A DNA stretch of 64,000 nucleotides, taken from contig CAZNZK010000001.1 in the NCBI GenBank assembly GCA_964577595.1, forward strand, positions 140,430 through 204,429, written 5' to 3'. Shown here in pieces: positions 1-64,000 of this stretch (the first letter of the stretch is position 1; the number at the start of each line of letters is the position of its first letter). The DNA is from an uncultured Candidatus Saccharibacteria bacterium. GTDB lineage: Bacteria > Patescibacteriota > Minisyncoccia > Phycocordibacterales > JAKAEA01. A program made the translations under genes and the position numbers. The notes beneath the pieces are model-generated. The model had not been told where the DNA came from and made no database searches. It saw only the letters and a program-made list of their open reading frames with translations.

Positions 1-361
1 GGATGCCTAAAAAGCGCGCGGCCCAAAGCGCGGGAAAGCTAACATAGCCGCCCTTGGCGAAAACAACATCAGGGAAAATAAAATAGAGTGACCAAATTGC
101 CGTGACAATTCCCCACCCCGTGCGGAACAGGTCAAAAAAGTTGGCGATGGAAAAATAGCGGCGCATTTTACCGGCGCTATTGGGGACGAACGTGATGTTG
201 TTATCAAAAAGCTGTTGGCGATCATAGGGCTGGGGTGCCATGTAAAAAAGACGCACATCAACAAGCTTGGTGTCGGCCGCAATTGCCCGGATAGCTTGGG
301 CTACCGCGATAACCGGATAAAAATGCCCGCCCGTGCCACCGCCTGTTAATAAAATCTTCAT
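1..361 (-). CDS. murG: MurG (lipid I GlcNAc transferase), N-terminal part; gene continues past window start
   Basis: Minus-strand translation from ATG at 359-361 gives MKILLTGGGTGGHFYPVIAVAQAI...GGYVSFPALWAARFLGI, the Gly-rich MurG N-terminus; runs off the window edge. The listed ORF 7..282 is in a different frame. Confidence 0.8.
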   Translation of the reverse strand, partial: MKILLTGGGTGGHFYPVIAVAQAIRAIAADTKLVDVRLFYMAPQPYDRQQLFDNNITFVPNSAGKMRRYFSIANFFDLFRTGWGIVTAIWSLYFIFPDVVFAKGGYVSFPALWAARFLGI

Positions 362-379
362 AATAATTTTATACTACCT

Positions 380-1489
380 TTATTTTTGCTGTTTGGAAAC
401 ATTTAAAATAATACCGACTTCCGTGAGTGCAAAAAGGAGGGCTGTGCCTCCTTGGCTGACGAAAATGAGTGGCACGCCGACTAGCGGCAAAACGGCAAGC
501 ATGGCGGAGATATTAAGGAAGGATTGAACTACTATTGTGGTGACAAATCCTACTACCAAGGCCGAGGCGAAGGGGTCGCTGGTGCGTGTGGCGATACGGT
601 AGCCGCGCAGGGCGAAAAAAATAATAAGACCGATAAGCACAATAGACCCCACGAAGCCGAATTCCTCAGCGGCCACGGCAAAAATAGAGTCGCCAACTGG
701 CTCAGGTAGAAAATTAAATTTTTGAATACCTTGGCCAAAGCCACGGCCAAATGTTTGGCCGCTACCGACGGCAATCAGGGCTTGTTGGATTTGATAGCCA
801 CTACCCAGGGCGTCGTGCGATGGGTCAAAAAAAGTAAGAAAGCGTTCCATGAGGTACGGCCGGGCTAAAGCCAAACCGCCGAGTGCTAGGGCGCCGATAA
901 GGGCCATGAGGCCGACGTGTCGCCACTTCCCGCCCGCGCTGATGAACATGGCTAGCAGGGCTGTTAAAATAACGGCGCAGGTGCCAGTATCGGGTTCTTT
1001 AATGAGTAGGGCGGCGATGAGTATACTCATGACGGCCAGCGGCACTAGGCCGGAACGCACTGTAGCAACGCCTTTTTTAACGCTCGCTATCCAGGCGGCA
1101 AAGTAAATAACGGCGGCAAATTTAAGTAATTCTGAAGGCTGAAAGGAGAATGGACCAAAATCAATCCAGCGCCGAGCACCGTTGTAGGAAAAACCGATTT
1201 TTGGCAAGAATACCGCGGCGCAGGCGGCGAGGGCGATAATAAAAAGCCAGAGTGCCCAGCCGCGCCAACGCCGATAGGAAATACTGGAAAAGATGAGCAG
1301 TAAAAATGTGCCGGCCACGAAGCCTAGGGCGAATTGTTTGCCAATGACTGTGGTATAGCTGATGCTTTGTCGAGCGGCCAAGCCCATGGCGGCCGAGGTG
1401 AAAATAAAAAAGCCGGCTACAACCAAGAGGACTGTAGCCAACAAGAACGACTTATCAAGAGAGTGAAGGCGCATCCTTCCTATTATCAC
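380..1489 (-). CDS. ftsW: SEDS-family peptidoglycan glycosyltransferase FtsW/RodA
   Basis: 369 aa polytopic membrane protein with FtsW/RodA-like conserved segments (…GFQPSEL.K…, …GSGQTFGRGFGQG…); lies between mraY and murG as in a dcw cluster. Confidence 0.85.
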   Translation of the reverse strand: MIIGRMRLHSLDKSFLLATVLLVVAGFFIFTSAAMGLAARQSISYTTVIGKQFALGFVAGTFLLLIFSSISYRRWRGWALWLFIIALAACAAVFLPKIGFSYNGARRWIDFGPFSFQPSELLKFAAVIYFAAWIASVKKGVATVRSGLVPLAVMSILIAALLIKEPDTGTCAVILTALLAMFISAGGKWRHVGLMALIGALALGGLALARPYLMERFLTFFDPSHDALGSGYQIQQALIAVGSGQTFGRGFGQGIQKFNFLPEPVGDSIFAVAAEEFGFVGSIVLIGLIIFFALRGYRIATRTSDPFASALVVGFVTTIVVQSFLNISAMLAVLPLVGVPLIFVSQGGTALLFALTEVGIILNVSKQQK

Positions 1490-1501
1490 TCGCCGAGGCG
1501 T

Positions 1502-2581
1502 TTATGTCATCCACAATATAGCCAGAATCATGCCGAGCATGCCTAAAACGATAGCTAAAATCCAGTAGCGCATGGTCACTTTGGCGGCGGTCCAGCCTTT
1601 GGCTTCAAAGTGATGATGGAGTGGCGCGACGTGAAAAACTTTCTTACCATTACGGAATTTTTTAGAAAGAACCTGGATGATGACTGAAGCTACGGTAATA
1701 ACGAATAGAAAACCGATGACGGGCAGGACGAGAATGCCATAGCCGCCACCCAGGGAATCTGTCATAAAAGCCACTGTGGCCAAGCAGAGGGTTAAGGCCA
1801 TACTGCCGGTTTCGGTCATATAAAAGCGGGCGGGCGGAATATTGAACCACAAGAAAGCTAAAATGCCTCCAACAATCACCGAGCAGAGTGCCGCCAGGTC
1901 AAACTGGTGTTGAAAAAAAGCGATGCCGCCATATGCGGTAAAGCACGCGGCAAAAATGCCGCCGGAAAGACCGTCCAAGCCGTCTATAATACCACCGGCG
2001 TATACGGCCATCATTACGAGCATGAAGAAAATCGGAAAGAAAATACCTAAAGGTAGAGTGCCGCCAAGGGGTAAGCCAATACCGCTGACGCCGAGCTTGG
2101 CGAAAAACCACATGCCACAAGCTAGGCCAATGACGGCTACAACCATGAGGCGCTTACGAAGTGAAAGACCGCCGGCTTTGCGAGCTAAGGAACCGGTCAC
2201 CTCTAGATAGTCGTCATAGAGGCCAACAAAGGCACCAAGTATTAAAACAGCAAGTGGAATAAGTGTTTGACTACGACTTAAGAAATCAAAATGGTGAGAA
2301 ATGCCGCCCGGAGAGATGTGGCCCAAGACCCAAAAAATCGCCACAGTGATCACTGTGCTAGCCCAAATAACGATGCCGCCCATACGCGGCGTGCCCACTT
2401 CTTTTTGTTTATGGAGCTCGTTGAAAATTGGCGTAGTGTTGCCGTCAAAATCAATTTTACCGGCTTTTTTCTTCCACATTCGGTGACGATAGAGGTATCC
2501 GCTTATAAGCGGTGTTAGGGCGATGCCGACAACAAAAGCCACTGTCCCCGGTAAAAACAGTTTGAGAATATCAGTATTCAT
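1502..2581 (-). CDS. mraY: Phospho-N-acetylmuramoyl-pentapeptide transferase MraY
   Basis: 359 aa membrane protein with MraY signature motifs (…NIPPARFYM…, HVAPLHHHFE). Confidence 0.9.
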   Translation of the reverse strand: MNTDILKLFLPGTVAFVVGIALTPLISGYLYRHRMWKKKAGKIDFDGNTTPIFNELHKQKEVGTPRMGGIVIWASTVITVAIFWVLGHISPGGISHHFDFLSRSQTLIPLAVLILGAFVGLYDDYLEVTGSLARKAGGLSLRKRLMVVAVIGLACGMWFFAKLGVSGIGLPLGGTLPLGIFFPIFFMLVMMAVYAGGIIDGLDGLSGGIFAACFTAYGGIAFFQHQFDLAALCSVIVGGILAFLWFNIPPARFYMTETGSMALTLCLATVAFMTDSLGGGYGILVLPVIGFLFVITVASVIIQVLSKKFRNGKKVFHVAPLHHHFEAKGWTAAKVTMRYWILAIVLGMLGMILAILWMT

Positions 2582-2607
2582 ACATATATGTAAAAACTAT
2601 ACCACAA

Positions 2608-3678
2608 TTATTCGCCAGCGCTAATGACTTGGGCCGCAGAAGCGGCAAGCGTGGCAACATCGGTAAAGCGGTTAGTTTCAGTGGAACCCAGGACGATGAT
2701 AGCTACAGGATGCCCATTAATGTCGGTGATGATACCGAGGTTGCCGCCCGCCAGGTCGGTATAGCCAGTTTTACTCGCAATAAGGTCTAGGCCCTGTAGG
2801 GAGAGAACGTCGGTATTATTACCGGTGTGTTGAATATTGCTGAGTGAGGACACGCTAATGGTTGGAAATCGTGTGGCGCTTATAATGCTGGGATAATGGA
2901 CGGCTAAGTAGACTAATAATTTTTCCACATCCTCCGCGGAAGCGTAGGCGCCGGCAGAAATGCTTTCTAGATCAAGGCCGCTGGGGTTGAAGAATCGGGC
3001 ACTGGTTAGGCCGAGTGTACCCGCGAAAGTATTCATTGATTGCACAAACACGGCTTCGTCGTTGGCAATTTCTGCTGTTGATGTGCCGAGCACGAGCACG
3101 GCGGTATTCGGGGCGACGGGTGGTGTAGAGAGAGTGGGTGTTTGGAGGTGCGATTCGTCCGCGGCTTCTACGGGGTGGCGTGTAAGAGCGCCTATGTTTT
3201 GGGCCACGCTTATGGCTCCGCTATTAGAAGAAACCACCAAGGTGAAGCGGAGAAGGTCGCCAAGCCGCCAGCGTTCGTCTACATAGAGACCGGAATTACC
3301 CTCGCCATTAATTACCGCGTTACGCGTGACTGCCACTATGGTGGTGGTTGGCGCTTCGTTAAGCGCCGTGGCTGTGGTCATGAGTTTTGTTAGCGAAGCC
3401 AGTGGCAAAGGGATGTCTGCATTCTTGCTAAAGAGAGCGGTTCCCGTAGAAAGATCAACCACATATATAGCTTTTGCTTCTAGGGTTGTTGAAGCGAAGA
3501 AATTACTCCAGTCGGGCGCCGGTGGTGTTGGCGGCGCTGTGTTTTTACTGTGGTGCAGATCGGCAATGATAGAAAGCGTCACCGGAAAGGCAACTATCAC
3601 AATAGCCGTCACGCCGATAGTGATGCCTATCCAAAAAAATTGTTTTCGCCGATGTCGACGGTAGTGAAATGGTCCCAT
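2608..3678 (-). CDS. Serine-type D-Ala-D-Ala carboxypeptidase (PBP5-like), membrane anchored
   Basis: N-terminal TM segment; SxxK (SLTKLMT), SxN (SSN) and KTG motifs of penicillin-binding D,D-carboxypeptidases. Confidence 0.75.
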   Translation of the reverse strand: MGPFHYRRHRRKQFFWIGITIGVTAIVIVAFPVTLSIIADLHHSKNTAPPTPPAPDWSNFFASTTLEAKAIYVVDLSTGTALFSKNADIPLPLASLTKLMTTATALNEAPTTTIVAVTRNAVINGEGNSGLYVDERWRLGDLLRFTLVVSSNSGAISVAQNIGALTRHPVEAADESHLQTPTLSTPPVAPNTAVLVLGTSTAEIANDEAVFVQSMNTFAGTLGLTSARFFNPSGLDLESISAGAYASAEDVEKLLVYLAVHYPSIISATRFPTISVSSLSNIQHTGNNTDVLSLQGLDLIASKTGYTDLAGGNLGIITDINGHPVAIIVLGSTETNRFTDVATLAASAAQVISAGE

Positions 3679-3691
3679 TCGTTATTGCGAG

Positions 3692-4270
3692 CTAAGCTTC
3701 CGGCGCTTGTGGCTCTGGTTTATTTTCCGCATCGGCCGCTTTCTGGCGCTCGGCGATTTCTTCCTGCATTTTTGCGTATTCTGGCAGGTCGCTAGCTCGG
3801 CTTACGCCCAGGTAGCCGAGAAGCGCCGTTGTGGGCTCATAAAAAGCTCCGCGTTGCTGTTTTTCTTTTTTCTCCACGCGCTCCACGAGGCCGCGGATGA
3901 GCAGGTTGCGTAAAATATACGAGCAATTAACGCCACGGATATATTCAATATCGCGGCGGCTAACCGGCCCGCGATAGAGTACGATTGCCAATGTTTCTAA
4001 GCCGGCTTTACCGAGGTCTTTAATGAGTTCTTCTTTAACCAGGTGCTCAATAAGTGGCCCGGTGAAGGCGGCGGTGCCCAGCAACACTTCTTCGCCGGTA
4101 AAAATAAGCTGCAATCCCCTGCCCTCCAGGTTTTTTTCTAATTCAGCTAAAGCCTTTTCTGTGGCTTCCATATCGGCACCAGCTAATTCGGCCAGGCGAC
4201 TCTTCTTCACCGGTTCGCCTTTCCAAAACAAAATCGCTTCAATTTTTGCGGCTAACGATAATGGGGGCAT
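3692..4270 (-). CDS. scpB: Segregation and condensation protein B
   Basis: 192 aa; ScpB-like winged-helix sequence (…IEAILFWKGEPV…LAIVLYRGPVSRRDIEYIRGVN…) adjacent to scpA. Confidence 0.8.
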   Translation of the reverse strand: MPPLSLAAKIEAILFWKGEPVKKSRLAELAGADMEATEKALAELEKNLEGRGLQLIFTGEEVLLGTAAFTGPLIEHLVKEELIKDLGKAGLETLAIVLYRGPVSRRDIEYIRGVNCSYILRNLLIRGLVERVEKKEKQQRGAFYEPTTALLGYLGVSRASDLPEYAKMQEEIAERQKAADAENKPEPQAPEA

Positions 4271-4305
4271 TGGGGTATTTTAACGCAGTTATTTTTAAAT
4301 GGCCA

Positions 4306-5046
4306 TTAATAGCGTGGTGTGCTCACATTCTGCGTTTCCATTTCAATATCACCGAAATCACTTTCTTGCTTTACGGCCAACACACCACGCTTCACGAGCT
4401 CTAGCATGGCTAAAAAACTCACAATGACACCCACTTTTTGCTCACGAGTGTCGCCGCCTTTTGCATTCGTTTTAGAAAAATCGCGAAAACTCATTTTTAA
4501 CGCGGAGCTAATGCGTTCCGAGAGTTGGCCAATCATTTCTTCCAACGAAATGACTTTCCTGACGATAGTCGTCGGCAACTTTTCCTTGCTCGGCATGGCT
4601 GCCAAAACGTGCTGGATGGCGGCGAAAAGGGCGGCCGGGGTCATGCCGGCATCGGGTGAAAAAACCGGCTCAATAGTTCTCGGCGGATTTTTCTCAAAAA
4701 TCATGTGTTTGCCCCAGCGTTCGCGCAAATGGCCGGTGAGCTCACGAATGCGTCTGTAGAGTTCCAGGCGCCGCTCCAAGTCGTGAATATTTTCCTCCTC
4801 TTCAGGCGAAAGGGTTAACGCCGGCAGGAGTGATTTTGACTTAATCAAAAGCAGCGTGCTCGCCACTAAAATAAACTGGGCGCTTTCCGCCACCGGAAAA
4901 TTTTCCAGCTGATTGAGATGGCCAATGAAGTCGTCGGCTACGGCCGAAAGTGAAAGGTCATTGATGAAAAGCTTGCGTTTTTCTACTAATTCAAGCAGGA
5001 GCTCCAGCGGCCCCTCAAATTTTTCAGTTTTGACTTTCCAGTCCAT
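4306..5046 (-). CDS. scpA: Segregation and condensation protein A (kleisin)
   Basis: 246 aa; N-terminal …FEGPLELLLELV…KLFINDLSL… typical of ScpA; followed by scpB. Confidence 0.8.
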   Translation of the reverse strand: MDWKVKTEKFEGPLELLLELVEKRKLFINDLSLSAVADDFIGHLNQLENFPVAESAQFILVASTLLLIKSKSLLPALTLSPEEEENIHDLERRLELYRRIRELTGHLRERWGKHMIFEKNPPRTIEPVFSPDAGMTPAALFAAIQHVLAAMPSKEKLPTTIVRKVISLEEMIGQLSERISSALKMSFRDFSKTNAKGGDTREQKVGVIVSFLAMLELVKRGVLAVKQESDFGDIEMETQNVSTPRY

Positions 5047-5054
5047 ACTGCTCG

Positions 5055-6386
5055 TTATTGTGACAAGCGAATATCAATGCGGTTGATATCGCGCGGAAAA
5101 AGGGTGGCTTCCTTGACGTTTTCTAGGCCAAGTAATTTCGCGGTGAGACGTTCCAAACCAAGGCCTAGTCCTCCGTGTGGCGGCATGCCATATTTGAAGG
5201 CTTGTAGATAAAAACCGAATTTTTCGGGGTTGAGGCCTTTGCGTTGCATTGAGGCAACGAGAGTATCGTAATCGTGGATGCGCTGAGCCAGAGTGGTGAT
5301 TTCAACACCGCGGAAAAGGAGGTCGCCGCCACGAGCGTAACCCATATCGGCGGGGTCTTCCATGGTATAAAATGGGCGCTTAGAGAGCGGAAAGTGGGTG
5401 ATGAAAATAAAATCGGAGCCATATTTTTTTTGAGCATATTCGCAGAGCCAGCGTTCGTGTTGGGGTTCTAAATCGGGCTCGTTAGCGCAATCAACGCCGT
5501 ATTCTTTTTTAATAATTTCTTGTGCTTCGCGGAGTTTGAGTGCTGGGATCTTTTCCGGCACGGTTGGAATCTCCGCTTTTAAAAGAGCGAATTCGGCGGC
5601 GCACTGCTCTTTAAGGCGTAGCATGATGTGGCTTAAAAAGCCTGTTTCCATGGCCATAACATCCTCATGGCTTTCAATGAAACCCATTTCTATATCAAGC
5701 GAGGTGTATTCGTTGAGGTGACGCGAGGTGCTGTGTTTTTCTGCGCGATAGACATTCCCCGCGGCAAAAACGCGTTCAAAAACACCCACCATTATTTGCT
5801 TATATAGTTGGGGGCTTTGGGCTAAATGAGCGGTGTGGCCGAAATATTCAATATCAAAGGAGTTGGCACCGCCTTCGGCGTCTTCGCCGATGAGTTTCGG
5901 TGCTTGAAATTCAACGAAACCTTGATTCGTTAAATATTCTCGAAAAGCGCCAATAATTACAGCTTGTACTTTGAATACTGCTTTCTTTTGTTCGGTGCGA
6001 AGGGTTAACGGTAAATAATCCAGATACGTATCTAAGTTAAGCTCGGCATTTTGCTCAAACGGCAACTCTTTGGCGGCGACAAGGGTTTTAATTTCCAGAA
6101 CTTCAATTTCCACCCCCCCATTCGCCTCGTCTTTGTTGACCATTTTGGCTGGGCGTTCGTTGACCTTGCCCTTTACTTCCAACACCCATTCAGGGCGGGC
6201 TTGGCCGGCCAGCTTGTGGGCCCCGGCGTGATTGGGAAGGGCCACCATTTGCACCTTACCCGAGCGGTCACGTAAATCAAGGAAAATAAGCTTGCCGTGG
6301 TCGCGGCGCACATCTACCCAGCCGGCAATGGTCACTTCCTTGCCGATATGGTTTTTAAGATCGCTGATAAGGGTGCGGTTTTTCAT
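5055..6386 (-). CDS. aspS: Aspartate--tRNA ligase, short archaeal/class IIb type (likely non-discriminating)
   Basis: 443 aa class IIb aaRS; N-terminal OB anticodon domain, QSPQLYKQ flipping-loop motif (AspRS rather than AsnRS QSGQ), motif 3 …GLGLGLERL…. Confidence 0.8.
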   Translation of the reverse strand: MKNRTLISDLKNHIGKEVTIAGWVDVRRDHGKLIFLDLRDRSGKVQMVALPNHAGAHKLAGQARPEWVLEVKGKVNERPAKMVNKDEANGGVEIEVLEIKTLVAAKELPFEQNAELNLDTYLDYLPLTLRTEQKKAVFKVQAVIIGAFREYLTNQGFVEFQAPKLIGEDAEGGANSFDIEYFGHTAHLAQSPQLYKQIMVGVFERVFAAGNVYRAEKHSTSRHLNEYTSLDIEMGFIESHEDVMAMETGFLSHIMLRLKEQCAAEFALLKAEIPTVPEKIPALKLREAQEIIKKEYGVDCANEPDLEPQHERWLCEYAQKKYGSDFIFITHFPLSKRPFYTMEDPADMGYARGGDLLFRGVEITTLAQRIHDYDTLVASMQRKGLNPEKFGFYLQAFKYGMPPHGGLGLGLERLTAKLLGLENVKEATLFPRDINRIDIRLSQ

Positions 6387-6482
6387 AGAATTTATATTTC
6401 CTTCATACTAGCAGATTTTTGCCAAAATAACAGCACCCCTCCTCTACAAAGAATTGACACCAAAAATTTTCTAATGAGCAAT

Positions 6483-6540
6483 GCTGAAATTTAACTTTTC
6501 TTTAAGAAATATTGATGAGAATTTCAGCACCTTTTTGTTT
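6483..6540 (+). promoter_or_regulatory. Stem-loop (9-bp arms gctgaaatt/aatttcagc, about 28-nt loop) followed by T-tract in the pilin leader region; possible attenuator
   Basis: Perfect inverted repeat read directly; followed by tttttgtttt; no upstream + strand gene, so its role is unclear. Confidence 0.3.
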
Positions 6541-6572
6541 TAATACTGGCTTATTAGTAAGCATAAAAAACT

Positions 6573-7055
6573 ATGCAAAAAAAGAAAACACCCAAGGTGA
6601 AGAGTCCGAAGCCGGCTCCAAAAGGCTTTACGTTAATAGAATTGCTGGTAGTAATTGGCATCATCGGCATTTTGGCGGCCGTGGTTCTTGTGGCGGTGAA
6701 CCCGGGAAAGCAGTTTGCTCAGGCTCGTAACACGCAACGCCAGGCGGCGATAGCGTCAATTCTTGACGCGGTTGACCAAAACATGACCGACCATAATGGT
6801 CTTTTTAGTTGCGCTTCGTACCCCACATTGCCTTCCACGACAATGTACATATCCAATGACCAGGTGGATATTTGGAAGTGTTTAGCTCCCGACTACCTCG
6901 CTGTTTTGCCAATTGATCCGAGTGTTGGGGTATCAATGGATAGCGACAATAAATACAATACGCAATTCCAAATAATTCAAGATCCTGTTTCCAGTCGCGT
7001 TACAGTGTCAGCACCCTATGCCGAGCTAAGTCAAAATCTCTCCATCACGCGCTAG
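6573..7055 (+). CDS. Type IV pilin / pseudopilin with prepilin N-methylation motif
   Basis: Basic 18-aa leader then G|FTLIELLVVIGIIGILAAV (class III signal peptide/PilD site, E+5), mature domain about 140 aa. Confidence 0.85.
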   Translation: MQKKKTPKVKSPKPAPKGFTLIELLVVIGIIGILAAVVLVAVNPGKQFAQARNTQRQAAIASILDAVDQNMTDHNGLFSCASYPTLPSTTMYISNDQVDIWKCLAPDYLAVLPIDPSVGVSMDSDNKYNTQFQIIQDPVSSRVTVSAPYAELSQNLSITR

Positions 7056-7065
7056 CTCGTAGGGG

Positions 7066-7659
7066 TTAGTACTTCCTCACCACGCCACGCACAATAGCGG
7101 CCACGCGAAAACTATGCTCCGGATGAATAGGGGCATAGTTTTTGTTGGCTGGCTCAAGCCATGGCCGGCCGCCCTTGCCACCTTTTTCATGAAAATATTT
7201 CATCGTCCATTCGCCATCTACTTCAGCAACGACGATGTCGCCCTCTTTAGCTTTTTCTGTGCGCTCCACAATTACCAAATCACCCGGAGCGATGTGGGCC
7301 TCTATCATGGAGTCGCCGTCAACTTCCAGGGTGTATGTTTTTGTTTTATCTTTTATTAAAAATTCGTCAAAGCTGATCATGTCGCTTTCGTCAATGTTGG
7401 CAGTTTCTACGCCATCAATAGCGGAAGGAAAGCCGGCTTTTACAAGCCCCAGCATCGGTGTTTGTTGAAAAAGGGCTGTAGGCATCAAGCGGCCCAAATG
7501 GTCCTTAGCAACAATCCCAGCCGCAACCATCTTCCCTACTAGGCGGAAAACGGCGTTTTTTGATTTGAAGCCCCAGAGCTTTGCCAGCTCGGTGTAGGTA
7601 GGCATGCGCTTGTGGCCGTGGTAGAAATCCAGAAGTTTTTCTTTGTGTGAGGAGTCCAT
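7066..7659 (-). CDS. lexA: LexA repressor (S24 peptidase)
   Basis: 197 aa; N-terminal winged HTH, C-terminal S24 domain with catalytic Ser (GDSM) and Lys (…EWTMKY…). Confidence 0.85.
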   Translation of the reverse strand: MDSSHKEKLLDFYHGHKRMPTYTELAKLWGFKSKNAVFRLVGKMVAAGIVAKDHLGRLMPTALFQQTPMLGLVKAGFPSAIDGVETANIDESDMISFDEFLIKDKTKTYTLEVDGDSMIEAHIAPGDLVIVERTEKAKEGDIVVAEVDGEWTMKYFHEKGGKGGRPWLEPANKNYAPIHPEHSFRVAAIVRGVVRKY

Positions 7660-7680
7660 GTGATAAGTATAGACCAGAAA

Positions 7681-7902
7681 TTAAAGGAAAGAAGCGAAGC
7701 GCATGATTTGGCCCAAAGGGTTAGACAGCTGACTGAACATTGACGGCCGGCGCGAGCGAGCTTTGCGCATTTGGACGCGGAGCATTTTGTGGCGGCGGGC
7801 TTCGTCGCTGTAATCAAGACCGCGCATTATTTTGCGGTCAATAGTTTGATTCAGGACCCCCAACTGCGATTCAATCTCCCTCTCAAATTGTAGTGATGTC
7901 AT
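7681..7902 (-). CDS. Small hypothetical protein between the SOS-box promoter and lexA
   Basis: 73-aa ORF in the lexA leader; no clear SD; existence uncertain. Confidence 0.3.
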   Translation of the reverse strand: MTSLQFEREIESQLGVLNQTIDRKIMRGLDYSDEARRHKMLRVQMRKARSRRPSMFSQLSNPLGQIMRFASFL

Positions 7903-7923
7903 ATGAATAAAAGTTATTTGATA

Positions 7924-7975
7924 ATGTAGTTGTTCTGACTACATTAGTAGTATAGTGAACGAGCGTTCACAAAGC
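7924..7975 (-). promoter_or_regulatory. Putative LexA (Cheo-type) SOS box GTGAACGAGCGTTCAC inside a sigma70-like promoter (TTGCTT-17-TATACT) upstream of the lexA operon; adjacent second palindrome ATGTAGT-N7-ACTACAT
   Basis: Perfect palindrome at 7955-7970 matching GAAC-N4-GTTC, located in the spacer between -35 and -10 hexamers read on the minus strand; the second IR is at 7924-7944. Confidence 0.55.
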
Positions 7976-7996
7976 AAGCCCACCGCTGTGGATAAC

Positions 7997-8665
7997 TCAT
8001 TGCGCCCTAAGGTTGGCGATATATACAAAATACGAATAGATGAAAATGGCGAGGGTGGCACCAATAAGTGGCACAAAAATAAACCACAAAGTAAGTGTCT
8101 TGGGCACAAAAGCGGCGATTAAAATGAAGGCCGCGGAAATTTCAAATAATACCCTACCGAAGCGGTGTGTTTTGTTCCAAGCGATGTCGTTTGAAATAGT
8201 CCAGGGTGTGCGAATGCCCACGAACCAGTTACGTTTTATGTACGGCAACAATGCTCCTAAAATAAACATAAATGCCGCTAAGGGTAATAAAATAAGCGTC
8301 GGCATGGCAAGTCGCCAGCCCAAATTAGCACCAAGGGTAAGGGCGTAAATGTATGCCATAAACGCAATCATCAGGAAGATGATGAAATCGTATACATAAC
8401 GAAAACCCTTGAAACCCGGAGCGATAGGATCAATAAACGGCAAGATTGCCCAGAAGATGACGGCGGCCAGCATAATAAGTGGCAGAAGGAAAGCTCCAGC
8501 AAAAGCACTTATGGTGCCATTGGCTTGACCGCCAGCATTCCAATGCGATACGAAATGACTCGGCAGTATTGGGTACACAATAGCTCCAGTCGTAAAACAG
8601 GCCGCCACCATAACGAGAAGCATGGCGCCAACAACACGGGGGTTCATGCACATAGCATAGCACAT
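7997..8665 (-). CDS. DUF1648/SdpI-family membrane protein
   Basis: 222 aa polytopic protein; …HWNAGGQANG… (DUF1648-like) and NWFVGIRTPWTISNDIAWNKTHRFG (SdpI/YhfL signature). Confidence 0.6.
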   Translation of the reverse strand: MCYAMCMNPRVVGAMLLVMVAACFTTGAIVYPILPSHFVSHWNAGGQANGTISAFAGAFLLPLIMLAAVIFWAILPFIDPIAPGFKGFRYVYDFIIFLMIAFMAYIYALTLGANLGWRLAMPTLILLPLAAFMFILGALLPYIKRNWFVGIRTPWTISNDIAWNKTHRFGRVLFEISAAFILIAAFVPKTLTLWFIFVPLIGATLAIFIYSYFVYIANLRAQ

Positions 8666-8689
8666 TCTTTAGCTCTTCCATTAAAAACG

Positions 8690-8767
8690 TGGTGACCCCT
8701 ACGGGATTCGAACCCGTGTTCCAAGCTTGAGAAGCTCGTGTCCTGGACCAGGCTAGACGAAAGGGCC
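8690..8767 (-). tRNA. tRNA-Glu (anticodon CTC), CCA encoded
   Basis: Cloverleaf read by hand: acceptor GGCCCTT/AGGGGTC, D arm, anticodon stem CGAGC/GCTTG with loop TTCTCAA, T arm ACGGG-TTCGAAT-CCCGT, discriminator A, CCA. Confidence 0.75.
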
Positions 8768-8802
8768 GGTTTGTTGCGGAACTATAACAAGAAAATACCT
8801 CT

Positions 8803-8867
8803 AAAGCAAAAAGGGTTTTCTCGGGGAGATAAACGATGCAAGCCCCTTCGAAAACCCTTTTTGCTTT
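8803..8867 (-). repeat. Copy 1 of conserved hairpin element (core TTTTCTCGGGGRGATAAACGATGCAAGYCCCTWCGAAAA) with 18-bp outer inverted repeat, at the dnaJ 3' end; terminator-like
   Basis: Outer arms aaagcaaaaagggttttc / gaaaaccctttttgcttt are perfect complements; inner GGGG…CCCC stem; near-identical core recurs at 26841-26900. Confidence 0.5.
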
Positions 8868-10059
8868 ATATCCCCTCCTTCTTAAGTTCCTCAACAAGCT
8901 TAGCGGCATTTTTTGAAAGCTTGTGTGGAAGTTGAATATTGATTTTTACCAGAAGGTCACCACGGCGGCCACGGGCGCTGGGGCTTGTGGCGTCGCCCCT
9001 ATTATTTTCGTTGGCTTGAGCTTCTATAGGCACACCCTTGCCGCGAACGCGGAGGATTTCACCAAAGCTGATGCCAACAGGGATTTTTAAGGTGAGCGGG
9101 CCGTCGAGCGTTTCCACGGAATATTCTCCGCCGGAAAGAGCGGCCGAAAGCTTGATGGAAAGATCGGTGACAATGTTGTGGCCTTCGCGACGCAAACCGG
9201 GGTGAGGCTTTACGTGCACGCGAATGTAGAGATCGCCAGCGTTACCCATGGCCGCTCCGCCTGGCACAGCTTCCCCACCACCGGAAAGGCGGATGATTTC
9301 ACCGTCGTTGATGCCGGGAGGAACCAGAATACTGATTTGTTCTTGTTTGCGAATGACGCCAACGCCACGACAATTCTTGCACTTTTGACTGGGAACTTTG
9401 CCGGAGCCGTGACAGGTTTCGCAGGTGCGAGTAGTGCTGAATGTACCCATGAGCGAGCTGCGGGTTTCGCGGATTTTACCTTTGCCATTGCAGGTGGTGC
9501 AGTCGTTCGTTTTGGCGCCCGGCTCGGCACCGGTGCCCTTGCAGATATCACAGGCTGATGTTTTATTTAAAACAATATTGCGAGTAATGCCGAAAACTGA
9601 TTCCGAAAGATTCAGGTCAATGTCAACGGAAATATCGGCACCGCGAGTGCGGCCGCCAGCATTGCCGCCACGGCGACCGCCAAAAAATTGGCTGAAAATG
9701 TCGCCGAGATCAATGTCTTCAAAACCTTGGCCGGCGCCATTTTGAAAACCGGAGAAATCAAAGCCACCGAAATCGTTGGGGTTGAAACCGGCTCCGCCAA
9801 AACCGCTTGCTCCCGGCCCGCCCGCACCATTGGCGCCGGTGAACACGCGGCCATAGGTGTCGTATTCGGCGCGCTTTTTGTCATCGGAGAGCACGGAATA
9901 GGCCTCGCTTGCCTCCTTGAACTTGCTGGCATCGCCGCCGGCCTTGTCGGGGTGATATTTGTGGGCCATCACCCGGAAGGCCTTTTTAATGTCGTCCTTT
10001 GAGGCGTTTTTCTGAATTCCCAATACTTCGTAGTAGTTTTTCGCCATAATTAGAGGCAT
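8866..10059 (-). CDS. dnaJ: Chaperone DnaJ
   Basis: J domain (YYEVLGI…HPDK), G/F-rich linker, four CxxCxGxG zinc-finger repeats, C-terminal domain. Confidence 0.9.
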   Translation of the reverse strand: MPLIMAKNYYEVLGIQKNASKDDIKKAFRVMAHKYHPDKAGGDASKFKEASEAYSVLSDDKKRAEYDTYGRVFTGANGAGGPGASGFGGAGFNPNDFGGFDFSGFQNGAGQGFEDIDLGDIFSQFFGGRRGGNAGGRTRGADISVDIDLNLSESVFGITRNIVLNKTSACDICKGTGAEPGAKTNDCTTCNGKGKIRETRSSLMGTFSTTRTCETCHGSGKVPSQKCKNCRGVGVIRKQEQISILVPPGINDGEIIRLSGGGEAVPGGAAMGNAGDLYIRVHVKPHPGLRREGHNIVTDLSIKLSAALSGGEYSVETLDGPLTLKIPVGISFGEILRVRGKGVPIEAQANENNRGDATSPSARGRRGDLLVKINIQLPHKLSKNAAKLVEELKKEGI

Positions 10060-10082
10060 TATAGCGCAAATTTAGATGAGTT

Positions 10083-10949
10083 TCAAGCTCTATTGCTGGG
10101 TAGTTTTTTGCTACTTTTACCCCGTAAGACCTGGGCATTCTTTTCTGTTATCACTTTCTTGCCGGTTTTTGACTCAATGTTTTTACGGGCATCGCCGGCG
10201 ATACTACCGCCTTCTCGGGCAACTTCTTTGCTTTCGTTAAAACCTTCCGGCTCTTTGCTTTTTGAAATTTCCGTCGTCGCCGTTTCTGCGAGCATGTTTA
10301 ACACCAGCTCCAGGTTGGTCATATTGTCACGCAGGTTTTCTTTCTTTAGGCCTTTGAGTTCTTTATATTCCTTGGTGGTCATTTCTGCCCAGGCCTTAGT
10401 GATTTCATCGGTCAAAATCGCGAATTCCAAACCCTCTTTAACGCCGCGCTGTTCCCACTCGTCGGTTAAGTCCTTCCGGATTTCAATACTCTTTAGGCGC
10501 TGGTTGATCCAAGCTACGCTATAACCCTTTCGCAGGTATGTTTTGAGGGCGCGATTGATAGTAAGCTCCGGATCGGCTGTTTCCTCAAGGTGCTGATAGC
10601 CCACCTTTGCCAGCCAAAGCTTAAACGGCTCGGCATTAGGCGATGGGATTGACTGAATAAGCCGGAGTAGGGTTTCCGTATCGGCGGCGTCAGTTAGCCG
10701 CATTTTGCCGTCTGGAGCAATCATTTTCAAACCGTGACATTTTGTCACGGTTTCGTTTCCGCCCTCTTCCAGTAGTCTTTCTTTTAATTTTCGCCAATAC
10801 GCAACCGGGTCAACGCTTTTTGTCAAAACAGCTACTACGTCAGAAACAGAAAAATACCACAGCTCTTTTTCAGCATCCCAATGTCGGCGGATATTTTGGC
10901 CTTCAAAAATAGCTACGGCCTTAGGTTTTGATTGATCTTTTGGTGGCAT
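10083..10949 (-). CDS. Bro-N domain protein (DinD/antirepressor-like), likely co-transcribed with dnaJ
   Basis: N-terminal …AIFEGQNIRRHWDAEKELWYFSVSDVVAVL…PNAEPFKLWLAKV… fits the Bro-N pattern; 23-bp gap to dnaJ. Confidence 0.55.
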   Translation of the reverse strand: MPPKDQSKPKAVAIFEGQNIRRHWDAEKELWYFSVSDVVAVLTKSVDPVAYWRKLKERLLEEGGNETVTKCHGLKMIAPDGKMRLTDAADTETLLRLIQSIPSPNAEPFKLWLAKVGYQHLEETADPELTINRALKTYLRKGYSVAWINQRLKSIEIRKDLTDEWEQRGVKEGLEFAILTDEITKAWAEMTTKEYKELKGLKKENLRDNMTNLELVLNMLAETATTEISKSKEPEGFNESKEVAREGGSIAGDARKNIESKTGKKVITEKNAQVLRGKSSKKLPSNRA

Positions 10950-11096
10950 TTACTTTTTACTGCTAACTACTAAGGAGGAGAAACGATCGTAATACGTGAA
11001 TTATATATCTAGTAAATTTCACGACAAGTATTTTTCTTCCGGTTTTTGTGGTGTGGTTCAATTCGTGATAATTTGTCACCGTTTGCCAGAAACTCC

Positions 11097-11121
11097 AGTT
11101 GGTGACGCAGTGTCACCAACT
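11097..11121. promoter_or_regulatory. Perfect 10-bp inverted repeat AGTTGGTGAC-gcagt-GTCACCAACT (plus a third GTCACC copy 30 bp upstream); candidate operator or terminator hairpin
   Basis: Read directly; lies between the GC-rich mini-ORF and the Bro-N gene. Confidence 0.35.
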
Positions 11122-11175
11122 CAACTGTCCGGAAAAATCGGACGATTCATTTTAAAAAATCCCAATAAAAAAGGA

Positions 11176-11541
11176 CTAGGTGGTCAACCTAGCCCAGACG
11201 GCGTGTGCTAATCGCCAACTTATTCTCCCTAGCCACAACGCGAGTCGGTGCGCGAGGTGTCCCAACTGCACCAACAACCAGTGCGCTAGCCGCAATAATT
11301 GCCGGCCGAGGTAGCGTGCTAGGAGCGCGAGTTGGTGGCCGAACCAGCGGAGGAATTGTCTCGCCAGCCGCTGGCCGTGCCGGAGCGCCCATCGGGCTGG
11401 TACACCCAGGAAAGTCACGAAGATCCACCAGAAATACCTGCGCGCCAGGCGGGGGCCGCCGATGATCATGGCGATAGCGCCAATCTGAATGACCAGTACG
11501 ATCACCGCGGCCAGGAGGCACCCGAGCTGTTGTAACAGCAT
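11176..11541 (-). CDS. Small Arg/Leu-rich membrane-anchored protein encoded in a very GC-rich (about 62%) segment
   Basis: 121 aa, N-terminal hydrophobic helix then R/L/H-rich tail; AAGGAG SD 7 nt upstream of ATG; overlapping alternative-frame ORFs judged GC artefacts. Confidence 0.4.
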   Translation of the reverse strand: MLLQQLGCLLAAVIVLVIQIGAIAMIIGGPRLARRYFWWIFVTFLGVPARWALRHGQRLARQFLRWFGHQLALLARYLGRQLLRLAHWLLVQLGHLAHRLALWLGRISWRLAHAVWARLTT

Positions 11542-11647
11542 GCCAAACTCCTTTTTGTTCGGATTCTGAACGGAGTAATCACGTTGATTTCTCCAGCTCC
11601 TAATAGTTTAACACGAGTAAACTAAAATGTCAAATAAGTCAACCAAA

Positions 11648-11672
11648 TGAAAACCCCATCTTGCGATGGGGG
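11648..11672 (-). terminator. Rho-independent terminator (CCCCATC-ttgc-GATGGGG + U-tract on minus strand)
   Basis: Hairpin and following T-run read on the minus strand. Confidence 0.5.
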
Positions 11673-12169
11673 TTTGGGGGGTGGCGCTTCAAGAAGGCAA
11701 AAGTGGTTGTGTGAGTTGAAATGCCAAGAACTCGCAAACCAAAGAGATTGAAACAGAATTTCATCTCTCAACATCTGTTCGGCTATAATCTCTTAGAATT
11801 TGCCGACAAAGTTGAGAAACTACACTTGATTGGACGAACCAACCTTTTTTGAGCTATTGCAGACAATCAAATCAACTCCGCAATAGGCATGGATTCGGGC
11901 TCCTCACGCGCGTGCGCGTCAATCATTCGGTGATAATCCATCACAATTTCCGAATGACATTCCAGAGGGGAATTTCTTCCGACACTAGGAAAACCTGGGA
12001 AAGGACATGCGCTTATGCGCCTCTAATAATAACTCCCGGAAGCCCAATGCTTCCTGCTCCTAAGGCGTTACTCTTATGCTGGTGCTAGTATAGCACGTCT
12101 GTGGAAGTTGTCAAGCGTTTTTGCTAGTTTCTTATGCTAGATGTCAAAATATGGCTCTAAATAATGATT

Positions 12170-12208
12170 AAAGAAAAATCCCACGCCCGGAATGAACCGA
12201 GCGTGGGA
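12170..12208 (-). terminator. Rho-independent terminator after the radical-SAM gene (CCCACGC…GCGTGGG + UUUUUCUUU)
   Basis: 7-bp GC stem, 14-nt loop, T-tract, 25 nt downstream of the stop. Confidence 0.55.
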
Positions 12209-12231
12209 GTGAAGATCAAAGAACGCTGTAA

Positions 12232-14151
12232 TTAGGAATTTTTCTTCGAGCTGACGGGCTTGTAGGCCCTGCGTGGCACTGCGCCGGGGCACTTATCAGC
12301 AATGATTTTGTCCGCGCGAGCGATGAGCTCGCGGGCCTCTTCCATGCTGATTCGGGTAAAGTGATGGTACCAAGCCTCCTCGGTCTCCATGGGAACAACA
12401 AGCTCCTCACGGCGACTGGCAAAGTCTTGGGACCACTCTGCTTTGCCGAGCGTCTTTCCGACCTTCTCCGCCAATTGCTTGGCGTAATCGTAATCGTAAA
12501 AGAGCTGGCTAATCGGCGACCCGAAGTTGAGCCACCAGACGTCGCTTTCGCAGGTGTCAAACTGCTCTCCGAGCTGATCGGCCATCCAGTTGATATGCTC
12601 GAGCGTGCTTTCGCACGTCTCGCGCGTTTCTCCCGGACTGCCGAAGATGAACGAAGCGTGAAGATAGGTGCCGCTTGAAGCGATGAGCTCGGTGGCGAGC
12701 CGATTTTCATCGATCCGCCGACCGCTCTGCTTTGAGCTCTTCACGATTCCGCTGGAAAGGATCCGCTCATCCCCGGACTCCTGGCCCATATTGATGACGA
12801 CACGCTCGGTTGCGAGCGCATGCCACATGTCCAGAAATTGAGGATGTTGGGCGACTCCTTGTCCACGACCGTAAATGGTCAACGCACGCCACGGCGAAAC
12901 GCCGCGAAGCGCATTGGCCACCTTCGGTGCCATCTCGTAGGAACTGTCAGTGACATTGTAAAGCGTATTGATACCAAAGCCTTTGAAAGCCTCGGCCAAC
13001 GTCACAATAGTGTCCGCGCTCGGAATTCGGATGTCATGAACGCCCGGAATAGTGCAGAACGCACAGACCTCGCCTCCAGCCGCACGAGTGCAGCCTTGGG
13101 CGAAGTGCGCTGTCGCATTCTTCACCGTCTGCGGGTCGCTGAATTTGTGCCCGTAGGTGAACCGGTAATTTGACCACACCTGCTCCCAGTAGGAAGCGTG
13201 AAAGAGGTCGAACTTCGGCACAAGGAAAGCGTCGTCGATGAATCGCTTGAAATCAGCATTCCGCTGGACCCCAAGCTGTACCAGCTCGGCTTTGAGTTGC
13301 GGCTTGCAGTTTGAGCGCATGGTGGCCCCAGACAGCGTTTGTACGCCGTCAATTTGCAACTTCTCAATCGGCACCTTGGTAATCTGCCGGAAGAAACCGC
13401 GGACGGCCGTCAGGCTGTTCCCAGTAAAGACCGCGTCAATGGGCTTGCGAGGAAGCGCGAGTAGCTGGTTGGCGCGAAAGATCGCGGAGTCGTTTCCGGC
13501 AATCACATGCTTCGCACCAAGCTCCTTGGCTTTCTCGGCGAGCACAACGCCGCGTTCAATACCAGTCGTGACCAGAGAGAGTCCGACAATGTCGCCGGGT
13601 TGAACCAACGACTCCATCGGCGCAAACCCTTGCACAAGCTCGTCCCAGAGCACTACTTCATATCCCTCTTGATCAGCAATGGTGCCGATGTAGAGGAGGC
13701 CAAGATGCGGCCACGTTCGGTAGAGTGTCGTATCGCCGCCGAGCTCATTTATGTTCTGCTCGACATTGATGAGGACGAGGCGCCGTTTTTGTTCACGGCG
13801 TTTGGCGAGAACCATTGCCGCGCCTGGCGTCATCGTGCTTGCGCACACGTATCGCCGCCGTTCGTCACGGAACAAATCGGTTCTAAACGTGAGAACTAAC
13901 TTGTGTTTGGTGGGAATGTCCCGTGGACCGTCGTAGTCCTTTAAGGCTTTCGCCGCAAGGACTCGGTCAGAAGTTGCCGCAATAAAGTTGTCATGCGGAA
14001 TTTGGTAGTGATCGACATACGTTTGCCGCACAGTGTCATACGTTACCTGGGACGGATCCCATGTCACGTATGCCGGCGATGCGACGACCTCCGCCCTGAT
14101 GAACATCACCAGGAAAAGCGGAATCAACCAATATTTCCTATTCATTTTCAA
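12232..14151 (-). CDS. Cobalamin-binding-domain radical SAM protein (class B-like) with non-canonical CX8CX2C motif and signal-peptide/TM-like N-terminus
   Basis: Rossmann/B12-like segment (RRLVLINVEQ…GLLYIGT…DIVGLSLVTTG…); cluster motif GCTRAAGGEVCAFC; rSAM core motifs INMGQESGDERIL and FIFGSPGETRET; GGAG SD before the ATG at 14145; N-terminus MNRKYWLIPLFLVMFIRAEVVASPA; GC about 54%. Confidence 0.6.
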   Translation of the reverse strand: MKMNRKYWLIPLFLVMFIRAEVVASPAYVTWDPSQVTYDTVRQTYVDHYQIPHDNFIAATSDRVLAAKALKDYDGPRDIPTKHKLVLTFRTDLFRDERRRYVCASTMTPGAAMVLAKRREQKRRLVLINVEQNINELGGDTTLYRTWPHLGLLYIGTIADQEGYEVVLWDELVQGFAPMESLVQPGDIVGLSLVTTGIERGVVLAEKAKELGAKHVIAGNDSAIFRANQLLALPRKPIDAVFTGNSLTAVRGFFRQITKVPIEKLQIDGVQTLSGATMRSNCKPQLKAELVQLGVQRNADFKRFIDDAFLVPKFDLFHASYWEQVWSNYRFTYGHKFSDPQTVKNATAHFAQGCTRAAGGEVCAFCTIPGVHDIRIPSADTIVTLAEAFKGFGINTLYNVTDSSYEMAPKVANALRGVSPWRALTIYGRGQGVAQHPQFLDMWHALATERVVINMGQESGDERILSSGIVKSSKQSGRRIDENRLATELIASSGTYLHASFIFGSPGETRETCESTLEHINWMADQLGEQFDTCESDVWWLNFGSPISQLFYDYDYAKQLAEKVGKTLGKAEWSQDFASRREELVVPMETEEAWYHHFTRISMEEARELIARADKIIADKCPGAVPRRAYKPVSSKKNS

Positions 14152-14258
14152 ACTCCTTTCAGTAACAGTTTCCGCTCATAATATTAACACGTATATTCAG
14201 TTTTGTAAAGAAAAAACCGAGTTATTAGCTCGGTTTACTCTCCTTTCTAATGAACATG

Positions 14259-15404
14259 TCAGTGGAGGATGGCGTGGGCTCCTTGGGGGAGCTCGCCATC
14301 TTTCCGTAGACGACGGTTTACAACGGTTGGACGAGTCCACTCCGACTTTGGCGCAGACGGGTCGTGACCCATGCCTCTGGGGCGATGCCAATACCCCTGC
14401 CGGAAATGGGGTGTCAGTATGCGGCCAGTTCTGCCAACATCAGTATGGTCCTCAAGAACACGGCGATCTTCTACTGAAACCTTGAACTCGGTAGAAAGCG
14501 TGCATATCTGGCGTTCGTCCGTGACACCATGTCCCCGGTCGTTCAGCACGGGCTTATCGTCCCGGTTCCACGAGGAAACATGCGACGAAGAGGACGGCAA
14601 AGTTTTCATATACATACAGATGCCCGCAACGATACGGAACACTTGTTCGCATATGGTGCTTTCCGCCCAGGTCTGAGGAGTTGGGGTTCCTGCCTGTGTG
14701 ACATTGAACTCGGAATCCATTACGAATTGAACAATGTACTTGTCGGAATTGTTTGCCGCGGTTCGTAGTATATTGCTGATTTTCTTCTCAACAACATGCC
14801 ACTTCTTGCGACGCGCCAACTCTTCAATTTGCCGTCGGTCCGATGCGGTGAGAAATTTGTCGGTTGCCAATTTGGCTGGCAACACCACAAAACGCAGATG
14901 CTGTTTCTCAATATCTCTCGCCACAATAATGGTATCGAAGGGTGTTTCAATACCACTCGCGTCCTTGCGTGCCCTGCATTTTGTGACCAGAGGAGTGGTG
15001 AGAGAAATCGCAAAGGCGTCAAATGGCAAACGCACATCGTCCCATGCAAGACCATCAATGCTGGTGGTGTTGAGTAGAAGTTGGAGATCAGCGTCAAGAG
15101 AATAGATGCGCCGCGAATGGGCGACCCACATGCCAAGCATGTGCAGCTCAAAAAACTGATCAGGCTTCTGGGGGACGTGTGCAGCGAGATGCTTACCCAC
15201 TTCCGCCCAACTTAGTCCCGGCACAATGTTGAGCAAGTCCTTCCTTAGGTGGCTCCATTGGAGCATCATGTTCACGTCGCTGTCCCGACCTGCCATCACC
15301 GGACGACCGAGGGCGCGATCAACTTCCCTTCCCATTTTAATGAGAAATCCGTAGTCTTCCTGGGAACGGAGCAGTTGCTCCAACTGCACTGCTGTATTAA
15401 CCAT
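14259..15404 (-). CDS. Hypothetical protein, possible nucleotidyltransferase (Pol-beta-like) fold; upstream partner of the radical SAM gene
   Basis: 381 aa; N-terminal …ALGRPVMAGRDSDVNMMLQW… weakly resembles the hG[GS]-x9-DxD NTase motif; no other recognisable domain; same GC-shifted island. Confidence 0.3.
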   Translation of the reverse strand: MVNTAVQLEQLLRSQEDYGFLIKMGREVDRALGRPVMAGRDSDVNMMLQWSHLRKDLLNIVPGLSWAEVGKHLAAHVPQKPDQFFELHMLGMWVAHSRRIYSLDADLQLLLNTTSIDGLAWDDVRLPFDAFAISLTTPLVTKCRARKDASGIETPFDTIIVARDIEKQHLRFVVLPAKLATDKFLTASDRRQIEELARRKKWHVVEKKISNILRTAANNSDKYIVQFVMDSEFNVTQAGTPTPQTWAESTICEQVFRIVAGICMYMKTLPSSSSHVSSWNRDDKPVLNDRGHGVTDERQICTLSTEFKVSVEDRRVLEDHTDVGRTGRILTPHFRQGYWHRPRGMGHDPSAPKSEWTRPTVVNRRLRKDGELPQGAHAILH

Positions 15405-15642
15405 ATATCACCTCACATTTTGTGAAAGATCCGTTTTTTAGGTTGAGACACTCTCAAACCTTGCTTATTAAATAATAAATCAAAAACACAGAAAAGTCAA
15501 GTATGGGGAATGTTAAAACAACCCGCTTTTGGGCGAGTTGTTTTGGGGTTATTTCAAGTTTTTTATCGACTTAACAAATTACAAGATTTTATTCTTATCC
15601 GAATGATTGTAAGTAATTTTTTTTGCAGTAGAATACGGACAC

Positions 15643-16224
15643 ATGGCATCCTTGCGTGAACAAAAAAGATTAATCAAAGGTATTCATGATAGCGATGATT
15701 TAGTGCTTTATGATACTCCCAACGAAACGAATATAGTGGAGTATTTTTTGAAACACCCCCTCTTTAATGAGGACAGTAAAATAAATTTTTCTAAACCGTA
15801 TTGGGAGGAAAACAAGAATTTTTGGCAACCTAGAGAAGAGCGTGTGCATAAAATTAAAGCACTCATTCGTTCTTGTATACACGATAAGTTTATCGAACCA
15901 ATAAAAGAGGAGGTGGAAAGACAGGAGCAGGTGCTTTCTGTCGATTATTATAAAATTATGTCTGGAACAAAAGAACCACCAAAGACATTTAAATACATTA
16001 TCGATCGTGGATATCAGGCCACAAGCCGAGGAACTGACTTGCTGACTGTCTGGGGTTTCGTTTCGATCACTTTAGAGAAGTACAGCCCCATTAGTCTATT
16101 TTTAACCGGTACTGGCATAGCGGCTGTTATTTTAGGGGCGATTTATTGGATTTTTACCCAACTACCTACGTGGCTGTGCTATGTTTCGTATATCCCTTTC
16201 GTATTTAAATGGTGCCATGCTTAA
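15643..16224 (+). CDS. AT-rich orphan protein with C-terminal TM helices
   Basis: 193 aa, about 35% GC versus about 48% background; own bidirectional terminator downstream. Confidence 0.4.
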   Translation: MASLREQKRLIKGIHDSDDLVLYDTPNETNIVEYFLKHPLFNEDSKINFSKPYWEENKNFWQPREERVHKIKALIRSCIHDKFIEPIKEEVERQEQVLSVDYYKIMSGTKEPPKTFKYIIDRGYQATSRGTDLLTVWGFVSITLEKYSPISLFLTGTGIAAVILGAIYWIFTQLPTWLCYVSYIPFVFKWCHA

Positions 16225-16226
16225 CG

Positions 16227-16256
16227 AAAAAGTCTTCCCATAAGGAAGACTTTTTC
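16227..16256. terminator. Bidirectional rho-independent terminator (AAGTCTTCC-cataa-GGAAGACTT flanked by A/T tracts)
   Basis: Perfect 9-bp stem with T-runs on both strands; serves the + strand orphan and the minus-strand dnaK unit. Confidence 0.6.
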
Positions 16257-16293
16257 TTATTGATTTTTATAATTTATTATTTTACTTCCGCAT

Positions 16294-16572
16294 CTATTTC
16301 TTCTTATTTTTATCTCCCGGTTTTTCAGGGGAAGGTAATTGAATTGGGCTCGTTATGCCTGACTCCATGTTTATTTCTCCAAACATAGCTTCTGATTTTT
16401 CAATCGTTTCTTTTAGTTTCAGATAGAGCTCCTTACCTAGTGTACGTCCAAGCGCAAAGGCTTGTATGTTGTTTCCGCATGTCATTGCAACAACAAAGTG
16501 ATCTTTACCTAGTCCGAGTAAGAAGTTGTCGGCAAAATTTTTGGGAACAGGATTAAGGTCTATATTAGTCAT
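16294..16572 (-). CDS. Small hypothetical protein downstream of dnaK
   Basis: 92 aa, 24-bp gap after the dnaK stop, before the terminator. Confidence 0.4.
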   Translation of the reverse strand: MTNIDLNPVPKNFADNFLLGLGKDHFVVAMTCGNNIQAFALGRTLGKELYLKLKETIEKSEAMFGEINMESGITSPIQLPSPEKPGDKNKKK

Positions 16573-16596
16573 TTTGGTTAGGTTAACTGATTTGTA

Positions 16597-18504
16597 TTAC
16601 TTCACCTCCGCATCTCTCACGTTTCCATCGGCACCAGCTGGGCCTTGGTCGCCGGGCTTTTGATCGCCTGCGGGATTGGCGCCAGGAGTGGTGCTGGAAT
16701 TCTGATTCATATGTTGGCCAATTTTCTGGAGCTCGGTGGAAAGGGATTCGGTCGCGGCTTTAATGGTCGCCAAGTCGGGAGTGGTGCTCTCCTTCGCCTT
16801 CTTCAAATCGGCAATTTTGGTTTCAATGGCGGTTTTCAAGTCGGCAGGCACTTTGTCGCCAGCGTCTTTGAGGGCTTTTTCGCTGGAATACACTAATTGC
16901 TCCGCCAAGTTTTTAGCTTCGGCAATGTCGCGCTTCTTTTGGTCGTCGGCGGCATTGGCGTCGGCATCGCGCTTCATGCGCTCAATATCGTCCTTGGAAA
17001 GGCCGGAAGAGCCTTGAATGCTGATAGTTTGGCTCTTACCGCTAGCCTTCTCCTTTGCTGTGACTTTCAGAATGCCGTTAGCGTCAACATCAAAGGTCAC
17101 CTCTACCTGCGGCATGCCCCGTGGAGAGGGCGGAATGCCATCAAGGATGAATTGGCCGAGCGACTTGTTGTCGGAGGCCATAGCTCGCTCGCCTTGCGTT
17201 ACGTGGACCTGTACGCTCGTTTGATTATCCGCGGCAGTTGAGAACACTTGGGATTTTGAAGTTGGAATGGTGGTGTTCTTTTCAATGAGCTTGGTAGCGA
17301 CGCCACCCATGGTTTCAATACCAAGGGAAAGGGGGATGACGTCCAAGAGAAGAATGTCTTTCACATCGCCAGTAATGACGCCGCCTTGAATGGCTGCGCC
17401 GATAGCGACAACTTCATCGGGGTTGACACCCATGTGTGGATCGCGACCGAAAAGATCCTTCACCGCTTTCTGCATGGCGGGCATTCTGGTTTGACCGCCG
17501 ACGAGCACTACTTCATTGAGCTCGCCTATTTTGAACGGCGAAGCGGCAATGGCGCGCTTGGTAATTTCAATGGCGCGGTCAATGAATTCCTGAGTTAACT
17601 TCTCTAAGTCAGTTCGCGTCATAGTGCGAATAAGGTGCAAGGGACCATTGGCGCTGGTGGAGACGAAGGGAATGTTGATTTCACTCTGCACGGCTGAGGA
17701 GAGCTCGATTTTGGCCTTCTCAGCGGCATCGTCGAGGCGCTGTTTAGCCAAGGGGTCTGCCAAAAGGTCAATTCCTTGCTCTTTCTTGAAGCCTTCAGCC
17801 AGCCAGGTGATGATTTTCTGGTCGATGTCCTTACCGCCCAGGTGAGCGTCGCCGTCGGTAGATTTTACTTCAACGACATCGTCACCGACTTCCAAAATGG
17901 AGATGTCGAATGTGCCGCCGCCGAAATCGAAGACGGCGATTTTTTCATTTTTCTTTTTGTTGAAGCCATAGGCAAGCGCGGCCGCGGTGGGCTCGTTAAT
18001 GATGCGCTTCACGTTAAGGCCGGCTATCTGCCCGGCGTCTTTGGTGGCCTGGCGCTGATTGTCGTTGAAATAGGCTGGCACGGTGATAACAGCATCGGTG
18101 ATTTTTTCACCAAGGCGTGCTTCGGCATCTTGCTTCAATTTCTGCAGGATCATGGCCGAAATTTCTTCGGGGCGATACCATTTGTCGCCCATTTTTACTT
18201 CAATGCCACCAGTGGGGCCTTTACGGCATTCGAAGCCCACGGAAGCGATGTCTTTTTGCACAAGCGGCTCATCCCAATTGTGGCCGATGAAGCGCTTGAT
18301 TTGGTAGATGGTGTTTTTCGGATTGGTAACGCTCTGGCGTTTGGCCAAGAGGCCGACCATTCTGTCGCCAGTTTTTGACTGAGCGATAATGGACGGCGTG
18401 GTGCGAGCGCCCTCGGCGTTTTCCAGGATTTTCGGCTCACCGCCTTCCATAACGGCGACTGCTGAGTTGGTTGTGCCTAAATCGATACCTATGATTTTTG
18501 CCAT
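16597..18504 (-). CDS. dnaK: Chaperone DnaK (Hsp70)
   Basis: 635 aa; [24 protein letters not shown] motifs and C-terminal substrate-binding domain. Confidence 0.95.
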
Positions 18505-18526
18505 AATTTTGATGTTTATAACTAGT

Positions 18527-18562
18527 TGACTTGATTGGTAAATAGTATATAATTGACTGCAG
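18527..18562 (+). promoter_or_regulatory. Sigma70-like promoter TTGACT-16-TATAAT driving the small + strand membrane ORF
   Basis: Consensus-like hexamers read directly; AAGGAG SD before the ATG at 18600. Confidence 0.5.
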
Positions 18563-18599
18563 GTGATATTTGTGGTCTTTACGTATAAAGGAGTTTGCC

Positions 18600-18833
18600 A
18601 TGACCGCCAAAAAGTATCCGATTCGGGAAGGGGCGTTCCTTACCGTGTGTCTCCTTGGAACAGTCGGCTTGTTTGCCTTTTTGGGCTGGAAGCTCTGTGC
18701 CGCGGGCCATGCTTGGATCGGTCCTGTGTTTTTTGTGGTCGGTTTGTATCTTCTGTGGCTCCTCTTTATTGAGTCCTCCTCGCTTTATTACAATGTGATG
18801 CGACTCTGGCGTCACGATTCGACGGAGAAGTAA
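18600..18833 (+). CDS. Small membrane protein (2 TM)
   Basis: 77 aa from ATG with SD; promoter upstream and hairpin terminator downstream. Confidence 0.5.
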
Positions 18834-18849
18834 CCGACTAGAGACGAAA

Positions 18850-18892
18850 ATAAAAGTGCTGGGTACTCCACCCGGCACTTTTCTTTTATTTA
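18850..18892. terminator. Bidirectional terminator (AGTGCTGGGT-actcc-ACCCGGCACT with T-tracts on both sides)
   Basis: 10-bp stem; T-runs on both strands. Confidence 0.6.
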
Positions 18893-19216
18893 AATTGTAG
18901 GCGGTTGCGCGTATGAAAAATGCGGAATTTCATATTCAAAGAAAAATACTTGTGCAAAAGGCGAAAGAATTGGGCTGGCAGAAAAAGTGAGGCGGTGATG
19001 GCCGGCCGGCAGTGCGAGAACAGCTGCGCCAGCTTTTAACATGACCCGAACAAGCTGGGGTTCGGAAAGAGCAACTTCTTCCCGGCCGTTGTTTTCCAAA
19101 AGAACGGCGTACACAAGTGTGCGGCCTGCTTCTTCTACGCGGGCGAAACGAACGTATTGTTTTTTATAAGGGATGAGCATGCTTTTAATACTATTTTTTA
19201 TCGCTAGAGGGTGCAC
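18890..19216 (-). CDS. Hypothetical protein between grpE and dnaK
   Basis: 108-aa ORF overlapping the grpE 3' end by 26 nt; no recognisable motif; occupies the slot where hrcA is not found. Confidence 0.3.
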   Translation of the reverse strand: MHPLAIKNSIKSMLIPYKKQYVRFARVEEAGRTLVYAVLLENNGREEVALSEPQLVRVMLKAGAAVLALPAGHHRLTFSASPILSPFAQVFFFEYEIPHFSYAQPPTI

Positions 19217-19790
19217 TGTATTCTCCCACCTTTACTTGGGCTGGGCGAATGACTTTGTCCCGTAGGGTATATCCTTTTTGGACTACTTCCACAACAGTAT
19301 GCTCTTGAGCTTGGTCGGCTACAGGCACCGTACTTATAGCAGTGTGCTTGAAAGGGTCTAATTTCTCGCCTTTAGGATCAAATGATTTGAGGCCAGAACG
19401 TTCCAGAGCGCTCATGAGTTGGGCGTAGATATACTCAACTCCTTGGCGCCAGTTTTTGTCGGCTTTTTCCCAAGCTTCTTTATTGGCGAAGGCCATGGTG
19501 AAGCTGTCTAGGGCGGGCAAAAGTTCAAAAATTAAATCTTCGTTGGCGAATTTTACGAGCTCGGCGCGGCTTTCCTCTTCGCGTTTGCGGGCGTTCACAA
19601 AATCGGCTTTAGAGCGTTGCCAACCTTCTAAATATTCTTGCTTTTCAGCCAGGGCTTTTTTGAGTTTTTCGCGTAAATCCTTGACGGTGTCTTTTGTGCC
19701 AGCGGTATTCCCTTCCCCGTCTTCAGGGACGAATTCTTCAACGACCTCCTCATTTTCGGGGGCTTTGTTTGTATCAGTTTCGGGATCCAT
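19191..19790 (-). CDS. grpE: Nucleotide exchange factor GrpE
   Basis: 199 aa; acidic N-terminus, coiled-coil and C-terminal GrpE beta domain. Confidence 0.85.
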   Translation of the reverse strand: MDPETDTNKAPENEEVVEEFVPEDGEGNTAGTKDTVKDLREKLKKALAEKQEYLEGWQRSKADFVNARKREEESRAELVKFANEDLIFELLPALDSFTMAFANKEAWEKADKNWRQGVEYIYAQLMSALERSGLKSFDPKGEKLDPFKHTAISTVPVADQAQEHTVVEVVQKGYTLRDKVIRPAQVKVGEYSAPSSDKK

Positions 19791-19798
19791 GAGGCCTT

Positions 19799-19826
19799 AT
19801 TTTATCGGATTTTCAAGTTGTGTCAA
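19799..19826 (-). promoter_or_regulatory. Putative promoter TTGACA-16-TAAAAT ending 8 nt before the grpE ATG (near-leaderless arrangement)
   Basis: Hexamers read on the minus strand; no CIRCE inverted repeat visible. Confidence 0.4.
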
Positions 19827-19830
19827 TAAA

Positions 19831-19858
19831 AAAACCGCCGGTTGAAGGGCGGTTTTTT
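19831..19858. terminator. Bidirectional terminator (AACCGCC-ggttgaag-GGCGGTT flanked by A7/T6) after rpsI
   Basis: Stem-loop with poly-U on the minus strand directly downstream of the rpsI stop. Confidence 0.65.
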
Positions 19859-19901
19859 GCGTGTACGTTTTGGAGTTCCTGAAAGTGGTGCTCCATCAAA
19901 A

Positions 19902-20312
19902 CTAACGTTTTGACCACTGCGGAGCCTTACGGGCTTTCTTGAGGCCAAATTTGCGGCGTTCTTTGGCGCGAGGGTCGCGCTTAAGATAACCGGCTTTTTT
20001 GAGTTTCGGACGAAGTTCTTTATCGAGATCAATAAGGGCGCGGGCAATACCGTGGCGTACGGCAACAGCTTGGCCATTCATACCGCCGCCGTTAACGTGG
20101 GCGGTAACAGTAAAGTGCAGGACGTTGGCACCATCACGAGCTGTGCTAAAAGCACCCGTGACGATTTTCTGTTGCTCAGCGGTAGGAAAATAGCTGTCTA
20201 AATCACGGCGATCGTTGATAAGGAAGCTGGTTTTTGCAGCGGGGGTCAAGCGAACGCGGGCGATGGCGTTTTTGCGGCGGCCGACTGCTTCTATGTATCG
20301 TGTTTCGGGCAT
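19902..20312 (-). CDS. rpsI: 30S ribosomal protein S9
   Basis: 136 aa; …GRRKNAIARV…GGG…GQAVA…GIARAL… ending …KARKAPQWSKR. Confidence 0.95.
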   Translation of the reverse strand: MPETRYIEAVGRRKNAIARVRLTPAAKTSFLINDRRDLDSYFPTAEQQKIVTGAFSTARDGANVLHFTVTAHVNGGGMNGQAVAVRHGIARALIDLDKELRPKLKKAGYLKRDPRAKERRKFGLKKARKAPQWSKR

Positions 20313-20322
20313 GATGATTAGA

Positions 20323-20697
20323 TTATTCGGAAATAGTTAGATGTTTCAGCATATCTTTCTGAAGCTTGTTTTTCGGCAACATACCGGCGATAGCGCGACG
20401 GAAAAGCTCGCTATAGCCTTTCTTGCCGATAACCTGAGCGACGGTGGGAGTTTTGATACCGCTCGGGAAACCGGAAAAGCTCGCGTGGAGTTCTTCTTTC
20501 ATTTTATTTGCGGACACATCGGCCTTACTGGCATTGATGATTTGCACACTAATGCCGGGGGCGCGATTACGCACAAAGCTGGTGGTTTGTTTGCCCATAA
20601 GAAGCTTGGCGACGGTGCTGGCGACGCGGCCGACTTTTTGGCCAGAAGCGTCGATTTTGTGGTTCTTTTGTTCGGTTGTAAGAGTAGTTTCAGACAT
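20323..20697 (-). CDS. rplM: 50S ribosomal protein L13
   Basis: 124 aa L13-like sequence directly upstream of rpsI. Confidence 0.85.
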   Translation of the reverse strand: MSETTLTTEQKNHKIDASGQKVGRVASTVAKLLMGKQTTSFVRNRAPGISVQIINASKADVSANKMKEELHASFSGFPSGIKTPTVAQVIGKKGYSELFRRAIAGMLPKNKLQKDMLKHLTISE

Positions 20698-20702
20698 AAA
20701 AA

Positions 20703-21062
20703 TTAGACGAATTCTACGTGGGCCATATTGCTACCGTCGCTGATGCGGCGGGCCATGTGAATGATGCGGACATAACCGCCGGCGCGCTTGGCGAATTTTG
20801 GTGAGAGGACCTCGGCCACTTTTTTACCGGCTTCAGAACCTATTTGGCCAACCAAGAAACGGCGGCTTGCTAATGTGGCCTTGCCATCAACCGACTTACC
20901 GCGGGTAATAAGCTTTTCCACGAATGGGCGGAGCTCTTTAGCTTTTGCCTCGGTGGTTTGGATCTTTTCGCGGATAACGAGCTCACGAGCCAACGAGCGC
21001 AAAAGAGCGCGGCGTTGACCGGATTCGCGACTTAATTTTCTGTTGGCATTGTGATGGCGCAT
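20703..21062 (-). CDS. rplQ: 50S ribosomal protein L17
   Basis: 119 aa; MRHHNANRKLSR…LRSLA…L… typical L17. Confidence 0.9.
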   Translation of the reverse strand: MRHHNANRKLSRESGQRRALLRSLARELVIREKIQTTEAKAKELRPFVEKLITRGKSVDGKATLASRRFLVGQIGSEAGKKVAEVLSPKFAKRAGGYVRIIHMARRISDGSNMAHVEFV

Positions 21063-21092
21063 GTTGTTGGCGGTTCAGTGTATCAGATATTC

Positions 21093-22067
21093 TTAACTTT
21101 TCAAAACGATGCCGAATTCACCGAGGGCTTTCTTGATTTCCTGCAGGCCCTTGGTGCCAAGACCTTCTACTTCAAGAATGTCCTGCTCACGCTTGCGGCT
21201 GAGGCCGCCGACGGTGCGGATATTGGCGTTTCCAAGAGCGTTCAGGGTGCGGGCGGAAAGGCCAAGAGATTCAATGCGGGTTTTCAGAACTTCAGCATCA
21301 ACGGCGCGGCCGGTGGTGGTGGAGGTGGTTTCTTCGGCACCACCCTCTTCTTCGCTCGCGGCCACAGCCTCCTCTTCTTTGAAGCCGATAATAGCCTTAA
21401 GTTGGGTGATCATAATTTCAATGGATTTTTCCAAGGCTTGGCGCGGAGGAATAGTGCCATCGGTTTCAATAGAAAGGCGCAAACGATTGAAGTCGGTGCG
21501 GTCACCAACGCGCATGTCTTCTACTTCATAAAAGGCGCGGCGAATCGGCGTAAAGTTAGCATCAGGAGTGATGGAACCGATATCAACACGGGTTTTCAGG
21601 AGTTCGTCTTTGGAAACGTAGCCGAGGCCGCGTTCAATGCGAATTTCTATTGAAATGCCGGAATTTTTGTCGGTCAAGTGGGCAATAACAAGCTCGGGGT
21701 TGAGGATTTCTACTTGGCCAGTCACTTTGATATCCCCGGCAGTGACAGCTTTGGCGCCTTTTACATCAAGTGAGAGAGTTTGCGGCTCATCGCTATCAAG
21801 TTTAAAGCGAATTTTCTTCATGCCGAGGATAATAGTGATGACATCCTCCTTAACGCCTTCAATGGTGGAGAATTCGTGGCTGACACCGGCGATTTTCAGC
21901 GAGGTGATGGCACAGCCTGGCAAGGAGGAAAGCATGATGCGGCGCAGGGAGTTACCCAGGGTGTGGGCATAACCACGGTAGAGACCGTCAATTTCGTAGA
22001 CGCCGACTGGGCCGTTTTCACTAACGACACGAGGCTTGGAGGGGAGAACGATGTTTACGTCAGGCAT
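21093..22067 (-). CDS. rpoA: DNA-directed RNA polymerase subunit alpha
   Basis: 324 aa; N-terminal assembly domain and C-terminal HhH alpha-CTD (…LSARTLNALGNANIRTVGGL…). Confidence 0.9.
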   Translation of the reverse strand: MPDVNIVLPSKPRVVSENGPVGVYEIDGLYRGYAHTLGNSLRRIMLSSLPGCAITSLKIAGVSHEFSTIEGVKEDVITIILGMKKIRFKLDSDEPQTLSLDVKGAKAVTAGDIKVTGQVEILNPELVIAHLTDKNSGISIEIRIERGLGYVSKDELLKTRVDIGSITPDANFTPIRRAFYEVEDMRVGDRTDFNRLRLSIETDGTIPPRQALEKSIEIMITQLKAIIGFKEEEAVAASEEEGGAEETTSTTTGRAVDAEVLKTRIESLGLSARTLNALGNANIRTVGGLSRKREQDILEVEGLGTKGLQEIKKALGEFGIVLKS

Positions 22068-22111
22068 AAAAATAAGATTAATAAATAATGATTAATAAAC
22101 AAAAATAGGGG

Positions 22112-22717
22112 CTAGCGACTGTAGAATTCCAGCACCGCGTCGATGTCAAACATCAATTCCTGGCTGCCAAATTGCGGCGCGGCCTTGATGGTGATGCTTT
22201 TCTCTCCAGGATTTACCGCGAGCCATGCGGGAGCCTGGAAATTATTCAAACGCTCGGGAAGGCCGTTGAAAAGTGACTTGCTCTTACTGCCCTCGCGAAT
22301 AGAAAGGACGTCGGCAACTTCCACACGATAGGAAGGAATGGTGACACGCTTGCCGTTAACGGTAATGTGGCCATGGGAAACCATTTGGCGGGCGGCCAGG
22401 CGACTATTGGCAAAGCCTGAGCGGAGAATGGCGTTGTCTAGGCGGCGTTCCAGAAAATCAAAAAGAATACCCTGGTTACTACCTTTTTTAGACAGGGCTT
22501 TTTTAACGTAATTGCCGAACTGCTTTTCGCTCAAAGCGTAAGAAAAACGGGCCTTCTGCTTTTCCAAAAGTTGGATACCGTAATCGCTGCGCGGGCCGCG
22601 GCCTTTCTTTTCTTTGCCTTTGCGGGCAAGAGAAATGGCGTATTTCGGGCTCTGAGTTTTTTCAAACACAGGAGCGTTGAGGCGACGGGCAATTTTGTAT
22701 TTAGGGCCGATGATCAT
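22112..22717 (-). CDS. rpsD: 30S ribosomal protein S4
   Basis: 201 aa; S4 domain (…RLDNAILRSGFANSRLAARQMVSHGHITVNGKRV…). Confidence 0.9.
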   Translation of the reverse strand: MIIGPKYKIARRLNAPVFEKTQSPKYAISLARKGKEKKGRGPRSDYGIQLLEKQKARFSYALSEKQFGNYVKKALSKKGSNQGILFDFLERRLDNAILRSGFANSRLAARQMVSHGHITVNGKRVTIPSYRVEVADVLSIREGSKSKSLFNGLPERLNNFQAPAWLAVNPGEKSITIKAAPQFGSQELMFDIDAVLEFYSR

Positions 22718-22735
22718 GGTAATAAAATTAATATT

Positions 22736-23173
22736 TTATACGCGACGAGGTTTCTTAGGCTTCGGGCCGTTAAAAGGCACTGGCGTGGCATCTTTAATGG
22801 AAGTGATGCCGATGGACTTTGAGATGAATCCTCTAATAGCAGATTCGCGGCCAGAGCCAACGCCTTTAACGACGACAGCCACTTCCTTAATGCCAAGGGC
22901 CTGGGCTTTAAGGCCAACTGTCTCCCCCACCTTAGCGGCGGCAAACGGTGTGCCTTTTTTAGCACCGGCAAAACCAAGCGTGCCACTGGAGCTGGCGGCA
23001 AGAGCATTACCTGCGCCGTCGGTTAGGAGCACCTTAGTGTTGTTGTAGGTGGATTGCACGTTTAAGATACCGAAGTCGTAGTGCTTCTTAATATTGGCGG
23101 CATTGGGTGTAGTGCCGCTCTGAGCAGTTTTCTGCTCAGATTCTCCCTTAGTGATGATGCGTTTCTTTCCCAT
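22736..23173 (-). CDS. rpsK: 30S ribosomal protein S11
   Basis: 145 aa; …FNNT.V…GNA….SSGTLGFAG….TPFAA… S11 signature. Confidence 0.9.
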   Translation of the reverse strand: MGKKRIITKGESEQKTAQSGTTPNAANIKKHYDFGILNVQSTYNNTKVLLTDGAGNALAASSSGTLGFAGAKKGTPFAAAKVGETVGLKAQALGIKEVAVVVKGVGSGRESAIRGFISKSIGITSIKDATPVPFNGPKPKKPRRV

Positions 23174-23212
23174 AATAATATAATGATTTGGTCGTTAAAG
23201 TAGTGCTGGATT

Positions 23213-23596
23213 TTATGTCTTTTCAACCTTGCGGCGACCTGAACCCATTGTCTTCTTGGGACCTTTAAGGGTGCGGGCGTTGGTTTTGGTGCGTTGGCCG
23301 CGGGCCGGAAGGTGGCGAGCATGGCGAGTCCCGCGGTAGCTCTTGATATCCTTGAGGCGCTTAATGTTGGCGGCTTTGTCGCGACGTAACTCACCTTCAA
23401 CCTTGTAGCCACCCTGCTCAATAGCGGCGCGGATTTTGTTCTCATCGTCAACTGTGGCATCTTTGGGCTTTTTGGCGAGATCAATGCCGGCTTTTACCAA
23501 GATGCTTTTAGCGCGCGGACGACCAATACCATAGATAGTAGTAAGCGCAATGTCCATGCGCTTATTGTCGGGGAGGGTAATACCTTGGATTCTCAT
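23213..23596 (-). CDS. rpsM: 30S ribosomal protein S13 (start at internal ATG MRIQG…)
   Basis: S13 sequence MRIQGITLP…IYGIG…; the ORF track begins 22 codons upstream, but the conserved N-terminus starts at 23596. Confidence 0.85.
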   Translation of the reverse strand: MRIQGITLPDNKRMDIALTTIYGIGRPRAKSILVKAGIDLAKKPKDATVDDENKIRAAIEQGGYKVEGELRRDKAANIKRLKDIKSYRGTRHARHLPARGQRTKTNARTLKGPKKTMGSGRRKVEKT

Positions 23597-23619
23597 GGGA
23601 ATGATTAAAGATTTTTGAA

Positions 23620-23739
23620 TTATGAACCTTGACGTTGCTTGTGGCGCGGGTTGGCTTTGCAAACTACATAGATATACCCTCTTCGGCGTAAGACCTTGCA
23701 GTGGTTACAGATTTTCTTAACGGATGCTTTAACTTTCAT
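23620..23739 (-). CDS. rpmJ: 50S ribosomal protein L36
   Basis: Not in ORF track (<60 aa). Minus-strand translation gives [39 protein letters not shown] (C-x2-C…C…H zinc ribbon) between infA and rpsM. Confidence 0.85.
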
Positions 23740-23759
23740 ATGGATGTAAAATAAAAAAT

Positions 23760-24008
23760 TTAGAGCCGCTTAATGATTCGGCCCTTGCCGCCGTAAGGTT
23801 CAATCTCAACCGTCACCCTGTCGCCGATAATAACCCTGATGTGATTCATGCGCATTTTGCCGGCCAAATACGCAAGCTTCTCTTCGTCGGAGTCGTCAAA
23901 CTTAACACGAAACAAAGTATTAGGCAAGGTCTCCACAACCGTAGCCTCAGCCGTCTGTGGTTTGGGGGCCCGGCCGCCACCAGGTGCTTTATTTGAGGGG
24001 GTATCCAC
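23760..24008 (-). CDS. infA: Translation initiation factor IF-1
   Basis: 82 aa S1-like OB fold (…[12 protein letters not shown]…[27 protein letters not shown]) with a short N-terminal extension. Confidence 0.9.
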
Positions 24009-24099
24009 GATTTTTTACAGCGAAAAGTACGAAAATAAGAGTGCCTTGTTATCGTAGCAGAAAAGGCCCTTTCTTGTCAATCCCCAGGCCTCCGAAGGG

Positions 24100-25548
24100 C
24101 TATTGGGGTATGGTTATGCTTATGTTTTTAGGGCTTGTTGGGAAGGATTGTTGCCAAAAGGGCTCTATGCTAAGCGTGGCGTTGATAATCCCGGGAAAAC
24201 TGTTTAAAGTGGGGATGAAATCGTTTTTTGGCTTACCAGCGAGGTTTTCTTGGATTTTTTGAATATCAGTAGCGGCCACAAGGTTGACTGTGCCGTTGAT
24301 TTTAAAGGGCATAGAGGGTGTTGTCCAGAACATGCCACTAGAGGTTGATGTGGCGGTAGTAATGGCAAAATCCAGACCAGAAATAGTATCTAATTTCCAA
24401 ATGATACCAGCAGAAGAAGAGGCTTCCGTCCCGGCAAAGGCCTGGGCAAGCTTAGTGCTGTCAAAAGCAAACGCTCGAATAGTTCCCTCTTCACTGACCA
24501 CAGCTTCGCTGGAAGACGCCGCTGTCGTAGGTTGGTGAGTGTAGTTGACTATGTAGGCGTTGGGTAGGAGTACGTCGCCAGGCGGCACTTGCTGACCAGC
24601 TTCTTGAAGTAAGCTGCCCTCAAGCTCGGCGTCAATGGTTGCTTGTGCCGCCGCAAGGGTGCCAGGATCTACCTGAGGTTGAATACCAGAAAAACCTCCT
24701 GCCATTGCTGTTTTAGAACGAGCATACATTCCAGTGTATGCTGGCGTACCAGAAAGGCCGGGGATGGCAAAATCACTCAACCCGATATTGTATTGATTTC
24801 CTGGTTTATCGGCAATAATTGTGGCGGTAATGCTACCGGGAGCTTTTTCTGTTTTGCCAGGAACAGTAATGGCACTTGTAGTGCGATAAATTAAGCCGCT
24901 CGGCGTACTAAAACGAGTGCCGACGATTAGTTTCTGAGGCGAACTACTATACGCGTTGAAGACGATAATTTGGCCGGTGGCTTTTGTTTGCGTGGTTGTT
25001 TGGCCTGTGGAAACAACCGACATTGCGCCGTCCTTGGTTATTGAGATGACAGTGAACGGAATAGCTGTGGCGGTTGAGATGGAAGAAGTGGCATTTTGCG
25101 GGGTTCCAATAAATTGGTTATTAAGCGTTAGGGTTTCAGTTTTGGGCGTTATGGTGACCGTCGCTTTGGCGTACTGTGACAGCACTATATAGGTGCCGGC
25201 AATCATTGCGAGAGCACAGACGAAAACAACACTTGCTTTCCAAGGGAAACGACGACGATAGGGGTCGCGCTCTTCATAAAAGGGTACGCGACGCATTGGG
25301 GGTGGTGGTGTTGACTGGCGAGAGGCTATTTTGCGGGGCGGTTCCTCTCTGCTGGGGGTAAGAATTTCAGCACCTTCCGGTTCATCGTCTGGTACGCGTA
25401 AACGGCGAGAGCCCGCTCTCGTAGCGCGAGGTTCTGTTGCTGGTTCGGCAATATTCTCGCCTCGGCGACTGGTACGGTTGGGTACGGGCACCCGCGTAAT
25501 GGAGCGTCGGTCTGGCGGAACGATATCTTGGAAAAGAGGTTTGGCCAT
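24100..25548 (-). CDS. Single-pass membrane protein: R/P-rich cytoplasmic N-terminus, TM, about 350-aa Thr/Ser-rich extracytoplasmic domain
   Basis: 482 aa; TM WKASVVFVCALAMIAGTYIVL at about 113-135; no catalytic motifs; immediately downstream of the actin-fold ATPase gene. Confidence 0.45.
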   Translation of the reverse strand: MAKPLFQDIVPPDRRSITRVPVPNRTSRRGENIAEPATEPRATRAGSRRLRVPDDEPEGAEILTPSREEPPRKIASRQSTPPPPMRRVPFYEERDPYRRRFPWKASVVFVCALAMIAGTYIVLSQYAKATVTITPKTETLTLNNQFIGTPQNATSSISTATAIPFTVISITKDGAMSVVSTGQTTTQTKATGQIIVFNAYSSSPQKLIVGTRFSTPSGLIYRTTSAITVPGKTEKAPGSITATIIADKPGNQYNIGLSDFAIPGLSGTPAYTGMYARSKTAMAGGFSGIQPQVDPGTLAAAQATIDAELEGSLLQEAGQQVPPGDVLLPNAYIVNYTHQPTTAASSSEAVVSEEGTIRAFAFDSTKLAQAFAGTEASSSAGIIWKLDTISGLDFAITTATSTSSGMFWTTPSMPFKINGTVNLVAATDIQKIQENLAGKPKNDFIPTLNSFPGIINATLSIEPFWQQSFPTSPKNISITIPQ

Positions 25549-25580
25549 AGCGGAGCTTAGTATAACACGTCAGCTTATTT

Positions 25581-26813
25581 TCAACTGATTTTATTGCCGA
25601 AGAAAATCGCTTCTAATGCTAGGGCCGGGTCGATCGCCCCAGGCAGGGTTTTATCGTGCCATTCGGTTTGAATAAAAGGGGCAATGGTGTCATCTGCGAC
25701 GATAGTTACATCAAAAGGGCCCTTGAATAGGGCTGGACCAATGTCGGCACGGTTCAAAACGCCACTTAAAAAAGATGCGAGTGTGGTGTCAACGGTTACA
25801 AATGCTCGCTTCGGCAGGTTGTATTTCTTACTGACGGCGGAAAGCGTCTGATTAAAAGCACTCGTCCATTGATCGCTTGCGACTTGTAAGGCTTTTTCCA
25901 CCTCAGCCAAGGTGCCTTTTTCCAGAGTTCCGTCTGAACGCATCCGTATCAGAGAAAGAGCGGTTTCGGCGGACGTCTTCATGCTGTCAACTAACAGGCG
26001 AAGAATAGTGGCTCGGCCAAAAGGAAAAGAAACAATTTCGGTGATGGCTCCGCGCACTGTTATGGTGAGGTCGGTAGTTTCGCCACTAACATCCAGAAAA
26101 ACAAAATTATTCACGTCCGGAAAAAGCGTGCGGACAGCATTCCAAGAAACCAGAGCGTAGGAAAAACACTGGATTTGGCGGATGTGAAAAATACGATAGA
26201 ACACATCTTCCACTAAGCGAAGGACTTTTTCGGAAATCAAACTCGTAAAAAGGGTTGTTTCAAAAAGCCGTCCCCACTTGCCGGCCGGATTTGCGACTTC
26301 GTAGCCGTTAATGGCGGTGTGCACTAAAGCCTGTTCCAACAGCATCACTTTGTTGCCAAAATATTTTTCGTACGAGCCATTTGCTAAAGCTTCGGCAAAG
26401 CGCACCTCCTCTTTATTAACCATTTCGTTTACTAAGGCATTATTTATGTGAAAGGGTGTTTCCGATTCCTTTTTAACGATGCTCGTTTGGGAAACATACC
26501 AGGGCGAGGAAAAGACAGAAACCACATGAGTAAAATGCATACTGCCCAGAATGTTCTTGGGAATCAAGGCAATAGCTTCCGTGCGGACGTGGGTTAATAC
26601 ACTTTTGAGGAGCTCAAGCATGCCCGCCAGGAGGCGTTCTTCGTTGACTTCTGGCAAGAATGTAAGTGGTTCACGATGGCTGTAGAGTACTGTGGGTTCG
26701 GGTCGAGTGTTGGAAATGGCTGGATTTTTACTCGGCTTCTTTTTTTCATAGCTCACCACAGCCGCCCCTATGGAGCCGTTGCCAATATCTAAAATGAGCG
26801 AGACCTCAGACAT
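25581..26813 (-). CDS. Actin-fold (ASKHA) ATPase, PilM/FtsA-like
   Basis: 410 aa; phosphate-1-like LILDIGNGSIGAAVV and phosphate-2-like FVFLDVSGETTDLTI motifs. Confidence 0.45.
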   Translation of the reverse strand: MSEVSLILDIGNGSIGAAVVSYEKKKPSKNPAISNTRPEPTVLYSHREPLTFLPEVNEERLLAGMLELLKSVLTHVRTEAIALIPKNILGSMHFTHVVSVFSSPWYVSQTSIVKKESETPFHINNALVNEMVNKEEVRFAEALANGSYEKYFGNKVMLLEQALVHTAINGYEVANPAGKWGRLFETTLFTSLISEKVLRLVEDVFYRIFHIRQIQCFSYALVSWNAVRTLFPDVNNFVFLDVSGETTDLTITVRGAITEIVSFPFGRATILRLLVDSMKTSAETALSLIRMRSDGTLEKGTLAEVEKALQVASDQWTSAFNQTLSAVSKKYNLPKRAFVTVDTTLASFLSGVLNRADIGPALFKGPFDVTIVADDTIAPFIQTEWHDKTLPGAIDPALALEAIFFGNKIS

Positions 26814-26840
26814 TCGCTAAATTATACCATATCAAATAAC

Positions 26841-26900
26841 GGCGAGATGACTTTTCTCGGGGGGATAAACGATGCAAGTCCCTACGAAAAGCTTTCTCGC
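26841..26900 (-). repeat. Copy 2 of the conserved hairpin element (…TTTTCTCGGGGGGATAAACGATGCAAGTCCCTACGAAAAGC…) at the alaS 3' end
   Basis: About 40-nt core with 2-3 mismatches versus the 8803-8867 copy; outer stem GGCGAGA/TCTCGCC; abuts the alaS stop codon. Confidence 0.5.
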
Positions 26901-26902
26901 CT

Positions 26903-28738
26903 CTACTCTAGTACAGCTTTAATTCTACGCACGCCAGCGGAGACCGCTTCTTCTTTTTGAATTTTAAAAGTGCCCTTAAGGTCGCTCGTGTTAGTAACAT
27001 GCGGGCCGCCGCAGAATTCACGGCTAATATAATTCCCTTCTGTGCCGATAGAGTAGACTTTAACCACATCGCCATATTTTTCATTAAAAGCATGGGTGGC
27101 GATTTTTTCGGCTTCGGTTTTGGGTATTTCTTTAAAACCGACAGGAAGGGCGGCGGCAATCCAACCATTTACAAGCTCTTCGGTTTTTTTCTTCTGCTCA
27201 TCGGTCATTTTTTCACCATGAGAAAAATCAAAACGCAGGCGCTCCGGCGTGATATTGCTTCCCTTCTGACCAACGTGGGACCCGAGCACTTGCTTGAGGG
27301 CCGCATTCAAAAGGTGCGTAGCTGTATGATACTGGAGTGATTTTTCGCTGGTATCCCCTAGCCCGCCCTTAAATTTCTTATCGGCTCCGGCGCGGGAGAG
27401 TTCTTGATGTTTTTTAGTTGCCTCTTCAAAACCGGCTGTTTCTATGTGGATGCCTTTTTCTTTTCCCAGTTCCAAGATTACTTCAAGAGGTAAGCCGTAC
27501 GAGGAGAAGAATTGGAACGCTTCATCCGCCGAGAGCTTTTTTGTTTTTTGAGTCGCCCTTTCAAATTCGCGCAGACCATTTTTAATAGTGGCGCTGAATT
27601 TTTGCTCCTCCTCGTGAATAACTTTTCTGATGGAAAGGCCGGCATCGGCGCCTATTACCTCTGGATACGCTTTTTGGTATTTTTTTTGAATAGTTTCAGC
27701 AATAACGCTTAAGTCATCGGTCATCTGTAGGATGTCGCTATGCCGAATAGAGCGGCGCAGAAGACGACGCAACACATAGCCACGGTCGGTATTAGAAGGA
27801 GTAACGCCATCGGCAATCATAAAAACGGCAGTGCGCAAGTGGTCAGCGATGATGCGCTCCGATTTTTCGTTTTGAATCTTAGCGCTTCTGCGAATTTCTT
27901 CCAGAATCGGCAGAAAAGCATCGGTTTCAAACACGGTGGTTTTACCATTTACCACGGCCGTCGTGCGTTCCAGGCCCATGCCGGTGTCTACGTTTTTAGC
28001 GGCGAGTTTTTCATATTTCCCGTCAGCGGTTTTGTTGAATTCCATGAAAACGTCGTTCCAAACCTCAATAAGGCGGAAGGAGTCCACTATGTCGCCAAAT
28101 TTTCCGACGAGTTTTCCATCCTCAGGGCGGGTGTCATAGAACATTTCCGTATCGCCTCCACAGGGCCCAGTGTCACCGGCAATCCAAAAATTATCCTTTA
28201 CGCCAAGAGGAATGATGCGAATCCCCTCACTCATTTTTTCATCATCGGCAGCGACGCCATTAGAAAGACCGTTCTTTTTAAACACTTCCTGCCACATTTT
28301 TATGGATTCTTCATCGCGCGGAATACCATTTTCACCCTTAAAAACCGTTACATAGAGGCGTTGTGGATCCAGGCCTAGACCATCTTTCTTGGAGGTCAAA
28401 AATTCAAAACTCCACTCAATGGCTTCTTTCTTAAAATAGTCACCCAGTGACCAATTGCCGAGCATTTCAAAAAAAGTAAGGTGACGATTGTCGCCGACGT
28501 CGTCAATGTCGCCGGTGCGCACGCATTTTTGAACATCTACGAGGCGGGTGCCGGCCTGGTGCGGCTTGCCGAGAAGGTATGGAATCAAGGGCTGCATGCC
28601 AGCCGTGGTGAAAAGGGTTTGTGAGCTGGTAGTTGCTCCCACTTCTTCACTAGGCACCAAGGATGCCGACTGAATAATGGCATGCTTGCGCGCCTTGAAA
28701 AATTCAAGAAATTTTGAGCGGATTTGGTCGGAGGTCAT
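26903..28738 (-). CDS. alaS: Alanine--tRNA ligase, short form lacking the C-terminal C-Ala domain
   Basis: 611 aa; class II catalytic core (…FTTAGMQP…), tRNA-recognition and editing-domain motifs (HTATHLLNAAL, CGGPHV); ends after the editing domain. Confidence 0.85.
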   Translation of the reverse strand: MTSDQIRSKFLEFFKARKHAIIQSASLVPSEEVGATTSSQTLFTTAGMQPLIPYLLGKPHQAGTRLVDVQKCVRTGDIDDVGDNRHLTFFEMLGNWSLGDYFKKEAIEWSFEFLTSKKDGLGLDPQRLYVTVFKGENGIPRDEESIKMWQEVFKKNGLSNGVAADDEKMSEGIRIIPLGVKDNFWIAGDTGPCGGDTEMFYDTRPEDGKLVGKFGDIVDSFRLIEVWNDVFMEFNKTADGKYEKLAAKNVDTGMGLERTTAVVNGKTTVFETDAFLPILEEIRRSAKIQNEKSERIIADHLRTAVFMIADGVTPSNTDRGYVLRRLLRRSIRHSDILQMTDDLSVIAETIQKKYQKAYPEVIGADAGLSIRKVIHEEEQKFSATIKNGLREFERATQKTKKLSADEAFQFFSSYGLPLEVILELGKEKGIHIETAGFEEATKKHQELSRAGADKKFKGGLGDTSEKSLQYHTATHLLNAALKQVLGSHVGQKGSNITPERLRFDFSHGEKMTDEQKKKTEELVNGWIAAALPVGFKEIPKTEAEKIATHAFNEKYGDVVKVYSIGTEGNYISREFCGGPHVTNTSDLKGTFKIQKEEAVSAGVRRIKAVLE

Positions 28739-28790
28739 GGTGTATAGTCTACGTATAATAGCTTAAAAACTAATTTTTTCAAGGAATTAC

Positions 28791-29147
28791 ATGCTTAAAA
28801 TCCCAACTAAGGTTCCTAAGGCTGGTTTTTACTATCACTATAAACATGACCCGGCCAAAGGTTTTCGCGATTATGCCTATGAAATAGTTGCCGTCGGTTT
28901 TCATACCGAGGAGGATTGTCAGCCACGCGACGCGGCCATGGTAAATTATCGACCACTCTATGAAAGCGCCGCGGTGTACCAGGCGTCCTTAAAGCTCGGT
29001 ATTCAGTGCATGGACAATCGCCCCCTAGAAATGTTTATGGAAGCGGTCACAAAAAATGGTAAAACTTTTCCGCGTTTTACGCCGATTGTTGATGCAGAAA
29101 CTATTGCTAAATTGACGGATGTTAAAGAGGAGATGTACGGTAGTTAA
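28791..29147 (+). CDS. DUF1653 domain protein
   Basis: 118 aa; FYYHYKHDP…[12 protein letters not shown]…MVNYRPLY matches the DUF1653 pattern. Confidence 0.6.
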
Positions 29148-30961
29148 AACTTCCCAGCACGAAGCCACGCTTTGTATTTTTTGGCCATATCCTCAAAGCT
29201 CTTGCTGTTGTTGGCGATTTCTTTTTTACCATGAACCATCTTAATGGAGGCATTGAGACGGATTGATCCGGAATGCTTTTTAACTAAGGCGAGCCTGGCT
29301 ATTTTCTTTTGCGCCTTTGCTATGAGCGTATTGAGCGGAAGAGTAATATCATTAAGGTACGCTGAAACGGACAGTTTCTTTTTTGTTGCCGCTATGACAA
29401 ATTCTCGGAACGTTTTTGAGGAGGCCAGTTTCCAAACTTTTTCCATTTCTTTCCCGATATTTTTATTGTCCACTATATAGCCGTATTTTGTATAGAAATA
29501 ATCTCTCCATTGGTGAACAGCGATAAGGGCTAGGCCATAATTATGGTATGCCCCGCTACTTTCCCATGAATAGATATGGGGAACGTTCAGGGCCGCGAGC
29601 GAGTCTTCGGAATAATCAAAATATTTCTTGGCATTTTTCTTGGCGATAGTGATAACCTTTTCTTCGGTGAGATTTCCTGCCTCATAAATATCTTTTTCAA
29701 ATTCCGAGACGAATATGATACCCCGTAAATCGAGCGGCCTAAGGGGGTGGAGTTTTTCTGCTTCTTTTTTAAATAATGCAAAAGGATACGGCTCACCTTT
29801 AGCATTTAGGGCATACCGCGAGCTCCATTCGGGGCTACTAAAAAGCGTGTCCAGGAACATGCTTTGAGTTTCTGCCCATGAGGTGGATGCGGGTGGATAT
29901 TCAGTATTCAGGCATGCTTCGCGTTCTGTTGAATTGAGATAGTGAGCCGCATGGCCGCCTTCGTGAAAGAGGGTGTTATAGCCCTGATTACCAGCGCCAA
30001 CCTGGCCAAAGACGACGTTGCAGGTAAAATTTGAGCTCCCCGCTATTCTTTTGGCACCCTCGTATCTAATGATATTAGGCCAGTGGCAAAAACCATTATT
30101 CCACTTCCCTTTTCTGTCCAGCAGGTCAAGTTGGAGCGAGGCACCTTTAAAATCAATGCCGAGGGCAGCGAAAGATGTGCCCCAGCGCATAAGAGCTTCA
30201 TCAAATTGCATGTACGGATCCTCTTCTTTTATAAAATCACCTGCCATCATAAAGGAAAAATTCCAGGGTTTTCGTAAGCCGGGCATGTTCTTTTCTAACG
30301 AGCGAAGGTTTTTATAGGCGTATTTAGTTTTGGTATAGATGGTATTGAAAAGACTAAAAAGCTCTTTTTTGCTCATGTCGGCTTCTTGTTGAAGCTTGAA
30401 ATCGTAAAAATCTTCGTAGCCCAGGGTTTTCGCGTATTTATTACGAAGGCTAATAAGCTTCACGTATTCTGGCAAGGCTCCCAGGGCAAGCTTGTCGCGC
30501 GCTTCCCAGCAGGCCTTTCGGATGCGTTCGTCGCTATTAGTTGAAATAATGGTGCGCATCTCCACAGACGAGGCTGGCGTAAATTTTTTCGTGTACGGAT
30601 CTATATATCCCTCGGTTCGTTCGGCTCGCTTTTTGTGTATTACTGTTTCCAGATCGGTAATTTCTTCTTGGATTTTCAGAGCGGCCGGCGGTACTTGGTA
30701 GCAATGGAAGAAATGAAGCCACGTATGCAAACGCTTTTTGGTTTTCGGATTCTTTTCGTTTTTAAAGAGATCTGTGAGGGTCGCTGAATGGTTAGGGTTA
30801 GCCCGGAATGAATCCCGCTTTTTTAGGGCGGCATCTTTTCGAGTGTCTACAGAATGATCTCCCATATATGAAAGCCAAAAAAAGTCTTCATATTCTTTGT
30901 GAAGGCGCACGTACTCCCTATTGAGAAAATCAAGATATTCTATGGGGGTTTGTTTTTTCAT
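29144..30961 (-). CDS. pepF: M3-family oligoendopeptidase (PepF-like)
   Basis: 605 aa; HEGGHAAH (HExxH) zinc-binding motif in an M3B-like context. Confidence 0.7.
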
Positions 30962-31572
30962 AAAAATTTCTTAACGGCTTCAAAATCTTTCTTTTGGACT
31001 TCGCGGAGAGAGCCGTCATAAAGAGCGGCGGCCGGGTGATAGAGTGGTAGAATTTTTAATGTGCCGAATTTGGCTTGCGCAGTATAGCTTTTTCCGTGGG
31101 CTTTGGAAATGGGCTCTAGCTCAAAATCAAGGTCAAACTTGTGCATGACGTAGTTCATGGAAAAACGTCCAAGGGTGACAATAACTTTTGGCTGAATTAT
31201 TTCAATTTGGCGGTCTAGAAAGGGTGCATAGATTTCTATTTCGCTCGGGGTAGGGTCGCGGTTTTCTGGCGGCCGGTCCTTAACGATATTGGTGATGTAG
31301 ACATCCTCGCGCTTAGCGCCGATACCCTCCAGCATTTCTGTCAGGAACTTCCCTGCCGCACCGATAAATGGCCGGCCCGTTTTGGCTTCGTTGGCCCCAG
31401 GAGCCTCACCAACGAACATTATTTTGGCGAAATGGCTACCTTCACCAATAACCGGAAAACTGCCATTTTTGATGCGGTAGTCGTAAAGTGGCGAGGTTTT
31501 GAGGACAAGAATTTCGTCTTTTATTTTTTTGAGTGCCGCTGTTCGGGATTCTATTTCAGTTTCCGTGGGCAT
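30958..31572 (-). CDS. Uracil-DNA glycosylase, family 4
   Basis: 204 aa; GEAPGANEA motif A and C-terminal …HPAAALY… motif B. Confidence 0.8.
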
Positions 31573-31580
31573 GATAGTTC

Positions 31581-32426
31581 TTAAAAAAGTGTACTCACCC
31601 CTTCTGGAGATTCCGGCATTTTCTTTTTATGCGCGGTTTTTTTTGCCGGGGCGGGAGTTTTCTTTGCGGCTGACGGGGCTGTTGCAACCTCATTTATAGC
31701 CGCAACATAGGCACAGTGGTCGCAATCGCGGGCGGCCGAGGGGATGCGTTTGTCGTCCAAGCAATTTTTAATTTGGATCAGGGTTTTTTCAATCCAATCG
31801 GTGTTGCCCGTATAGGGAATGAGCTTCACGTCAAATTCCAGCTTGCCGTTAAAGGCGGGGCGGTCGGTTTGGCCGTTCACGTAGACGAAATAGCCAGTAT
31901 CGGAAACTTTGAAATTATTGGCGCGAAAAAGCCACTGATACACTTCCATTTGGCGTTTGTAGCCATCTTGCCATTCCGCGTCCAGGTTTACCTCTTCATC
32001 TTTAGACGTAGCTTTGTAATCAACAATCAATAGCTCTTTTTTGGGTGTTATCCACACGTCGTCAACGCCGCCGGAAACAAGCATTCCTGTGGCTGGGTGG
32101 CGATACTGAATGCCGCGCTTGAGCGAGTCGCGCCAACCATCCATGCCAGGATGGGCAAAAGGCACGGCGTCCAGGCCGTAGGCCTTCATGAGTGGGTGTT
32201 GACTTTGGGCGGCGCGATGGATGTCAAATTCCTTCTTGAGAAGTTTATCAACGGCGCTGTTGAGATTGAATGGATAGCCTTTGGGCCGCGAGGTGCCAAG
32301 CTTGTTGTCTATGTAAAAACAGCGGGGGCAATCCAGGAAAAGGTCTATTTTAGAGCGGGACAAGCGCCAACTTTCGCCCCCATAATTCCAATTGGGATTG
32401 CGGTGAGGTTTGTAGAACTGCGACAT
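31581..32426 (-). CDS. Cas4/RecB-like PD-(D/E)xK nuclease with four Cys (putative Fe-S) and Lys-rich tail
   Basis: 281 aa; CPRC near N-terminus, CDHC near C-terminus, motif III LLIVDYKATSK, QMEVYQW (QxxxY). Confidence 0.6.
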   Translation of the reverse strand: MSQFYKPHRNPNWNYGGESWRLSRSKIDLFLDCPRCFYIDNKLGTSRPKGYPFNLNSAVDKLLKKEFDIHRAAQSQHPLMKAYGLDAVPFAHPGMDGWRDSLKRGIQYRHPATGMLVSGGVDDVWITPKKELLIVDYKATSKDEEVNLDAEWQDGYKRQMEVYQWLFRANNFKVSDTGYFVYVNGQTDRPAFNGKLEFDVKLIPYTGNTDWIEKTLIQIKNCLDDKRIPSAARDCDHCAYVAAINEVATAPSAAKKTPAPAKKTAHKKKMPESPEGVSTLF

Positions 32427-32432
32427 TTATAG

Positions 32433-32933
32433 TTATTGTGCCTTGCTTGTTTCTTCGTTTTTAAATTTTCGTTCCCAATACCACATGGTGCTGAAAAGGA
32501 AGAGCGTCAGGAAAGTAGCAAAACCAGCAAGGACGTAGAAACCGAAACCAACAGCAATGCCGATGATGGCCGAAACCCAAACGCCGGCGGCGGTGGTTAA
32601 GCCACTCACTTGGGTGCCGTGAAGCACAATGAGGCCGGCACCAATGAAGCCGATGCCAACAAGGACGTTGGCGACGATCATGGCCGGATTAAGACCGAGT
32701 GTACCAGCGGGAATGCCGACACTAGCAGTCAGATACAATGGAGTAATATTGAGGGAGATAATAGTTGCCAAGCACGAAGCCAGAGAGATGAGGCCGTAGG
32801 TGCGAGGCCCAGCTGCCCGGCCAGCCATAAGTCGCTCAATACCGAGAACCATCCCGAAAAGCGTGGCCAGGGCAAGTTGAAAGAAAAGCCAGCCACTGTT
32901 TGCGATTCCAAGACCTAAAAACGAGGTAATCAT
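32433..32933 (-). CDS. MgtC/SapB-family membrane protein
   Basis: 166 aa; …GIERLMAGRAAGPRTYGL… MgtC signature, 4-5 TM helices. Confidence 0.7.
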   Translation of the reverse strand: MITSFLGLGIANSGWLFFQLALATLFGMVLGIERLMAGRAAGPRTYGLISLASCLATIISLNITPLYLTASVGIPAGTLGLNPAMIVANVLVGIGFIGAGLIVLHGTQVSGLTTAAGVWVSAIIGIAVGFGFYVLAGFATFLTLFLFSTMWYWERKFKNEETSKAQ

Positions 32934-32983
32934 AGAGAATAAAATTAAATTAATGCTCCCTCTATTTTACCACAACAGATTTT

Positions 32984-33655
32984 TTATTGAGCGGCGAAGG
33001 GGGTAGCGATAGGCTGGCCAGTGCTGTCATCCATGGTGACGTCGGTGCGGTAGTTAAAGGTGCGAGGGGTTTTACCTGTGTCAAAATGAACAACGGCTAG
33101 ATAAGAGTTACCGGCAATAGTGGGGCGAAGGAGAGGTACGGCGCCGTTAAGGGTTTGGCCTGCGGCGAAATAAGCGGCACCGAGGATTGGGCCCGGCTTG
33201 CCGGAAATATCTTCGTGGATAGCTATCCAACCGCCGTCTTTGAGGTCTACTTGAGCAACACTTATGCTCGTGCCTGCGGCCTGATCGCGGACGATGACGT
33301 TGTTGTCGCTCGCGGTGGCTGTGGCGCTAGCAGCGTCAGTAGTGGTAATAGCCGGAGTTATGTTGCTGGTCGTGTCAGTAGTTGCTCCTGCGGCGGCCAA
33401 GGAAGTGTCAGTATCGGAAGACGATGTTCCAAGCGAGGGGTGCCGAGTAGCGAGGGTGTAGCCGATAACGCCGACAAGAATACCGACAACAAAAGCGGCA
33501 GTGACCTGCATAACCGGTGAACTTGCCGGCGTTGTGGCTGAGGTATTTTTTGCTGGAGCGACTTTTGATGTAACTTGCTGAACCGGCTTATTGGTGGAAG
33601 GTGCTGGCTTTACTTGTGTTTGTGAATTCTGATTCTTCTGGTTGGGAATATCCAT
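32984..33655 (-). CDS. Membrane-anchored hypothetical protein with Thr/Ala-rich linker and C-terminal globular domain
   Basis: 223 aa; one TM (AAFVVGILVGVIGYTLA); no catalytic motif. Confidence 0.4.
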   Translation of the reverse strand: MDIPNQKNQNSQTQVKPAPSTNKPVQQVTSKVAPAKNTSATTPASSPVMQVTAAFVVGILVGVIGYTLATRHPSLGTSSSDTDTSLAAAGATTDTTSNITPAITTTDAASATATASDNNVIVRDQAAGTSISVAQVDLKDGGWIAIHEDISGKPGPILGAAYFAAGQTLNGAVPLLRPTIAGNSYLAVVHFDTGKTPRTFNYRTDVTMDDSTGQPIATPFAAQ

Positions 33656-33695
33656 GGCTCTGTTAGTAAAAGTGAATAATATCTAGTATACCGCC

Positions 33696-34580
33696 CTATT
33701 GTGTCGCGACAATTGGCTTGGCTTGGATTATGTGTTCTGGTGCGGCATAAATGTGACTTATTTCAGCTAAAATAGCTTCAACGTTGAGTTCGGCCAGGCC
33801 GAGGTTGCGTAAAAGTGTGGGATTGCGCTCCAGGTCGGTACACAAAACAATTCCCTGCCCCAATAAGGTTTTTTTATCATGCTCGCTTAAAAGACGCAGG
33901 CAGGTTAGCGGGTGCAAATTTGCGGCTTCTACTAAATCTTGCAAATTACCGTGCGCCGGATATTTCCAGCCAACAACGGTCATGGCCTGACACTCGGCAT
34001 ATTTTATTGCACTCGTGGTAAATTTTGTATTCGTCACCAGCCAGCCGCTTTTTAGTTTGTATTGCTGATTGTCGTAGGTGAAATTTGCTTTGGCCAGGTC
34101 GTCAAAGCGCGATTTCATATAGAGTGTCACCTTCACGTCACATTTTTCACCGGGCTGATTGTGAAATTTTGCTTCCACCATAGCTAAATCGTCGGGAGCT
34201 TTCCAGGCGATAACATCAACTTCATGCTCCACGCAGTGGCCGTTGACGGTTTGGTCGGTCAGCGTTTTATAGCCGCGCTGTTTAAAAATTTCGGCAACGA
34301 ATTTTTCAAATGGAAAGCCGGAGGGGCCAAGGTCGGCGATGGCTTTGCGCAAAGAATAGCTAATCGCAGCGCTTTTCTGAACTTTATGAAGAACATCCAG
34401 AGCATGGTGGTAGATATGCCCGGTGGTCATTCCTTCGCGAATTTCCTGGCGGACGTGGCTGATGACGGTGTCAATAGCCCCAGTAGAGGCGTGCGAGCGG
34501 CGCAGAGAATGCGCCAACTTTTCTTCATTGAACGGCTCTGTTTTTCCGTCAGCTTTCAGAACAAGCGGCTGTTGTGACAT
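33696..34580 (-). CDS. ATP-cone domain + Mrr-like restriction endonuclease domain protein
   Basis: 294 aa; N-terminal ATP-cone (VLKADGKTEPFNEEKL…), central …FEKFVAEIFKQRGYKT…VDVIAWK… resembling the Mrr/restriction-endonuclease catalytic core. Confidence 0.55.
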   Translation of the reverse strand: MSQQPLVLKADGKTEPFNEEKLAHSLRRSHASTGAIDTVISHVRQEIREGMTTGHIYHHALDVLHKVQKSAAISYSLRKAIADLGPSGFPFEKFVAEIFKQRGYKTLTDQTVNGHCVEHEVDVIAWKAPDDLAMVEAKFHNQPGEKCDVKVTLYMKSRFDDLAKANFTYDNQQYKLKSGWLVTNTKFTTSAIKYAECQAMTVVGWKYPAHGNLQDLVEAANLHPLTCLRLLSEHDKKTLLGQGIVLCTDLERNPTLLRNLGLAELNVEAILAEISHIYAAPEHIIQAKPIVATQ

Positions 34581-34597
34581 GGGGTAAGTATAACAAC

Positions 34598-35722
34598 TTA
34601 CTCAGTTGAAGCAATGGTGCCACCACCGAGGCAGTCGGTAGAGGTGTAGAGAACGAGTGATTGGCCGGAAGAAACTGCTTCTTGTGGTGTTTCAAAAATG
34701 ATAGTCGTGTGCGTAGCGGTTACTTCAAGGCGACATTGTTGCGGTTGTTGGTGGTAGCGATAGCGGGCCAGGTAGTTTGTATCCGTTACGGGTGCGCGGC
34801 CAGCGACCCAATGGGTAGATTCCAGGATAATTTTTAATACATTTTCTTTTTTTTGTTCTACCATGGCCGGAGCAACGGTAATGGTGTTTGCCTGAAGATT
34901 CTTGGCCACAACATAGTGTGGTTCTGAACGAATACGTGTTTCGCTTAAGGTAAAGCCGTGACGTTCACCGAGGGTGAAAAAAAGCGCGCCCGGGTGTTCG
35001 CCTATCACAGTGCCCTGTTGGTTAAGGACCTTACCTCGGCTTGGTTTCATATAGTGGGCCAAGAATTCCTTCATATCCACCGGGCCTAAGAAGCAAATAC
35101 CCTGGCTATCCTTTTTTGCGGCAGTTGGCAGGCCCAATTTTTTTGCTACTATCCGTACCTCATTTTTATACAGATAGCCAACAGGAAAAAGTGTATGAGC
35201 TAATTCTTCCTGACCCAGGGTCCATAAAAAATACGACTGGTCTTTGCTGGGGTCAACACCTTCTTTCAAATGAAAAACACCATCTTCCCGGACATTTTGC
35301 GCATAGTGACCGGTGGCGATAAAATCGGCACCCTGCTCACGTGCCAAACGCAAAAAAGCCCCGAATTTGACTTCCCTATTGCAGAGCACGTCCGGATTGG
35401 GTGTGCGGCCGGCTTTGTATTCGGCCAGAAAATAATCGGCCACATTTTTCTTATAGACGTCTTCCAGGTCAAAGGTCAAAAAAGGAATACCGAGGTGTGC
35501 GGCCACACGCATTGCATCGCGGCGCTCCTCGCGCCAATCACACAGTAGCCACTCCGGGCTCCAGACTTTAATAAAAACACCGGTAACAGTATAGCCGGCT
35601 TGCAATAAAAGAGCGGCGGAAACCGAACTGTCTACGCCACCAGAAAGGCCGACAAAAACGCGGGGTTTGTTAATTGAGGTAGAGGGCCTGGTTAGCATGT
35701 TGTTTATTGAGGGTGGCGGCAT
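34598..35722 (-). CDS. mnmA: tRNA-specific 2-thiouridylase MnmA (probable start at internal M9, 35698)
   Basis: PP-loop SGGVDSS, catalytic Cys motifs (…DVLCNREVKF…, …GICFLG…). Confidence 0.85.
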   Translation of the reverse strand: MPPPSINNMLTRPSTSINKPRVFVGLSGGVDSSVSAALLLQAGYTVTGVFIKVWSPEWLLCDWREERRDAMRVAAHLGIPFLTFDLEDVYKKNVADYFLAEYKAGRTPNPDVLCNREVKFGAFLRLAREQGADFIATGHYAQNVREDGVFHLKEGVDPSKDQSYFLWTLGQEELAHTLFPVGYLYKNEVRIVAKKLGLPTAAKKDSQGICFLGPVDMKEFLAHYMKPSRGKVLNQQGTVIGEHPGALFFTLGERHGFTLSETRIRSEPHYVVAKNLQANTITVAPAMVEQKKENVLKIILESTHWVAGRAPVTDTNYLARYRYHQQPQQCRLEVTATHTTIIFETPQEAVSSGQSLVLYTSTDCLGGGTIASTE

Positions 35723-36689
35723 AGTGCATGGTGCCGTCGGTATCGGAAAGAAAATATAAATAATCGGTTTTAATGGGCGTAAGGGTGGCCATAATAGCGT
35801 CTAAGCCCGGGTTACCAATCGGTGTTGGCGGTAAACCCTTATGCGTGTAGGTATTATAGGGTGACTTGTTTGCTAGGTCGCCGGTGGTTAATTCCGCCGA
35901 GCCTCGGCCAGTAATGTAATACAACGTGGCATCAACTTGCAATGGCATGCCCATAGCCAGGCGCTTCCAAAGAATACCAGCGACAATTTGGCGATCAGTA
36001 GGCGTGAGGGCTTCCCGCTCAACAATGGAGGCCATGTTCAGTACATCGCTGAAAGGCTTGTCAAAAGCGGTTATGGCCGCCGCTGTGGTGGCGTTAGAAA
36101 TTTTTCGTTCAAAATTGGCCGACATTGTGGTCACAACATCTTCCGGTGAGGGCACGACACCAAAGTAGTAGGTGTCGGGGTACAAGTAGCCCTCTTTGGG
36201 AGTGGCGATAGTTATGAAATGAACGGTGTCAAAAGTAGGGTATATTTTTTTAAGGATAACCGCGATTTGGCTGACCGACATGTCATCGGTGATTATGGTT
36301 TTTGCCTGCTCGGTCTGATAGTTGCCGCGAGTTAAGCGCCAGGCTAGGGTAAAGACATTTTCAGCTTGGGGAAAATAGTAATCTCCAGCCACCACTTCAT
36401 GTTCTTTACCGAGGATAAGCACCGCGTTGACAAACCAGAATGGTGAACGGATCAGATTTTCTTGCTCGAGTGTTTTGGCGATAGTGGATAAACTTTGGCC
36501 GCCGGCAATAGCCATTACGCCGCCGCGAGGAAAGAGCGATGGCGCGCGTAAAGTTGTCGCGTAAAAAATGCCGCCGCTCACGACAATAGTGCCGAGCGCG
36601 ACCATAGCGCCGGCAAGCACCTTGCGCTGTTTTCGCGGGCGCCTAAAATACAAGAAATCTAGAATTTTTCGTAAGAAAGTATCAAGCAT
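35670..36689 (-). CDS. mltG: Endolytic murein transglycosylase MltG (YceG-like)
   Basis: 339 aa; N-terminal TM and YceG domain (…GLPPTPIGNPG…). Confidence 0.8.
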   Translation of the reverse strand: MLDTFLRKILDFLYFRRPRKQRKVLAGAMVALGTIVVSGGIFYATTLRAPSLFPRGGVMAIAGGQSLSTIAKTLEQENLIRSPFWFVNAVLILGKEHEVVAGDYYFPQAENVFTLAWRLTRGNYQTEQAKTIITDDMSVSQIAVILKKIYPTFDTVHFITIATPKEGYLYPDTYYFGVVPSPEDVVTTMSANFERKISNATTAAAITAFDKPFSDVLNMASIVEREALTPTDRQIVAGILWKRLAMGMPLQVDATLYYITGRGSAELTTGDLANKSPYNTYTHKGLPPTPIGNPGLDAIMATLTPIKTDYLYFLSDTDGTMHYAATLNKQHANQALYLN

Positions 36690-36704
36690 AACAATAGCGG
36701 CGCG

Positions 36705-37958
36705 CTATATTGGTAAGTTGCTCGGAGCTTGGGCGCGCTTTGAAGGAATGCGGGCCAGTTTGGGAGCGGCTACGGTGGCGCCTGGGAAGTGGTACATAGT
36801 AGCGAGCTCCTCACTGGTCATTATAAATGGCTTAAATTTGTAGGGCGAATGGAAAAAACTACGGCGCTTGTAGGCGTCCACAAAGCGACGGCGGGCACGA
36901 TTACCGGCGATATTGAGAAAATCCTGCCAGGGATAATCACTAGGAGCCATGCCGCCACCGCCCTTAGCCGGTTTGAAGCCGTTGAATCCCGCCAAAGTGT
37001 CTTTTTTAAAAGAATCGCTAAAAACCGAAGCTGAATAACTGAATGGTCGCAAAAGCGTCACGATAGTGCCGATCATTGGGGGGCGATAATTTTTTGCCTC
37101 TTCTGCCCAGTAGAACGCCCGAATGACGCAATTGAATGGGTATTTTTGGTAGGCTCGGCCGAGCGCTTCCAGGAGTTCTGTTTCCGAAGCGGACGGCCGA
37201 CCGCGCTCCTCTTTTTTGATTTGTTCAAAAATTTGTTTGCGCACGCTGGCGATTTCCTCGCGCCAGTCGGTTTCTTTTGACCATATATCTGCGCGTTCTT
37301 TTTTGTGGGCCTGGATGCCAATCTGGAGCCAAATATGCTCACCTGGAAGAACGACACTCATAAGTTCAAGGAGTTGCGCCAGGGGGTCTATTTTTTGTTC
37401 CTCCTTCACCATTGATTGATCAAGGCCGTAATCGACATAGGTGGGTATAGGTAAGGGATTTGGGCCGGCTTTTTCAAAACGGGCGCCCCATAAATTGTTA
37501 ACCTTAGGAATAAAAGCAAAATTCTGCGAATAATCCTCCACTTGGCGCACCTCTACTTCCGGGTATTGAGCATAAATTTGCGACTCTATGTAATTTTTAT
37601 GTTTCTCTTGGGCCCAAATGTAGAAATGTAGCTGGCCAAAATCGGAGACTATTTCAAAAGAAAACCACGGGCGCACCTGACCTTTCCAGTATTTATACAC
37701 GAAATTGCTTTCGTCGGCGGTGTTGTAGAGCGAATTAAAAACTACCTCCATGGCGCGGGGTGACTTAAAAATGTCGCGCGGTATTCTTATTTCTAAAACA
37801 CAGAATTTCGTGTTGGTGCGCCAGCGGGTACGCACGAAATTTACCCACAATTGCCAGAAGATGGCGATGAGAAGAATGGGTAGCCAGAATGGATACGTCA
37901 AAACGAATATGCCCCACGCCTGCGCAAGCATTGGTTGAACTGCCGACAAAAAATCCAT
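36705..37958 (-). CDS. Conserved hypothetical membrane-anchored protein
   Basis: 417 aa; N-terminal TM pair; no recognisable motifs. Confidence 0.4.
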   Translation of the reverse strand: MDFLSAVQPMLAQAWGIFVLTYPFWLPILLIAIFWQLWVNFVRTRWRTNTKFCVLEIRIPRDIFKSPRAMEVVFNSLYNTADESNFVYKYWKGQVRPWFSFEIVSDFGQLHFYIWAQEKHKNYIESQIYAQYPEVEVRQVEDYSQNFAFIPKVNNLWGARFEKAGPNPLPIPTYVDYGLDQSMVKEEQKIDPLAQLLELMSVVLPGEHIWLQIGIQAHKKERADIWSKETDWREEIASVRKQIFEQIKKEERGRPSASETELLEALGRAYQKYPFNCVIRAFYWAEEAKNYRPPMIGTIVTLLRPFSYSASVFSDSFKKDTLAGFNGFKPAKGGGGMAPSDYPWQDFLNIAGNRARRRFVDAYKRRSFFHSPYKFKPFIMTSEELATMYHFPGATVAAPKLARIPSKRAQAPSNLPI

Positions 37959-37966
37959 GTCTTCTA

Positions 37967-39013
37967 TTATACCAAAGAGTAGCGCCCTTCTTTATCTTTC
38001 TTAAAGTTTTTCGGGTTCTGAAGATTTACCATGATGGTGTTTTCCTTGACGTAGCGCTCTTTCAAAACCTTGCCGATAACCTCTTCGCGGGTCATGGGGC
38101 CATTCTGCTCAATAACTTTACGGATAACATCTTTAACCACGCCGGAAATGTAGCCCCATTCGGAAAGGGCGTAGAGGCCGCGGCCGACGAGCACAAAGCG
38201 CGGGTCTTTGATGAGCTCGTTGTGGGTGGTGGCAACGTGAGCTTTTTTCTTAAAGAGTTTTTCAATTTGTTTGGCTACCTCCGTGAAGTGAATGGGTGAA
38301 CCGTGTTTGCGGATAACCAAAAAGGCGTAGTCGCGCATGCCTTTGGCATGGACATTCGGGCTAGAAGCGCGGCCCCACTCCCCCAGCGGGTTTTTGGAGA
38401 CAGCTTTGGAAAGCGAAAGCCAGCGTTTGAGAATTTCGTCTTTTTTGTATTCCTCAGAAACCTCCTTCAGGTGCGTCAAAAATGACTGAAGAATGTCTTG
38501 TTCGGAAACCAGGTCGTCGTCGGAAATGCTCTCGTAAAGCTTATGAAGAGCCGTGTGGACCTTGCCAGAAAGCTGGTCGTCAATGTGCCAACGATGATGA
38601 AAATGCTCGTCTTCTTTTTCGCGCTTAAAGGCCTCACCAATAATAAGCAGGAAGTTGAGATGATTGTGGACGCTGGCTTCGCGGGAAAGTTCGTTCAGGA
38701 GGTCGGCTTCGGAAATGACGCCGCCGAGCTTTTGGATTACACCCTCCAATTCGTCAAAAACCTTCTTCTCTTTCTCATATTCCTTGGATTTGCGAATGGC
38801 CGTAAGGGCGTGATTTTCTATTTGGCGCACGCGTTCGCGGGTGATCTTATACTTCTTGCCGATAGCGTCCAGCGTAAGGCGCTCGGTGCTTTTGCCGAGG
38901 CCATAGCGGTTCATCATGACGTCGCGGGCCCGCTCCGGTAAAACGGAAAGAAGCTTGGCTGTCACGAGCTTCGGTTTGAAGTTGATGAGAGAAGAAGTGT
39001 TGTTATTGGCCAT
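37967..39013 (-). CDS. Sigma-70 region-4-like HTH + C-terminal HARE-HTH domain protein
   Basis: N-terminal …LSVLPERARDVMMNRYGL…TLDAIGKKYKITRERVRQIENHAL… (sigma r4); C-terminal …AFLVIRKHGSPIHFTEVAKQI…RFVLVGRGLYAL… (HARE-HTH). The upstream extension to 39058 uses a TTG start. Confidence 0.55.
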   Translation of the reverse strand: MANNNTSSLINFKPKLVTAKLLSVLPERARDVMMNRYGLGKSTERLTLDAIGKKYKITRERVRQIENHALTAIRKSKEYEKEKKVFDELEGVIQKLGGVISEADLLNELSREASVHNHLNFLLIIGEAFKREKEDEHFHHRWHIDDQLSGKVHTALHKLYESISDDDLVSEQDILQSFLTHLKEVSEEYKKDEILKRWLSLSKAVSKNPLGEWGRASSPNVHAKGMRDYAFLVIRKHGSPIHFTEVAKQIEKLFKKKAHVATTHNELIKDPRFVLVGRGLYALSEWGYISGVVKDVIRKVIEQNGPMTREEVIGKVLKERYVKENTIMVNLQNPKNFKKDKEGRYSLV

Positions 39014-39170
39014 AAGATACGGGGTTAATTGATAATAATTTTTAAAATAGTGCGCCAAAGCAGTACTAAAAGTTGACTAAAATGAATTAGTACGGTGCGT
39101 GTGATACTTAATATGTATCATTTTCTACCCTATACGTCAAGTCTGTCAAGTCTCGCCCGAAATTGACAAT

Positions 39171-39196
39171 AAAAAACCCCGCCGAAAGCGGGGTAA
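39171..39196 (-). terminator. Rho-independent terminator (CCCCGC-cgaaa-GCGGGG + U6 on minus strand)
   Basis: Follows the tRNA-like element on the minus strand. Confidence 0.65.
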
Positions 39197-39273
39197 ATCT
39201 GGAGGGTAAGATTTGAACTTGCGACCTTGGGGCTATGGAACTCCCACACTCTGTCATGCTGAGCTACCCCAGA
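39197..39273 (-). tRNA. Atypical tRNA-Met-like element (CAT in an expanded 11-nt anticodon loop; possible pseudogene or non-canonical tRNA)
   Basis: Acceptor TCTGGGG/CTCCAGA pairs perfectly; U8-A9; D arm GCTC…GAGT; T arm GCAAG-TTCAAAT-CTTAC with one mismatch and an extra C; anticodon stem only TGGG/CCCA with loop AGTTCCATAGC; strong resemblance to initiator tRNA (…CATA.CCC.AAGGTCG..GTTCAAATC…). Confidence 0.35.
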
Positions 39274-39317
39274 ATTTTCTAGAAGTAGTCTGGGCTTTTA
39301 TTTTTTAAACACAACTG

Positions 39318-42179
39318 TTAGACAACGATATTCACCAACCTCCCTGGCACGTAAATCACTTTTTTCGGCTCCTTTCCTTCCAGCCATTTTTTGACGCTTT
39401 CAGTGGCGAGGGCTTGGGTTTTTGCTGAGTCTTCAGTGAGGCCGGGGGCGCTTTGAAATTCACCACGGACTTTGCCATTAACTTGAATGATGATAGTTAC
39501 CGGCTGTTCTTTGATTTTTGACTCGTCGGCCTGGGGCCACGGCACGATATGGATGGATTTTTTATGGCCAAGTTGGCTCCAAAGTTCCTCGGCAATATGC
39601 GGCGCAAACGGCGCTAAAATTTGTAAAAATGGCTCAAAAATGGCAGCGGGAATTTCGGCCTGCTTTTCCATTTCATTGCTCAATATCATCATAGCGGAAA
39701 TAGCAGTGTTGAATTGCATCGCTTCAATGTCGGTGGCAACTTTCTTGATGGTTTTTTGCGTCAACGTGTCCAATTCCCTATTCTTGCTTTTTTTGACGAC
39801 TTTCTCCGAAAGGCGCCAGACCTTTTCCAGAAAGCGCCGCGGGCCGACGATGCCGTCGGTGCTCCAACTTACCGCTTGAGCGAAAGGCCCCATGAACATT
39901 TCGTAGAGGCGCAAGGTGTCGGCGCCAAATTCGTTGACGATAGAATCGGGGTTGATAACGTTGCCTCGTGACTTGGACATTTTTTCGCCATCTGGAGCTA
40001 AAATAAGGCCGTGGGCGGTGCGCTTGGCATACGCCTCACTCGTTGGTACGGCGCCAATGTCAAAAAGAAACTTATTCCAAAAACGCGAATATAAGAGATG
40101 TAGTGTGGTGTGCTCCATACCACCGTTATACCAATCTACTGGTTGCCAGTATTTCAATTTTGCCGGCGCGGCCAAGGCTTTGCTATTTTTCGGGTCAATA
40201 TAGCGCAGGAAATACCAGCTTGAGCCAGCCCAATTAGGCATGGTGTCGGTTTCGCGCGTGGCCTCGCCGCCGCATTTCGGACATTTCACCGTGCGCCACT
40301 TTTTCATGGCCGGGTCATCGCCCGCCAACGGCGATTCACCCGTGTCTGTAGGCTCGTATTTTGCCACGGGCGGCAATTTTACGGGCAGGTCCTTCTCTGC
40401 CACAGCCTGCCAGCCGCATTCTTTGCAGAACACAAGCGGAATAGGCTCGCCCCAGTAGCGCTGGCGGCTGAAAACCCAATCGCGGAGCTTAAACGTGGTA
40501 ACCATTTTACCACCCACCGACTCCGTGATGGCTTTTTTCGCCTTTTCCGAATCCATGCCATTGAATTTTCCGGAATTCACTAAAATTCCCTCGCCGGTAT
40601 ACGTTGGTAATTTGTTTCTAAAAAGCGCTAAAGCATGAGTATGCGTTGCCGGGGTAAGCCACGTCTTTAATTCGTCTAAAGTGAGCCATTGTATGTCGTG
40701 AATAGATGCTTCGCTTTCCGAAACGGGCTCCCGAGCATCATTTTGGAGTTCAAAATAAACGATATGGCCATGTACCAGGCGATTTTCTTTTTTTGGTACA
40801 TGATAAAAAAGACCGTGAGTGATACCGATTTCTTTTATGAATTTTGGATGTAAGAAACCAGTTTCTTCGCGTATTTCAGTAAGGCCAGCATGTTCCGCTG
40901 TTTGACCAGGCTCAATGCCGCCTGTTAGAAATGTTTTCCAGGCGACTTTTTTCCATTTCAAACCGATATATTTGTCTTCGGACCAGTGTTTGATAATAGT
41001 AATAATTCCATTGCGCGGCACGATAGGCTCATCTTTTCGATACACGCCAGGCTCAGTTGTTTGTACGTAAAAAGATTCCAACACTTCCCTGAGGGGTAAG
41101 TTATATTTCTTGGCGAATTCCCCATCGCGCTCATCGTGGGCGGGCACGGCCATCACGGCACCGGTGCCGTATTCGGCCAGAACGTAGTCGGCAACAAAAA
41201 TAGGCACGTCCTCGGCATTGGCCGGGTTAATGGCGCGAATACCTTTGAGCTCAACACCAGTCTTTTCCTTTTTCGCGTCGGTACGATCCATTTCAGATTT
41301 CTTTTTTGCGCTGGCGATGTAGGCCTCTACTTCTGATTTATTTGAAATTTCCAGCAAGAGCTTAGGAATAAGTGGATGCTCAGGCGCGACAACGACATAC
41401 GTGACACCAAAAAGCGTGTCGGCGCGGGTCGTAAAAATCTTGATTTTCTCTCGGAAAGAATTAGGGGCGTTACGCACGGCAAACTCTAGCTCTGAACCCT
41501 CACTCCGGCCTATCCAGTTGCGCTGTTGGGTTTTGATTTCCGGCAAGTAATCAACGGTGTCTAGGTCTTTGTCCAGGCGGTCGGCGTATTTGGTGATGGC
41601 GAGCATCCACTGCTCTTTTTCGCGCTTCTCCACTGGCGTGCCGCAACGTTCGCAACAGCCGTTGACCACTTCTTCATTGGCCAAGCCGATTTTGTCTTTG
41701 GGGCACCAGTTAATGAGTGTTTTTTTCTTGTACGCAAGATTCTTTTTCCAGAGCTGGAGAAAAATCCACTGGGTCCAGCGGTAATAGGCCGGGTCGGTGG
41801 TGTTGACTTCGCGCGTCCAGTCAAAAGAAAAACCGAGTGCTTTGAGCTGGCGACGGAAGGTGTCGGTATTTTTTTCGGTTACTAATTGCGGGGCGATGCC
41901 GGTTTTGAGGGCGTAATTTTCCGTGGGCAAGCCGAATGCGTCCCAGCCTATTGGGTAAAGAACATTATAACCTTCCATGCGGCGTTTGCGGGCGACAATA
42001 TCCATGGCGGTATTGGAGCGAATGTGGCCAACGTGCAAGCCGTCGCCGGAAGGATAGGGAAATTCTATGAGGCCGTAAAACTTTGGTTTCTTGCTTGTAT
42101 CAGACGCTTCATATATACCGCTTTTTTGCCAAGCAGCCTGCCACTTCTTCTCACTCTTTTTCGGATCGTATGGTTTCAC
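39318..42179 (-). CDS. leuS: Leucine--tRNA ligase with a NUDIX-like domain inserted in the CP1/editing region
   Basis: 953 aa; HIGH (PYPSGDGLHVGH), KMSKS, CP1 motifs (…GTGAVMAVPAHDERD…); residues about 365-525 contain GGIEPGQTAEHAGLTEIREETGF (NUDIX-box-like) with no counterpart in canonical LeuRS. Confidence 0.85.
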   Translation of the reverse strand: MKPYDPKKSEKKWQAAWQKSGIYEASDTSKKPKFYGLIEFPYPSGDGLHVGHIRSNTAMDIVARKRRMEGYNVLYPIGWDAFGLPTENYALKTGIAPQLVTEKNTDTFRRQLKALGFSFDWTREVNTTDPAYYRWTQWIFLQLWKKNLAYKKKTLINWCPKDKIGLANEEVVNGCCERCGTPVEKREKEQWMLAITKYADRLDKDLDTVDYLPEIKTQQRNWIGRSEGSELEFAVRNAPNSFREKIKIFTTRADTLFGVTYVVVAPEHPLIPKLLLEISNKSEVEAYIASAKKKSEMDRTDAKKEKTGVELKGIRAINPANAEDVPIFVADYVLAEYGTGAVMAVPAHDERDGEFAKKYNLPLREVLESFYVQTTEPGVYRKDEPIVPRNGIITIIKHWSEDKYIGLKWKKVAWKTFLTGGIEPGQTAEHAGLTEIREETGFLHPKFIKEIGITHGLFYHVPKKENRLVHGHIVYFELQNDAREPVSESEASIHDIQWLTLDELKTWLTPATHTHALALFRNKLPTYTGEGILVNSGKFNGMDSEKAKKAITESVGGKMVTTFKLRDWVFSRQRYWGEPIPLVFCKECGWQAVAEKDLPVKLPPVAKYEPTDTGESPLAGDDPAMKKWRTVKCPKCGGEATRETDTMPNWAGSSWYFLRYIDPKNSKALAAPAKLKYWQPVDWYNGGMEHTTLHLLYSRFWNKFLFDIGAVPTSEAYAKRTAHGLILAPDGEKMSKSRGNVINPDSIVNEFGADTLRLYEMFMGPFAQAVSWSTDGIVGPRRFLEKVWRLSEKVVKKSKNRELDTLTQKTIKKVATDIEAMQFNTAISAMMILSNEMEKQAEIPAAIFEPFLQILAPFAPHIAEELWSQLGHKKSIHIVPWPQADESKIKEQPVTIIIQVNGKVRGEFQSAPGLTEDSAKTQALATESVKKWLEGKEPKKVIYVPGRLVNIVV

Positions 42180-42211
42180 TTTGCAACTCTAGCACACCTT
42201 TTAATTTTGGT

Positions 42212-42769
42212 TTAATTCTTGAATTTTTTGACGCCGAGCCAAATGAGGGCAATGAGGGCGACGGCAAGAATGAGGACCTTCAGGATATTGGCGGCTTCCG
42301 TCCAGTAGCGGGCAGAGGCGATGATAAGCGAGAGCACGCCACCGAGCGAAAGGCCGGCCGAAATAACGTCGCTCGCTTTAAACACCGCACCGACAACTAT
42401 GGAAGCGACACCTAAAAGTACAAGAACGATGAAGACTGTTCTGGCATAGGTGTTTCCGGCCGCATCAAAATTTTTCTGGCAGGTAAAGGTGACGTCGCAA
42501 TAGCCTGCGGTTTGTGGGGTAGTTTTACCACCAATGGTGGGCGCTGGCGATACGGTCTGCGTCCATTGGCCACCGGCGGCGAGGCAGCTTTTTTGGTCGG
42601 CGGGCGGCGTCGCCACCTGGCTTGTTGGGCAAAAATTCTCATATTGCGGGGCTGGGTAGACCAGCGTAATGGCATAGTTAAAGAAAAGATTCAGGACAAT
42701 AACCAGGGCGATTATAATTGACCATCGCAGAACGCGTGAGGGTCGGTTATTTTCAAAATTTTCATTCAT
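42212..42769 (-). CDS. Membrane protein (N-terminal anchor, Cys-containing extracytoplasmic segment, C-terminal TM pair)
   Basis: 185 aa hydrophobicity pattern only. Confidence 0.4.
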   Translation of the reverse strand: MNENFENNRPSRVLRWSIIIALVIVLNLFFNYAITLVYPAPQYENFCPTSQVATPPADQKSCLAAGGQWTQTVSPAPTIGGKTTPQTAGYCDVTFTCQKNFDAAGNTYARTVFIVLVLLGVASIVVGAVFKASDVISAGLSLGGVLSLIIASARYWTEAANILKVLILAVALIALIWLGVKKFKN

Positions 42770-42781
42770 GGGGCTGATTTT

Positions 42782-43303
42782 TTATTGTGGCCAAATTTGA
42801 AGCGGGTCGCTTATGATAATCTCCGCCTGACCATTATAGAGCCGGACTATGCCGCTTACAATGATAGATTTACCCTGATATTTAGTGAGATTGGGGAGCT
42901 TGCTTACGTCTTCTTTGAAAACAATTGCCGTAAAGGGGCAGGTTTTGCTCGTAGCGCAAAAATCAAGGAAGGTGGTGTTGGTTGACGACGTAAACACTTT
43001 AACAACGGTGCCACTGATGCCGGTGCTTTCGCCAATATGGTTTTTTGCCTCAGTATACGGATAGGCCTTGCCGTTGAGTTTGGGGCCGGCGTAGTTGGCA
43101 GGAACAGCCTGCATCGGATTATTTTTAGGAGGTGTGGTTGGGATGATTAATTCTGGGGTGGGCTGAATAAAAATACTGGCCGCATACCAGCCACCAAAAA
43201 CCACGGCGAGGATGCCCAGCAGGACAAGCCAACCCCAACGCTTCCAGAATGAGCGCGGCTCCGGTGTTCCGTTCCCAAAATTACTAAGAATGGGATTATT
43301 CAT
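42782..43303 (-). CDS. Membrane-anchored protein with C-terminal OB-fold-like (BOF/YgiW-like) domain
   Basis: 173 aa; TM at 24-45; C-terminal …GTVVKVFTSSTNTTFLDF…SIIVSGIVRLYNGQAEIIISDP… resembles bacterial OB-fold domains. Confidence 0.35.
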   Translation of the reverse strand: MNNPILSNFGNGTPEPRSFWKRWGWLVLLGILAVVFGGWYAASIFIQPTPELIIPTTPPKNNPMQAVPANYAGPKLNGKAYPYTEAKNHIGESTGISGTVVKVFTSSTNTTFLDFCATSKTCPFTAIVFKEDVSKLPNLTKYQGKSIIVSGIVRLYNGQAEIIISDPLQIWPQ

Positions 43304-43829
43304 TGGTAATGAGGATTTTTTTGATAATAGCTAAATATTGCTGGCGGAGATACCCATTATTTCCTATCTCCAGAACTTCATCATTGACCAGAGTGGCGCT
43401 TGTTGTCCAATTATAACTTCCGGAGGCGTACTCCCGGTCAGTGACTATTGCTTTAACGTGCATTATACCATCTGGATGCTTTTCCGTTTCAATGGTTATC
43501 CCCGCGGCTCGCAACCGTGCCAGAATCGGCAGTTCTAGAGGTAAGGCTGATTGACCCTCGTCGGTAATCCCCCACACTGTCACACCACGCCTTTCTGCCG
43601 CAATAAGCGCGTCAGCAATAGTGGCTCTGGTGAAGGTGTACACAGCAAAATACACATAACTATGGGCATTGTTAATAACGGAAATAATTGCCTGATCATT
43701 GTTTTTTGTGTCTAAACTGTAAAGTACGCGAAATTGATCATGGGCGTGCCAAGCCATAAGTACGATGGTCAAAATGACTGCCGCAAGCAAAACAACTATT
43801 TCCATACGAGTGCGTTCGTTGAACCACAT
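43296..43829 (-). CDS. Phospholipase D-family (HKD) nuclease-like protein, membrane anchored
   Basis: 177 aa; single HKD motif MHVKAIVTDREYASGSYNWTTSA (HxK-x4-D-x6-GSxN). Confidence 0.65.
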   Translation of the reverse strand: MWFNERTRMEIVVLLAAVILTIVLMAWHAHDQFRVLYSLDTKNNDQAIISVINNAHSYVYFAVYTFTRATIADALIAAERRGVTVWGITDEGQSALPLELPILARLRAAGITIETEKHPDGIMHVKAIVTDREYASGSYNWTTSATLVNDEVLEIGNNGYLRQQYLAIIKKILITNE

Positions 43830-43916
43830 GCCCTAAGCGTACTCCTGGTTGTTAAAATTTTGCCGAAGATTTCTTAAAGATTTGATAAAATCCACAGTTA
43901 CACTATACTTATCACT

Positions 43917-44486
43917 ATGACGCAACCCTTCGCCTCGCGGACGCACACTGAAATGCGTGATGTTTTAATGAATCCAGATGCGGCTGGGCCGGCAATCCAT
44001 TATTATATGATCCGCGGCGGTTCGGAAAAAACCAATATTACCGTGTGGGAACCGGGCACCGTTGGCGGCGAATATATAAAGACCTATGGCCACTATCATC
44101 GCGATGCCCTACCGGAAACATATACCGTGCTTTCCGGTGAAGGATTCGTTATTATTCAAGAACGAGCACACGATGCGAGTGGTGCACCAATTGATGACAA
44201 TATAAAAAATGTCCGAGCGGTGCGGGTCAAGGCAGGTGACAGTGTTGTAATTCCGCCTCGTTCAGGCCATCTGGCCATTAATACTGGCGCTACTTGGCTG
44301 GTGACTTCCGATAATAGTCCTGTTAATTTTAGTGAAGAAAAAGCCGTGAGTAAGCCCGGTCATGCCGATTACGAACCGTTCAGACGTCTTCGTGGTGCAT
44401 GTTATTACGTCATTGAAAAGAATGGGCAGCCGGAATTTGTTAAAAATCCTCATTACAAAATAGTGCCGCCTATTGTGGTTCAATAG
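43917..44486 (+). CDS. pgiA: Cupin-type glucose-6-phosphate isomerase (archaeal cPGI family)
   Basis: 189 aa; TYGHYH metal-binding cupin motif, …VVIPPRSGHLAINTG…, HADYEPF, …VIEKNGQPEFVKNPHY… closely parallel Pyrococcus-type cPGI. Confidence 0.75.
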   Translation: MTQPFASRTHTEMRDVLMNPDAAGPAIHYYMIRGGSEKTNITVWEPGTVGGEYIKTYGHYHRDALPETYTVLSGEGFVIIQERAHDASGAPIDDNIKNVRAVRVKAGDSVVIPPRSGHLAINTGATWLVTSDNSPVNFSEEKAVSKPGHADYEPFRRLRGACYYVIEKNGQPEFVKNPHYKIVPPIVVQ

Positions 44487-46066
44487 AGTTTTTGAATATA
44501 ATCGTTCACTGCTCGGCTGATGGTAAAGCGTGATTCAACAAGTTCAATTGTGTTGCGCATTCTCATCGTCCATTCTGGCGTACCAAAAAGTGGCGTGATT
44601 TTTTTCTGTAAAAGCTCGTAGAGTGCCTGTTCAATGTTTTCTTCACCGACAATAAAGCCGATTTTTTCCAATTCGGGGGCTTCTGCAACCCAGCCGTCAT
44701 TTGTGCTAACAACAATGGCGCCATTCAAACCTGCTTTCATGCCACTGGTGCCGCACGCCTCTAGGCCGGGCACGGGCGTATTCAGCCAAATATCAGCCCC
44801 AAGCGTCAAAAGCCGCGCACTTTCCAGAGAATATTCCGGTAAATACGCAATATTATTACTGAAACGGGCATCGGCCACGATTTCGCGCCACTGATTGAGG
44901 GCCTTCATCCCTTCTTTGTCATCGGCGTGCACTTTTCCGGAGACGATTATCTGCAGGGGTACTGTTTGGCTTTGTATTAAATCAAGTAGAGCTTCCAGAT
45001 TATGTAAGAGAAGGGTTGGGCGTTTATACCCAGCAAAGCGTCGAGCCCACACCAGGGTTAATCGCTCCGGCACCAGACTTGAGCCCGAAGAAGCGTTAAT
45101 ATATTTCACTAACTCACTCCGCAGCTTGTTCTTTATTGAAACCAAGGCCACGTCATCGTGCCGCCAGTCGGCGTGATCTTTATTAATAGCAAAAAGGAGC
45201 GATTGCCAGCGGTCGGGTGCGACACCGTTGGTGATGGTAATAAGCGGGCTCTGTGGAAAACGGGCTTTTTCCGCCCGAACATGCGCTTCGCTCACACCGT
45301 TGGCCCGGCCAGCAACGTTTAATAAGAATTTAGTCATGGAAAAAACCTCAGCATTCGTTTCCAGTTGGCCTAAAGCGTACACCTCTTCCATATTGTAACC
45401 ACTGGTGCGTATATACGGCTCTAGCAGTGGCGAGAAAATAGTTTTGGAAATATACGTATCCGAAAGTGGCAAAATGGTGTGCTTCGTAGCGACAATTTTT
45501 TCTTTGAGAATCGCAACCACGTCATGTAAAGTAGGCGCACTCGGCACCAACTTGGGGCCATTTTCGACAATAGCCGCCAAAGCCGCAAAACCCGTGTGGC
45601 CTTCATTGCAATGGTAGATGTCGGGCTTGATACTAAGTTGCTCCAAAAGCTTTACGCCGCCGACACCCAGAATCATATCCTGAAAAACGCGGCGTTCCGG
45701 ATCGGCGTCATAGAGCATGTCGGTGATTTTTCTATCGGCCGGTGTGTTCGCGGCTACGTCAGGGTCAAGAAAATAGAGTGTGGCTGTGCCATACTTTTTC
45801 GCCCAAGCCTGGACTTTTACTAAACGATTGCCGATAGGAACGGAAATAAGGCCCGTAATTAACTCAAAGCCTTCTTGGATTGGCATTTTGCCGCTACGAA
45901 TGAGCAGGCCAAAAGCATGCAGGCGGATATCTTCATGCTTGCCCGCTTCCGGCACAAATTCACCCGCCAGCACACCCAGGCCGCCGGCATAGGTTGAAAC
46001 ACCTTCAAGTAGAGCATATTCCGAACAGAAGTAGGCAATTGTTTTTGGTTTACTGAAATTGGACAT
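44480..46066 (-). CDS. glgP: Alpha-glucan (glycogen/maltodextrin) phosphorylase, short GT35 form
   Basis: PLP-lysine motif EACGTSGMKAGLNGA; about 530 aa from ATG MSNFSK…; the upstream 24 codons in the ORF track are probably not translated. Confidence 0.75.
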   Translation of the reverse strand: MSNFSKPKTIAYFCSEYALLEGVSTYAGGLGVLAGEFVPEAGKHEDIRLHAFGLLIRSGKMPIQEGFELITGLISVPIGNRLVKVQAWAKKYGTATLYFLDPDVAANTPADRKITDMLYDADPERRVFQDMILGVGGVKLLEQLSIKPDIYHCNEGHTGFAALAAIVENGPKLVPSAPTLHDVVAILKEKIVATKHTILPLSDTYISKTIFSPLLEPYIRTSGYNMEEVYALGQLETNAEVFSMTKFLLNVAGRANGVSEAHVRAEKARFPQSPLITITNGVAPDRWQSLLFAINKDHADWRHDDVALVSIKNKLRSELVKYINASSGSSLVPERLTLVWARRFAGYKRPTLLLHNLEALLDLIQSQTVPLQIIVSGKVHADDKEGMKALNQWREIVADARFSNNIAYLPEYSLESARLLTLGADIWLNTPVPGLEACGTSGMKAGLNGAIVVSTNDGWVAEAPELEKIGFIVGEENIEQALYELLQKKITPLFGTPEWTMRMRNTIELVESRFTISRAVNDYIQKLY

Positions 46067-46070
46067 CTCC

Positions 46071-46565
46071 CTATAATAGCAGACGCGAGCGTACCGCCCT
46101 ATATTCTGCCCAAATAGACCACAGTACGAATAGATCAAAAATTGTCAGAATGGTCAGGAGGCCCGAAAAGCCCGTGGCGATTTGATACACCTGATAGACG
46201 ACAAAAATTCCCAGCACTACGAGTGACGCGGGATATGCCCACAGCTTATTTTTCCAAAGGGCGATAACCAGACTTAATTTTATGATACCTCGGCTCAACA
46301 AATAGGCCGCGATGAGAATATTTCCAGTCAATGAAATCTGGTGTGCGTAACGCACAAGGTGTGTTCCTATAAAGTCGGTTGGGTCTTCAACAAGCTCTCC
46401 TTGAGCAAGACGTACCAGCACATGCGTGACGAAAGCAGGCGGAATAATAAGCGCTAACAGGCCGCCGATAATTTCCACCACAGAAAATGCGCCTTTCACT
46501 AATATGCTCACGTGAAAATAGATGCCGATTCGCTTTGTTTTTGGTGGAGTGATCGGCGTGGTCAT
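46071..46565 (-). CDS. DUF2127-like membrane protein
   Basis: 164 aa, 4 TM helices, …FIGTHLVRYAHQISLTGN… pattern. Confidence 0.4.
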   Translation of the reverse strand: MTTPITPPKTKRIGIYFHVSILVKGAFSVVEIIGGLLALIIPPAFVTHVLVRLAQGELVEDPTDFIGTHLVRYAHQISLTGNILIAAYLLSRGIIKLSLVIALWKNKLWAYPASLVVLGIFVVYQVYQIATGFSGLLTILTIFDLFVLWSIWAEYRAVRSRLLL

Positions 46566-46578
46566 ACCCTATACTCTA

Positions 46579-47562
46579 TCATTTCAACAGTTGTGTGATA
46601 AGGGCAACCATTTGATCTTTTTCTTGTGGTTTGCTTTCGGCAATCAAAAGCGCCAGCGCCGTTAGGGTGTTGTCGTTTATTTTCTTTTCACCGTTTGCCC
46701 GGAAAAGATATGCGTTCTTCTGTAAGAATAAAATAAAAAGCAGAGCACCGGTGCGTTTGTTGCCGTCAACGAGTGGATGGTCTTTAATAACGAAGTACAG
46801 CAAATGTGCCGCCTTTTCTTCAAGGCTGGCGTAAAGCTCCTTGCCGCCAAATGTTTGGCCGAGCGTTTGTAATATGCCACGAAGCCCTTCTCCGCGTTCT
46901 TGCCCAAAAACATCGGCCGCTGTGCCAGTTTTAATTAACGTGGTTTTCAGCTCGGCAATAGCTTTTTCAACCTCCTCAAAACCAAGCAACACTGACTTCT
47001 TCTTGCTTTTTCGGACAGTAATTTCACCCTGATCGTATTTGTGAAGTAGCAACCAGGAATCGGCATATTCTTTAATAACCGTAAGCAAGCCGCTGGCTTC
47101 GTCGGAACTTAGGCGTTTATTGCGGACATTGGTGATAAAACCAATCATTTTGTTCAATTCGCCCAATTTTGCATCACTTTTTTCCAGTCGTTTCTTGTTG
47201 AGCGTATAGCCTTTCAACAGGTGCTCGTGGAGCACGCTCGTAGCCCAGATACGAAATTGGGTGGCTTTTTGTGAATTAACACGATAACCGACGGCTAAAA
47301 TTACGTTTAAATTATAGATATTGGTTGGCTTATCGGAAGAAGTAAAGTGCATTTTTTGCACATTGCTTTTTTCTTGCAATTCATCGTCTTCAAAGATATT
47401 CGAAATGTGCTTAGTGATAACACTTCTATCCACTTGAAACACTTCCGCAATTTGCGCCTGCGTCGCCCAAATTGTGTCATGTTTAATATCCGTTCGGAGT
47501 TCAATTTTTCCGCCGGGGCCTTTAAAAATTACTAATTCTTGTTTCTTAAGAGCTTCATTCAT
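46579..47562 (-). CDS. RhuM-like N-terminal domain fused to Fic/Doc (HPLVDGNKRTG) domain
   Basis: 327 aa; N-terminal …IWATQAQIAEVFQVDRSVITKHISNIF…AVGYRVNSQKATQFRIWAT… (RhuM family); C-terminal Fic motif HPLVDGNKRTGALLF. Confidence 0.7.
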   Translation of the reverse strand: MNEALKKQELVIFKGPGGKIELRTDIKHDTIWATQAQIAEVFQVDRSVITKHISNIFEDDELQEKSNVQKMHFTSSDKPTNIYNLNVILAVGYRVNSQKATQFRIWATSVLHEHLLKGYTLNKKRLEKSDAKLGELNKMIGFITNVRNKRLSSDEASGLLTVIKEYADSWLLLHKYDQGEITVRKSKKKSVLLGFEEVEKAIAELKTTLIKTGTAADVFGQERGEGLRGILQTLGQTFGGKELYASLEEKAAHLLYFVIKDHPLVDGNKRTGALLFILFLQKNAYLFRANGEKKINDNTLTALALLIAESKPQEKDQMVALITQLLK

Positions 47563-47654
47563 GACAGTATTTTACCGCCAACAATTTATCAGCGGAACTA
47601 GCACGCCCATATTTCACGTGTTGCAATACGATTTTCTGTGACTAAAATTTTTTC

Positions 47655-48755
47655 TTAAATTTTAAACTCAATCACATCCCCATCTTTGACGATGTATTCT
47701 TTACCCTCAGTGCCTAGAAGGCCTTTTTCGCGGGCGGCGGCGTAGGAGCCAGATTCAAGAAGTTTGTCCCAGTGAATAACTTCGGCTTTAATGAATTTAT
47801 GTTCAAAGTCGGTATGAATGGCGGCGCCGGCTTGCGGGGCGGTGGAGCCGCGGTGAATAGTCCAGGCGCGAGTTTCATCGGCGCCAGTGGTGAAATAAGT
47901 TATGAGGCCGAGCATTTCGTAGCTGGTTTTAATGAGATTATTAACCCCGTCGTCCTTGGCGCCAAGCTCTTTACGAAAGGCAATTTTCTCCTCCCCTACC
48001 AATTCTTTCAGCTCTTCTTCAATGCCAGCGTCCACAATAACCGAACTGGCATTTTGCGCCTTGAGAAATTCCTGCAATTTCAGCCAGCGCGGGTCGGCCG
48101 GAGTTTCGTCTAAGTTTTTTCCTCCAGCTTTTTTATTTAAAACATAAAGAATTGGCTTGGCAGTCAAAAGATGCATGCCCCGCAAGAACGGCTTTTCAAA
48201 CTCATTGGCGGAAACCGTGCTAGCAAGCGCTCCCGCCTTAAGGGCTTCGGAAACGCGGCGCAAAACCGCCTCTTCTATAACCGCGTTTTTATCACCACGC
48301 TTAGCGTCGCGGCCAACGTTGCCAAGGCGTTTTTCCACTGTCTGTAAATCGGCTAAAATCAATTCCAGGTTAATGGTTTCAATATCGCTAACAGGGTCAA
48401 TTTTGTTGGCCACGTGAATAATGCTTTCGTCGTCAAAAATGCGTACAACTTCAGCTATAGCATCGGTTTCGCGAATATTAGCCAAAAATTGATTGCCGAG
48501 GCCCTCGCCCTCCGATGCACCCTTTACAAGGCCGGCAATGTCTACGAATTCAATAGCGGCCGGAATGGTTTTAGCCGAAACGGAAAATTTTGCGAGTTTT
48601 TCCACGCGGTCGTCGGGCACGGTAACCACACCCACTGAAGGATCAATGGTCGCAAATGGATAGTTAGCCGCCAACACGCTCTTTTTCGTGAGTGCGTTAA
48701 AAAGAGTTGATTTGCCGACATTGGGCAGGCCAACAATACCGATGGAAAGTGACAT
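47655..48755 (-). CDS. ychF: Ribosome-binding ATPase YchF
   Basis: 366 aa; GLPNVGKST P-loop, TGS domain C-terminus. Confidence 0.9.
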   Translation of the reverse strand: MSLSIGIVGLPNVGKSTLFNALTKKSVLAANYPFATIDPSVGVVTVPDDRVEKLAKFSVSAKTIPAAIEFVDIAGLVKGASEGEGLGNQFLANIRETDAIAEVVRIFDDESIIHVANKIDPVSDIETINLELILADLQTVEKRLGNVGRDAKRGDKNAVIEEAVLRRVSEALKAGALASTVSANEFEKPFLRGMHLLTAKPILYVLNKKAGGKNLDETPADPRWLKLQEFLKAQNASSVIVDAGIEEELKELVGEEKIAFRKELGAKDDGVNNLIKTSYEMLGLITYFTTGADETRAWTIHRGSTAPQAGAAIHTDFEHKFIKAEVIHWDKLLESGSYAAAREKGLLGTEGKEYIVKDGDVIEFKI

Positions 48756-48873
48756 AGGTGTTGATACTAACAGAAATCAGAAATTGAGCCAATAAAGAAC
48801 CGGTAGTCCGACGCCAACTGATGTGAGTGGCTGGAGCTACCGGTTTCAGCAACTACGGGTGGTAGTGCTTGGG

Positions 48874-49104
48874 TCATGTGGCCTCCGTGCTGGTAAGTTG
48901 TCTGTGTTCTTGCTGAGCTCGATCAAGAATGAGCGCCCAGTCGTTTTTAAGCCCAATTTTTTCTGCTCGATGCTTTAGTGCAAGTTTATCTTCATAGATT
49001 CCTTGCATGGTTTCCTGGTTCTTAAACCTTCGACCAAGAAGCTCGAGTAGGTCGTCCCAAAGTTTTTGGGGTACGTTCGCGGGCTTGTAGCTTTTCGTAA
49101 CCAT
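48874..49104 (-). CDS. Small hypothetical protein
   Basis: 76 aa ORF; hairpin (aaccggtag…ctaccggtt) downstream. Confidence 0.3.
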   Translation of the reverse strand: MVTKSYKPANVPQKLWDDLLELLGRRFKNQETMQGIYEDKLALKHRAEKIGLKNDWALILDRAQQEHRQLTSTEAT

Positions 49105-49271
49105 GTGCTATCACCTCCTTTCTATGAGGTAAAGAGTTCAATGAGGGACTGAAAACTAGGCAGAATATAACACAAAATGCCCTAGGAATGCAAGGGTTGC
49201 TGTAATTGACAGGGGCGCTATACTTTCAGTGTCATAAAGGTCGATGTATAGCAATAATTTCCTTGAAATCT

Positions 49272-49643
49272 ATGGCTAAAACGTTGGCAATCATCCTCGG
49301 AGTGGTGTTTGTGGTCTTGAGCTTGTTGGCTTTTATCGCTAACCCACTCATTGGCACAAGTGGTTACTTTGTCACTGGCGTCACGCTGGATATCGTCTAC
49401 TTGCTCTTCGGCATCATTCTCTTGATAGCCGCTGGCGCGGGCGATGCTCCGGCCGCTTTGTGGCTTAAAGTCATTGGCGTGCTTTCGCTCGTGCTTTTCA
49501 TTGATGGCCTTTTTCAGTCATCGGCTCTGCTCGGTTTCATCACTGCTAATTACGCGGACGCGTGGCTCAACTTAGTTTTGGGCGTCGTGTCGCTTGGTGG
49601 TGCGTATATGAAAGGCGGATCCGATAGCATGCAAGTGGTGTAG
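49272..49643 (+). CDS. DUF4383-like small membrane protein
   Basis: About 123 aa from ATG MAKTLAIILGVVFVVLSLLAF…, 4 TM; terminator follows. Confidence 0.45.
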   Translation: MAKTLAIILGVVFVVLSLLAFIANPLIGTSGYFVTGVTLDIVYLLFGIILLIAAGAGDAPAALWLKVIGVLSLVLFIDGLFQSSALLGFITANYADAWLNLVLGVVSLGGAYMKGGSDSMQVV

Positions 49644-49682
49644 TCTTGCTACACAGAACAATATTTAGGGAGCAGCCCTCAC

Positions 49683-49713
49683 GAGCCCGCTTGTCAAAGC
49701 GGGTTTTGTGTTG
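49683..49713 (+). terminator. Rho-independent terminator (CCCGCTT-gtca-AAGCGGG + TTTTGTGTTGTT)
   Basis: Read directly. Confidence 0.65.
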
Positions 49714-49776
49714 TTGAGATTATTTCTTTAAGAAAAATTCAGGACTATTTTAACAACTTGTCGCCATAATAGCGGC

Positions 49777-50901
49777 ATGAAAAAACTTTTTTATGTTTTT
49801 GTGAGTATGGGTACGGTTTTATTTCTAATTATTAGCAGTAGTGCGATTATTTGCACTGCGGTATTGGCGGCAAAAGCCAAAACGAGCATGGCAACATTTG
49901 TGGCCACGCCGCCCGTGCACGTTTTTACCTCATCAAAGAAAACGCCGGTTGGTTTATCGCCGGCGCAAATTAAAGCCGCTTATCACCTGCCCGCGAGCGG
50001 CGGTTCCGGAACTATCGCCATTATTGCCGGCTACGGAAGCGTTACGTTGGAAAAAGATTTAGGTGTTTTTTCGCAAAATTTCAAACTGGCGGCCTGCACA
50101 GTTTCTAATAGCTGTCTCACTATACATAGCATCAAAGTCCCCAAAACCCACCCAAACGGCTGGCAAATGGAAACGTCGCTAGATGCCGAGTGGGCCCACG
50201 CTATCGCCCCCAATGCCAAAATTTTGCTTGTGGAGGCGGGTGGCACAGGTACCGCGGCGCTTTTAGCTGCTATTGATTACGCGCGCGCTCAAAAAGACGT
50301 GGTGGCCATTTCCATGAGTTGGGGTGGGCCAGAATTTCCCGAAGAAACGTCGCTTGAAAAGCATTTCACCAGCCCAAATGGCGCGGCATTTTTTGCTTCT
50401 TCGGGTGATAGTGGCGCTGGTGTGAGTTGGCCAGCCGCTTCTCCCAATGTGGTGGCAGTCGGCGGCACAGGCTTGGTGATGAGCGGTACTAATGTGTTGA
50501 AGGAAATTGCCTGGACGGGCAGTGGCGGCGGCATAAGTAAATATGAAAAAGAACCCGCCTTTCAACAAAATTACAACATTCCACGCGCTGGCGGCATGCG
50601 TGCCGTGCCCGATGTGGCCTACAATGCCGACCCGTCGCTTGGTTTCGCTATCTATCGCGCCGGAACCTGGTATATGGTTGGGGGCACTTCCGCGGGCGCG
50701 CCGCAGTGGGCGGCCATAGAGGCGCTCGGCCATTCAGTTAATTTGCCCGCACTCTATGCCGACAAAAATTCCGCCAATAACGGCGCTTTTTTCCGCGATA
50801 TTGTCAGCGGCAAGAATGGTTCCTGTGCCTACTATTGCGACGCCCGCAAACGCTACGACTACGTCACTGGCCTTGGAACTCCACTGACGATTAATTTTTA
50901 A
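49777..50901 (+). CDS. Secreted S53 (sedolisin)-family serine peptidase
   Basis: Signal peptide; S53 motifs …SLDAEWAHAIAPNA… (Glu/Asp), ASSGDSGAG (oxyanion Asp), GGTSAGAP (catalytic Ser). Confidence 0.7.
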   Translation: MKKLFYVFVSMGTVLFLIISSSAIICTAVLAAKAKTSMATFVATPPVHVFTSSKKTPVGLSPAQIKAAYHLPASGGSGTIAIIAGYGSVTLEKDLGVFSQNFKLAACTVSNSCLTIHSIKVPKTHPNGWQMETSLDAEWAHAIAPNAKILLVEAGGTGTAALLAAIDYARAQKDVVAISMSWGGPEFPEETSLEKHFTSPNGAAFFASSGDSGAGVSWPAASPNVVAVGGTGLVMSGTNVLKEIAWTGSGGGISKYEKEPAFQQNYNIPRAGGMRAVPDVAYNADPSLGFAIYRAGTWYMVGGTSAGAPQWAAIEALGHSVNLPALYADKNSANNGAFFRDIVSGKNGSCAYYCDARKRYDYVTGLGTPLTINF

Positions 50902-50906
50902 AGAAT

Positions 50907-51404
50907 ATGCGACCCATACGCGAAAACGGGATTGCTAAGTTAGGGAAAACTGCGTTTTCAAATTTCTCCTTTACTCCAGAAAAGAAATTTGAGGAGTGGA
51001 TTGAAAATATTGAGAATATTAAAAAGGGATTGGTTAGCGATATAGAGTTAGACGGAAAAGAAATTGGCATAGTTATAAACATATGGGAAAACGGCAAAAA
51101 CTCTGTGATAATTAAACTAAATTACAAAAATGTTCAGAAGATTGTTTTTGACCACGGCTCTCTCCCGTCTAATGAGCTTGTCCAAACAATAAACGCTTAC
51201 GATCAGGGAATATATATTCCTGGAATGCCGCCACTAATACGAGACAAAATTAATTTAATAAAGAGTAAGCCCAATGGTGGCATATACGTTGCTGGCGCGA
51301 ACAGAATTAATGGCTATGGTCTGGTGACTTTCTTTGAACAACTTACTCCCGAGCAGGCACAACACTACCTCGTTTCAATTAAGAAACGAGGTAGTGTGTT
51401 TTAG
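50907..51404 (+). CDS. AT-rich hypothetical protein co-transcribed with the S53 peptidase
   Basis: 165 aa, about 36% GC. Confidence 0.35.
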   Translation: MRPIRENGIAKLGKTAFSNFSFTPEKKFEEWIENIENIKKGLVSDIELDGKEIGIVINIWENGKNSVIIKLNYKNVQKIVFDHGSLPSNELVQTINAYDQGIYIPGMPPLIRDKINLIKSKPNGGIYVAGANRINGYGLVTFFEQLTPEQAQHYLVSIKKRGSVF

Positions 51405-51556
51405 TCACTGGAGGGACGGCGTACCCCTCATCCATCGCCACAAAAACTGATTGTAACGGAAAGTTGTGGACGTGTGCCAGCGAGCCTTTCTGGCGTCAGT
51501 GATCGTGTCCGTAATTAGAGACAATTCTAACCGAAAAACATTTCCTGTCAATTAGT

Positions 51557-51625
51557 CGGGCTGCCGGGAATCGAACCCGGCCCTCACCCACCCCAAGGGT
51601 GTATACTGCCGATATACTACAGCCC
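51557..51625 (-). tRNA. tRNA-Pro (anticodon GGG)
   Basis: Hand fold: anticodon stem CACCC/GGGTG, loop TTGGGGT, T arm CCGGG-TTCGATT-CCCGG; no encoded CCA. Confidence 0.65.
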
Positions 51626-51672
51626 GCAGTGCGGCTAATACTAGCTTTTCTAGCCGCCAAACGCAATCAAAA

Positions 51673-51981
51673 TTACTTTTTCGTGAAGCGATCCTTATCG
51701 CGCGTGGTGGATTTATCCAAGCTTTTGCGGATGGCGCCGTCAAGACTAATATTGTTTGCGTTTGCAAAGCAGACAAGCGTATATAAAATATCCCCAATCT
51801 CCTCTTCCAAATCCTGTTCCGCTTCGGTAGCCTTTTTCTTCTTCGGCCCCCATATATGATTGACCAGCCGTGCTAATTCGCCCGTCTCCTCCACTAAACG
51901 CGCCAAAATCTCATGCGGCGTCCAATAGGGCCAGCCATGCTCCTTGTACCACATATCCAATTCTTTTTGATACTTTTCCAT
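51673..51981 (-). CDS. MazG-like nucleotide pyrophosphohydrolase
   Basis: 102 aa; …LVEETGELARLV…EEIGDILYTLVCFA… (EExxE…E..D MazG/HisE fold). Confidence 0.65.
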   Translation of the reverse strand: MEKYQKELDMWYKEHGWPYWTPHEILARLVEETGELARLVNHIWGPKKKKATEAEQDLEEEIGDILYTLVCFANANNISLDGAIRKSLDKSTTRDKDRFTKK

Positions 51982-52004
51982 ATGGTTTAAGTATACAACT
52001 TCTG

Positions 52005-52075
52005 TGGACCTGGGGGGAATCGGACCCCCGCCTCGTCAATGCGAATGACGCGTCGTACCACTAGACTACAGGCCC
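52005..52075 (-). tRNA. tRNA-Ala (anticodon CGC)
   Basis: Acceptor GGGCCTG/CAGGTCC with G3·U70; anticodon stem CGTCA/TGACG, loop TTCGCAT; T arm GGGGG-TCCGATT-CCCCC. Confidence 0.7.
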
Positions 52076-52076
52076 G

Positions 52077-52092
52077 AAGTGGGGTACCACTT
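52077..52092. repeat. GGTACC-centred hairpin/inverted repeat (aagtggGGTACCactt) abutting the tRNA-Ala(CGC) 5' end; left member of an inverted pair
   Basis: Near-perfect reverse complement of 52292-52307. Confidence 0.45.
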
Positions 52093-52291
52093 TTATGCTC
52101 GTGTTGACTAGTATATAGGAAAATATTGACTTTTGCATGCTACTCGTCGTACCGATCAAGAATCTTTTGTGCTGTGCTATAAAAATGATTTTCACCATTG
52201 GACATGTGCGTCCTTTCAAAACCAATTGCTTTTATAAAAATATCTGTCGAGAATACTACCCTATATTCAAGAAAAAACAATCAGGAAATTG

Positions 52292-52307
52292 AAAGTGGTA
52301 CCCCGTT
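52292..52307. repeat. Right member of the inverted pair (aaagtggtaccccgtt) abutting the tRNA-Ala(TGC) 3' end
   Basis: 15/16 match to the reverse complement of 52077-52092; the two bracket a 200-bp AT-rich spacer. Confidence 0.45.
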
Positions 52308-52308
52308 G

Positions 52309-52381
52309 TGGACCCAAGCGGGATCGAACCGCTCACCTCCTCATTGCAAATGAGGCGCTCTACCAAATGAGCTATGGGCCC
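52309..52381 (-). tRNA. tRNA-Ala (anticodon TGC)
   Basis: Canonical cloverleaf GGGCCCA-TA-GCTC-ATTTGGTA-GAGC-G-CCTCA-TTTGCAA-TGAGG-…-AGCGG-TTCGATC-CCGCT-TGGGTCC-A with G3·U70. Confidence 0.8.
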
Positions 52382-52423
52382 AATATATTTTCGCCAGATG
52401 AGCGAAATTGTGGCTATTCTACC

Positions 52424-53416
52424 TTATTTTTCGCCTCTGGCCAAGCTGATAATATGATGAAAAAAGTCCCCCAACGGAGCGCCAACTGCCGCTAATGATT
52501 TAGGCAGAATAGACGCATCAGTTAAGCCGGGCAACGTATTAATTTCCAAAACATAAATACCTCGGCTGGGAGAGACGATGAAATCGGTACGGGAATAGTG
52601 ACGAGCACCGAGCGCTTTGTGGGCGGCTATGGCCAACTCCTCCATTTCTTTTTTCTGGAATGGAGTAAAGTTGCCAGGGACAATTTCCTGCGCGGCCGTG
52701 GCGCCGTCGGAATATTTCGCTTCATAATCAAAAAAATCACTGGAGGATGGCGGCAGAATCTCTACTGGCGGTAAGGCGTAGAAGCGTTGGTCACGAAAAT
52801 TATCAATAACCGCGGCCGTGGCCTCCCTGCCTTTGATATATTCCTCTACGAGCACGGTGTCGCTATGCTCAAAAGCTTTCTCTACCGCGTCAAAAAAGTC
52901 AATGTATTTTTTGACGATAGTCACGCCCACAGAAGAGCCGGCGCTCACGGGCTTCACCACGAAAGGCAATAAAAAATGATGAAAAACGTGGTTATAGCGT
53001 TCGCGCAGGTCATCGCTCCGGCGGATAACCAAATGGGTGGGCGTTTTAATGCCGGCCTGAGCGAAACGTTCCTTGGCCAAAACCTTATTCATGCCCATCG
53101 CCGATGCGAAAGCACCGGAACCGGTATAGGGCACGCAAAGGTCATCAAGAATTTTTTGGATGCCGCCATCCTCGCCAAACTGGCCGTGTAGGGCGTTAAA
53201 AACAACATCCACGCCTGCCAGGGCGCGGGCTGGCGAGCGTTCGGCGCCATCGCGATGCCAGCCGCCTTCGGCAGAAATAAGGATATCCACTGGCTGATAG
53301 ATTTCGCTGACCGGGCCCTCACTCAAATGCCGCAAAACCGTACTGCCGGTTTTCAGCGAGACATCGTATTCGCTGGAAGGGCCGCCCCGCACCACGCCCA
53401 CAGTGATTTTTGACAT
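52424..53416 (-). CDS. ddl: D-alanine--D-alanine ligase (start at internal ATG MSKITVGVV)
   Basis: ATP-grasp Ddl motifs (…GGPSSE…, …HGQFGEDG…, …EINTLPG…). Confidence 0.85.
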   Translation of the reverse strand: MSKITVGVVRGGPSSEYDVSLKTGSTVLRHLSEGPVSEIYQPVDILISAEGGWHRDGAERSPARALAGVDVVFNALHGQFGEDGGIQKILDDLCVPYTGSGAFASAMGMNKVLAKERFAQAGIKTPTHLVIRRSDDLRERYNHVFHHFLLPFVVKPVSAGSSVGVTIVKKYIDFFDAVEKAFEHSDTVLVEEYIKGREATAAVIDNFRDQRFYALPPVEILPPSSSDFFDYEAKYSDGATAAQEIVPGNFTPFQKKEMEELAIAAHKALGARHYSRTDFIVSPSRGIYVLEINTLPGLTDASILPKSLAAVGAPLGDFFHHIISLARGEK

Positions 53417-53530
53417 GGTTCTAGTATAACAAATCGGCGCATAAAAAAACCGAGCAAAGTGCGCTCGGTCGGACTGGCGAGTTACAAGGAAAACGAAGAA
53501 TGAGGGCAAAGAATCCTTTCTGGGGTTTTA

Positions 53531-53734
53531 CTAGGTCAACATCTGCAGGAAACGCCGGAGGCGGTTGGGAGCTAGCTTAACACCCGTCGCCATAGCCTTC
53601 CTGCGAACATCACGAGGCACCACAAACGGGTTCTCGCACTTCTCGCACCAAATAATTTTGCCGGGCTTGGTGTGCGAGGTAATCCGTTGGTAACCACCAC
53701 AACTGCGATGAGGACAAAAAACCTTGTGCTTCAT
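53531..53734 (-). CDS. Small zinc-ribbon protein (CPxxC…CxxC) with basic tail
   Basis: 67 aa; AAGGAG SD 6 nt before ATG. Confidence 0.45.
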   Translation of the reverse strand: MKHKVFCPHRSCGGYQRITSHTKPGKIIWCEKCENPFVVPRDVRRKAMATGVKLAPNRLRRFLQMLT

Positions 53735-53795
53735 CTGAAGCTCCTTCCGTGAAATACCAGTCCGATTGAGGAGTATACAACGCCCGCAAAAATTT

Positions 53796-55070
53796 TCAAG
53801 GGATGAGTTTGTCGCGACGGCGACGGTGGTAGGTTATGGCGAAACGGTGTGCTTCGGCGTTGGCGAGCAAAATAGCGGGGCCGCATTGGTCCATAACGGC
53901 TTTTTCGGCGAGAATTTCTCGCGGCTTGTGATGCTCGTCTTTAACTACCGCGACAAGCTGAATCGCAAATCCCCTATCGGTAATAATTTTTTGGGCGCTG
54001 TTGAGCTGGGCTTGGCCACCATCCACCACAATCAAGTTGGGCAGAGGCCACTCAAAATGGCCGAAACGTCGTCGCAAGATTTCACTGAGCGCGGCTGTGT
54101 CACCTCCAACCGGTTGGCGAATACGGAATTTCCGATATTCTCTTTTGGCCGGCTCGCCGTTTTCCAGCACGACCATAACGCCGACCATCTGTTTGCCCGA
54201 GCTGTGCGCCACGTCGTAGGCTTCAATGCGAAATACGCGTCCGCCACTTTCGCCAAAACTGCCGCCAGGTAAATCGCCCAACTTGTCCTGTCGTTTCAGA
54301 AGAGCAATGTCCTGAATGTGGGTAAGGGCGAAAATCAGCCGCTTCGTCGCGTCGGCTTTTTCAAACTCTTCAGTCGCCGCGTAATTCCGCATTTCTTTTT
54401 CCAATCCCGCGACCAACTCCTTTTTCTTACCTTCAAAGAAAAGGCGGATATGTTCTATTTGGTCGGCATATTCTTCTTGAGTAATTTCACCACTACACAC
54501 ACCCGGACACAGGCTAATCTGCCGATTGAAACATGGCCGCGGCGTTTTGCCGGCGGCGATTTGTTCGGGTGCCGGCACACACTTAGTGTCGCGATAGGGA
54601 AAAATTCGGCGAATAATTTTCATAGCCTCCTTTAATTGGCCGCCCAAAGGAAACGGTCCAAAAATGTACTTAAAATCGGATTGCTTTTCCGCCATAAGGG
54701 TGCGACCGCGCATCACCAACACTTTCGGAAAATCCTCATTGGTGATAGCTACATAATTCCAGCTGGAATTATCTTTTTCATCAGTATTGTATTTCGGCTG
54801 ATGGTATTTAATGAGGTTAGCTTCCAAAATGAGTGCCTCCAGCACGGAATCGGTTGGCACGTGGTCAATGGCTGTGGCTAAAATCACCATGTCTACGAGC
54901 TTCTGGCCGCGCGTTTCTATGAGGTCGGTGCTGAAATAACTACGCACTCTATCACGCAAAGAAGTAGCCTTGCCTACATAAAGCACGGCTCCGGCGGCAT
55001 CCTTAAATAGGTAGACGCCCGGCGTGTCTGGCAGGTTGGAGGCGACTGTGGAAAATTCTTGACTTGTCAT
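53796..55070 (-). CDS. uvrC: Excinuclease ABC subunit C, short form without the C-terminal (HhH)2 domain
   Basis: 424 aa; GIY-YIG (GVYLFKD…YVGKA), UVR domain, RNase-H-like domain (…IEAYDVAHSSG…). Confidence 0.8.
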   Translation of the reverse strand: MTSQEFSTVASNLPDTPGVYLFKDAAGAVLYVGKATSLRDRVRSYFSTDLIETRGQKLVDMVILATAIDHVPTDSVLEALILEANLIKYHQPKYNTDEKDNSSWNYVAITNEDFPKVLVMRGRTLMAEKQSDFKYIFGPFPLGGQLKEAMKIIRRIFPYRDTKCVPAPEQIAAGKTPRPCFNRQISLCPGVCSGEITQEEYADQIEHIRLFFEGKKKELVAGLEKEMRNYAATEEFEKADATKRLIFALTHIQDIALLKRQDKLGDLPGGSFGESGGRVFRIEAYDVAHSSGKQMVGVMVVLENGEPAKREYRKFRIRQPVGGDTAALSEILRRRFGHFEWPLPNLIVVDGGQAQLNSAQKIITDRGFAIQLVAVVKDEHHKPREILAEKAVMDQCGPAILLANAEAHRFAITYHRRRRDKLIP

Positions 55071-55131
55071 GGAAAGTATAGTAAGCTATTTAACAGGAAA
55101 GTCCAATTGGCATTCACAAAAAGGAGTGAAA

Positions 55132-55356
55132 ATGTATACACAACGCATTCCCACTACCACTGCAGAATCTCTTCGTCGTCAGTATTTGGCACTTTTGCGC
55201 CGGCGCCAACTCATCGACAAGGAATATCGAGCTCGCGTAGAACTGCACCAGCAGGCCATCGCCAAGTTGAATGAAAAGATGGATGACCTCTATCGACTCT
55301 GTAAAAACTCCAAGGCCGACCCAAGCATTCTTACGCCGGCAGGAAGTAACAACTAA
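55132..55356 (+). CDS. Small Arg-rich coiled-coil protein
   Basis: 74 aa from ATG with AAGGAG SD (+7); own hairpin terminator. Confidence 0.45.
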   Translation: MYTQRIPTTTAESLRRQYLALLRRRQLIDKEYRARVELHQQAIAKLNEKMDDLYRLCKNSKADPSILTPAGSNN

Positions 55357-55374
55357 TTTTGACTTCCTTTCCCC

Positions 55375-55418
55375 GAAGCCCGTTTTGCACCTCACCCCTG
55401 CAGAGCGGGCTTCTTTTA
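55375..55418 (+). terminator. Terminator (GAAGCCCG…CGGGCTTC + TTTT)
   Basis: 8-bp stem, long loop, T-run. Confidence 0.45.
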
Positions 55419-55420
55419 TT

Positions 55421-55450
55421 GAATGCAAACAGGCGGTGTGCTAAAGTAAC
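55421..55450 (+). promoter_or_regulatory. Putative promoter TTGAAT-17-TAAAGT for the second small ORF
   Basis: Hexamers and spacing read directly. Confidence 0.4.
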
Positions 55451-55485
55451 TACAGGAAAATTGGTCATAAAAAGGAGTGTACAAT

Positions 55486-55725
55486 ATGATCGCACCTCTG
55501 GAAGGTAGTGTGGCGTGTAAGCCACAGCCTAAGAGCAACCCGGCGATTCAAGCCGGAATCCGGCAGGAACGCGACCGGCTCAAGCCGATGCTGGACGGGA
55601 ACGATGCTGTGGTGAAGTACCAAGCGAAATTGGAATTGATTCAACTACAACTTCGATGCACACATCCCAATGCCCAAGGTTTTATCTGTGGCGACTGTAA
55701 TTTCCCCATGAAAGTCGTTGGCTAG
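55486..55725 (+). CDS. Small protein with C-terminal CxH…CxxC metal-binding motif
   Basis: 79 aa from ATG 9 nt after an AAGGAG SD; its translation-initiation region is nearly identical to that of 55132. Confidence 0.45.
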   Translation: MIAPLEGSVACKPQPKSNPAIQAGIRQERDRLKPMLDGNDAVVKYQAKLELIQLQLRCTHPNAQGFICGDCNFPMKVVG

Positions 55726-55766
55726 GGAGAGTAGACGACATCTTCAAAGAGACATGCGCCGAAGGG

Positions 55767-55800
55767 CCCGTTACAGACGTTCTGTGGCGGGTTCTTTTTT
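55767..55800 (+). terminator. Rho-independent terminator (11-bp stem CCCGTTACAGA/TCTGTGGCGGG + T8)
   Basis: Read directly. Confidence 0.6.
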
Positions 55801-55809
55801 ATTTCAACT

Positions 55810-58530
55810 TTATTTCAGGGCTTTTTTAAGATACTGGCCGGTATAGCTTTTGGGGTTGTTGGCCACTTCTTCGGGCGTGCCTTTGGCGACGATTTTACCG
55901 CCACCAACACCGCCTTCGGGGCCGATGTCAATAATATAGTCGGCGGACTTGATGATATCCATATTGTGCTCAATAACGATAACGGTGTTGCCCTTTTCAA
56001 CGAGCTTCTGGAGAATTTCAATGAGTTTGCGAACGTCTTCGTAGTGGAGGCCAATAGTTGGCTCGTCTAAAAGGTAAATGCTTTTCTGGACGTGGGGGCG
56101 GTAGAGCTCGGCAGAAATTTTCACGCGCTGAGCTTCGCCGCCGGAAAGCGTGGTGGCCGACTGACCAAGTTCCAAATAGCCGAGGCCAACGTTATCCAAA
56201 ACCTTGAGGCGATCAGAAATGGCAGGAATTTCATCAAAAAAAGTCAGCGCTTCCTCAACAGTCATTTTCAAAATCTCCGAAATGTTCTTCTTTTTATATT
56301 TAATTTCTAGGGTTTCTTTCATGAAGCGCTTGCCATCACAAATGTCGCAAGGCACATAGACTGTTGGCAGGAAGCTCATTTCTACGGCGACTTCCCCATT
56401 GCCTTGGCAAGCCTCACAACGGCCGCCTTTGACGTTGAAGCTGAAACGGTTGGCCTTCCAGCCCCGGGCGCGAGCTTCCGGCTCGGCGGCAAAAAGGTCG
56501 CGGACGAACGTCCAGGCACCGGTGTAGGTGGCTGGGTTGGAGCGGGGCGTGCGGCCAATGGCGCTTTGGTCAATTAAAACGGCGCGGCCAAGATATTCCG
56601 TGCCCTGGAAGCTTGCGCAGTTGTAGGTTTCCGCGGTGCGATGTTTGCGGTCAAGCCGAGCCTGCAAATTTTTGTAGACGAGCTCATACATAAACGTGGA
56701 CTTGCCGGAACCGGAAACGCCCGTGAGCATAATGAGCTTGCCGAGCGGAATGTCCACGTCCATTTTCTTAATGTTAAAAACATTACCATCGCGAATCATG
56801 ATTTTGCCGGCATTTTCAGTGCGGCGCTCGCTCGGCACTTCAATTTTTTCCTCACCGCGCAAATAAGCCAACGTAAGCGATTTTGAATCATTCTTCTTGG
56901 CAGTCAGAAGCTCATCCAACCAGCCGCTCACCACCACCTTGCCGCCATGCACGCCGGCACCGGGGCCAATATCTACAATATAATCACTGGCAAAAATAGT
57001 GTCCTCGTCGTGCTCAACCACGAGAATAGTGTTGCCGGCATCGCGCAGGTCAAGAAGGGTTTTGATGAGGCGGTCATTGTCGCGCTGATGCAAGCCGATA
57101 GTTGGCTCATCAAGCACATAGAGCGCGCCAACCAAGCCGGAGCCAAGCTGGCTGGCCAGGCGAATACGCTGAGCTTCGCCACCGGAAAGTGTATTGGCCC
57201 GGCGATTAAGCGTTAAATATTGAATACCGACATCTTCCATGAACGTAAGGCGGGCTTCAATCTCACGCAGGAGCACCTTGGCAATGGAGCGCTCCTTCGG
57301 CGTCAATGAAAGCTCCTCAAAGAAATTAGAAGCATCGGCAATGGAAAGTGAGATGAGATCAGCAACATTGAGACCTTCCGGCTCATGGTAATCCTTGGCA
57401 GGCAGAGCATCGGCCGCTTTGCGGTGTGAGCTTTCAACTTTGATTTTTGCGAGCAGAGCAGTATTACCCAAATAAACATGCAAAGCCTCCTCGCGCAGGC
57501 GAGTGCCGGCGCAGACAGGGCATGGGTCATCACTCCAGAAATTCTCGGTGCCAATACCGTTGCAAGCCGGGCAAGCACCGTAGGGTGAATTGAAGGAGAA
57601 TAGACGCGGTTCAATTTCAGGATAACTAAACCCGTCGTAAGGACACATAAATTTACTGGAAATGAGACGCTCGTGGAGCACCTCATTTTTCGCCACAAGC
57701 TGAATGCGCAAAAGACCAGTGGACTCCGTAAGCGCCCGCTCCACCGCCTCACTCAAACGCTCCTGACCGGCCGATTTGGGGTCTGGTCCTAATTCACTCA
57801 CATAGAGCTCATCTACGAGCACGTCAATATCGTGTTTTTTGTTTTTATCCAGAATAATTTGTTCACGGAGCTTTTTTACTTCTCCATCAACCCGCACCCG
57901 CTCGTAGCCTTTGCCAAGAAGATCATAGAGTAGTTGATAATATTCACCTTTGCGGCCAACGACGAGCGGCGCATAGAGTGCCAATTTTGTTTGGTCAATT
58001 GGCACGTCCATTACCTTTTTGTCGGCATTTTTGCCCGAAAATCCCGCCACGGTTTCCAGAATGGTGGCCATGATTTCCTCCTGGGTGAGTCGCTTAATTT
58101 CCCGGCCGCAAATTAAACAGTGCGGCTTGCCGACACGAGCAAAAAGAATACGCAGGTAGTCGTAAATTTCCGTAATAGTGGCCACGTTGGAACGCGGGTT
58201 ATTGGAACGGGATTTCTGGTCAATGGAAATAGCGGGCGAAAGGCCCTGAATTTCGTCCACATCCGGCTTCTGCATTTGGCGCAAAAATTGCCGAGCATAG
58301 GAAGAGAGCGACTCCACGTAGCGACGCTGGCCTTCGGCGAAAATAGTGTCAAAAGCGAGTGACGATTTTCCCGAACCGGAAAGACCTGTGAAAACCACCA
58401 TTTTATCGCGCGGCATCTCTACCGTGATATTTTTCAAATTGTGCGTACGCGCGCCCTTAACGACGATTTTATTTTTATGCTCACCGCCCATGTCGGTGGT
58501 AGTTTTAGAATTTTTTGAAGAAGATTTCAT
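55810..58530 (-). CDS. uvrA: Excinuclease ABC subunit A
   Basis: 906 aa; two ABC ATPase modules (GLSGSGKSS / GVSGSGKST), zinc-finger Cys clusters. Confidence 0.95.
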
Positions 58531-58584
58531 CTTAATTTAATCTATGTTTTTTTGAAAACAGTGTATTATAACACGCTTTTGGCA

Positions 58585-58622
58585 AAGAAAAAACCCCGCA
58601 CCTACTAGGTTAGGTGCGGGGT
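58585..58622 (-). terminator. Rho-independent terminator after csrA (CCCCGCACCTA-ctagg-TTAGGTGCGGGG + U-tract on minus strand)
   Basis: 11-bp stem read directly. Confidence 0.65.
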
Positions 58623-58684
58623 TGGCCAGTCAAACGAAAGAACTATTTACTCACTGCCGATGCGTATAAATTAATGGAGGTTGG

Positions 58685-59194
58685 CTAATTTCTCCATGCC
58701 CATGAAGGCTTATGAACCGGATGCTTCGGGGTGAGCTTGGAAGGGTGGTTGTCACCGTCATTCTGTTGGGGCGGTGATATCACCTGAGGCCCGCGATGAC
58801 CCGCTTGTGGATCTGGCGGCAGATAAGATTCATCTTGGGAAGCCGCTTCTTGGCGCACTTCCGTGATGGCCTGCTTGATTGCCGCACTGGCTTCCGCTGG
58901 CTTGGCTTTGTCCACCTCGATCTGCCTTTTCGGCATCGGCCGAGGCAAGCCTGGCGGAACACTGCTTCTTCCAGCGGGCGTTTGGGGTAACGTGCCCAGG
59001 TCCTGCATTTTCACGCGGGCCGCTTCGCGGTTTTCGCGCTGAATGACGTCGTAGACCTCCTTGCGGTGGACGGGAATGGTTGCCGGAGCGGTGATACCAA
59101 GACGAACCTTGTCGCCTCGGATATCAACGATCGTGATCTCGATGTCATCACCGATCATAATCGTCTCGTCCCGTTGGCGTGACAACACAAGCAT
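58685..59194 (-). CDS. csrA: CsrA-family RNA-binding regulator with about 110-aa Pro/Gln/Ala-rich C-terminal extension
   Basis: Residues 1-60 [54 protein letters not shown] align with canonical CsrA; remainder is low complexity. Confidence 0.8.
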
Positions 59195-59341
59195 AGGATT
59201 CCTTTCCGGAGCGATAAACGCTCACAAAAGTGAAACTTCCTTGTCCTCTTCACGAGCATCGGCAACACACCGACACTTCCTGTGTAATGAACTGATTTTA
59301 CTTTCAGAAGAATAACACACAAGGCACCCTCGCGCAAGTAG

Positions 59342-61393
59342 CTATTGTATTCGGCGCAAGACCTTGATTTCATCCCGCAACAGGGCCGCCGTTTCAAAAT
59401 CCAATTCTTTAACCGCTTCGGACATTTGCCGCTCCTTTTCCTTGATTAAGGCTTTGGGATTCTTGGCAAACTCTCCCCTATCAATCGTTAAAAGTTCATT
59501 TACGGCCTTTTCGTGCTCGGTGGATATTTGCTCGGTAATATCTTGAATCTTTTTATGGATAGTGGTGGGGGTAATGCCGTGTTTGGTGTTGTAGGCAACC
59601 TGAATGGCGCGGCGACGATTGGTTTCGCCAATGGCCCGCTCCATAGAGCCGGTAATACTATCGGCATAGAGAATGACTTTACCTTCAACGTTGCGGGCGG
59701 CCCGGCCGATAGTTTGAATGAGGGCGGTTTCAGAACGCAAAAACCCTTCCTTATCAGCATCCAAAATGCCAATAAGCTTCACTTCGGGCAAATCCAAACC
59801 TTCACGCAAAAGGTTAACGCCCACAAGAATATCAAACGTCCCCTTGCGGAAGTCGGTCAGAATTTGAATGCGCTCAATAGTTTTAATGTCGCTGTGTAAG
59901 TATTCGGCCTTGATATGGCGTTCCTTCAGAAATTCGCTCAAATCCTCGGCCATTTTTTTGGTGAGGGTCGTGGCAATAACGCGACCGTTATTTTTGATGC
60001 ATTTTTCCGCTTCATCTATGAAGTCACCAACTTGCCCTTTATATCCAGCACCACTTTTAGCACCGCCAACTTTTTTCTGCACTACCGGACGCACCTCAAG
60101 CTCCGGGTCAATGAGGCCAGTGGGGCGAATCACCTGCTCGGCTATTTGGCCGCTGGGCGGCACGCTTTTTTCCTTTTCATAGGCACCCGGCGTAGCAGAC
60201 GTGTAGAGCGTTTGGCCAATTCGATCTTTAAATTCTTCAAAGCGCAGTGGTCGATTATCCTTCGCGCTTGGTAAACGAAAACCGTGCTCCACGAGCGTAT
60301 CCTTGCGCGATCGGTCGCCCGCAAACATGCCGTTTAATTGTGGAACGGTGACATGCGACTCGTCGATAACCGTCAAAAATTCTGCTTCGCCTTTTTTATT
60401 GTGCGGGAAATATGAAAGCAGACTATCGGGTGGATCACCGGCATTCTTGCCAGAAAAATGGCGTGAATAGTTTTCAATGCCGTTGCAATAGCCAATTTCG
60501 GCAATCATGGCCAGGTCGTAATTGGTACGACGCTTCAAACGCTCGTGTTCCAACACTTTGCCGGCATTCTGTAGTTCATCCAGCCTTTCCTTAAGCTCGG
60601 CGCGGATAGTTTTCATAGCCCGCTCCACCTGGGCTTCGTCGGCAATGAAATGCTTGGCCGGAAAAATATAGAAAAGCTGGACGTCGTCTATAATTTCCCG
60701 AGTGATTGCATCTAGGCGGGTAATAGCCGAAATGCTGGGCCCCTCAAATTCCAAGCGGTAAATAGTGGTGTCGCTGACCGGCATAATTTCCAACATATTA
60801 CCAATAGCCCGGAATGTGCCGCTGGTTAAATCCCCCGCCACGCGCTCATAGTGAATATCAATAAATTTACGAATAAGCTCGGCTCGAGTAGCTTTTTGGC
60901 CACGCTCCAAACGCATATTCACTTTTTCGTATTCTACCGGTGAACCCAAGCCGTAAATACAGGAAACCGTGGCCACTACAATCACATCCTTGCGTGTCAA
61001 AAGCGCTTGCGTGGCCGCGTGGCGTAAGCGGTCAATTTCTTCGTTGATTTGTGCCTCCTTCTCTATATAGGTGTCGGTCACCGGCATGTAGGCCTCCGGT
61101 TGGTAAAAATCGTAGTAAGAAACAAAATAGTGCACGGCATTTTCCGGAAAGAATTCACGGTATTCCTGCACAAGCTGGGCGGCCAGAGTTTTATTGTGCG
61201 CGATAACGAGCGTCGGCTTACCAAGCGCGGCAATGACATTGGCCGCGGTGAACGTTTTGCCTGAACCGGTCACACCCAAAAGCGTTTGGTGGTGCATACC
61301 AGCCTTAAAACCAGCAACAAGCTGGTCAATAGCCTTGGGCTGATCGCCCGCCGGCTTGAAGCGTTGAAAAATTTTAAATGGTGAAGCAGTCAT
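59342..61393 (-). CDS. uvrB: Excinuclease ABC subunit B
   Basis: Helicase motifs (GVTGSGKT…), beta-hairpin, C-terminal UVR domain; start at MTASPFK… (ORF track extends 5 codons upstream). Confidence 0.9.
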   Translation of the reverse strand: MTASPFKIFQRFKPAGDQPKAIDQLVAGFKAGMHHQTLLGVTGSGKTFTAANVIAALGKPTLVIAHNKTLAAQLVQEYREFFPENAVHYFVSYYDFYQPEAYMPVTDTYIEKEAQINEEIDRLRHAATQALLTRKDVIVVATVSCIYGLGSPVEYEKVNMRLERGQKATRAELIRKFIDIHYERVAGDLTSGTFRAIGNMLEIMPVSDTTIYRLEFEGPSISAITRLDAITREIIDDVQLFYIFPAKHFIADEAQVERAMKTIRAELKERLDELQNAGKVLEHERLKRRTNYDLAMIAEIGYCNGIENYSRHFSGKNAGDPPDSLLSYFPHNKKGEAEFLTVIDESHVTVPQLNGMFAGDRSRKDTLVEHGFRLPSAKDNRPLRFEEFKDRIGQTLYTSATPGAYEKEKSVPPSGQIAEQVIRPTGLIDPELEVRPVVQKKVGGAKSGAGYKGQVGDFIDEAEKCIKNNGRVIATTLTKKMAEDLSEFLKERHIKAEYLHSDIKTIERIQILTDFRKGTFDILVGVNLLREGLDLPEVKLIGILDADKEGFLRSETALIQTIGRAARNVEGKVILYADSITGSMERAIGETNRRRAIQVAYNTKHGITPTTIHKKIQDITEQISTEHEKAVNELLTIDRGEFAKNPKALIKEKERQMSEAVKELDFETAALLRDEIKVLRRIQ

Positions 61394-61503
61394 GAAATGA
61401 GACGGCAAAATCTCGCCCTTACTATACCTTGCGCTACGATTTTGGCAATAAAAAAGAGATTGAGCCTTTCAGCCCAACCTCGGGAAATGTGCACAAAAAA
61501 ACA

Positions 61504-61950
61504 TCAGCACGAGGGGCACAGCCTGCCCTCAATTAATTTCAACTCCCTTGTTGTTGGCATACCAATACCTTCCACCTCGCGATACCACAAAAACCAACTG
61601 ACCGGCTCGTTGCCCTGCTTCCATTTCCAAGTAAGGCTTAGGGCAACTATGGTCCCACAGGTCCCCGTCTTGATTTCAGCCCCGTTATCAATGAGGCTAA
61701 TGCGGAAACCGCTAAGGTCGGCAAAGCGGCAGTGGTCAAGGATAGCGTGACCGAGCGTAAGCTGAAATATCGCCTCCGCAGAAACGAAGAGAAAGACCCG
61801 TCCTTTCAACAACGAAAGACTGCCGAGCCCGTTGGGTGCCTGAAGCAGGGTAAGCTCGGGATCTTCTGAAACAAGGCGCCGAAACGTTTTGGTTAAATAA
61901 CCCCTTACTAACGCCAAGTTGGGTACTTCTTCCTTGGTTGGTGTTGTCAT
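61504..61950 (-). CDS. Hypothetical protein
   Basis: 148 aa; strong AGGAGG SD 6 nt upstream. Confidence 0.45.
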   Translation of the reverse strand: MTTPTKEEVPNLALVRGYLTKTFRRLVSEDPELTLLQAPNGLGSLSLLKGRVFLFVSAEAIFQLTLGHAILDHCRFADLSGFRISLIDNGAEIKTGTCGTIVALSLTWKWKQGNEPVSWFLWYREVEGIGMPTTRELKLIEGRLCPSC

Positions 61951-62015
61951 AAAGACCTCCTAAAAGAGCCGTGTAAAAACTGCTAAAAGAATACTATAAA
62001 AATAGTTTTTGTCAA

Positions 62016-62042
62016 TAAAAAAGCCGCGTGGAACGCGCGGCA
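62016..62042 (-). terminator. Rho-independent terminator (GCCGCGCG-ttcc-ACGCGGC + U6 on minus strand)
   Basis: Read directly. Confidence 0.6.
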
Positions 62043-62094
62043 GGACTTCACTTCTTATGGTCCAATCAAACGAAACCTCCTTTCAGTAGACGAT

Positions 62095-62445
62095 TTATGC
62101 CGTGCCGCCTTCTTCTCTATTGTCCAGAAGCATTTCCCGCAAGCAGACATTTTCACGGCGGGTGGCCTCCAAGTCAAACATCAGATATTTGACCGAAAGC
62201 CGGAGCCAATCCAACCCCTCTTGAAGCGATTCAACGCTTTGCCGGTTTTTGTGCTCCAGCTTCTTTTTTTCCAGAGCCAGAGCTTCCAGTTTTGCGCGGG
62301 CATCCGGGGAAACTTCCTGAAGCCCGAGCATCAGTGCTTCAAGGTCGTGCAGAGCGGAATGCTCGTCAAACGGTCGATGCATTCTGTCGTCCATGAGTGA
62401 ACTCCTAAAAAGAACAGCCTCCGTACACAAAAACGCTGCTAGCAT
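62095..62445 (-). CDS. Hypothetical coiled-coil protein
   Basis: 116 aa (or about 99 aa from MDDRMHRPF); predicted helical/coiled-coil; no motif. Confidence 0.35.
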   Translation of the reverse strand: MLAAFLCTEAVLFRSSLMDDRMHRPFDEHSALHDLEALMLGLQEVSPDARAKLEALALEKKKLEHKNRQSVESLQEGLDWLRLSVKYLMFDLEATRRENVCLREMLLDNREEGGTA

Positions 62446-62481
62446 GATAGCACTATTTTATATTAAAGTCAAATTTTACGA

Positions 62482-63735
62482 CTATGCCTTATAGGTGGCA
62501 AAAAAGGTCTGTTTATAGGCCTCAAATGTGCCATCTAGAATGGCCTGGCGCATACCAGCAACAAGGTTCACGATGAAATGCACGTTATGAATTGAGGCTA
62601 ATACTCCACCAAGCATTTCCTTAGCGTGAAAAAGGTGGGCTACATAGCTTTTGGTAAAATTCTTGCAGGTATAACAGGTGCAGGCGGCATCCAACGGCGA
62701 AAAGTCCGCCCGAAATGCGGTGTTGTAAAGATGTATTTGCCCATGTCGGGTGTAAACCGTGCCATTACGGCCATTGCGCGTTGGCGCCACACAGTCAAAA
62801 AGATCACAACCGCGCTCCACGGCATTAAAAATGTCCAGTGGGTCGCCAATGCCCAAAAGATGCCGCGGTTTTTCTTCCGGCAAAATTTCATTGACCCACT
62901 GCACGGCCGTCGTCATATCTTCTTTAGCAAAAGAGCCGCCAATCCCGAAGCCGTCAAAATCTAGCGCGCCAATAAACTTTGCGCTTTCTTTACGCAACTC
63001 TTCGTGACGACCACCCTGGACGATACCAAAAAGTGCCTGCGGTAGTGGGGTACCACTTTTCCGTGAAGGAATATCAGAAACCGGTGCCTGACCCCCCTTT
63101 TCGGCCTCCAGTTGCTTGTGACGTTCCAGAGAGCGCTTGGCCCAACGATGAGTGCGATCCAGCGCTTCGCTTTGATAGTGGACTGATTCCGTCGGCGAGG
63201 TGCATTCGTCAAAAGCAAACGTAATATCGGCACCCAAGTTGTGCTGAATTTCAATGGATTTTTCCGGTGTAAAATAGTGGGCAGAACCATCCAGGTGCGA
63301 ACGGAACATGACACCATCGTGATCAATTTTCACCAGCTTGGCTAAGCCATCTTCGGCCGCGCCTTCAGGCAAAATGAGCTCTACTGGGTTTTTCGTAATC
63401 TTACCAATCCCCTTTCCGTAGGCCACGCCGAGCGAAAATACTTGGAAGCCACCAGAATCAGTGATAGTAGGCCCGCTCCAATTCATAAATTTTCCCAAGC
63501 CACCGGCCTGCCGCACGAGCCCATCGCCCGGCTGAAGATATAAGTGGTAGGTATTGGCCAAAACAACCTGCGCGCCGGCTTCGCGCACACTGTCGGGCGT
63601 CAGTCCTTTCATGGTCGCCTTGGTGCCCACCGGTACAAAAGCCGGGGTGAGAATGTCACCGTGTGGCGTGCGCACTACGCCCGCACGGCCCAAACTATTT
63701 CTACCGCCTTTCATTTTTTTAATAATAGTAAACAT
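62482..63735 (-). CDS. tgt: Queuine tRNA-ribosyltransferase (tRNA-guanine transglycosylase)
   Basis: 417 aa; …TPAFVPVGTKATMKG…, DSGGFQ, zinc site CxCxxC…H. Confidence 0.9.
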   Translation of the reverse strand: MFTIIKKMKGGRNSLGRAGVVRTPHGDILTPAFVPVGTKATMKGLTPDSVREAGAQVVLANTYHLYLQPGDGLVRQAGGLGKFMNWSGPTITDSGGFQVFSLGVAYGKGIGKITKNPVELILPEGAAEDGLAKLVKIDHDGVMFRSHLDGSAHYFTPEKSIEIQHNLGADITFAFDECTSPTESVHYQSEALDRTHRWAKRSLERHKQLEAEKGGQAPVSDIPSRKSGTPLPQALFGIVQGGRHEELRKESAKFIGALDFDGFGIGGSFAKEDMTTAVQWVNEILPEEKPRHLLGIGDPLDIFNAVERGCDLFDCVAPTRNGRNGTVYTRHGQIHLYNTAFRADFSPLDAACTCYTCKNFTKSYVAHLFHAKEMLGGVLASIHNVHFIVNLVAGMRQAILDGTFEAYKQTFFATYKA

Positions 63736-63740
63736 AAATC

Positions 63741-64000
63741 TTACTTTTTCCTTCTTTTTTCTGAGATCTTTTTAATCTCGCGGTCAAAATCGGAAATATA
63801 GTTTTTTTCCCTCCCGGCCTTGTATTTTTTATACTCTTTAAGAGCTAACGTTTCCGCCACCTCATGGCTAACTTTACCGGTTTCAGTCAAAATATCCCGT
63901 TCATTAAATTTCAAAAAGGCGTCTAGTTTTTCCACCCAATCTTTCATGCGCATAATTATTCCGCGGCCAGCTTGCATTTCAGCATAATCAAGATACATGG
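63741..64000 (-). CDS. RhuM-family protein, C-terminal portion (may extend beyond window end)
   Basis: …KDWVEKLDAFLKFNERDILTETGKVSHEVAETLALKEYKKYK…SDFDREIKKI matches the conserved C-terminal region of RhuM-like proteins; an upstream stop is not visible within the window. Confidence 0.45.
   Translation of the reverse strand, partial: MYLDYAEMQAGRGIIMRMKDWVEKLDAFLKFNERDILTETGKVSHEVAETLALKEYKKYKAGREKNYISDFDREIKKISEKRRKK

What the first reader, a model, noticed from the sequence alone, without database searches (positions are those of the whole stretch)
11176..15404. GC-shifted two-gene island: putative NTase-fold protein + signal-peptide-bearing cobalamin-domain radical SAM enzyme with CX8CX2C cluster
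Genes 14259-15404 and 12232-14151 are co-directional, share a promoter-like AT-rich leader at 15405-15640 and a strong terminator at 12170-12208. They sit in DNA of about 54% GC (62% for the adjacent mini-ORF 11176-11541) against a background of about 48%, and AT-rich orphan genes and a chaperone locus flank them, which suggests acquired DNA.

The 639-aa protein has a Rossmann/B12-like domain and rSAM core motifs (GQESGDERIL, FIFGSPGETRET). Its [4Fe-4S] cysteines are spaced C-x8-C-x2-C rather than CxxxCxxC. An N-terminus resembling a secretion signal or anchor is preceded by a good GGAG SD. Such an N-terminus is not what I expect for a cytoplasmic class-B rSAM.

The 381-aa partner has only a weak GR-x7-SDVN resemblance to Pol-beta-type nucleotidyltransferases. 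An NTase + rSAM pair is reminiscent of nucleotide-modifying defence or antibiotic-like modules (viperin-like chemistry), but it matches no system I can name.
Basis: partly seen in the sequence, partly recalled or inferred. Interest (0 to 1): 0.72.

Follow-up and report, generated by a model that had tools for sequence, protein, structure and literature searches.

The report
Orphan radical SAM enzyme beside AcrVA2-like gene
The two neighbouring genes are not a system: one is a divergent member of the phage-associated AcrVA2/FinQ family (not a nucleotidyltransferase). The other belongs to an uncharacterised family of radical SAM enzymes, found here almost only in Patescibacteria, with an unusual iron-sulfur motif, a secretion-signal-like start and an unexplained GC excess in most genomes checked.

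Summary
The sequence observations mostly hold. Both ORFs, the terminator, the CX8CX2C cysteines, the hydrophobic N-terminus and the raised GC are real. The interpretation does not hold.

**The 381-aa "NTase".** It is an AcrVA2/FinQ-like protein. It carries a precomputed Pfam PF26125 hit. Its only meaningful PDB fold match is the AcrVA2 crystal structure. The family keeps a W...HxRxxH signature.

**The 639-aa protein.** It has a class-B-type radical SAM fold (Rossmann-like domain plus barrel, nearest AprD4, TsrM and MgmA). It belongs to an unnamed family of at least 191 clusters whose named sources are nearly all Patescibacteria. C354, C363, C366 and C513 are invariant.

**The pairing.** The two genes never co-occur elsewhere: 0 of 40 other radical SAM loci and 0 of 3 other partner contexts. 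A terminator-like hairpin and a promoter-like site lie between them.

**The GC shift.** It does not mark a local island. The radical SAM gene is GC3-richer than its neighbours in 30 of 34 genomes (mean +12 points, across the whole gene). The partner is not shifted. That family-wide GC excess and the Sec-like N-terminus on an Fe-S enzyme remain unexplained. The substrate is unknown.

The parts
12232..14145 (-). Gene for a class-B-like radical SAM protein. It is 637 aa from ATG 14145, or 639 aa if the TTG at 14151 is used.
   Evidence: ORF. SD AAGGAG lies 7 nt before ATG 14145. P0001 is 100% identical at 637 aa. AF2 pLDDT 91.8. Class-B radical SAM folds are the top Foldseek matches.
14098..14145 (-). 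Signal-peptide-like N-terminus MNRKYWLIPLFLVMFI: a basic n-region, then a 12-residue uncharged stretch, followed by R-A-E.
   Evidence: Translation. A hydrophobic stretch is present in 66 of 70 homologues. The uncharged run has a median of 12 residues, the n-region is net positive in 64 of 70, and there is no twin-arginine. It is absent from the short forms.
13312..13791 (-). Rossmann-like (B12-binding-like) domain, about aa 121-280.
   Evidence: Pfam PF02310 at aa 142-242, E 8e-4, below the cut-off. Alternating strand/helix pattern in the model. Foldseek aligns about 500 columns to TsrM, TokK and AprD4.
12532..13134 (-). Radical SAM partial barrel, about aa 340-540, including the GQESGDERIL and FIFGSPGET motifs.
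   Evidence: Pfam PF04055 at aa 351-519, E 4e-3, below the cut-off. NCBIfam class-B families match aa 450-550. The FIFGSPGET region aligns with RimO IIVGFPGET. Fold matches.
13054..13092 (-). C354-x8-C363-x2-C366, the presumed [4Fe-4S]/SAM cluster ligands.
   Evidence: Translation. Invariant in 70 of 70 homologues.
12613..12615 (-). C513, a fourth invariant cysteine of unknown role.
14181..14209 (-). Promoter-like site (TTTACA, 17 nt, TG-TAATAT) directly upstream of the radical SAM gene.
   Evidence: This is a consensus match only.
12169..12208 (-). Intrinsic-terminator-like hairpin (12 pairs, 9 G-C) plus T-run, ending the radical SAM transcription unit.
   Evidence: A 58-nt stretch is 84% identical 3' of the closest homologue in L061.
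14259..15404 (-).
   Evidence: Precomputed PF26125 AcrVA2-like hit. The top Foldseek PDB hit is 7ci1 AcrVA2 at E 1.4e-3, with the next hit at E 1.3. Seven phage proteins match in BFVD. 697 family representatives were found.
14382..14408 (-). HFRQGYWHR: the family's HxRxxH signature, with Tyr here in place of the third His.
   Evidence: Translation. Family counts: H333 69/70, R335 68/70, H338 58/70. H286, R288 and H291 are needed for AcrVA2 function (bioRxiv 10.1101/2022.11.29.518452).
14214..14236 (-). Terminator-like hairpin plus T-run between the two genes.
15472..15500 (-). Promoter-like site (TTGACT, 17 nt, TATTAT) upstream of the AcrVA2-like gene.
11176..11541 (-). A 121-aa GC-rich mini-ORF with its own promoter-like site, SD and terminator-like site. 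It is not part of any unit with the two genes.
   Evidence: Singleton cluster. No family hit.

Best explanation
Two unrelated, separately transcribed genes lie side by side in the dnaK-dnaJ interval of a Patescibacteria (CPR) chromosome.

**Gene 1 (14259-15404).** It encodes a divergent member of the AcrVA2/FinQ family. These proteins are known from phages and plasmids. In the one studied case, the protein binds the nascent N-terminus of a target protein and triggers loss of its mRNA through a C-terminal HxRxxH region. By inference, this copy is an accessory conflict gene with an unknown target.

**Gene 2 (12232-14145).** It encodes a member of an unnamed family of class-B-type radical SAM enzymes, found here almost only in Patescibacteria.
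- Shown: a Rossmann-like domain followed by a partial TIM barrel, an invariant C-x8-C-x2-C triad on the loop after barrel strand 1, and retained GxIxGxxGE-type and ESG-type motifs.
- Inferred: the triad binds a [4Fe-4S] cluster that reductively cleaves SAM to a 5'-deoxyadenosyl radical. That radical abstracts hydrogen from an unknown substrate. The Rossmann domain either holds cobalamin for methyl transfer (TsrM/TokK-like) or is cofactor-free (AprD4-like).
- Inferred: the N-terminal hydrophobic segment plus a roughly 100-aa domain is an optional localisation module, because short forms lack it. It probably tethers the enzyme at the membrane, so a membrane-proximal substrate (lipid or envelope precursor) is the best guess.

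**The GC excess.** It belongs to the radical SAM gene family itself, not to a local island.
For: AcrVA2-like identity:
- Precomputed PF26125 hits on P0121, P0122 and P0123.
- Foldseek finds 7ci1 AcrVA2 as the only hit near significance (E 1.4e-3, probability 0.99; next hit E 1.3).
- Seven phage proteins of 320-420 aa match in BFVD at E 6e-7 to 1e-3.
- The family keeps W93, S-R-R at 97-99 and H333-x-R335-x-x-H338. This matches the functional residues reported for AcrVA2.

Radical SAM identity:
- AF2 pLDDT 91.8.
- Foldseek matches AprD4 at 6e-14, TsrM at 4e-13 and MgmA at 6e-13, followed by TokK, CysS and MiaB.
- C354, C363 and C366 are invariant.
- Weak Pfam and NCBIfam hits go to B12-binding, Radical_SAM and class-B families.

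No system:
- 0 of 40 other radical SAM loci carry an AcrVA2-like gene.
- P0122, P0123 and P0274 have no radical SAM neighbour.
- A terminator-like and a promoter-like site lie between the genes.

Not a local island:
- The radical SAM gene has higher GC3 than its flanks in 30 of 34 loci. The mean excess is +0.124, Wilcoxon p is 1e-7, and all five gene segments show it.
- The radical SAM gene lies near dnaK, dnaJ or grpE in four divergent genomes, including DnaK-rSAM-DnaJ in L028.

Optional N-terminal module:
- Short forms of 504-519 aa start at RRFVLINVEQ.
Against: - Pfam Radical_SAM and B12-binding hits are below their gathering scores. A family profile finds no solved radical SAM structure by sequence. 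Assignment therefore rests on the predicted fold and on motifs.
- The local Pfam copy gives no hit for the partner, and a 70-sequence profile does not reach the AcrVA2 chain by sequence.
- The partner model is only moderately confident (pLDDT 63.7), with TM-scores of 0.34-0.43.
- The window's copy has Tyr where the family and AcrVA2 have the third His.
- A basic n-region followed by a 12-residue h-region looks more like a Sec signal than a membrane anchor. That would put an Fe-S enzyme outside the cell.
- The substrate, cobalamin use and activity are all untested.
- The cause of the GC3 excess is unknown.
Confidence: 0.8

Rival explanations
1. One reading: an NTase plus radical SAM two-gene, viperin-like nucleotide-modifying defence or antibiotic module, carried on horizontally acquired GC-rich DNA.
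For: The genes are co-directional and 107 nt apart. The radical SAM gene is GC3-rich. A defence-candidate Bro-N/DinD gene (PDC-S13, E 5e-133) lies 1.3 kb downstream.
Against: - No NTase family, motif conservation or fold was found.
- No PADLOC hit for either protein.
- No co-occurrence in 43 other contexts.
- A terminator-like and a promoter-like site lie between the genes.
- The partner's GC is ordinary.
- The GC excess of the radical SAM gene is family-wide.
Confidence: 0.03
2. The long-form radical SAM protein is truly exported or faces outward. The N-terminus would be a Sec signal or type II signal anchor, and the enzyme would act on the outer face of the membrane or on the envelope.
For: The n-region is net positive in 64 of 70 homologues. 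The uncharged h-region is 12 residues in 38 of 70, which is signal-peptide length and short for a transmembrane helix. No second hydrophobic segment follows.
Against: - There is no twin-arginine motif for export in the folded state.
- No conserved AXA cleavage site is visible.
- By established knowledge of radical SAM enzymes, SAM, a low-potential reductant and Fe-S assembly are cytoplasmic.
- Short forms with the same catalytic core have no signal at all.
Confidence: 0.1
3. The radical SAM gene is itself a laterally mobile accessory gene, possibly a single-gene defence or conflict function like prokaryotic viperins. Repeated transfer from GC-richer donors would explain its GC3 excess and its variable neighbourhoods.
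For: - The GC3 excess occurs in 30 of 34 loci and is gene-wide.
- Almost no synteny is conserved.
- Distribution looks patchy: 39 loci among GTDB species representatives with two peptide patterns, which is a lower bound.
- Some loci carry integrase, IetA/IetS-like or AcrVA2-like neighbours.
Against: - The +-2 neighbours are mostly housekeeping genes (TrmB, ABC transporters, Mur ligases, DnaK/J, ParA, MreB) with no defence enrichment.
- No PADLOC hit. None on IMG/VR viral contigs.
- Homologues are only 43-68% identical, so no recent transfer is visible.
- Radical SAM divergence is similar to DnaJ divergence among four dnaK-linked loci.
- Radical SAM GC3 tracks host GC3 (r 0.58).
Confidence: 0.08
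4. The protein keeps the class-B fold but does not do radical chemistry. It could be a TsrM-like polar cobalamin methyltransferase, or a non-catalytic Fe-S protein.
For: TsrM is among the best structural matches. The cluster loop is atypical at CX8CX2C. Pfam Radical_SAM is below threshold.
Against: - The cysteine triad and the ESG and GxIxGxxGE-type motifs are invariant.
- CXnCX2C variants, including CX8CX2C, occur in other radical SAM clusters (PMC9477430).
- From general knowledge, not tested here, Patescibacteria generally lack cobalamin synthesis.
Confidence: 0.08

Closest known systems
Class B (B12-binding-domain) radical SAM enzymes: AprD4 (6fd2), TsrM (6wte), MgmA (9ccb), TokK (7kdy), CysS (9n1b)
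   Same: The domain order is the same: a Rossmann-like N-terminal domain, then a partial TIM barrel, then a helical C-terminal domain. Foldseek gives E 6e-14 to 1e-9 over about 460-550 columns. It has the GxIxGxPGE-type motif. NCBIfam gives weak hits to PhpK, MJ_1487, HpnJ and MgmA.
   Different: - Sequence identity is 11-15%.
- No curated family threshold is reached, and there is no PDB hit by sequence profile.
- The cluster motif is CX8CX2C rather than CX3CX2C.
- There is an extra signal-like helix plus a roughly 100-aa N-domain.
- Named sources are nearly all Patescibacteria.
- No biosynthetic gene cluster surrounds it.
- Cobalamin binding is unknown.
AcrVA2 (Moraxella bovoculi prophage anti-CRISPR, PDB 7ci1) and FinQ (plasmid fertility inhibitor); Pfam PF26125
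   Same: It carries the precomputed PF26125 hit. AcrVA2 is the only meaningful PDB fold match. The size class is similar at about 320-400 aa. It has a conserved Trp in the N-terminal half and a C-terminal HxRxxH signature. Structural relatives occur in phages, including jumbo phages.
   Different: - There is no BLAST-level similarity to any phage or plasmid record.
- No IMG/VR locus was found.
- It is chromosomal in CPR-type contexts.
- The third His is Tyr in this copy.
- No Cas12a or any other target is known.
- Anti-CRISPR activity is untested.
Radical SAM clusters with extended cluster loops (CX4-11CX2C; RadicalSAM.org Megaclusters 4-6-x with CX8CX2C)
   Same: The first Cys-Cys spacing is lengthened and the CX2C end is retained (PMC9477430).
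   Different: Those clusters lie outside the B12-binding-domain megacluster 2-1. No homology to them was tested here.
Prokaryotic viperins (pVips)
   Same: Stand-alone radical SAM genes. From general knowledge, eukaryotic viperin also carries an N-terminal membrane-targeting helix.
   Different: The fold class differs: viperins have no Rossmann domain. No viperin appears among the 50 listed matches. No PADLOC hit. The neighbourhoods are not defence islands.

Membership tests
Radical SAM superfamily | Three cysteines on the loop after barrel strand 1 that ligate the SAM-binding [4Fe-4S] cluster (canonical CX3CX2C) | tested here: inconclusive
   A three-Cys motif is present and invariant (C354, C363, C366), but its spacing is CX8CX2C, not canonical. 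Such variants are accepted in the superfamily (PMC9477430). Cluster binding was not tested.
Radical SAM superfamily | Partial (beta/alpha)6 TIM-barrel core | tested here: met
   AF2 model with pLDDT 91.8. All 38 Foldseek hits with probability of at least 0.99 at E <= 1e-3 are radical SAM enzymes.
Radical SAM superfamily | Pfam PF04055 at or above its gathering score | tested here: not met
   17.9 bits against a cut-off of 29.5, E 4e-3. Many homologues do carry a precomputed PF04055 hit.
Radical SAM superfamily | Reductive cleavage of SAM to the 5'-deoxyadenosyl radical | not testable with these tools
   Needs anaerobic biochemistry.
Class B (cobalamin-dependent) radical SAM | N-terminal Rossmann-type B12-binding domain fused to the barrel | tested here: met
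   The fold aligns across both domains with TsrM, TokK, CysS and AprD4. Pfam PF02310 is sub-threshold at 19.6 against 32.1.
Class B (cobalamin-dependent) radical SAM | Binds cobalamin | not testable with these tools
   From general knowledge, class B enzymes have no universal sequence motif for cobalamin binding, and the best structural match, AprD4, does not use cobalamin.
AcrVA2/FinQ family (PF26125) | Match to the family HMM | tested here: met
   Precomputed PF26125 hits are unmarked (E <= 1e-5) for P0121 (identical to the window protein) and P0123, and weak for P0122. Caveat: the local Pfam copy returned nothing, apparently because it lacks the model.
AcrVA2/FinQ family (PF26125) | Fold of the AcrVA2 crystal structure | tested here: inconclusive
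   7ci1 is the top hit and stands alone (E 1.4e-3, probability 0.99, 355-378 columns). However, TM-scores are 0.34-0.43 and the query model has pLDDT 63.7.
AcrVA2/FinQ family (PF26125) | Conserved Trp and C-terminal H-x-R-x-x-H needed for function | tested here: inconclusive
   Family counts are W93 70/70, H333 69/70, R335 68/70 and H338 58/70. The window copy has H-F-R-Q-G-Y, with the third His replaced by Tyr. Equivalence to AcrVA2 H286, R288 and H291 rests on the pattern, not on a residue-level alignment.
AcrVA2/FinQ family (PF26125) | Carried on a mobile element; inhibits Cas12a or another target by mRNA down-regulation | not testable with these tools
   No integrase or att-like repeats lie nearby. 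P0274 sits among transposase, helicase and excisionase-like genes. Activity is untested.
Pol-beta-type nucleotidyltransferase / CD-NTase | Conserved G[SG]...[DE]x[DE] catalytic motif, an NTase HMM hit and an NTase fold | tested here: not met
   No Pfam, NCBIfam or PADLOC NTase hit. The proposed residues vary across the family (R34 is Q, K or G; D43 is L, F or K; N45 is G) and lie in a segment with pLDDT below 50. No NTase appears among the fold hits.
Conserved two-gene system | Recurrent adjacency of the two families in unrelated genomes | tested here: not met
   0 of 40 other radical SAM loci and 0 of 3 other partner contexts.
Horizontally acquired genomic island | Composition deviating from the host specifically at this locus, plus mobility genes or att sites | tested here: not met
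   Only the radical SAM gene deviates, and it does so in 30 of 34 genomes. There is no integrase, no flanking direct repeats, and no tRNA at the borders of the two genes.
Sec-type signal peptide | Basic n-region, h-region of 7-15 residues, c-region with small residues at -3 and -1 | tested here: inconclusive
   The n- and h-regions fit. No conserved cleavage motif is seen. No dedicated predictor was available.

The most novel reading that the evidence does not exclude
The long-form enzyme is a radical SAM protein targeted to, or across, the membrane of CPR bacteria. It would act on envelope components or host-derived lipids. Its gene would be kept GC3-rich in otherwise AT-rich genomes by an unusual process, such as recurrent exchange or recombination-linked biased conversion, or selection on synonymous sites. 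This would be a lineage-specific membrane radical SAM chemistry tied to the episymbiotic lifestyle.
Probability: 0.12. Interest if true: 0.75.

Novelty: new variant of a known kind. Interest (0 to 1): 0.36.

Why it matters
The proposed new NTase plus radical SAM defence module does not exist, so that lead can be dropped. What remains is smaller but real.

1. **An unnamed radical SAM family.** Named sources are nearly all Patescibacteria, organisms with minimal metabolism. The family is so divergent that curated models miss it. It has an invariant CX8CX2C motif and a secretion-signal-like N-terminus that is hard to reconcile with Fe-S and SAM chemistry.
2. **An unexplained compositional signature.** The gene has a reproducible, gene-wide GC3 excess across dozens of genomes. 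This shows that a local GC shift alone is a poor island marker here.
3. **AcrVA2/FinQ-like genes in CPR-type chromosomes.** This extends the reach of a family whose members act on nascent proteins. The family has 697 representatives at 50% identity.

Tried and rejected
- Pfam, NCBIfam, PADLOC and PHROGs scans gave no specific family for either protein.
- Sequence searches against the PDB, with single sequences and with 70-sequence profiles, found no significant hit for either protein.
- tblastn of the partner and of its family consensus against the phage and plasmid collections found no match.
- IMG/VR scans with both family alignments found no locus.
- The word-indexed search with the partner profile returned only 9 proteins. 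The partner's structure therefore had a shallow alignment and a moderate pLDDT.
- The afdb50 fold library was unavailable.
- A CIRCE heat-shock operator search, prompted by the dnaK linkage, found none.
- A search for att-like direct repeats around the genes found nothing convincing.
- A second transmembrane segment at aa 97-118 was rejected. That stretch is short and variable in homologues.
- A defence-island reading of the radical SAM neighbourhoods was rejected. PADLOC hits among neighbours are mostly generic ABC ATPases. One IetA/IetS-like pair is the exception.
- Rfam found nothing on the ORF-free stretch 3' of the radical SAM gene.
- Literature searches found no description of this family.

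Full report
**1. Observation**

The three ORFs exist as described: 12232-14151(-) 639 aa, 14259-15404(-) 381 aa and 11176-11541(-) 121 aa. The window has 48.7% GC. The 639-aa gene has GC 0.558 and GC3 0.669, the highest GC3 among 47 genes of at least 150 aa (mean 0.521, sd 0.057). The 381-aa gene has GC 0.527 and GC3 0.565, which is within 1 sd. The mini-ORF has GC 0.617 and GC3 0.754. The two orphans between the 381-aa gene and dnaK have GC 0.38.

The terminator-like hairpin at 12208-12179(-) is real, with 12 pairs and a T-run. It is the only flanking sequence shared with the closest homologue's locus. A promoter-like site lies upstream of the 381-aa gene at 15500-15472. A terminator-like hairpin (14236-14214) and an extended -10 promoter-like site (14209-14181) also lie between the two genes. 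A single shared promoter is therefore not the simplest reading. The radical SAM start is most likely ATG 14145, 7 nt after AAGGAG. That gives the 637 aa of the identical database protein P0001.

**2. The 639-aa protein**

Curated models barely see it. Pfam B12-binding gives E 8e-4 and Radical_SAM gives E 4e-3, both below gathering. NCBIfam class-B families (PhpK, MJ_1487, HpnJ, MgmA) match only aa 450-550. Neither the single sequence nor a 70-sequence profile finds a solved structure by sequence.

Homologues are plentiful. At least 191 clusters were found, and the 120 listed are 504-637 aa (mostly 600-637 aa) and 43-68% identical. Every source name that gives an organism is Patescibacteria: Buchanan-, Parcu-, Microgenomates, Berkel- and Uhrbacteria. 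A scan of GTDB species representatives gave 39 family loci. Most are Paceibacteria, Kerfeld-, Uhr-, Moran-, Doudna-, Zambryskii- and Microgenomates MAGs. Fifteen carry other labels: "uncultured Candidatus Saccharibacteria", "uncultured Gammaproteobacteria", one Candidatus Kapaibacterium and generic "bacterium". I suspect some of these are mislabels but did not check.

An alignment of 70 members has invariant C354, C363, C366 (C-x8-C-x2-C) and C513. G456, S459 and L465 (the GQESGDERIL region) and S500, G504 and E508 (FIFGSPGET) are also invariant.

AlphaFold2 with this alignment gives pLDDT 91.8. Foldseek against the PDB returns AprD4 (6e-14), TsrM (4e-13), MgmA (6e-13), TokK, CysS and MiaB. 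These are class-B-type and related radical SAM enzymes, aligned over both the Rossmann-like domain and the barrel. Extended CXnCX2C loops, including CX8CX2C, are known elsewhere in the superfamily (PMC9477430). The spacing is unusual for a B12-domain enzyme but not unprecedented.

**3. The N-terminus**

A hydrophobic stretch occurs in 66 of 70 homologues. Among the 70 aligned members, the n-region is net positive in 64 and the uncharged stretch is exactly 12 residues in 38. It is followed by R/K-x-E/D, with no twin-arginine. No second hydrophobic segment follows. This looks like a Sec signal or signal anchor, which is odd for an Fe-S/SAM enzyme.

Short forms of 504-519 aa begin right at RRFVLINVEQ. 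They lack both the helix and the roughly 100-aa N-domain. The catalytic core therefore works without them, and the N-terminal module is an accessory, most simply for localisation. I infer membrane tethering, but the topology is unresolved.

**4. The 381-aa protein**

No NTase evidence was found. There are no HMM hits. The GR...SDVN residues vary across 70 family members and fall in a segment with pLDDT below 50.

The evidence for AcrVA2 is positive. The gene tables carry precomputed Pfam PF26125 "AcrVA2-like" hits for this protein and its relatives. A profile search finds 697 representatives at E <= 1e-3; the 150 best listed are mostly 380-400 aa. The AF2 model (pLDDT 63.7) has the AcrVA2 crystal structure 7ci1 as its only near-significant PDB match (E 1.4e-3, probability 0.99; next hit E 1.3). 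It matches seven uncharacterised phage proteins in BFVD, including jumbo-phage proteins.

The family keeps W93 (70/70), S97-R98-R99 and H333-x-R335-x-x-H338 (69, 68 and 58 of 70). AcrVA2 needs W79 and H286, R288 and H291. It acts by binding the nascent N-terminus of Cas12a and triggering loss of its mRNA. Homologues such as FinQ are spread over mobile elements, usually without Cas12a (bioRxiv 10.1101/2022.11.29.518452).

There are caveats:
- The local Pfam copy gives no hit.
- Sequence profiles do not reach 7ci1.
- No BLAST-level relatives occur in the phage, plasmid or IMG/VR collections.
- This copy has Tyr at the third His position.

**5. Is it a pair?**

No. I called and clustered ORFs in 40 other radical SAM loci. 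None has an AcrVA2-like neighbour. The partner's relatives P0122, P0123 and P0274 have no radical SAM gene nearby. The closest radical SAM homologues (68%, 63% and 59% identity) sit in entirely different contexts.

The 125 ORFs of at least 90 aa within two gene positions of the radical SAM gene are a housekeeping mix: TrmB-type regulators (8), ABC transporters (5), Mur ligases (4), DnaK/DnaJ, ParA, MreB and TruB. There is no defence enrichment.

There are two recurrent links:
- A TrmB-like regulator lies within four gene positions in 9 of 41 loci. It is divergently transcribed upstream in six of them, mostly with the short forms.
- dnaK, dnaJ or grpE lie within four genes in 4 of 41 loci. These include DnaK-rSAM-DnaJ in L028, the same order as in the window. 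The four genomes are divergent: DnaK identity is 60-76% and radical SAM identity 48-58%, similar to DnaJ at 45-54%.

The simplest history is that the radical SAM gene is the long-standing resident of the dnaK-dnaJ interval. The later arrivals would be the AcrVA2-like gene, the AT-rich orphans, the mini-ORF and the Bro-N/DinD-like gene. This is an inference.

**6. The GC shift**

In 34 loci with enough flanking genes, the radical SAM gene is GC-richer than its neighbours in 31. It is GC3-richer in 30 (mean +0.124, Wilcoxon p 1e-7) and has the top GC3 of its locus in 20. The excess is mainly at third positions: dGC1 +0.043, dGC2 +0.028 and dGC3 +0.124. Other genes have dGC3 of 0 +- 0.091, and DnaK has +0.063. 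All five gene segments show the excess, including the poorly conserved N-terminus.

Radical SAM GC3 follows host GC3 with a slope of 0.54 (r 0.58). The ribosomal protein S9 gene in the window is not raised. The shift is therefore a family trait, not a mark of a local island. I cannot explain it. Repeated transfer, recombination-linked biased conversion or synonymous-site selection are candidates.

**7. Verdict**

The finding's most exciting element, a new NTase plus radical SAM module, is refuted. What is there:
- A new, divergent member of the AcrVA2/FinQ family in a CPR chromosome.
- A member of an uncharacterised class-B-like radical SAM family, found here almost only in Patescibacteria, with a CX8CX2C motif and an optional signal-like N-terminal module.

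The mechanism up to the 5'-deoxyadenosyl radical is inferred from the fold and motifs. Substrate, cobalamin use and topology are open. A membrane-proximal substrate is my best guess, at low confidence. No paper describing the family was found.

Noticed in passing
window 11650-12082 (-): An ORF-free stretch of about 430 nt lies between a strong promoter-like site (12114-12087: TTGACA, 16 nt, TG-TATACT, 11 of 12 matches) and a terminator-like hairpin (11671-11654). The predicted RNA fold is -134.7 kcal/mol, z -3.1 against shuffles. It has no Rfam match and was seen only in this organism's contigs. It is a possible small or non-coding RNA.
   Followed up: partly
window 11176-11541 (-): A 121-aa ORF with GC 0.617 and GC3 0.754. 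It has its own promoter-like site (11633-11605), an AGGAG SD and a terminator-like site (11195-11173). The protein has an N-terminal hydrophobic helix followed by an Arg/Leu/His/Trp-rich, repeat-like amphipathic sequence. It has no family hit and is a singleton cluster. In L064, where the contig ends inside this ORF, the gene table instead lists a 66-aa gene on the opposite strand.
   Followed up: partly
window 10083-10949 (-): A 288-aa Bro-N / DinD-like protein matches the PADLOC defence candidate PDC-S13 at E 5.5e-133 and phrog_15286 at E 1e-121. It sits between the mini-ORF and dnaJ. It is a phage- or defence-associated gene inside the dnaK-dnaJ interval.
   Followed up: partly
34 loci: window 12232-14151, L001, L003 and 31 of L011-L048: The radical SAM gene is GC3-richer than its flanking genes in 30 of 34 genomes. 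The mean excess is +12.4 points, it spans the whole gene, and the gene has the top GC3 of its locus in 20 of 34. The extreme case is L001, at 0.545 against 0.276. The cause is unknown.
   Followed up: yes
window 8866-18504; L014, L019, L028: The radical SAM gene lies within four genes of dnaK, dnaJ or grpE in 4 of 41 loci from divergent genomes. L028 has DnaK-rSAM-DnaJ in one orientation, as in the window. No CIRCE operator occurs in the window.
   Followed up: partly
L026, L032, L034, L038, L039, L047 (also L016, L033): A TrmB-family regulator gene lies next to the radical SAM gene. It is usually divergently transcribed and mostly accompanies the short radical SAM forms that lack the N-terminal module. 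It may be a dedicated regulator.
   Followed up: no
window 15643-16224 (+) and 16294-16572 (-): Two AT-rich orphan ORFs (GC 0.38) lie between dnaK and the AcrVA2-like gene. One is 193 aa with C-terminal hydrophobic segments and the other is 92 aa. They converge on a 13-bp-stem bidirectional terminator-like hairpin at 16226-16256. Both are singletons with no family hit.
   Followed up: partly
L001 4440-7773: An AAA ATPase and an S8 peptidase pair matching the PADLOC IetA/IetS defence models lies directly upstream of the radical SAM homologue P0003. This is the only clear defence system seen next to a family member.
   Followed up: no
L062 (contig with partner homologue P0274): An AcrVA2-like gene sits among a transposase-like HTH gene, a methyltransferase, a NUDIX gene, a DEAD/SWI2-SNF2 helicase, HTH_17 excisionase-like genes and a DUF4365 gene. 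This looks like a mobile-element or conflict-island context, unlike the housekeeping contexts of P0122 and P0123.
   Followed up: no
window 8802-8868: A perfect 19-nt inverted repeat with a 29-nt spacer lies between tRNA-Glu (8690-8767) and the dnaJ stop codon (8866). Its right arm overlaps the stop codon. It may be the dnaJ terminator.
   Followed up: no

Follow-up and report, generated by a model that had tools for sequence, protein, structure and literature searches.

Few enzymes have been studied as closely as the aminoacyl-tRNA synthetases, and the bacterial ones are usually seen as architecturally conservative. The leuS gene described here raises the question of why a leucyl-tRNA synthetase (LeuRS) should carry a second enzyme fold, that of a Nudix hydrolase, within its CP1 editing domain, and what such an enzyme might do there. 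The gene lies in a 64,000-nucleotide stretch of DNA from an uncultured Candidatus Saccharibacteria bacterium, referred to below as the window, in which a reading of the letters alone (the sequence-only reading) had proposed a Nudix-like insertion in CP1.

A Nudix domain inside an intact LeuRS

The features on which the argument rests are the following.

39318-42179, minus strand: leuS, open reading frame for a leucyl-tRNA synthetase of bacterial type (953 aa), with a GTG start and counted with its stop codon
42024-42035, minus strand: HIGH signature (HVGH, aa 49-52), from translation and homologue conservation
41415-41432, minus strand: threonine-rich CP1 editing motif TTRADT (aa 250-255), from translation
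41124-41168, minus strand: CP1 editing-site block GTGAVMAVPAHDERD (aa 338-352), directly upstream of the insertion point
40602-41066, minus strand: nested Nudix module of the "Q-type" sub-family, 155 aa (aa 372-526), in a CP1 surface loop
40854-40922, minus strand: Nudix box GGIEPGQTAEHAGLTEIREETGF (aa 420-442), from translation
40779-40805, minus strand: Y459 and KKENR hairpin (aa 463-467), presumed X-loop or substrate-specificity region
40710-40712, minus strand: E490, acidic residue downstream of the box, 93% conserved in 297 copies
39969-39983, minus strand: KMSKS signature (aa 733-737), from translation

The host protein scores 964.6 bits against TIGR00396, past the equivalog cutoff of 548.4, and 717 bits against the LeuRS of Thermus thermophilus (1h3n). 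It has in common with the enzymes of T. thermophilus (1h3n/2byt) and Escherichia coli (4aq7) the catalytic core, HIGH and KMSKS, a CP1 domain with threonine-rich and GTG...D motifs, and the anticodon-binding and C-terminal domains. In 61 LeuRS homologues, T250, T251, R252, D254 and T255 of TTRADT are invariant, as are G338, T339, G340, M343, A344, V345, P346, H348, D349, R351 and D352 of the GTGAVMAVPAHDERD block, which pairs with T. thermophilus GTGAIMAVPAHDQRD in the alignment. To judge from the translation, the HIGH, KMSKS and CP1 editing motifs are all intact in this module-bearing LeuRS. The E. coli and T. thermophilus enzymes have a leucine-specific domain preceding KMSKS, whereas the window enzyme is without one: nothing in it corresponds to T. 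thermophilus residues 581-636, and it reads GLILAPDGEKMSKS here (APDGE only). A natural precedent for the missing domain (PMC3643597) is the M. mobile LeuRS with its GKDG tetrapeptide.

The expansion relative to canonical LeuRS, first put at about 150 residues, comes to 155 in the alignment to T. thermophilus, where the insert takes the place of a CP1 loop of about 10 residues (367-376), and it lies as proposed between the GTGAVMAVPAHDERD and GEGILVNSG blocks. PF00293 (gathering threshold 21.1) matches the full LeuRS with 40.9 bits and the insert alone with 45.3 bits, at an E-value (1.1e-11) well under the threshold. Structure prediction gives the insert the α/β/α sandwich of Nudix proteins (SCOP d.113), with β-strands flanking the box where strand-like segments had been suspected, and not the fold of an unrelated lineage-specific expansion. 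The full-length AF2 model has a pLDDT of 87.2 and a pTM of 0.77, with values of 79-96 pLDDT for the insert and both junctions. The presence of a complete Nudix-fold domain inside the LeuRS CP1 is confirmed, and the core of the sequence-only reading holds on each point open to test.

Catalytic and presumed specificity residues

The box of the window copy departs from the consensus GX5EX7REUXEEXGU in the two residues that the sequence-only reading had named, with Q426 in place of the first glutamate (position 7) and T434 in place of the arginine (position 15). The metal-binding glutamates E435, E438 and E439 (box positions 16, 19 and 20) are all present, and in 297 related copies they are conserved at 99%, 94% and 100%, with G420 and G441 at 99% each; that the glutamates are so well kept speaks against degeneration of the module. 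Positions 7 and 15 vary together, being ER in 176 copies (59% of the 297) and Q together with A, M, T, S or Q in about 82. The Q-type makes up about 29% of copies, and since 18% of these have Q at box position 19 as well, some copies may be weakened or inactive. Further family-specific residues are kept, namely R389, K463, N466, R467, E490, H494 and W498, of which we take E490, by analogy with other Nudix enzymes, to be a candidate extra metal ligand or base. Across the 297 copies the putative catalytic residues are under purifying selection.

The presumed specificity region is similarly well kept. In the hairpin, K463 is found in 98% of the 297 copies, N466 in 99% and R467 in 90%, and the loop that joins strands 445-460 and 465-478 is visible in the full-length AF2 model. 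Y459 stands 17 residues after F442, the last residue of the box, and 94% of copies have an aromatic residue there (Y 60%, F 34%). PMC5389931 sets out both the concept of the X-loop and the tyrosine of ApnA hydrolases, citing Dunn et al. 1999 for a tyrosine some 16-18 residues past the box as the marker of that group. Y459 agrees with this ApnA-subgroup spacing, the marker being weak and non-exclusive. Taken on its residues, the Nudix domain is probably catalytically active.

Distribution in Patescibacteria and exchange between leuS genes

The module is encoded in at least 216 species representatives of GTDB, each either labelled Patescibacteria or consistent with that group; at each of the best 80 of these loci (80/80) it lies in frame inside leuS. 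PF00293 is present in all 120 of the 120 closest LeuRS homologues, and nested copies occur at several LeuRS loops, with up to three in one protein. A total of 884 cluster representatives are matched at E<=1e-3, mostly LeuRS, and the best 150 of these hold no partner domain other than LeuRS. By these matches the Nudix family is specific to Patescibacteria, and LeuRS is its only partner protein among those examined. A protein identical to the window LeuRS is found on independent contigs. No account of a Nudix domain nested in LeuRS was found in the literature, with mostly non-subscription papers covered. Other genomes have the arrangement too: it is lineage-wide in Patescibacteria and already present, unremarked, in public sequence databases.

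Members of the family also occur as free-standing genes. Of the seven with usable context, three end 3-47 nt before leuS (P0002, 47 nt; P0148, 11 nt; P0167, 3 nt). A fourth, P0141, is on the same strand as leuS but 2.4 kb upstream of it. The linked LeuRSs in L001, L005 and L094 are without a nested Nudix, and the nested copy is missing in every linked leuS readable in full or in large part. Sister LeuRSs also nest other domains: Ham1/ITPase, HAD, a PF06821 serine hydrolase and a DUF559 endonuclease-like domain. In relatives, leuS sits among nucleotide-salvage hydrolases (TatD, a YfbR-like HD protein and a second Nudix).

Module and host do not share one history. The closest backbones (75% identity) bear a module only 33-38% identical to that of the window, whereas a backbone of about 50% identity bears one that is 76% identical; identity and dN are both discordant between the two, the comparison being limited to dN because dS is saturated. 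GC3 is 0.348 in the module and 0.59 in the rest of leuS, and the module value lies below that of all 383 of 383 segments of 155 codons in the window's other genes. Judged by these comparisons, the histories of module and backbone are decoupled and the module behaves like a cassette that is passed horizontally from one divergent leuS gene to another. By composition and box type, the window copy is a foreign Q-type cassette, while the closest backbone relatives carry the ER type.

Transposon-like boundaries were rejected, with no direct repeats resembling target-site duplications at the module. One 18-nt imperfect inverted repeat (40515-40532 / 41149-41166) is coding, lies about 70-100 nt outside the module and has one arm that encodes the conserved GTGAVMA; it was judged a coincidence. 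Phage carriage found no support: searched with the family profile, IMG/VR gave one weak giant-virus match (27% identity), and PHROGs gave only a marginal generic MutT/NUDIX match (E=0.0016). PADLOC was empty for both the module and the whole protein as regards defence systems. Inteins and homing elements are comparable in that they too are in-frame foreign segments in conserved regions of an essential gene, foreign in composition and decoupled from the host gene in phylogeny. The module differs from them in having neither Hint or splicing motifs nor an endonuclease, and in staying in place as a folded domain whose own catalytic residues are selected.

Nearest relatives and proposed function

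Among characterised structures, those closest to the module are Ap6A, Ap4A and ApnA hydrolases, DIPP/DDP1 and RppH. The best structural match, a MutT/nudix family protein of E. faecalis (PDB 2azw, 14% identity), is free-standing, has no known function or link to LeuRS and is without the K-x-x-N-R hairpin; Ndx1, Rv2985 and the Aquifex Ap4A hydrolase rank second to fifth at 14-20% identity, beside NudI, DIPP, AvrM14 and RppH. Sequence matches of the module in the PDB are weak (E=1e-3 to 4e-7). As the identity to characterised Nudix enzymes is only 14-20% and the top match is without a function, the substrate assignment is weak. NCBIfam places the module in no subfamily, the RppH, NudC, MutT and NudE matches all being far under their cutoffs; identity with RppH was rejected on a best score of 26.8 bits from the PRK00714 models, for which the cutoff is 259. 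Compared with free-standing (di)nucleoside-polyphosphate hydrolases such as T. thermophilus Ndx1 (Ap6A, 1vc8), the A. aeolicus Ap4A hydrolase (3i7u), M. tuberculosis Rv2985/MutT1 (9cxx) and E. coli RppH/NudH, the module family has an N-terminal EPG...P.VER segment, KHW.EDKY, W.KK..W and the K-x-x-N-R hairpin of its own. Unlike them, its members are nested in LeuRS or share an operon with it, and the window copy is without E7 and R15.

The account towards which we lean, with moderate confidence, is that the horizontally exchanged Nudix domain, nested in an otherwise intact LeuRS and made together with it, is active and clears a nucleotide pyrophosphate, ApnN being our guess. The module, set in a permissive surface loop, would dock rigidly on CP1 as the model predicts, and leave LeuRS to go on aminoacylating and editing. 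It would act as a Mg2+/Mn2+-dependent hydrolase, present 1:1 with LeuRS, that removes a nucleotide pyrophosphate species; the species might be Ap3-6N-type adenylylated (di)nucleoside polyphosphates, by-products of adenylate-forming synthetases, which the module would split into AMP and NTP. Aminoacyl-tRNA synthetases make Ap3-5N, and the asymmetric Ap4A hydrolases known are Nudix enzymes (PMC7705103). On the sequence evidence, an active pyrophosphohydrolase co-expressed with LeuRS is the most likely function of the module, and ApnN-type nucleotides are a tentative choice of substrate. A role in ApnN removal leaves unexplained why LeuRS should be the partner of the family when there are stronger sources of Ap4A, LysRS among them, and the nested ITPase, HAD, serine hydrolase and DUF559 domains fit a LeuRS that serves only as a scaffold at least as well.

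Alternative explanations

That scaffold is the most serious of the alternatives, if an unlikely one. The Nudix would be an active house-cleaning enzyme of general use or a semi-selfish, "addictive" passenger with no mechanistic link to leucylation, housed in LeuRS because the protein is large, essential and constitutively expressed and has loops that tolerate insertions; nesting in frame within an essential gene would shield it from loss under strong deletional pressure. Up to three Nudix copies and unrelated hydrolases nested at several loops of sister LeuRSs are in keeping with this, as are the decoupled phylogenies, the foreign composition of the module and the nucleotide-salvage hydrolases that surround leuS in relatives. 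It is opposed by the three free-standing members, of seven with informative context, that lie just before leuS and whose LeuRSs are without a nested copy, since functional coupling predicts such complementarity between nested and free-standing forms. That the 150 best representatives show no host other than LeuRS speaks against it as well.

A more far-reaching reading is rather unlikely: the Paceibacteria-type LeuRS would be a platform for exchanged, active hydrolases, and the Nudix among them would destroy, in cis or in trans, an adenylate by-product of LeuRS. The by-product would be Ap4A-type dinucleotides or released non-cognate aminoacyl-adenylate; the cassettes would be two Nudix sub-families, ITPase, HAD and serine hydrolase, with the gene directly upstream of leuS as the form acting in trans. 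If this is true, the Nudix cassette would add a third, physically integrated quality-control activity to an aminoacyl-tRNA synthetase.

We consider it quite unlikely that the module is non-catalytic and modulates LeuRS either as a ligand sensor (for Ap4A or ADP-ribose; compare CFIm25 and NrtR) or as a docking surface for tRNA or protein. Non-enzymatic Nudix proteins are well documented (PMC5389931; PMC7705103). Neither E7 nor R15 of the consensus is present in the window copy; the Q-type box is shared by about 29% of copies, and 18% of those have lost E19 in addition. Known non-catalytic Nudix domains have usually lost their metal-site residues, whereas E435, E438 and E439, 94-100% conserved, are all present in this copy, as are E490 and the K-x-x-N-R hairpin. 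In MutT, moreover, mutation of the E7 and R15 equivalents lowers activity and does not abolish it.

An RNA-directed Nudix of the RppH, NudC or decapping type, which would trim ppp, NAD or Np4N from an RNA 5' end (for example that of tRNA-Leu or a precursor held on LeuRS), is very unlikely. The best NCBIfam matches are the RppH models, though weak and far under the equivalog cutoff; PDB neighbours include AvrM14 and oomycete decapping effectors, RppH and NUDT12; and the basic residues K410, K463, R467 and R389 are conserved in a module tethered to a tRNA-binding enzyme. Mature tRNA 5' ends, however, are monophosphates after RNase P, and we know of no LeuRS-tRNA complex in which the tRNA 5' end comes close to CP1.

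The sequence-only reading had offered three guesses at function: hydrolysis of aminoacyl-adenylate, hydrolysis of an NDP-X species, and a degenerate binding module. Hydrolysis of released non-cognate aminoacyl-adenylate as an aid to pre-transfer editing, or of an adenylate-mimic toxin directed at LeuRS, would account for the strict LeuRS specificity of the family, and the acyl-phosphate anhydride may be roughly isosteric with a diphosphate. It is nonetheless highly improbable. To our knowledge, hydrolysis of aminoacyl-AMP belongs to HIT-family enzymes and not to Nudix. An aminoacyl-adenylate is the least conventional of substrates for Nudix chemistry, the well-characterised Nudix hydrolases all cleaving a pyrophosphate linkage (PMC5389931). 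The module sequence bears no sign of an amino-acid-binding pocket, and the ITPase and HAD domains nested in sister LeuRSs do not suit such a theme.

An intein, a self-splicing intron with an open reading frame or an assembly chimera, suggested by the foreign composition and by the intron-rich rRNA and tRNA genes of Patescibacteria, is effectively refuted by the unbroken frame, the confidently modelled junctions, the absence of Hint, intein and LAGLIDADG domains from a Pfam scan of LeuRS, an Rfam gathering scan of the window that returned four tRNAs only and no intron or ribozyme in leuS, the 465 nt that all code for a well-folded domain and so leave no room for a ribozyme, the 80 in-frame loci of 80 and the identical protein on independent contigs.

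Significance for LeuRS and its hosts

Accessory activities that are either fused to a synthetase or separate have parallels. The INS domain of ProRS and YbaK are related in this way (PMC3973320), and the AlaRS editing domain and AlaX are likewise fused or free, following the same evolutionary logic as the Nudix module; IleRS with an appended GNAT domain (NCBIfam NF040702) also unites a synthetase and a modifying enzyme in one polypeptide. The substrates of these modules are aminoacyl-tRNA or aminoacyl-adenylate analogues, none of them is a Nudix protein, and unlike the Nudix module none is nested in CP1, present in several copies or swapped between divergent hosts.

A whole bacterial radiation has a second, apparently active enzyme in the proofreading domain of LeuRS, and the same enzyme, when not nested, also occurs as the gene directly upstream of leuS. 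If it is coupled to LeuRS chemistry, it would be synthetase-associated clean-up of a new kind, and would offer direct access to the turnover of dinucleotide alarmones or adenylates in organisms not yet grown alone. If it is not, it would still be a clear natural case of folded enzyme domains used as exchangeable cassettes in an essential gene. Such a case bears on the retention of accessory functions in reduced genomes and on the tolerance of proteins to domain insertion in protein engineering, as well as on LeuRS as a phylogenetic marker or, since benzoxaboroles bind CP1, as a drug target.

Host gene and point of insertion

The host of the module is a bacterial-type leucyl-tRNA synthetase (LeuRS) whose reading frame scores 964.6 bits against TIGR00396 (cutoff 548.4) and 717 bits against the T. 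thermophilus enzyme (1h3n). The sequence-only reading had placed a NUDIX-like domain inside the CP1 editing region at 40605-41087, which corresponds to residues 365-525, and this position is right to within about 20 nt when judged by the open reading frame and the alignment to the Thermus enzyme. Thermus residues 1-366 match residues 1-371 and 377-580 match 527-729, with the additional residues standing in for a loop of about ten residues. The Pfam LeuRS editing domain (PF13603) is interrupted after position 142 of 185 of its model, and the insert therefore lies inside CP1.

Features of the leuS gene
39318-42179, minus strand: leuS, 953-aa bacterial-type leucyl-tRNA synthetase
40602-41066, minus strand: extra segment relative to the Thermus enzyme, residues 372-526 (155 aa)
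Residues 420-442: Nudix box, the string quoted by the sequence-only reading

HVGH, KMSKS, the threonine-rich TTRADT of CP1 and the GTGAVMAVPAHDERD block are all present and invariant in 61 homologues. This implies that the module was added to an editing domain which, by its motifs, looks functional, rather than substituted for it. The leucine-specific domain (Thermus residues 581-636) has no counterpart in the alignment; at 39960-40010 (residues 724-740) the protein has GLILAPDGEKMSKS where the T. thermophilus and E. coli enzymes carry this domain ahead of KMSKS. This is similar to the LeuRS of Mycoplasma mobile, in which the domain is reported to be naturally replaced by GKDG (PMC3643597).

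Fold and conservation of the module

The assignment of the insert to the NUDIX family is borne out both by its profile match (PF00293, E=1.1e-11 and 45.3 bits for the insert alone; gathering score 21.1) and by its predicted fold. An AlphaFold2 model of residues 360-532, built with 41 homologous modules, has a mean pLDDT of 92.8, a pTM of 0.86 and the expected strand-helix-strand layout; of the 549 PDB matches that Foldseek gives at E<=1e-3, all 50 listed have a Nudix fold. In the full-length model (61 homologues; pLDDT 87.2, pTM 0.77) the insert and both junctions have pLDDT values of 79-96, which suggests that the insert is packed against CP1 rather than hung on floppy linkers. What emerges is a Nudix fold with an intact metal-binding helix, modelled as rigid on an intact CP1.

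Conservation was assessed on 297 near-full-length module copies from 279 proteins, aligned to the family HMM. The metal-binding glutamates of the Nudix helix are near-invariant (E435 99%, E438 94%, E439 100%), with similar conservation of G420, G421, G441, R389 (95%), K463 (98%), N466 (99%) and R467 (90%), followed by E490 (93%), H494 (85%) and W498 (99%). Such conservation suggests that purifying selection maintains a functional metal site. A smaller rival to catalysis is a sensor or docking module without enzymatic activity; the helix glutamates are normally lost in non-catalytic Nudix proteins. Positions 7 and 15 of the box covary, with the canonical E/R pair in 176 copies (ER-type), Q paired with A, M, T, S or Q in about 82 (Q-type) and mixed pairs being rare. 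The module in the window is of the Q-type (Q426, T434) and lacks the Q at box position 19 that is found in 18% of Q-type copies.

Distribution and association with leuS

PF00293 is present in all 120 of the closest LeuRS homologues, although module-bearing LeuRSs are over-represented in sets collected, as these were, by similarity to the query. The named ones belong to the Parcubacteria/Paceibacteria (Nomura-, Kaiser- and Taylorbacteria and others), some organism names of metagenome-assembled genomes being automatic labels. A module profile search of 1.84 billion cluster representatives gave 884 matches at E<=1e-3, of which 265 reach E<=1e-10. Among the best 150 of the 884, the majority are LeuRSs or fragments thereof, roughly a third are free-standing proteins of 150-200 aa, and no partners besides LeuRS or tandem Nudix domains were seen. 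In these 150 the module is found at two places in the N-terminal portion of CP1 (about residues 215-225 and 239-244 of the query), at the position it has in the window, after residue ~371, and at a site near residues 619-641, with up to three copies per protein. Scanning a single genome for each GTDB species yielded 216 loci, every one labelled as Patescibacteria or consistent with that label, and in each of the best 80 the module lies inside leuS. The genetic association of the module with leuS is specific and recurrent.

The free-standing members, seven of which have usable genomic context, extend this association. The start of leuS follows the free-standing gene by 47 nt (P0002, locus L001), 11 nt (P0148, L091) or 3 nt (P0167, L093/L094), P0141 (L005) is separated from the leuS downstream of it by 2.4 kb within a cluster of genes on one strand, and three of the seven (P0146, P0158, P0161) are located away from leuS. 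No nested Nudix domain is found in the three linked leuS genes that are readable (L001 and L005 complete, L094 as a 746-aa partial). This is a Rosetta-stone plus operon pattern, and it is the strongest argument that the association of the family with LeuRS is selected rather than accidental.

The cluster at L005:4482-13389 (GCA_023245955.1) encodes, on one strand, MetRS, an unknown protein, TatD, P0141, two small ORFs, a YfbR-like HD nucleotidase, a predicted membrane protein, a MutT-like Nudix protein and a LeuRS without any insert, so that nucleotide-salvage hydrolases are interspersed with translation genes. The leuS at L001:914-3763, directly 3' of its free-standing family member, lacks a Nudix insert; just ahead of its TTRxDT editing motif stands an unrelated insertion of ~140 aa without a Pfam match, and GDIHD takes the place of the AVPAHD motif. 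A second, distinct Nudix gene (WTIPKGHIEEGET...REI.EETGL type) lies at L001:4528-5025 between nusB and rnc, and the same type occurs ~1-1.5 kb downstream of leuS in L016, L027, L040, L050, L055, L057, L058, L065 and L074.

Extra domains nested in sister LeuRSs
P0109, residues 264-368: DUF559 endonuclease-like (DUF559/MTES_1575)
P0056, residues 250-390: Ham1/ITPase domain
P0007, residues 749-928: PF06821 serine hydrolase
L010 (leuS, L010:3279-6902), residues 283-438: PF06821 serine hydrolase
P0034 and P0103: HAD phosphatase domains

With such domains nested in its sister enzymes, LeuRS in this clade is a general host for hydrolase modules. Extra domains also occur in P0231 and P0273. Across the sister enzymes such domains are placed in CP1 and the region following it, PF06821 sometimes twice. 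At 1518 aa, P0103 exceeds all others of the 120 closest homologues in length. In locus L091 a PF06821 gene stands on its own 5 kb away from leuS, and several LeuRSs contain nested homologues of it.

Cassette exchange

Q-type modules at the window's site share ~50% identity with Q-type modules at other LeuRS sites and with free-standing ones, and only 37% with ER-type modules at the same site. When the module is masked, a distance-based neighbour-joining tree of 120 LeuRS backbones requires at least 28 changes of module type (shuffled labels: mean 42, minimum 36). In pairwise alignments, the three closest backbones (P0011, P0009, P0014; 75% identity) carry ER modules only 33-38% identical to that of the window, while P0005 is 70% identical in the backbone and 76% in the module. 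Backbone and module identity are uncorrelated (Spearman 0.00, 903 Q-Q pairs), modules normally being the less conserved (0.54 vs 0.67). Against the Sungiibacteriota locus L010, backbone identity is 49-52% and module identity 76% (up to 85% over 80 residues), with a dN of 0.43-0.50 and 0.20, respectively.

Third-position GC content (GC3) falls to 0.348 in the module, against 0.588 in the remainder of leuS, with a trough at codons ~360-530; of 383 segments of 155 codons from the other 48 genes of the window, none is as low (mean 0.531, sd 0.062, minimum 0.355). Part of this is systematic bias and not solely recent transfer, as module GC3 is below that of the backbone in 60 of 78 species (leuS of 78 of the 80 loci L010-L089; mean difference -0.06); the gap in the window is the extreme of this distribution. 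Taken together, the discordances in identity, dN and GC3 indicate that a Q-type cassette acquired horizontally took the place of the module. A plausible route would be recombination in the highly conserved LeuRS sequence on either side; neither mobility machinery nor a target duplication nor a phage vector was detected for the module. An 18-nt imperfect inverted repeat (40515-40532 / 41149-41166, 83% complementary) lies ~70-100 nt outside the module and was judged a coincidence rather than a boundary, because each arm lies in coding sequence and one of them specifies the conserved GTGAVMA.

Other features of the window

Genes and tRNAs elsewhere in the window
37967-39058, minus strand: 363-aa protein immediately downstream of leuS, sigma-70 region 4 (residues 36-90) and HARE-HTH (residues 241-301)
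43296-43829, minus strand: 177-aa PLD-like protein (PLDc_2)
43917-44486, plus strand: 189-aa cupin-type glucose-6-phosphate isomerase, adjoining the PLD-like gene
46579-47562, minus strand: 327-aa protein, RhuM-family N-terminal region and Fic/DOC domain
51556-51626, 52005-52075, 52309-52381 (minus) and 8693-8767 (minus): four tRNA genes (Rfam), three of them clustered

Sigma region 2 was not detected in the 363-aa protein, whose architecture is unusual. The isomerase gene (GC3 0.40) is among the three lowest in the window; two further genes with unusually low values, 15613-16221 (plus, 0.37) and 50895-51401 (plus, 0.38), may be foreign segments, the window mean being 0.52. Within the window no Rfam family besides tRNA reaches its gathering score.

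Function of the module

The module would be an active pyrophosphohydrolase made 1:1 with LeuRS, and its substrate may tentatively be sought among adenylylated (di)nucleoside polyphosphates. Ap3-5N are products of aminoacyl-tRNA synthetases, and Nudix enzymes account for the known asymmetric Ap4A hydrolases (PMC7705103). Among characterised proteins, the nearest structures are those of enzymes acting on ApnA or on polyphosphate chains, and an aromatic residue lies 17 residues past the Nudix box, a position comparable to that of the diagnostic tyrosine of ApnA hydrolases (PMC5389931). The assignment is a weak one, since these structures are 14-20% identical, no function is known for the closest structural match, and the tie to LeuRS in particular is not explained by an ApnN role alone.

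The leading alternative sees in LeuRS no more than an essential protein that serves as a permissive scaffold for house-cleaning cassettes, in agreement with the nested ITPase and HAD domains. Less weight falls on an enzyme directed at RNA 5' ends or on hydrolysis of aminoacyl-adenylate or an adenylate-mimic toxin, and an explanation by an intein, an intron or an error of assembly can effectively be dismissed. 

The components, a bacterial LeuRS and a Nudix domain, are already known, and module-bearing LeuRS sequences are public with Pfam domains precomputed in the protein collection. A full-text literature search, with most subscription journals outside its coverage, found no description of a Nudix domain nested inside CP1, of the multi-site, multi-copy, nested-or-operonic module, or of its horizontal cassette exchange inside an essential gene. 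The arrangement is that of a synthetase with an accessory domain, and will clearly interest those who study synthetases, Nudix proteins or the CPR.
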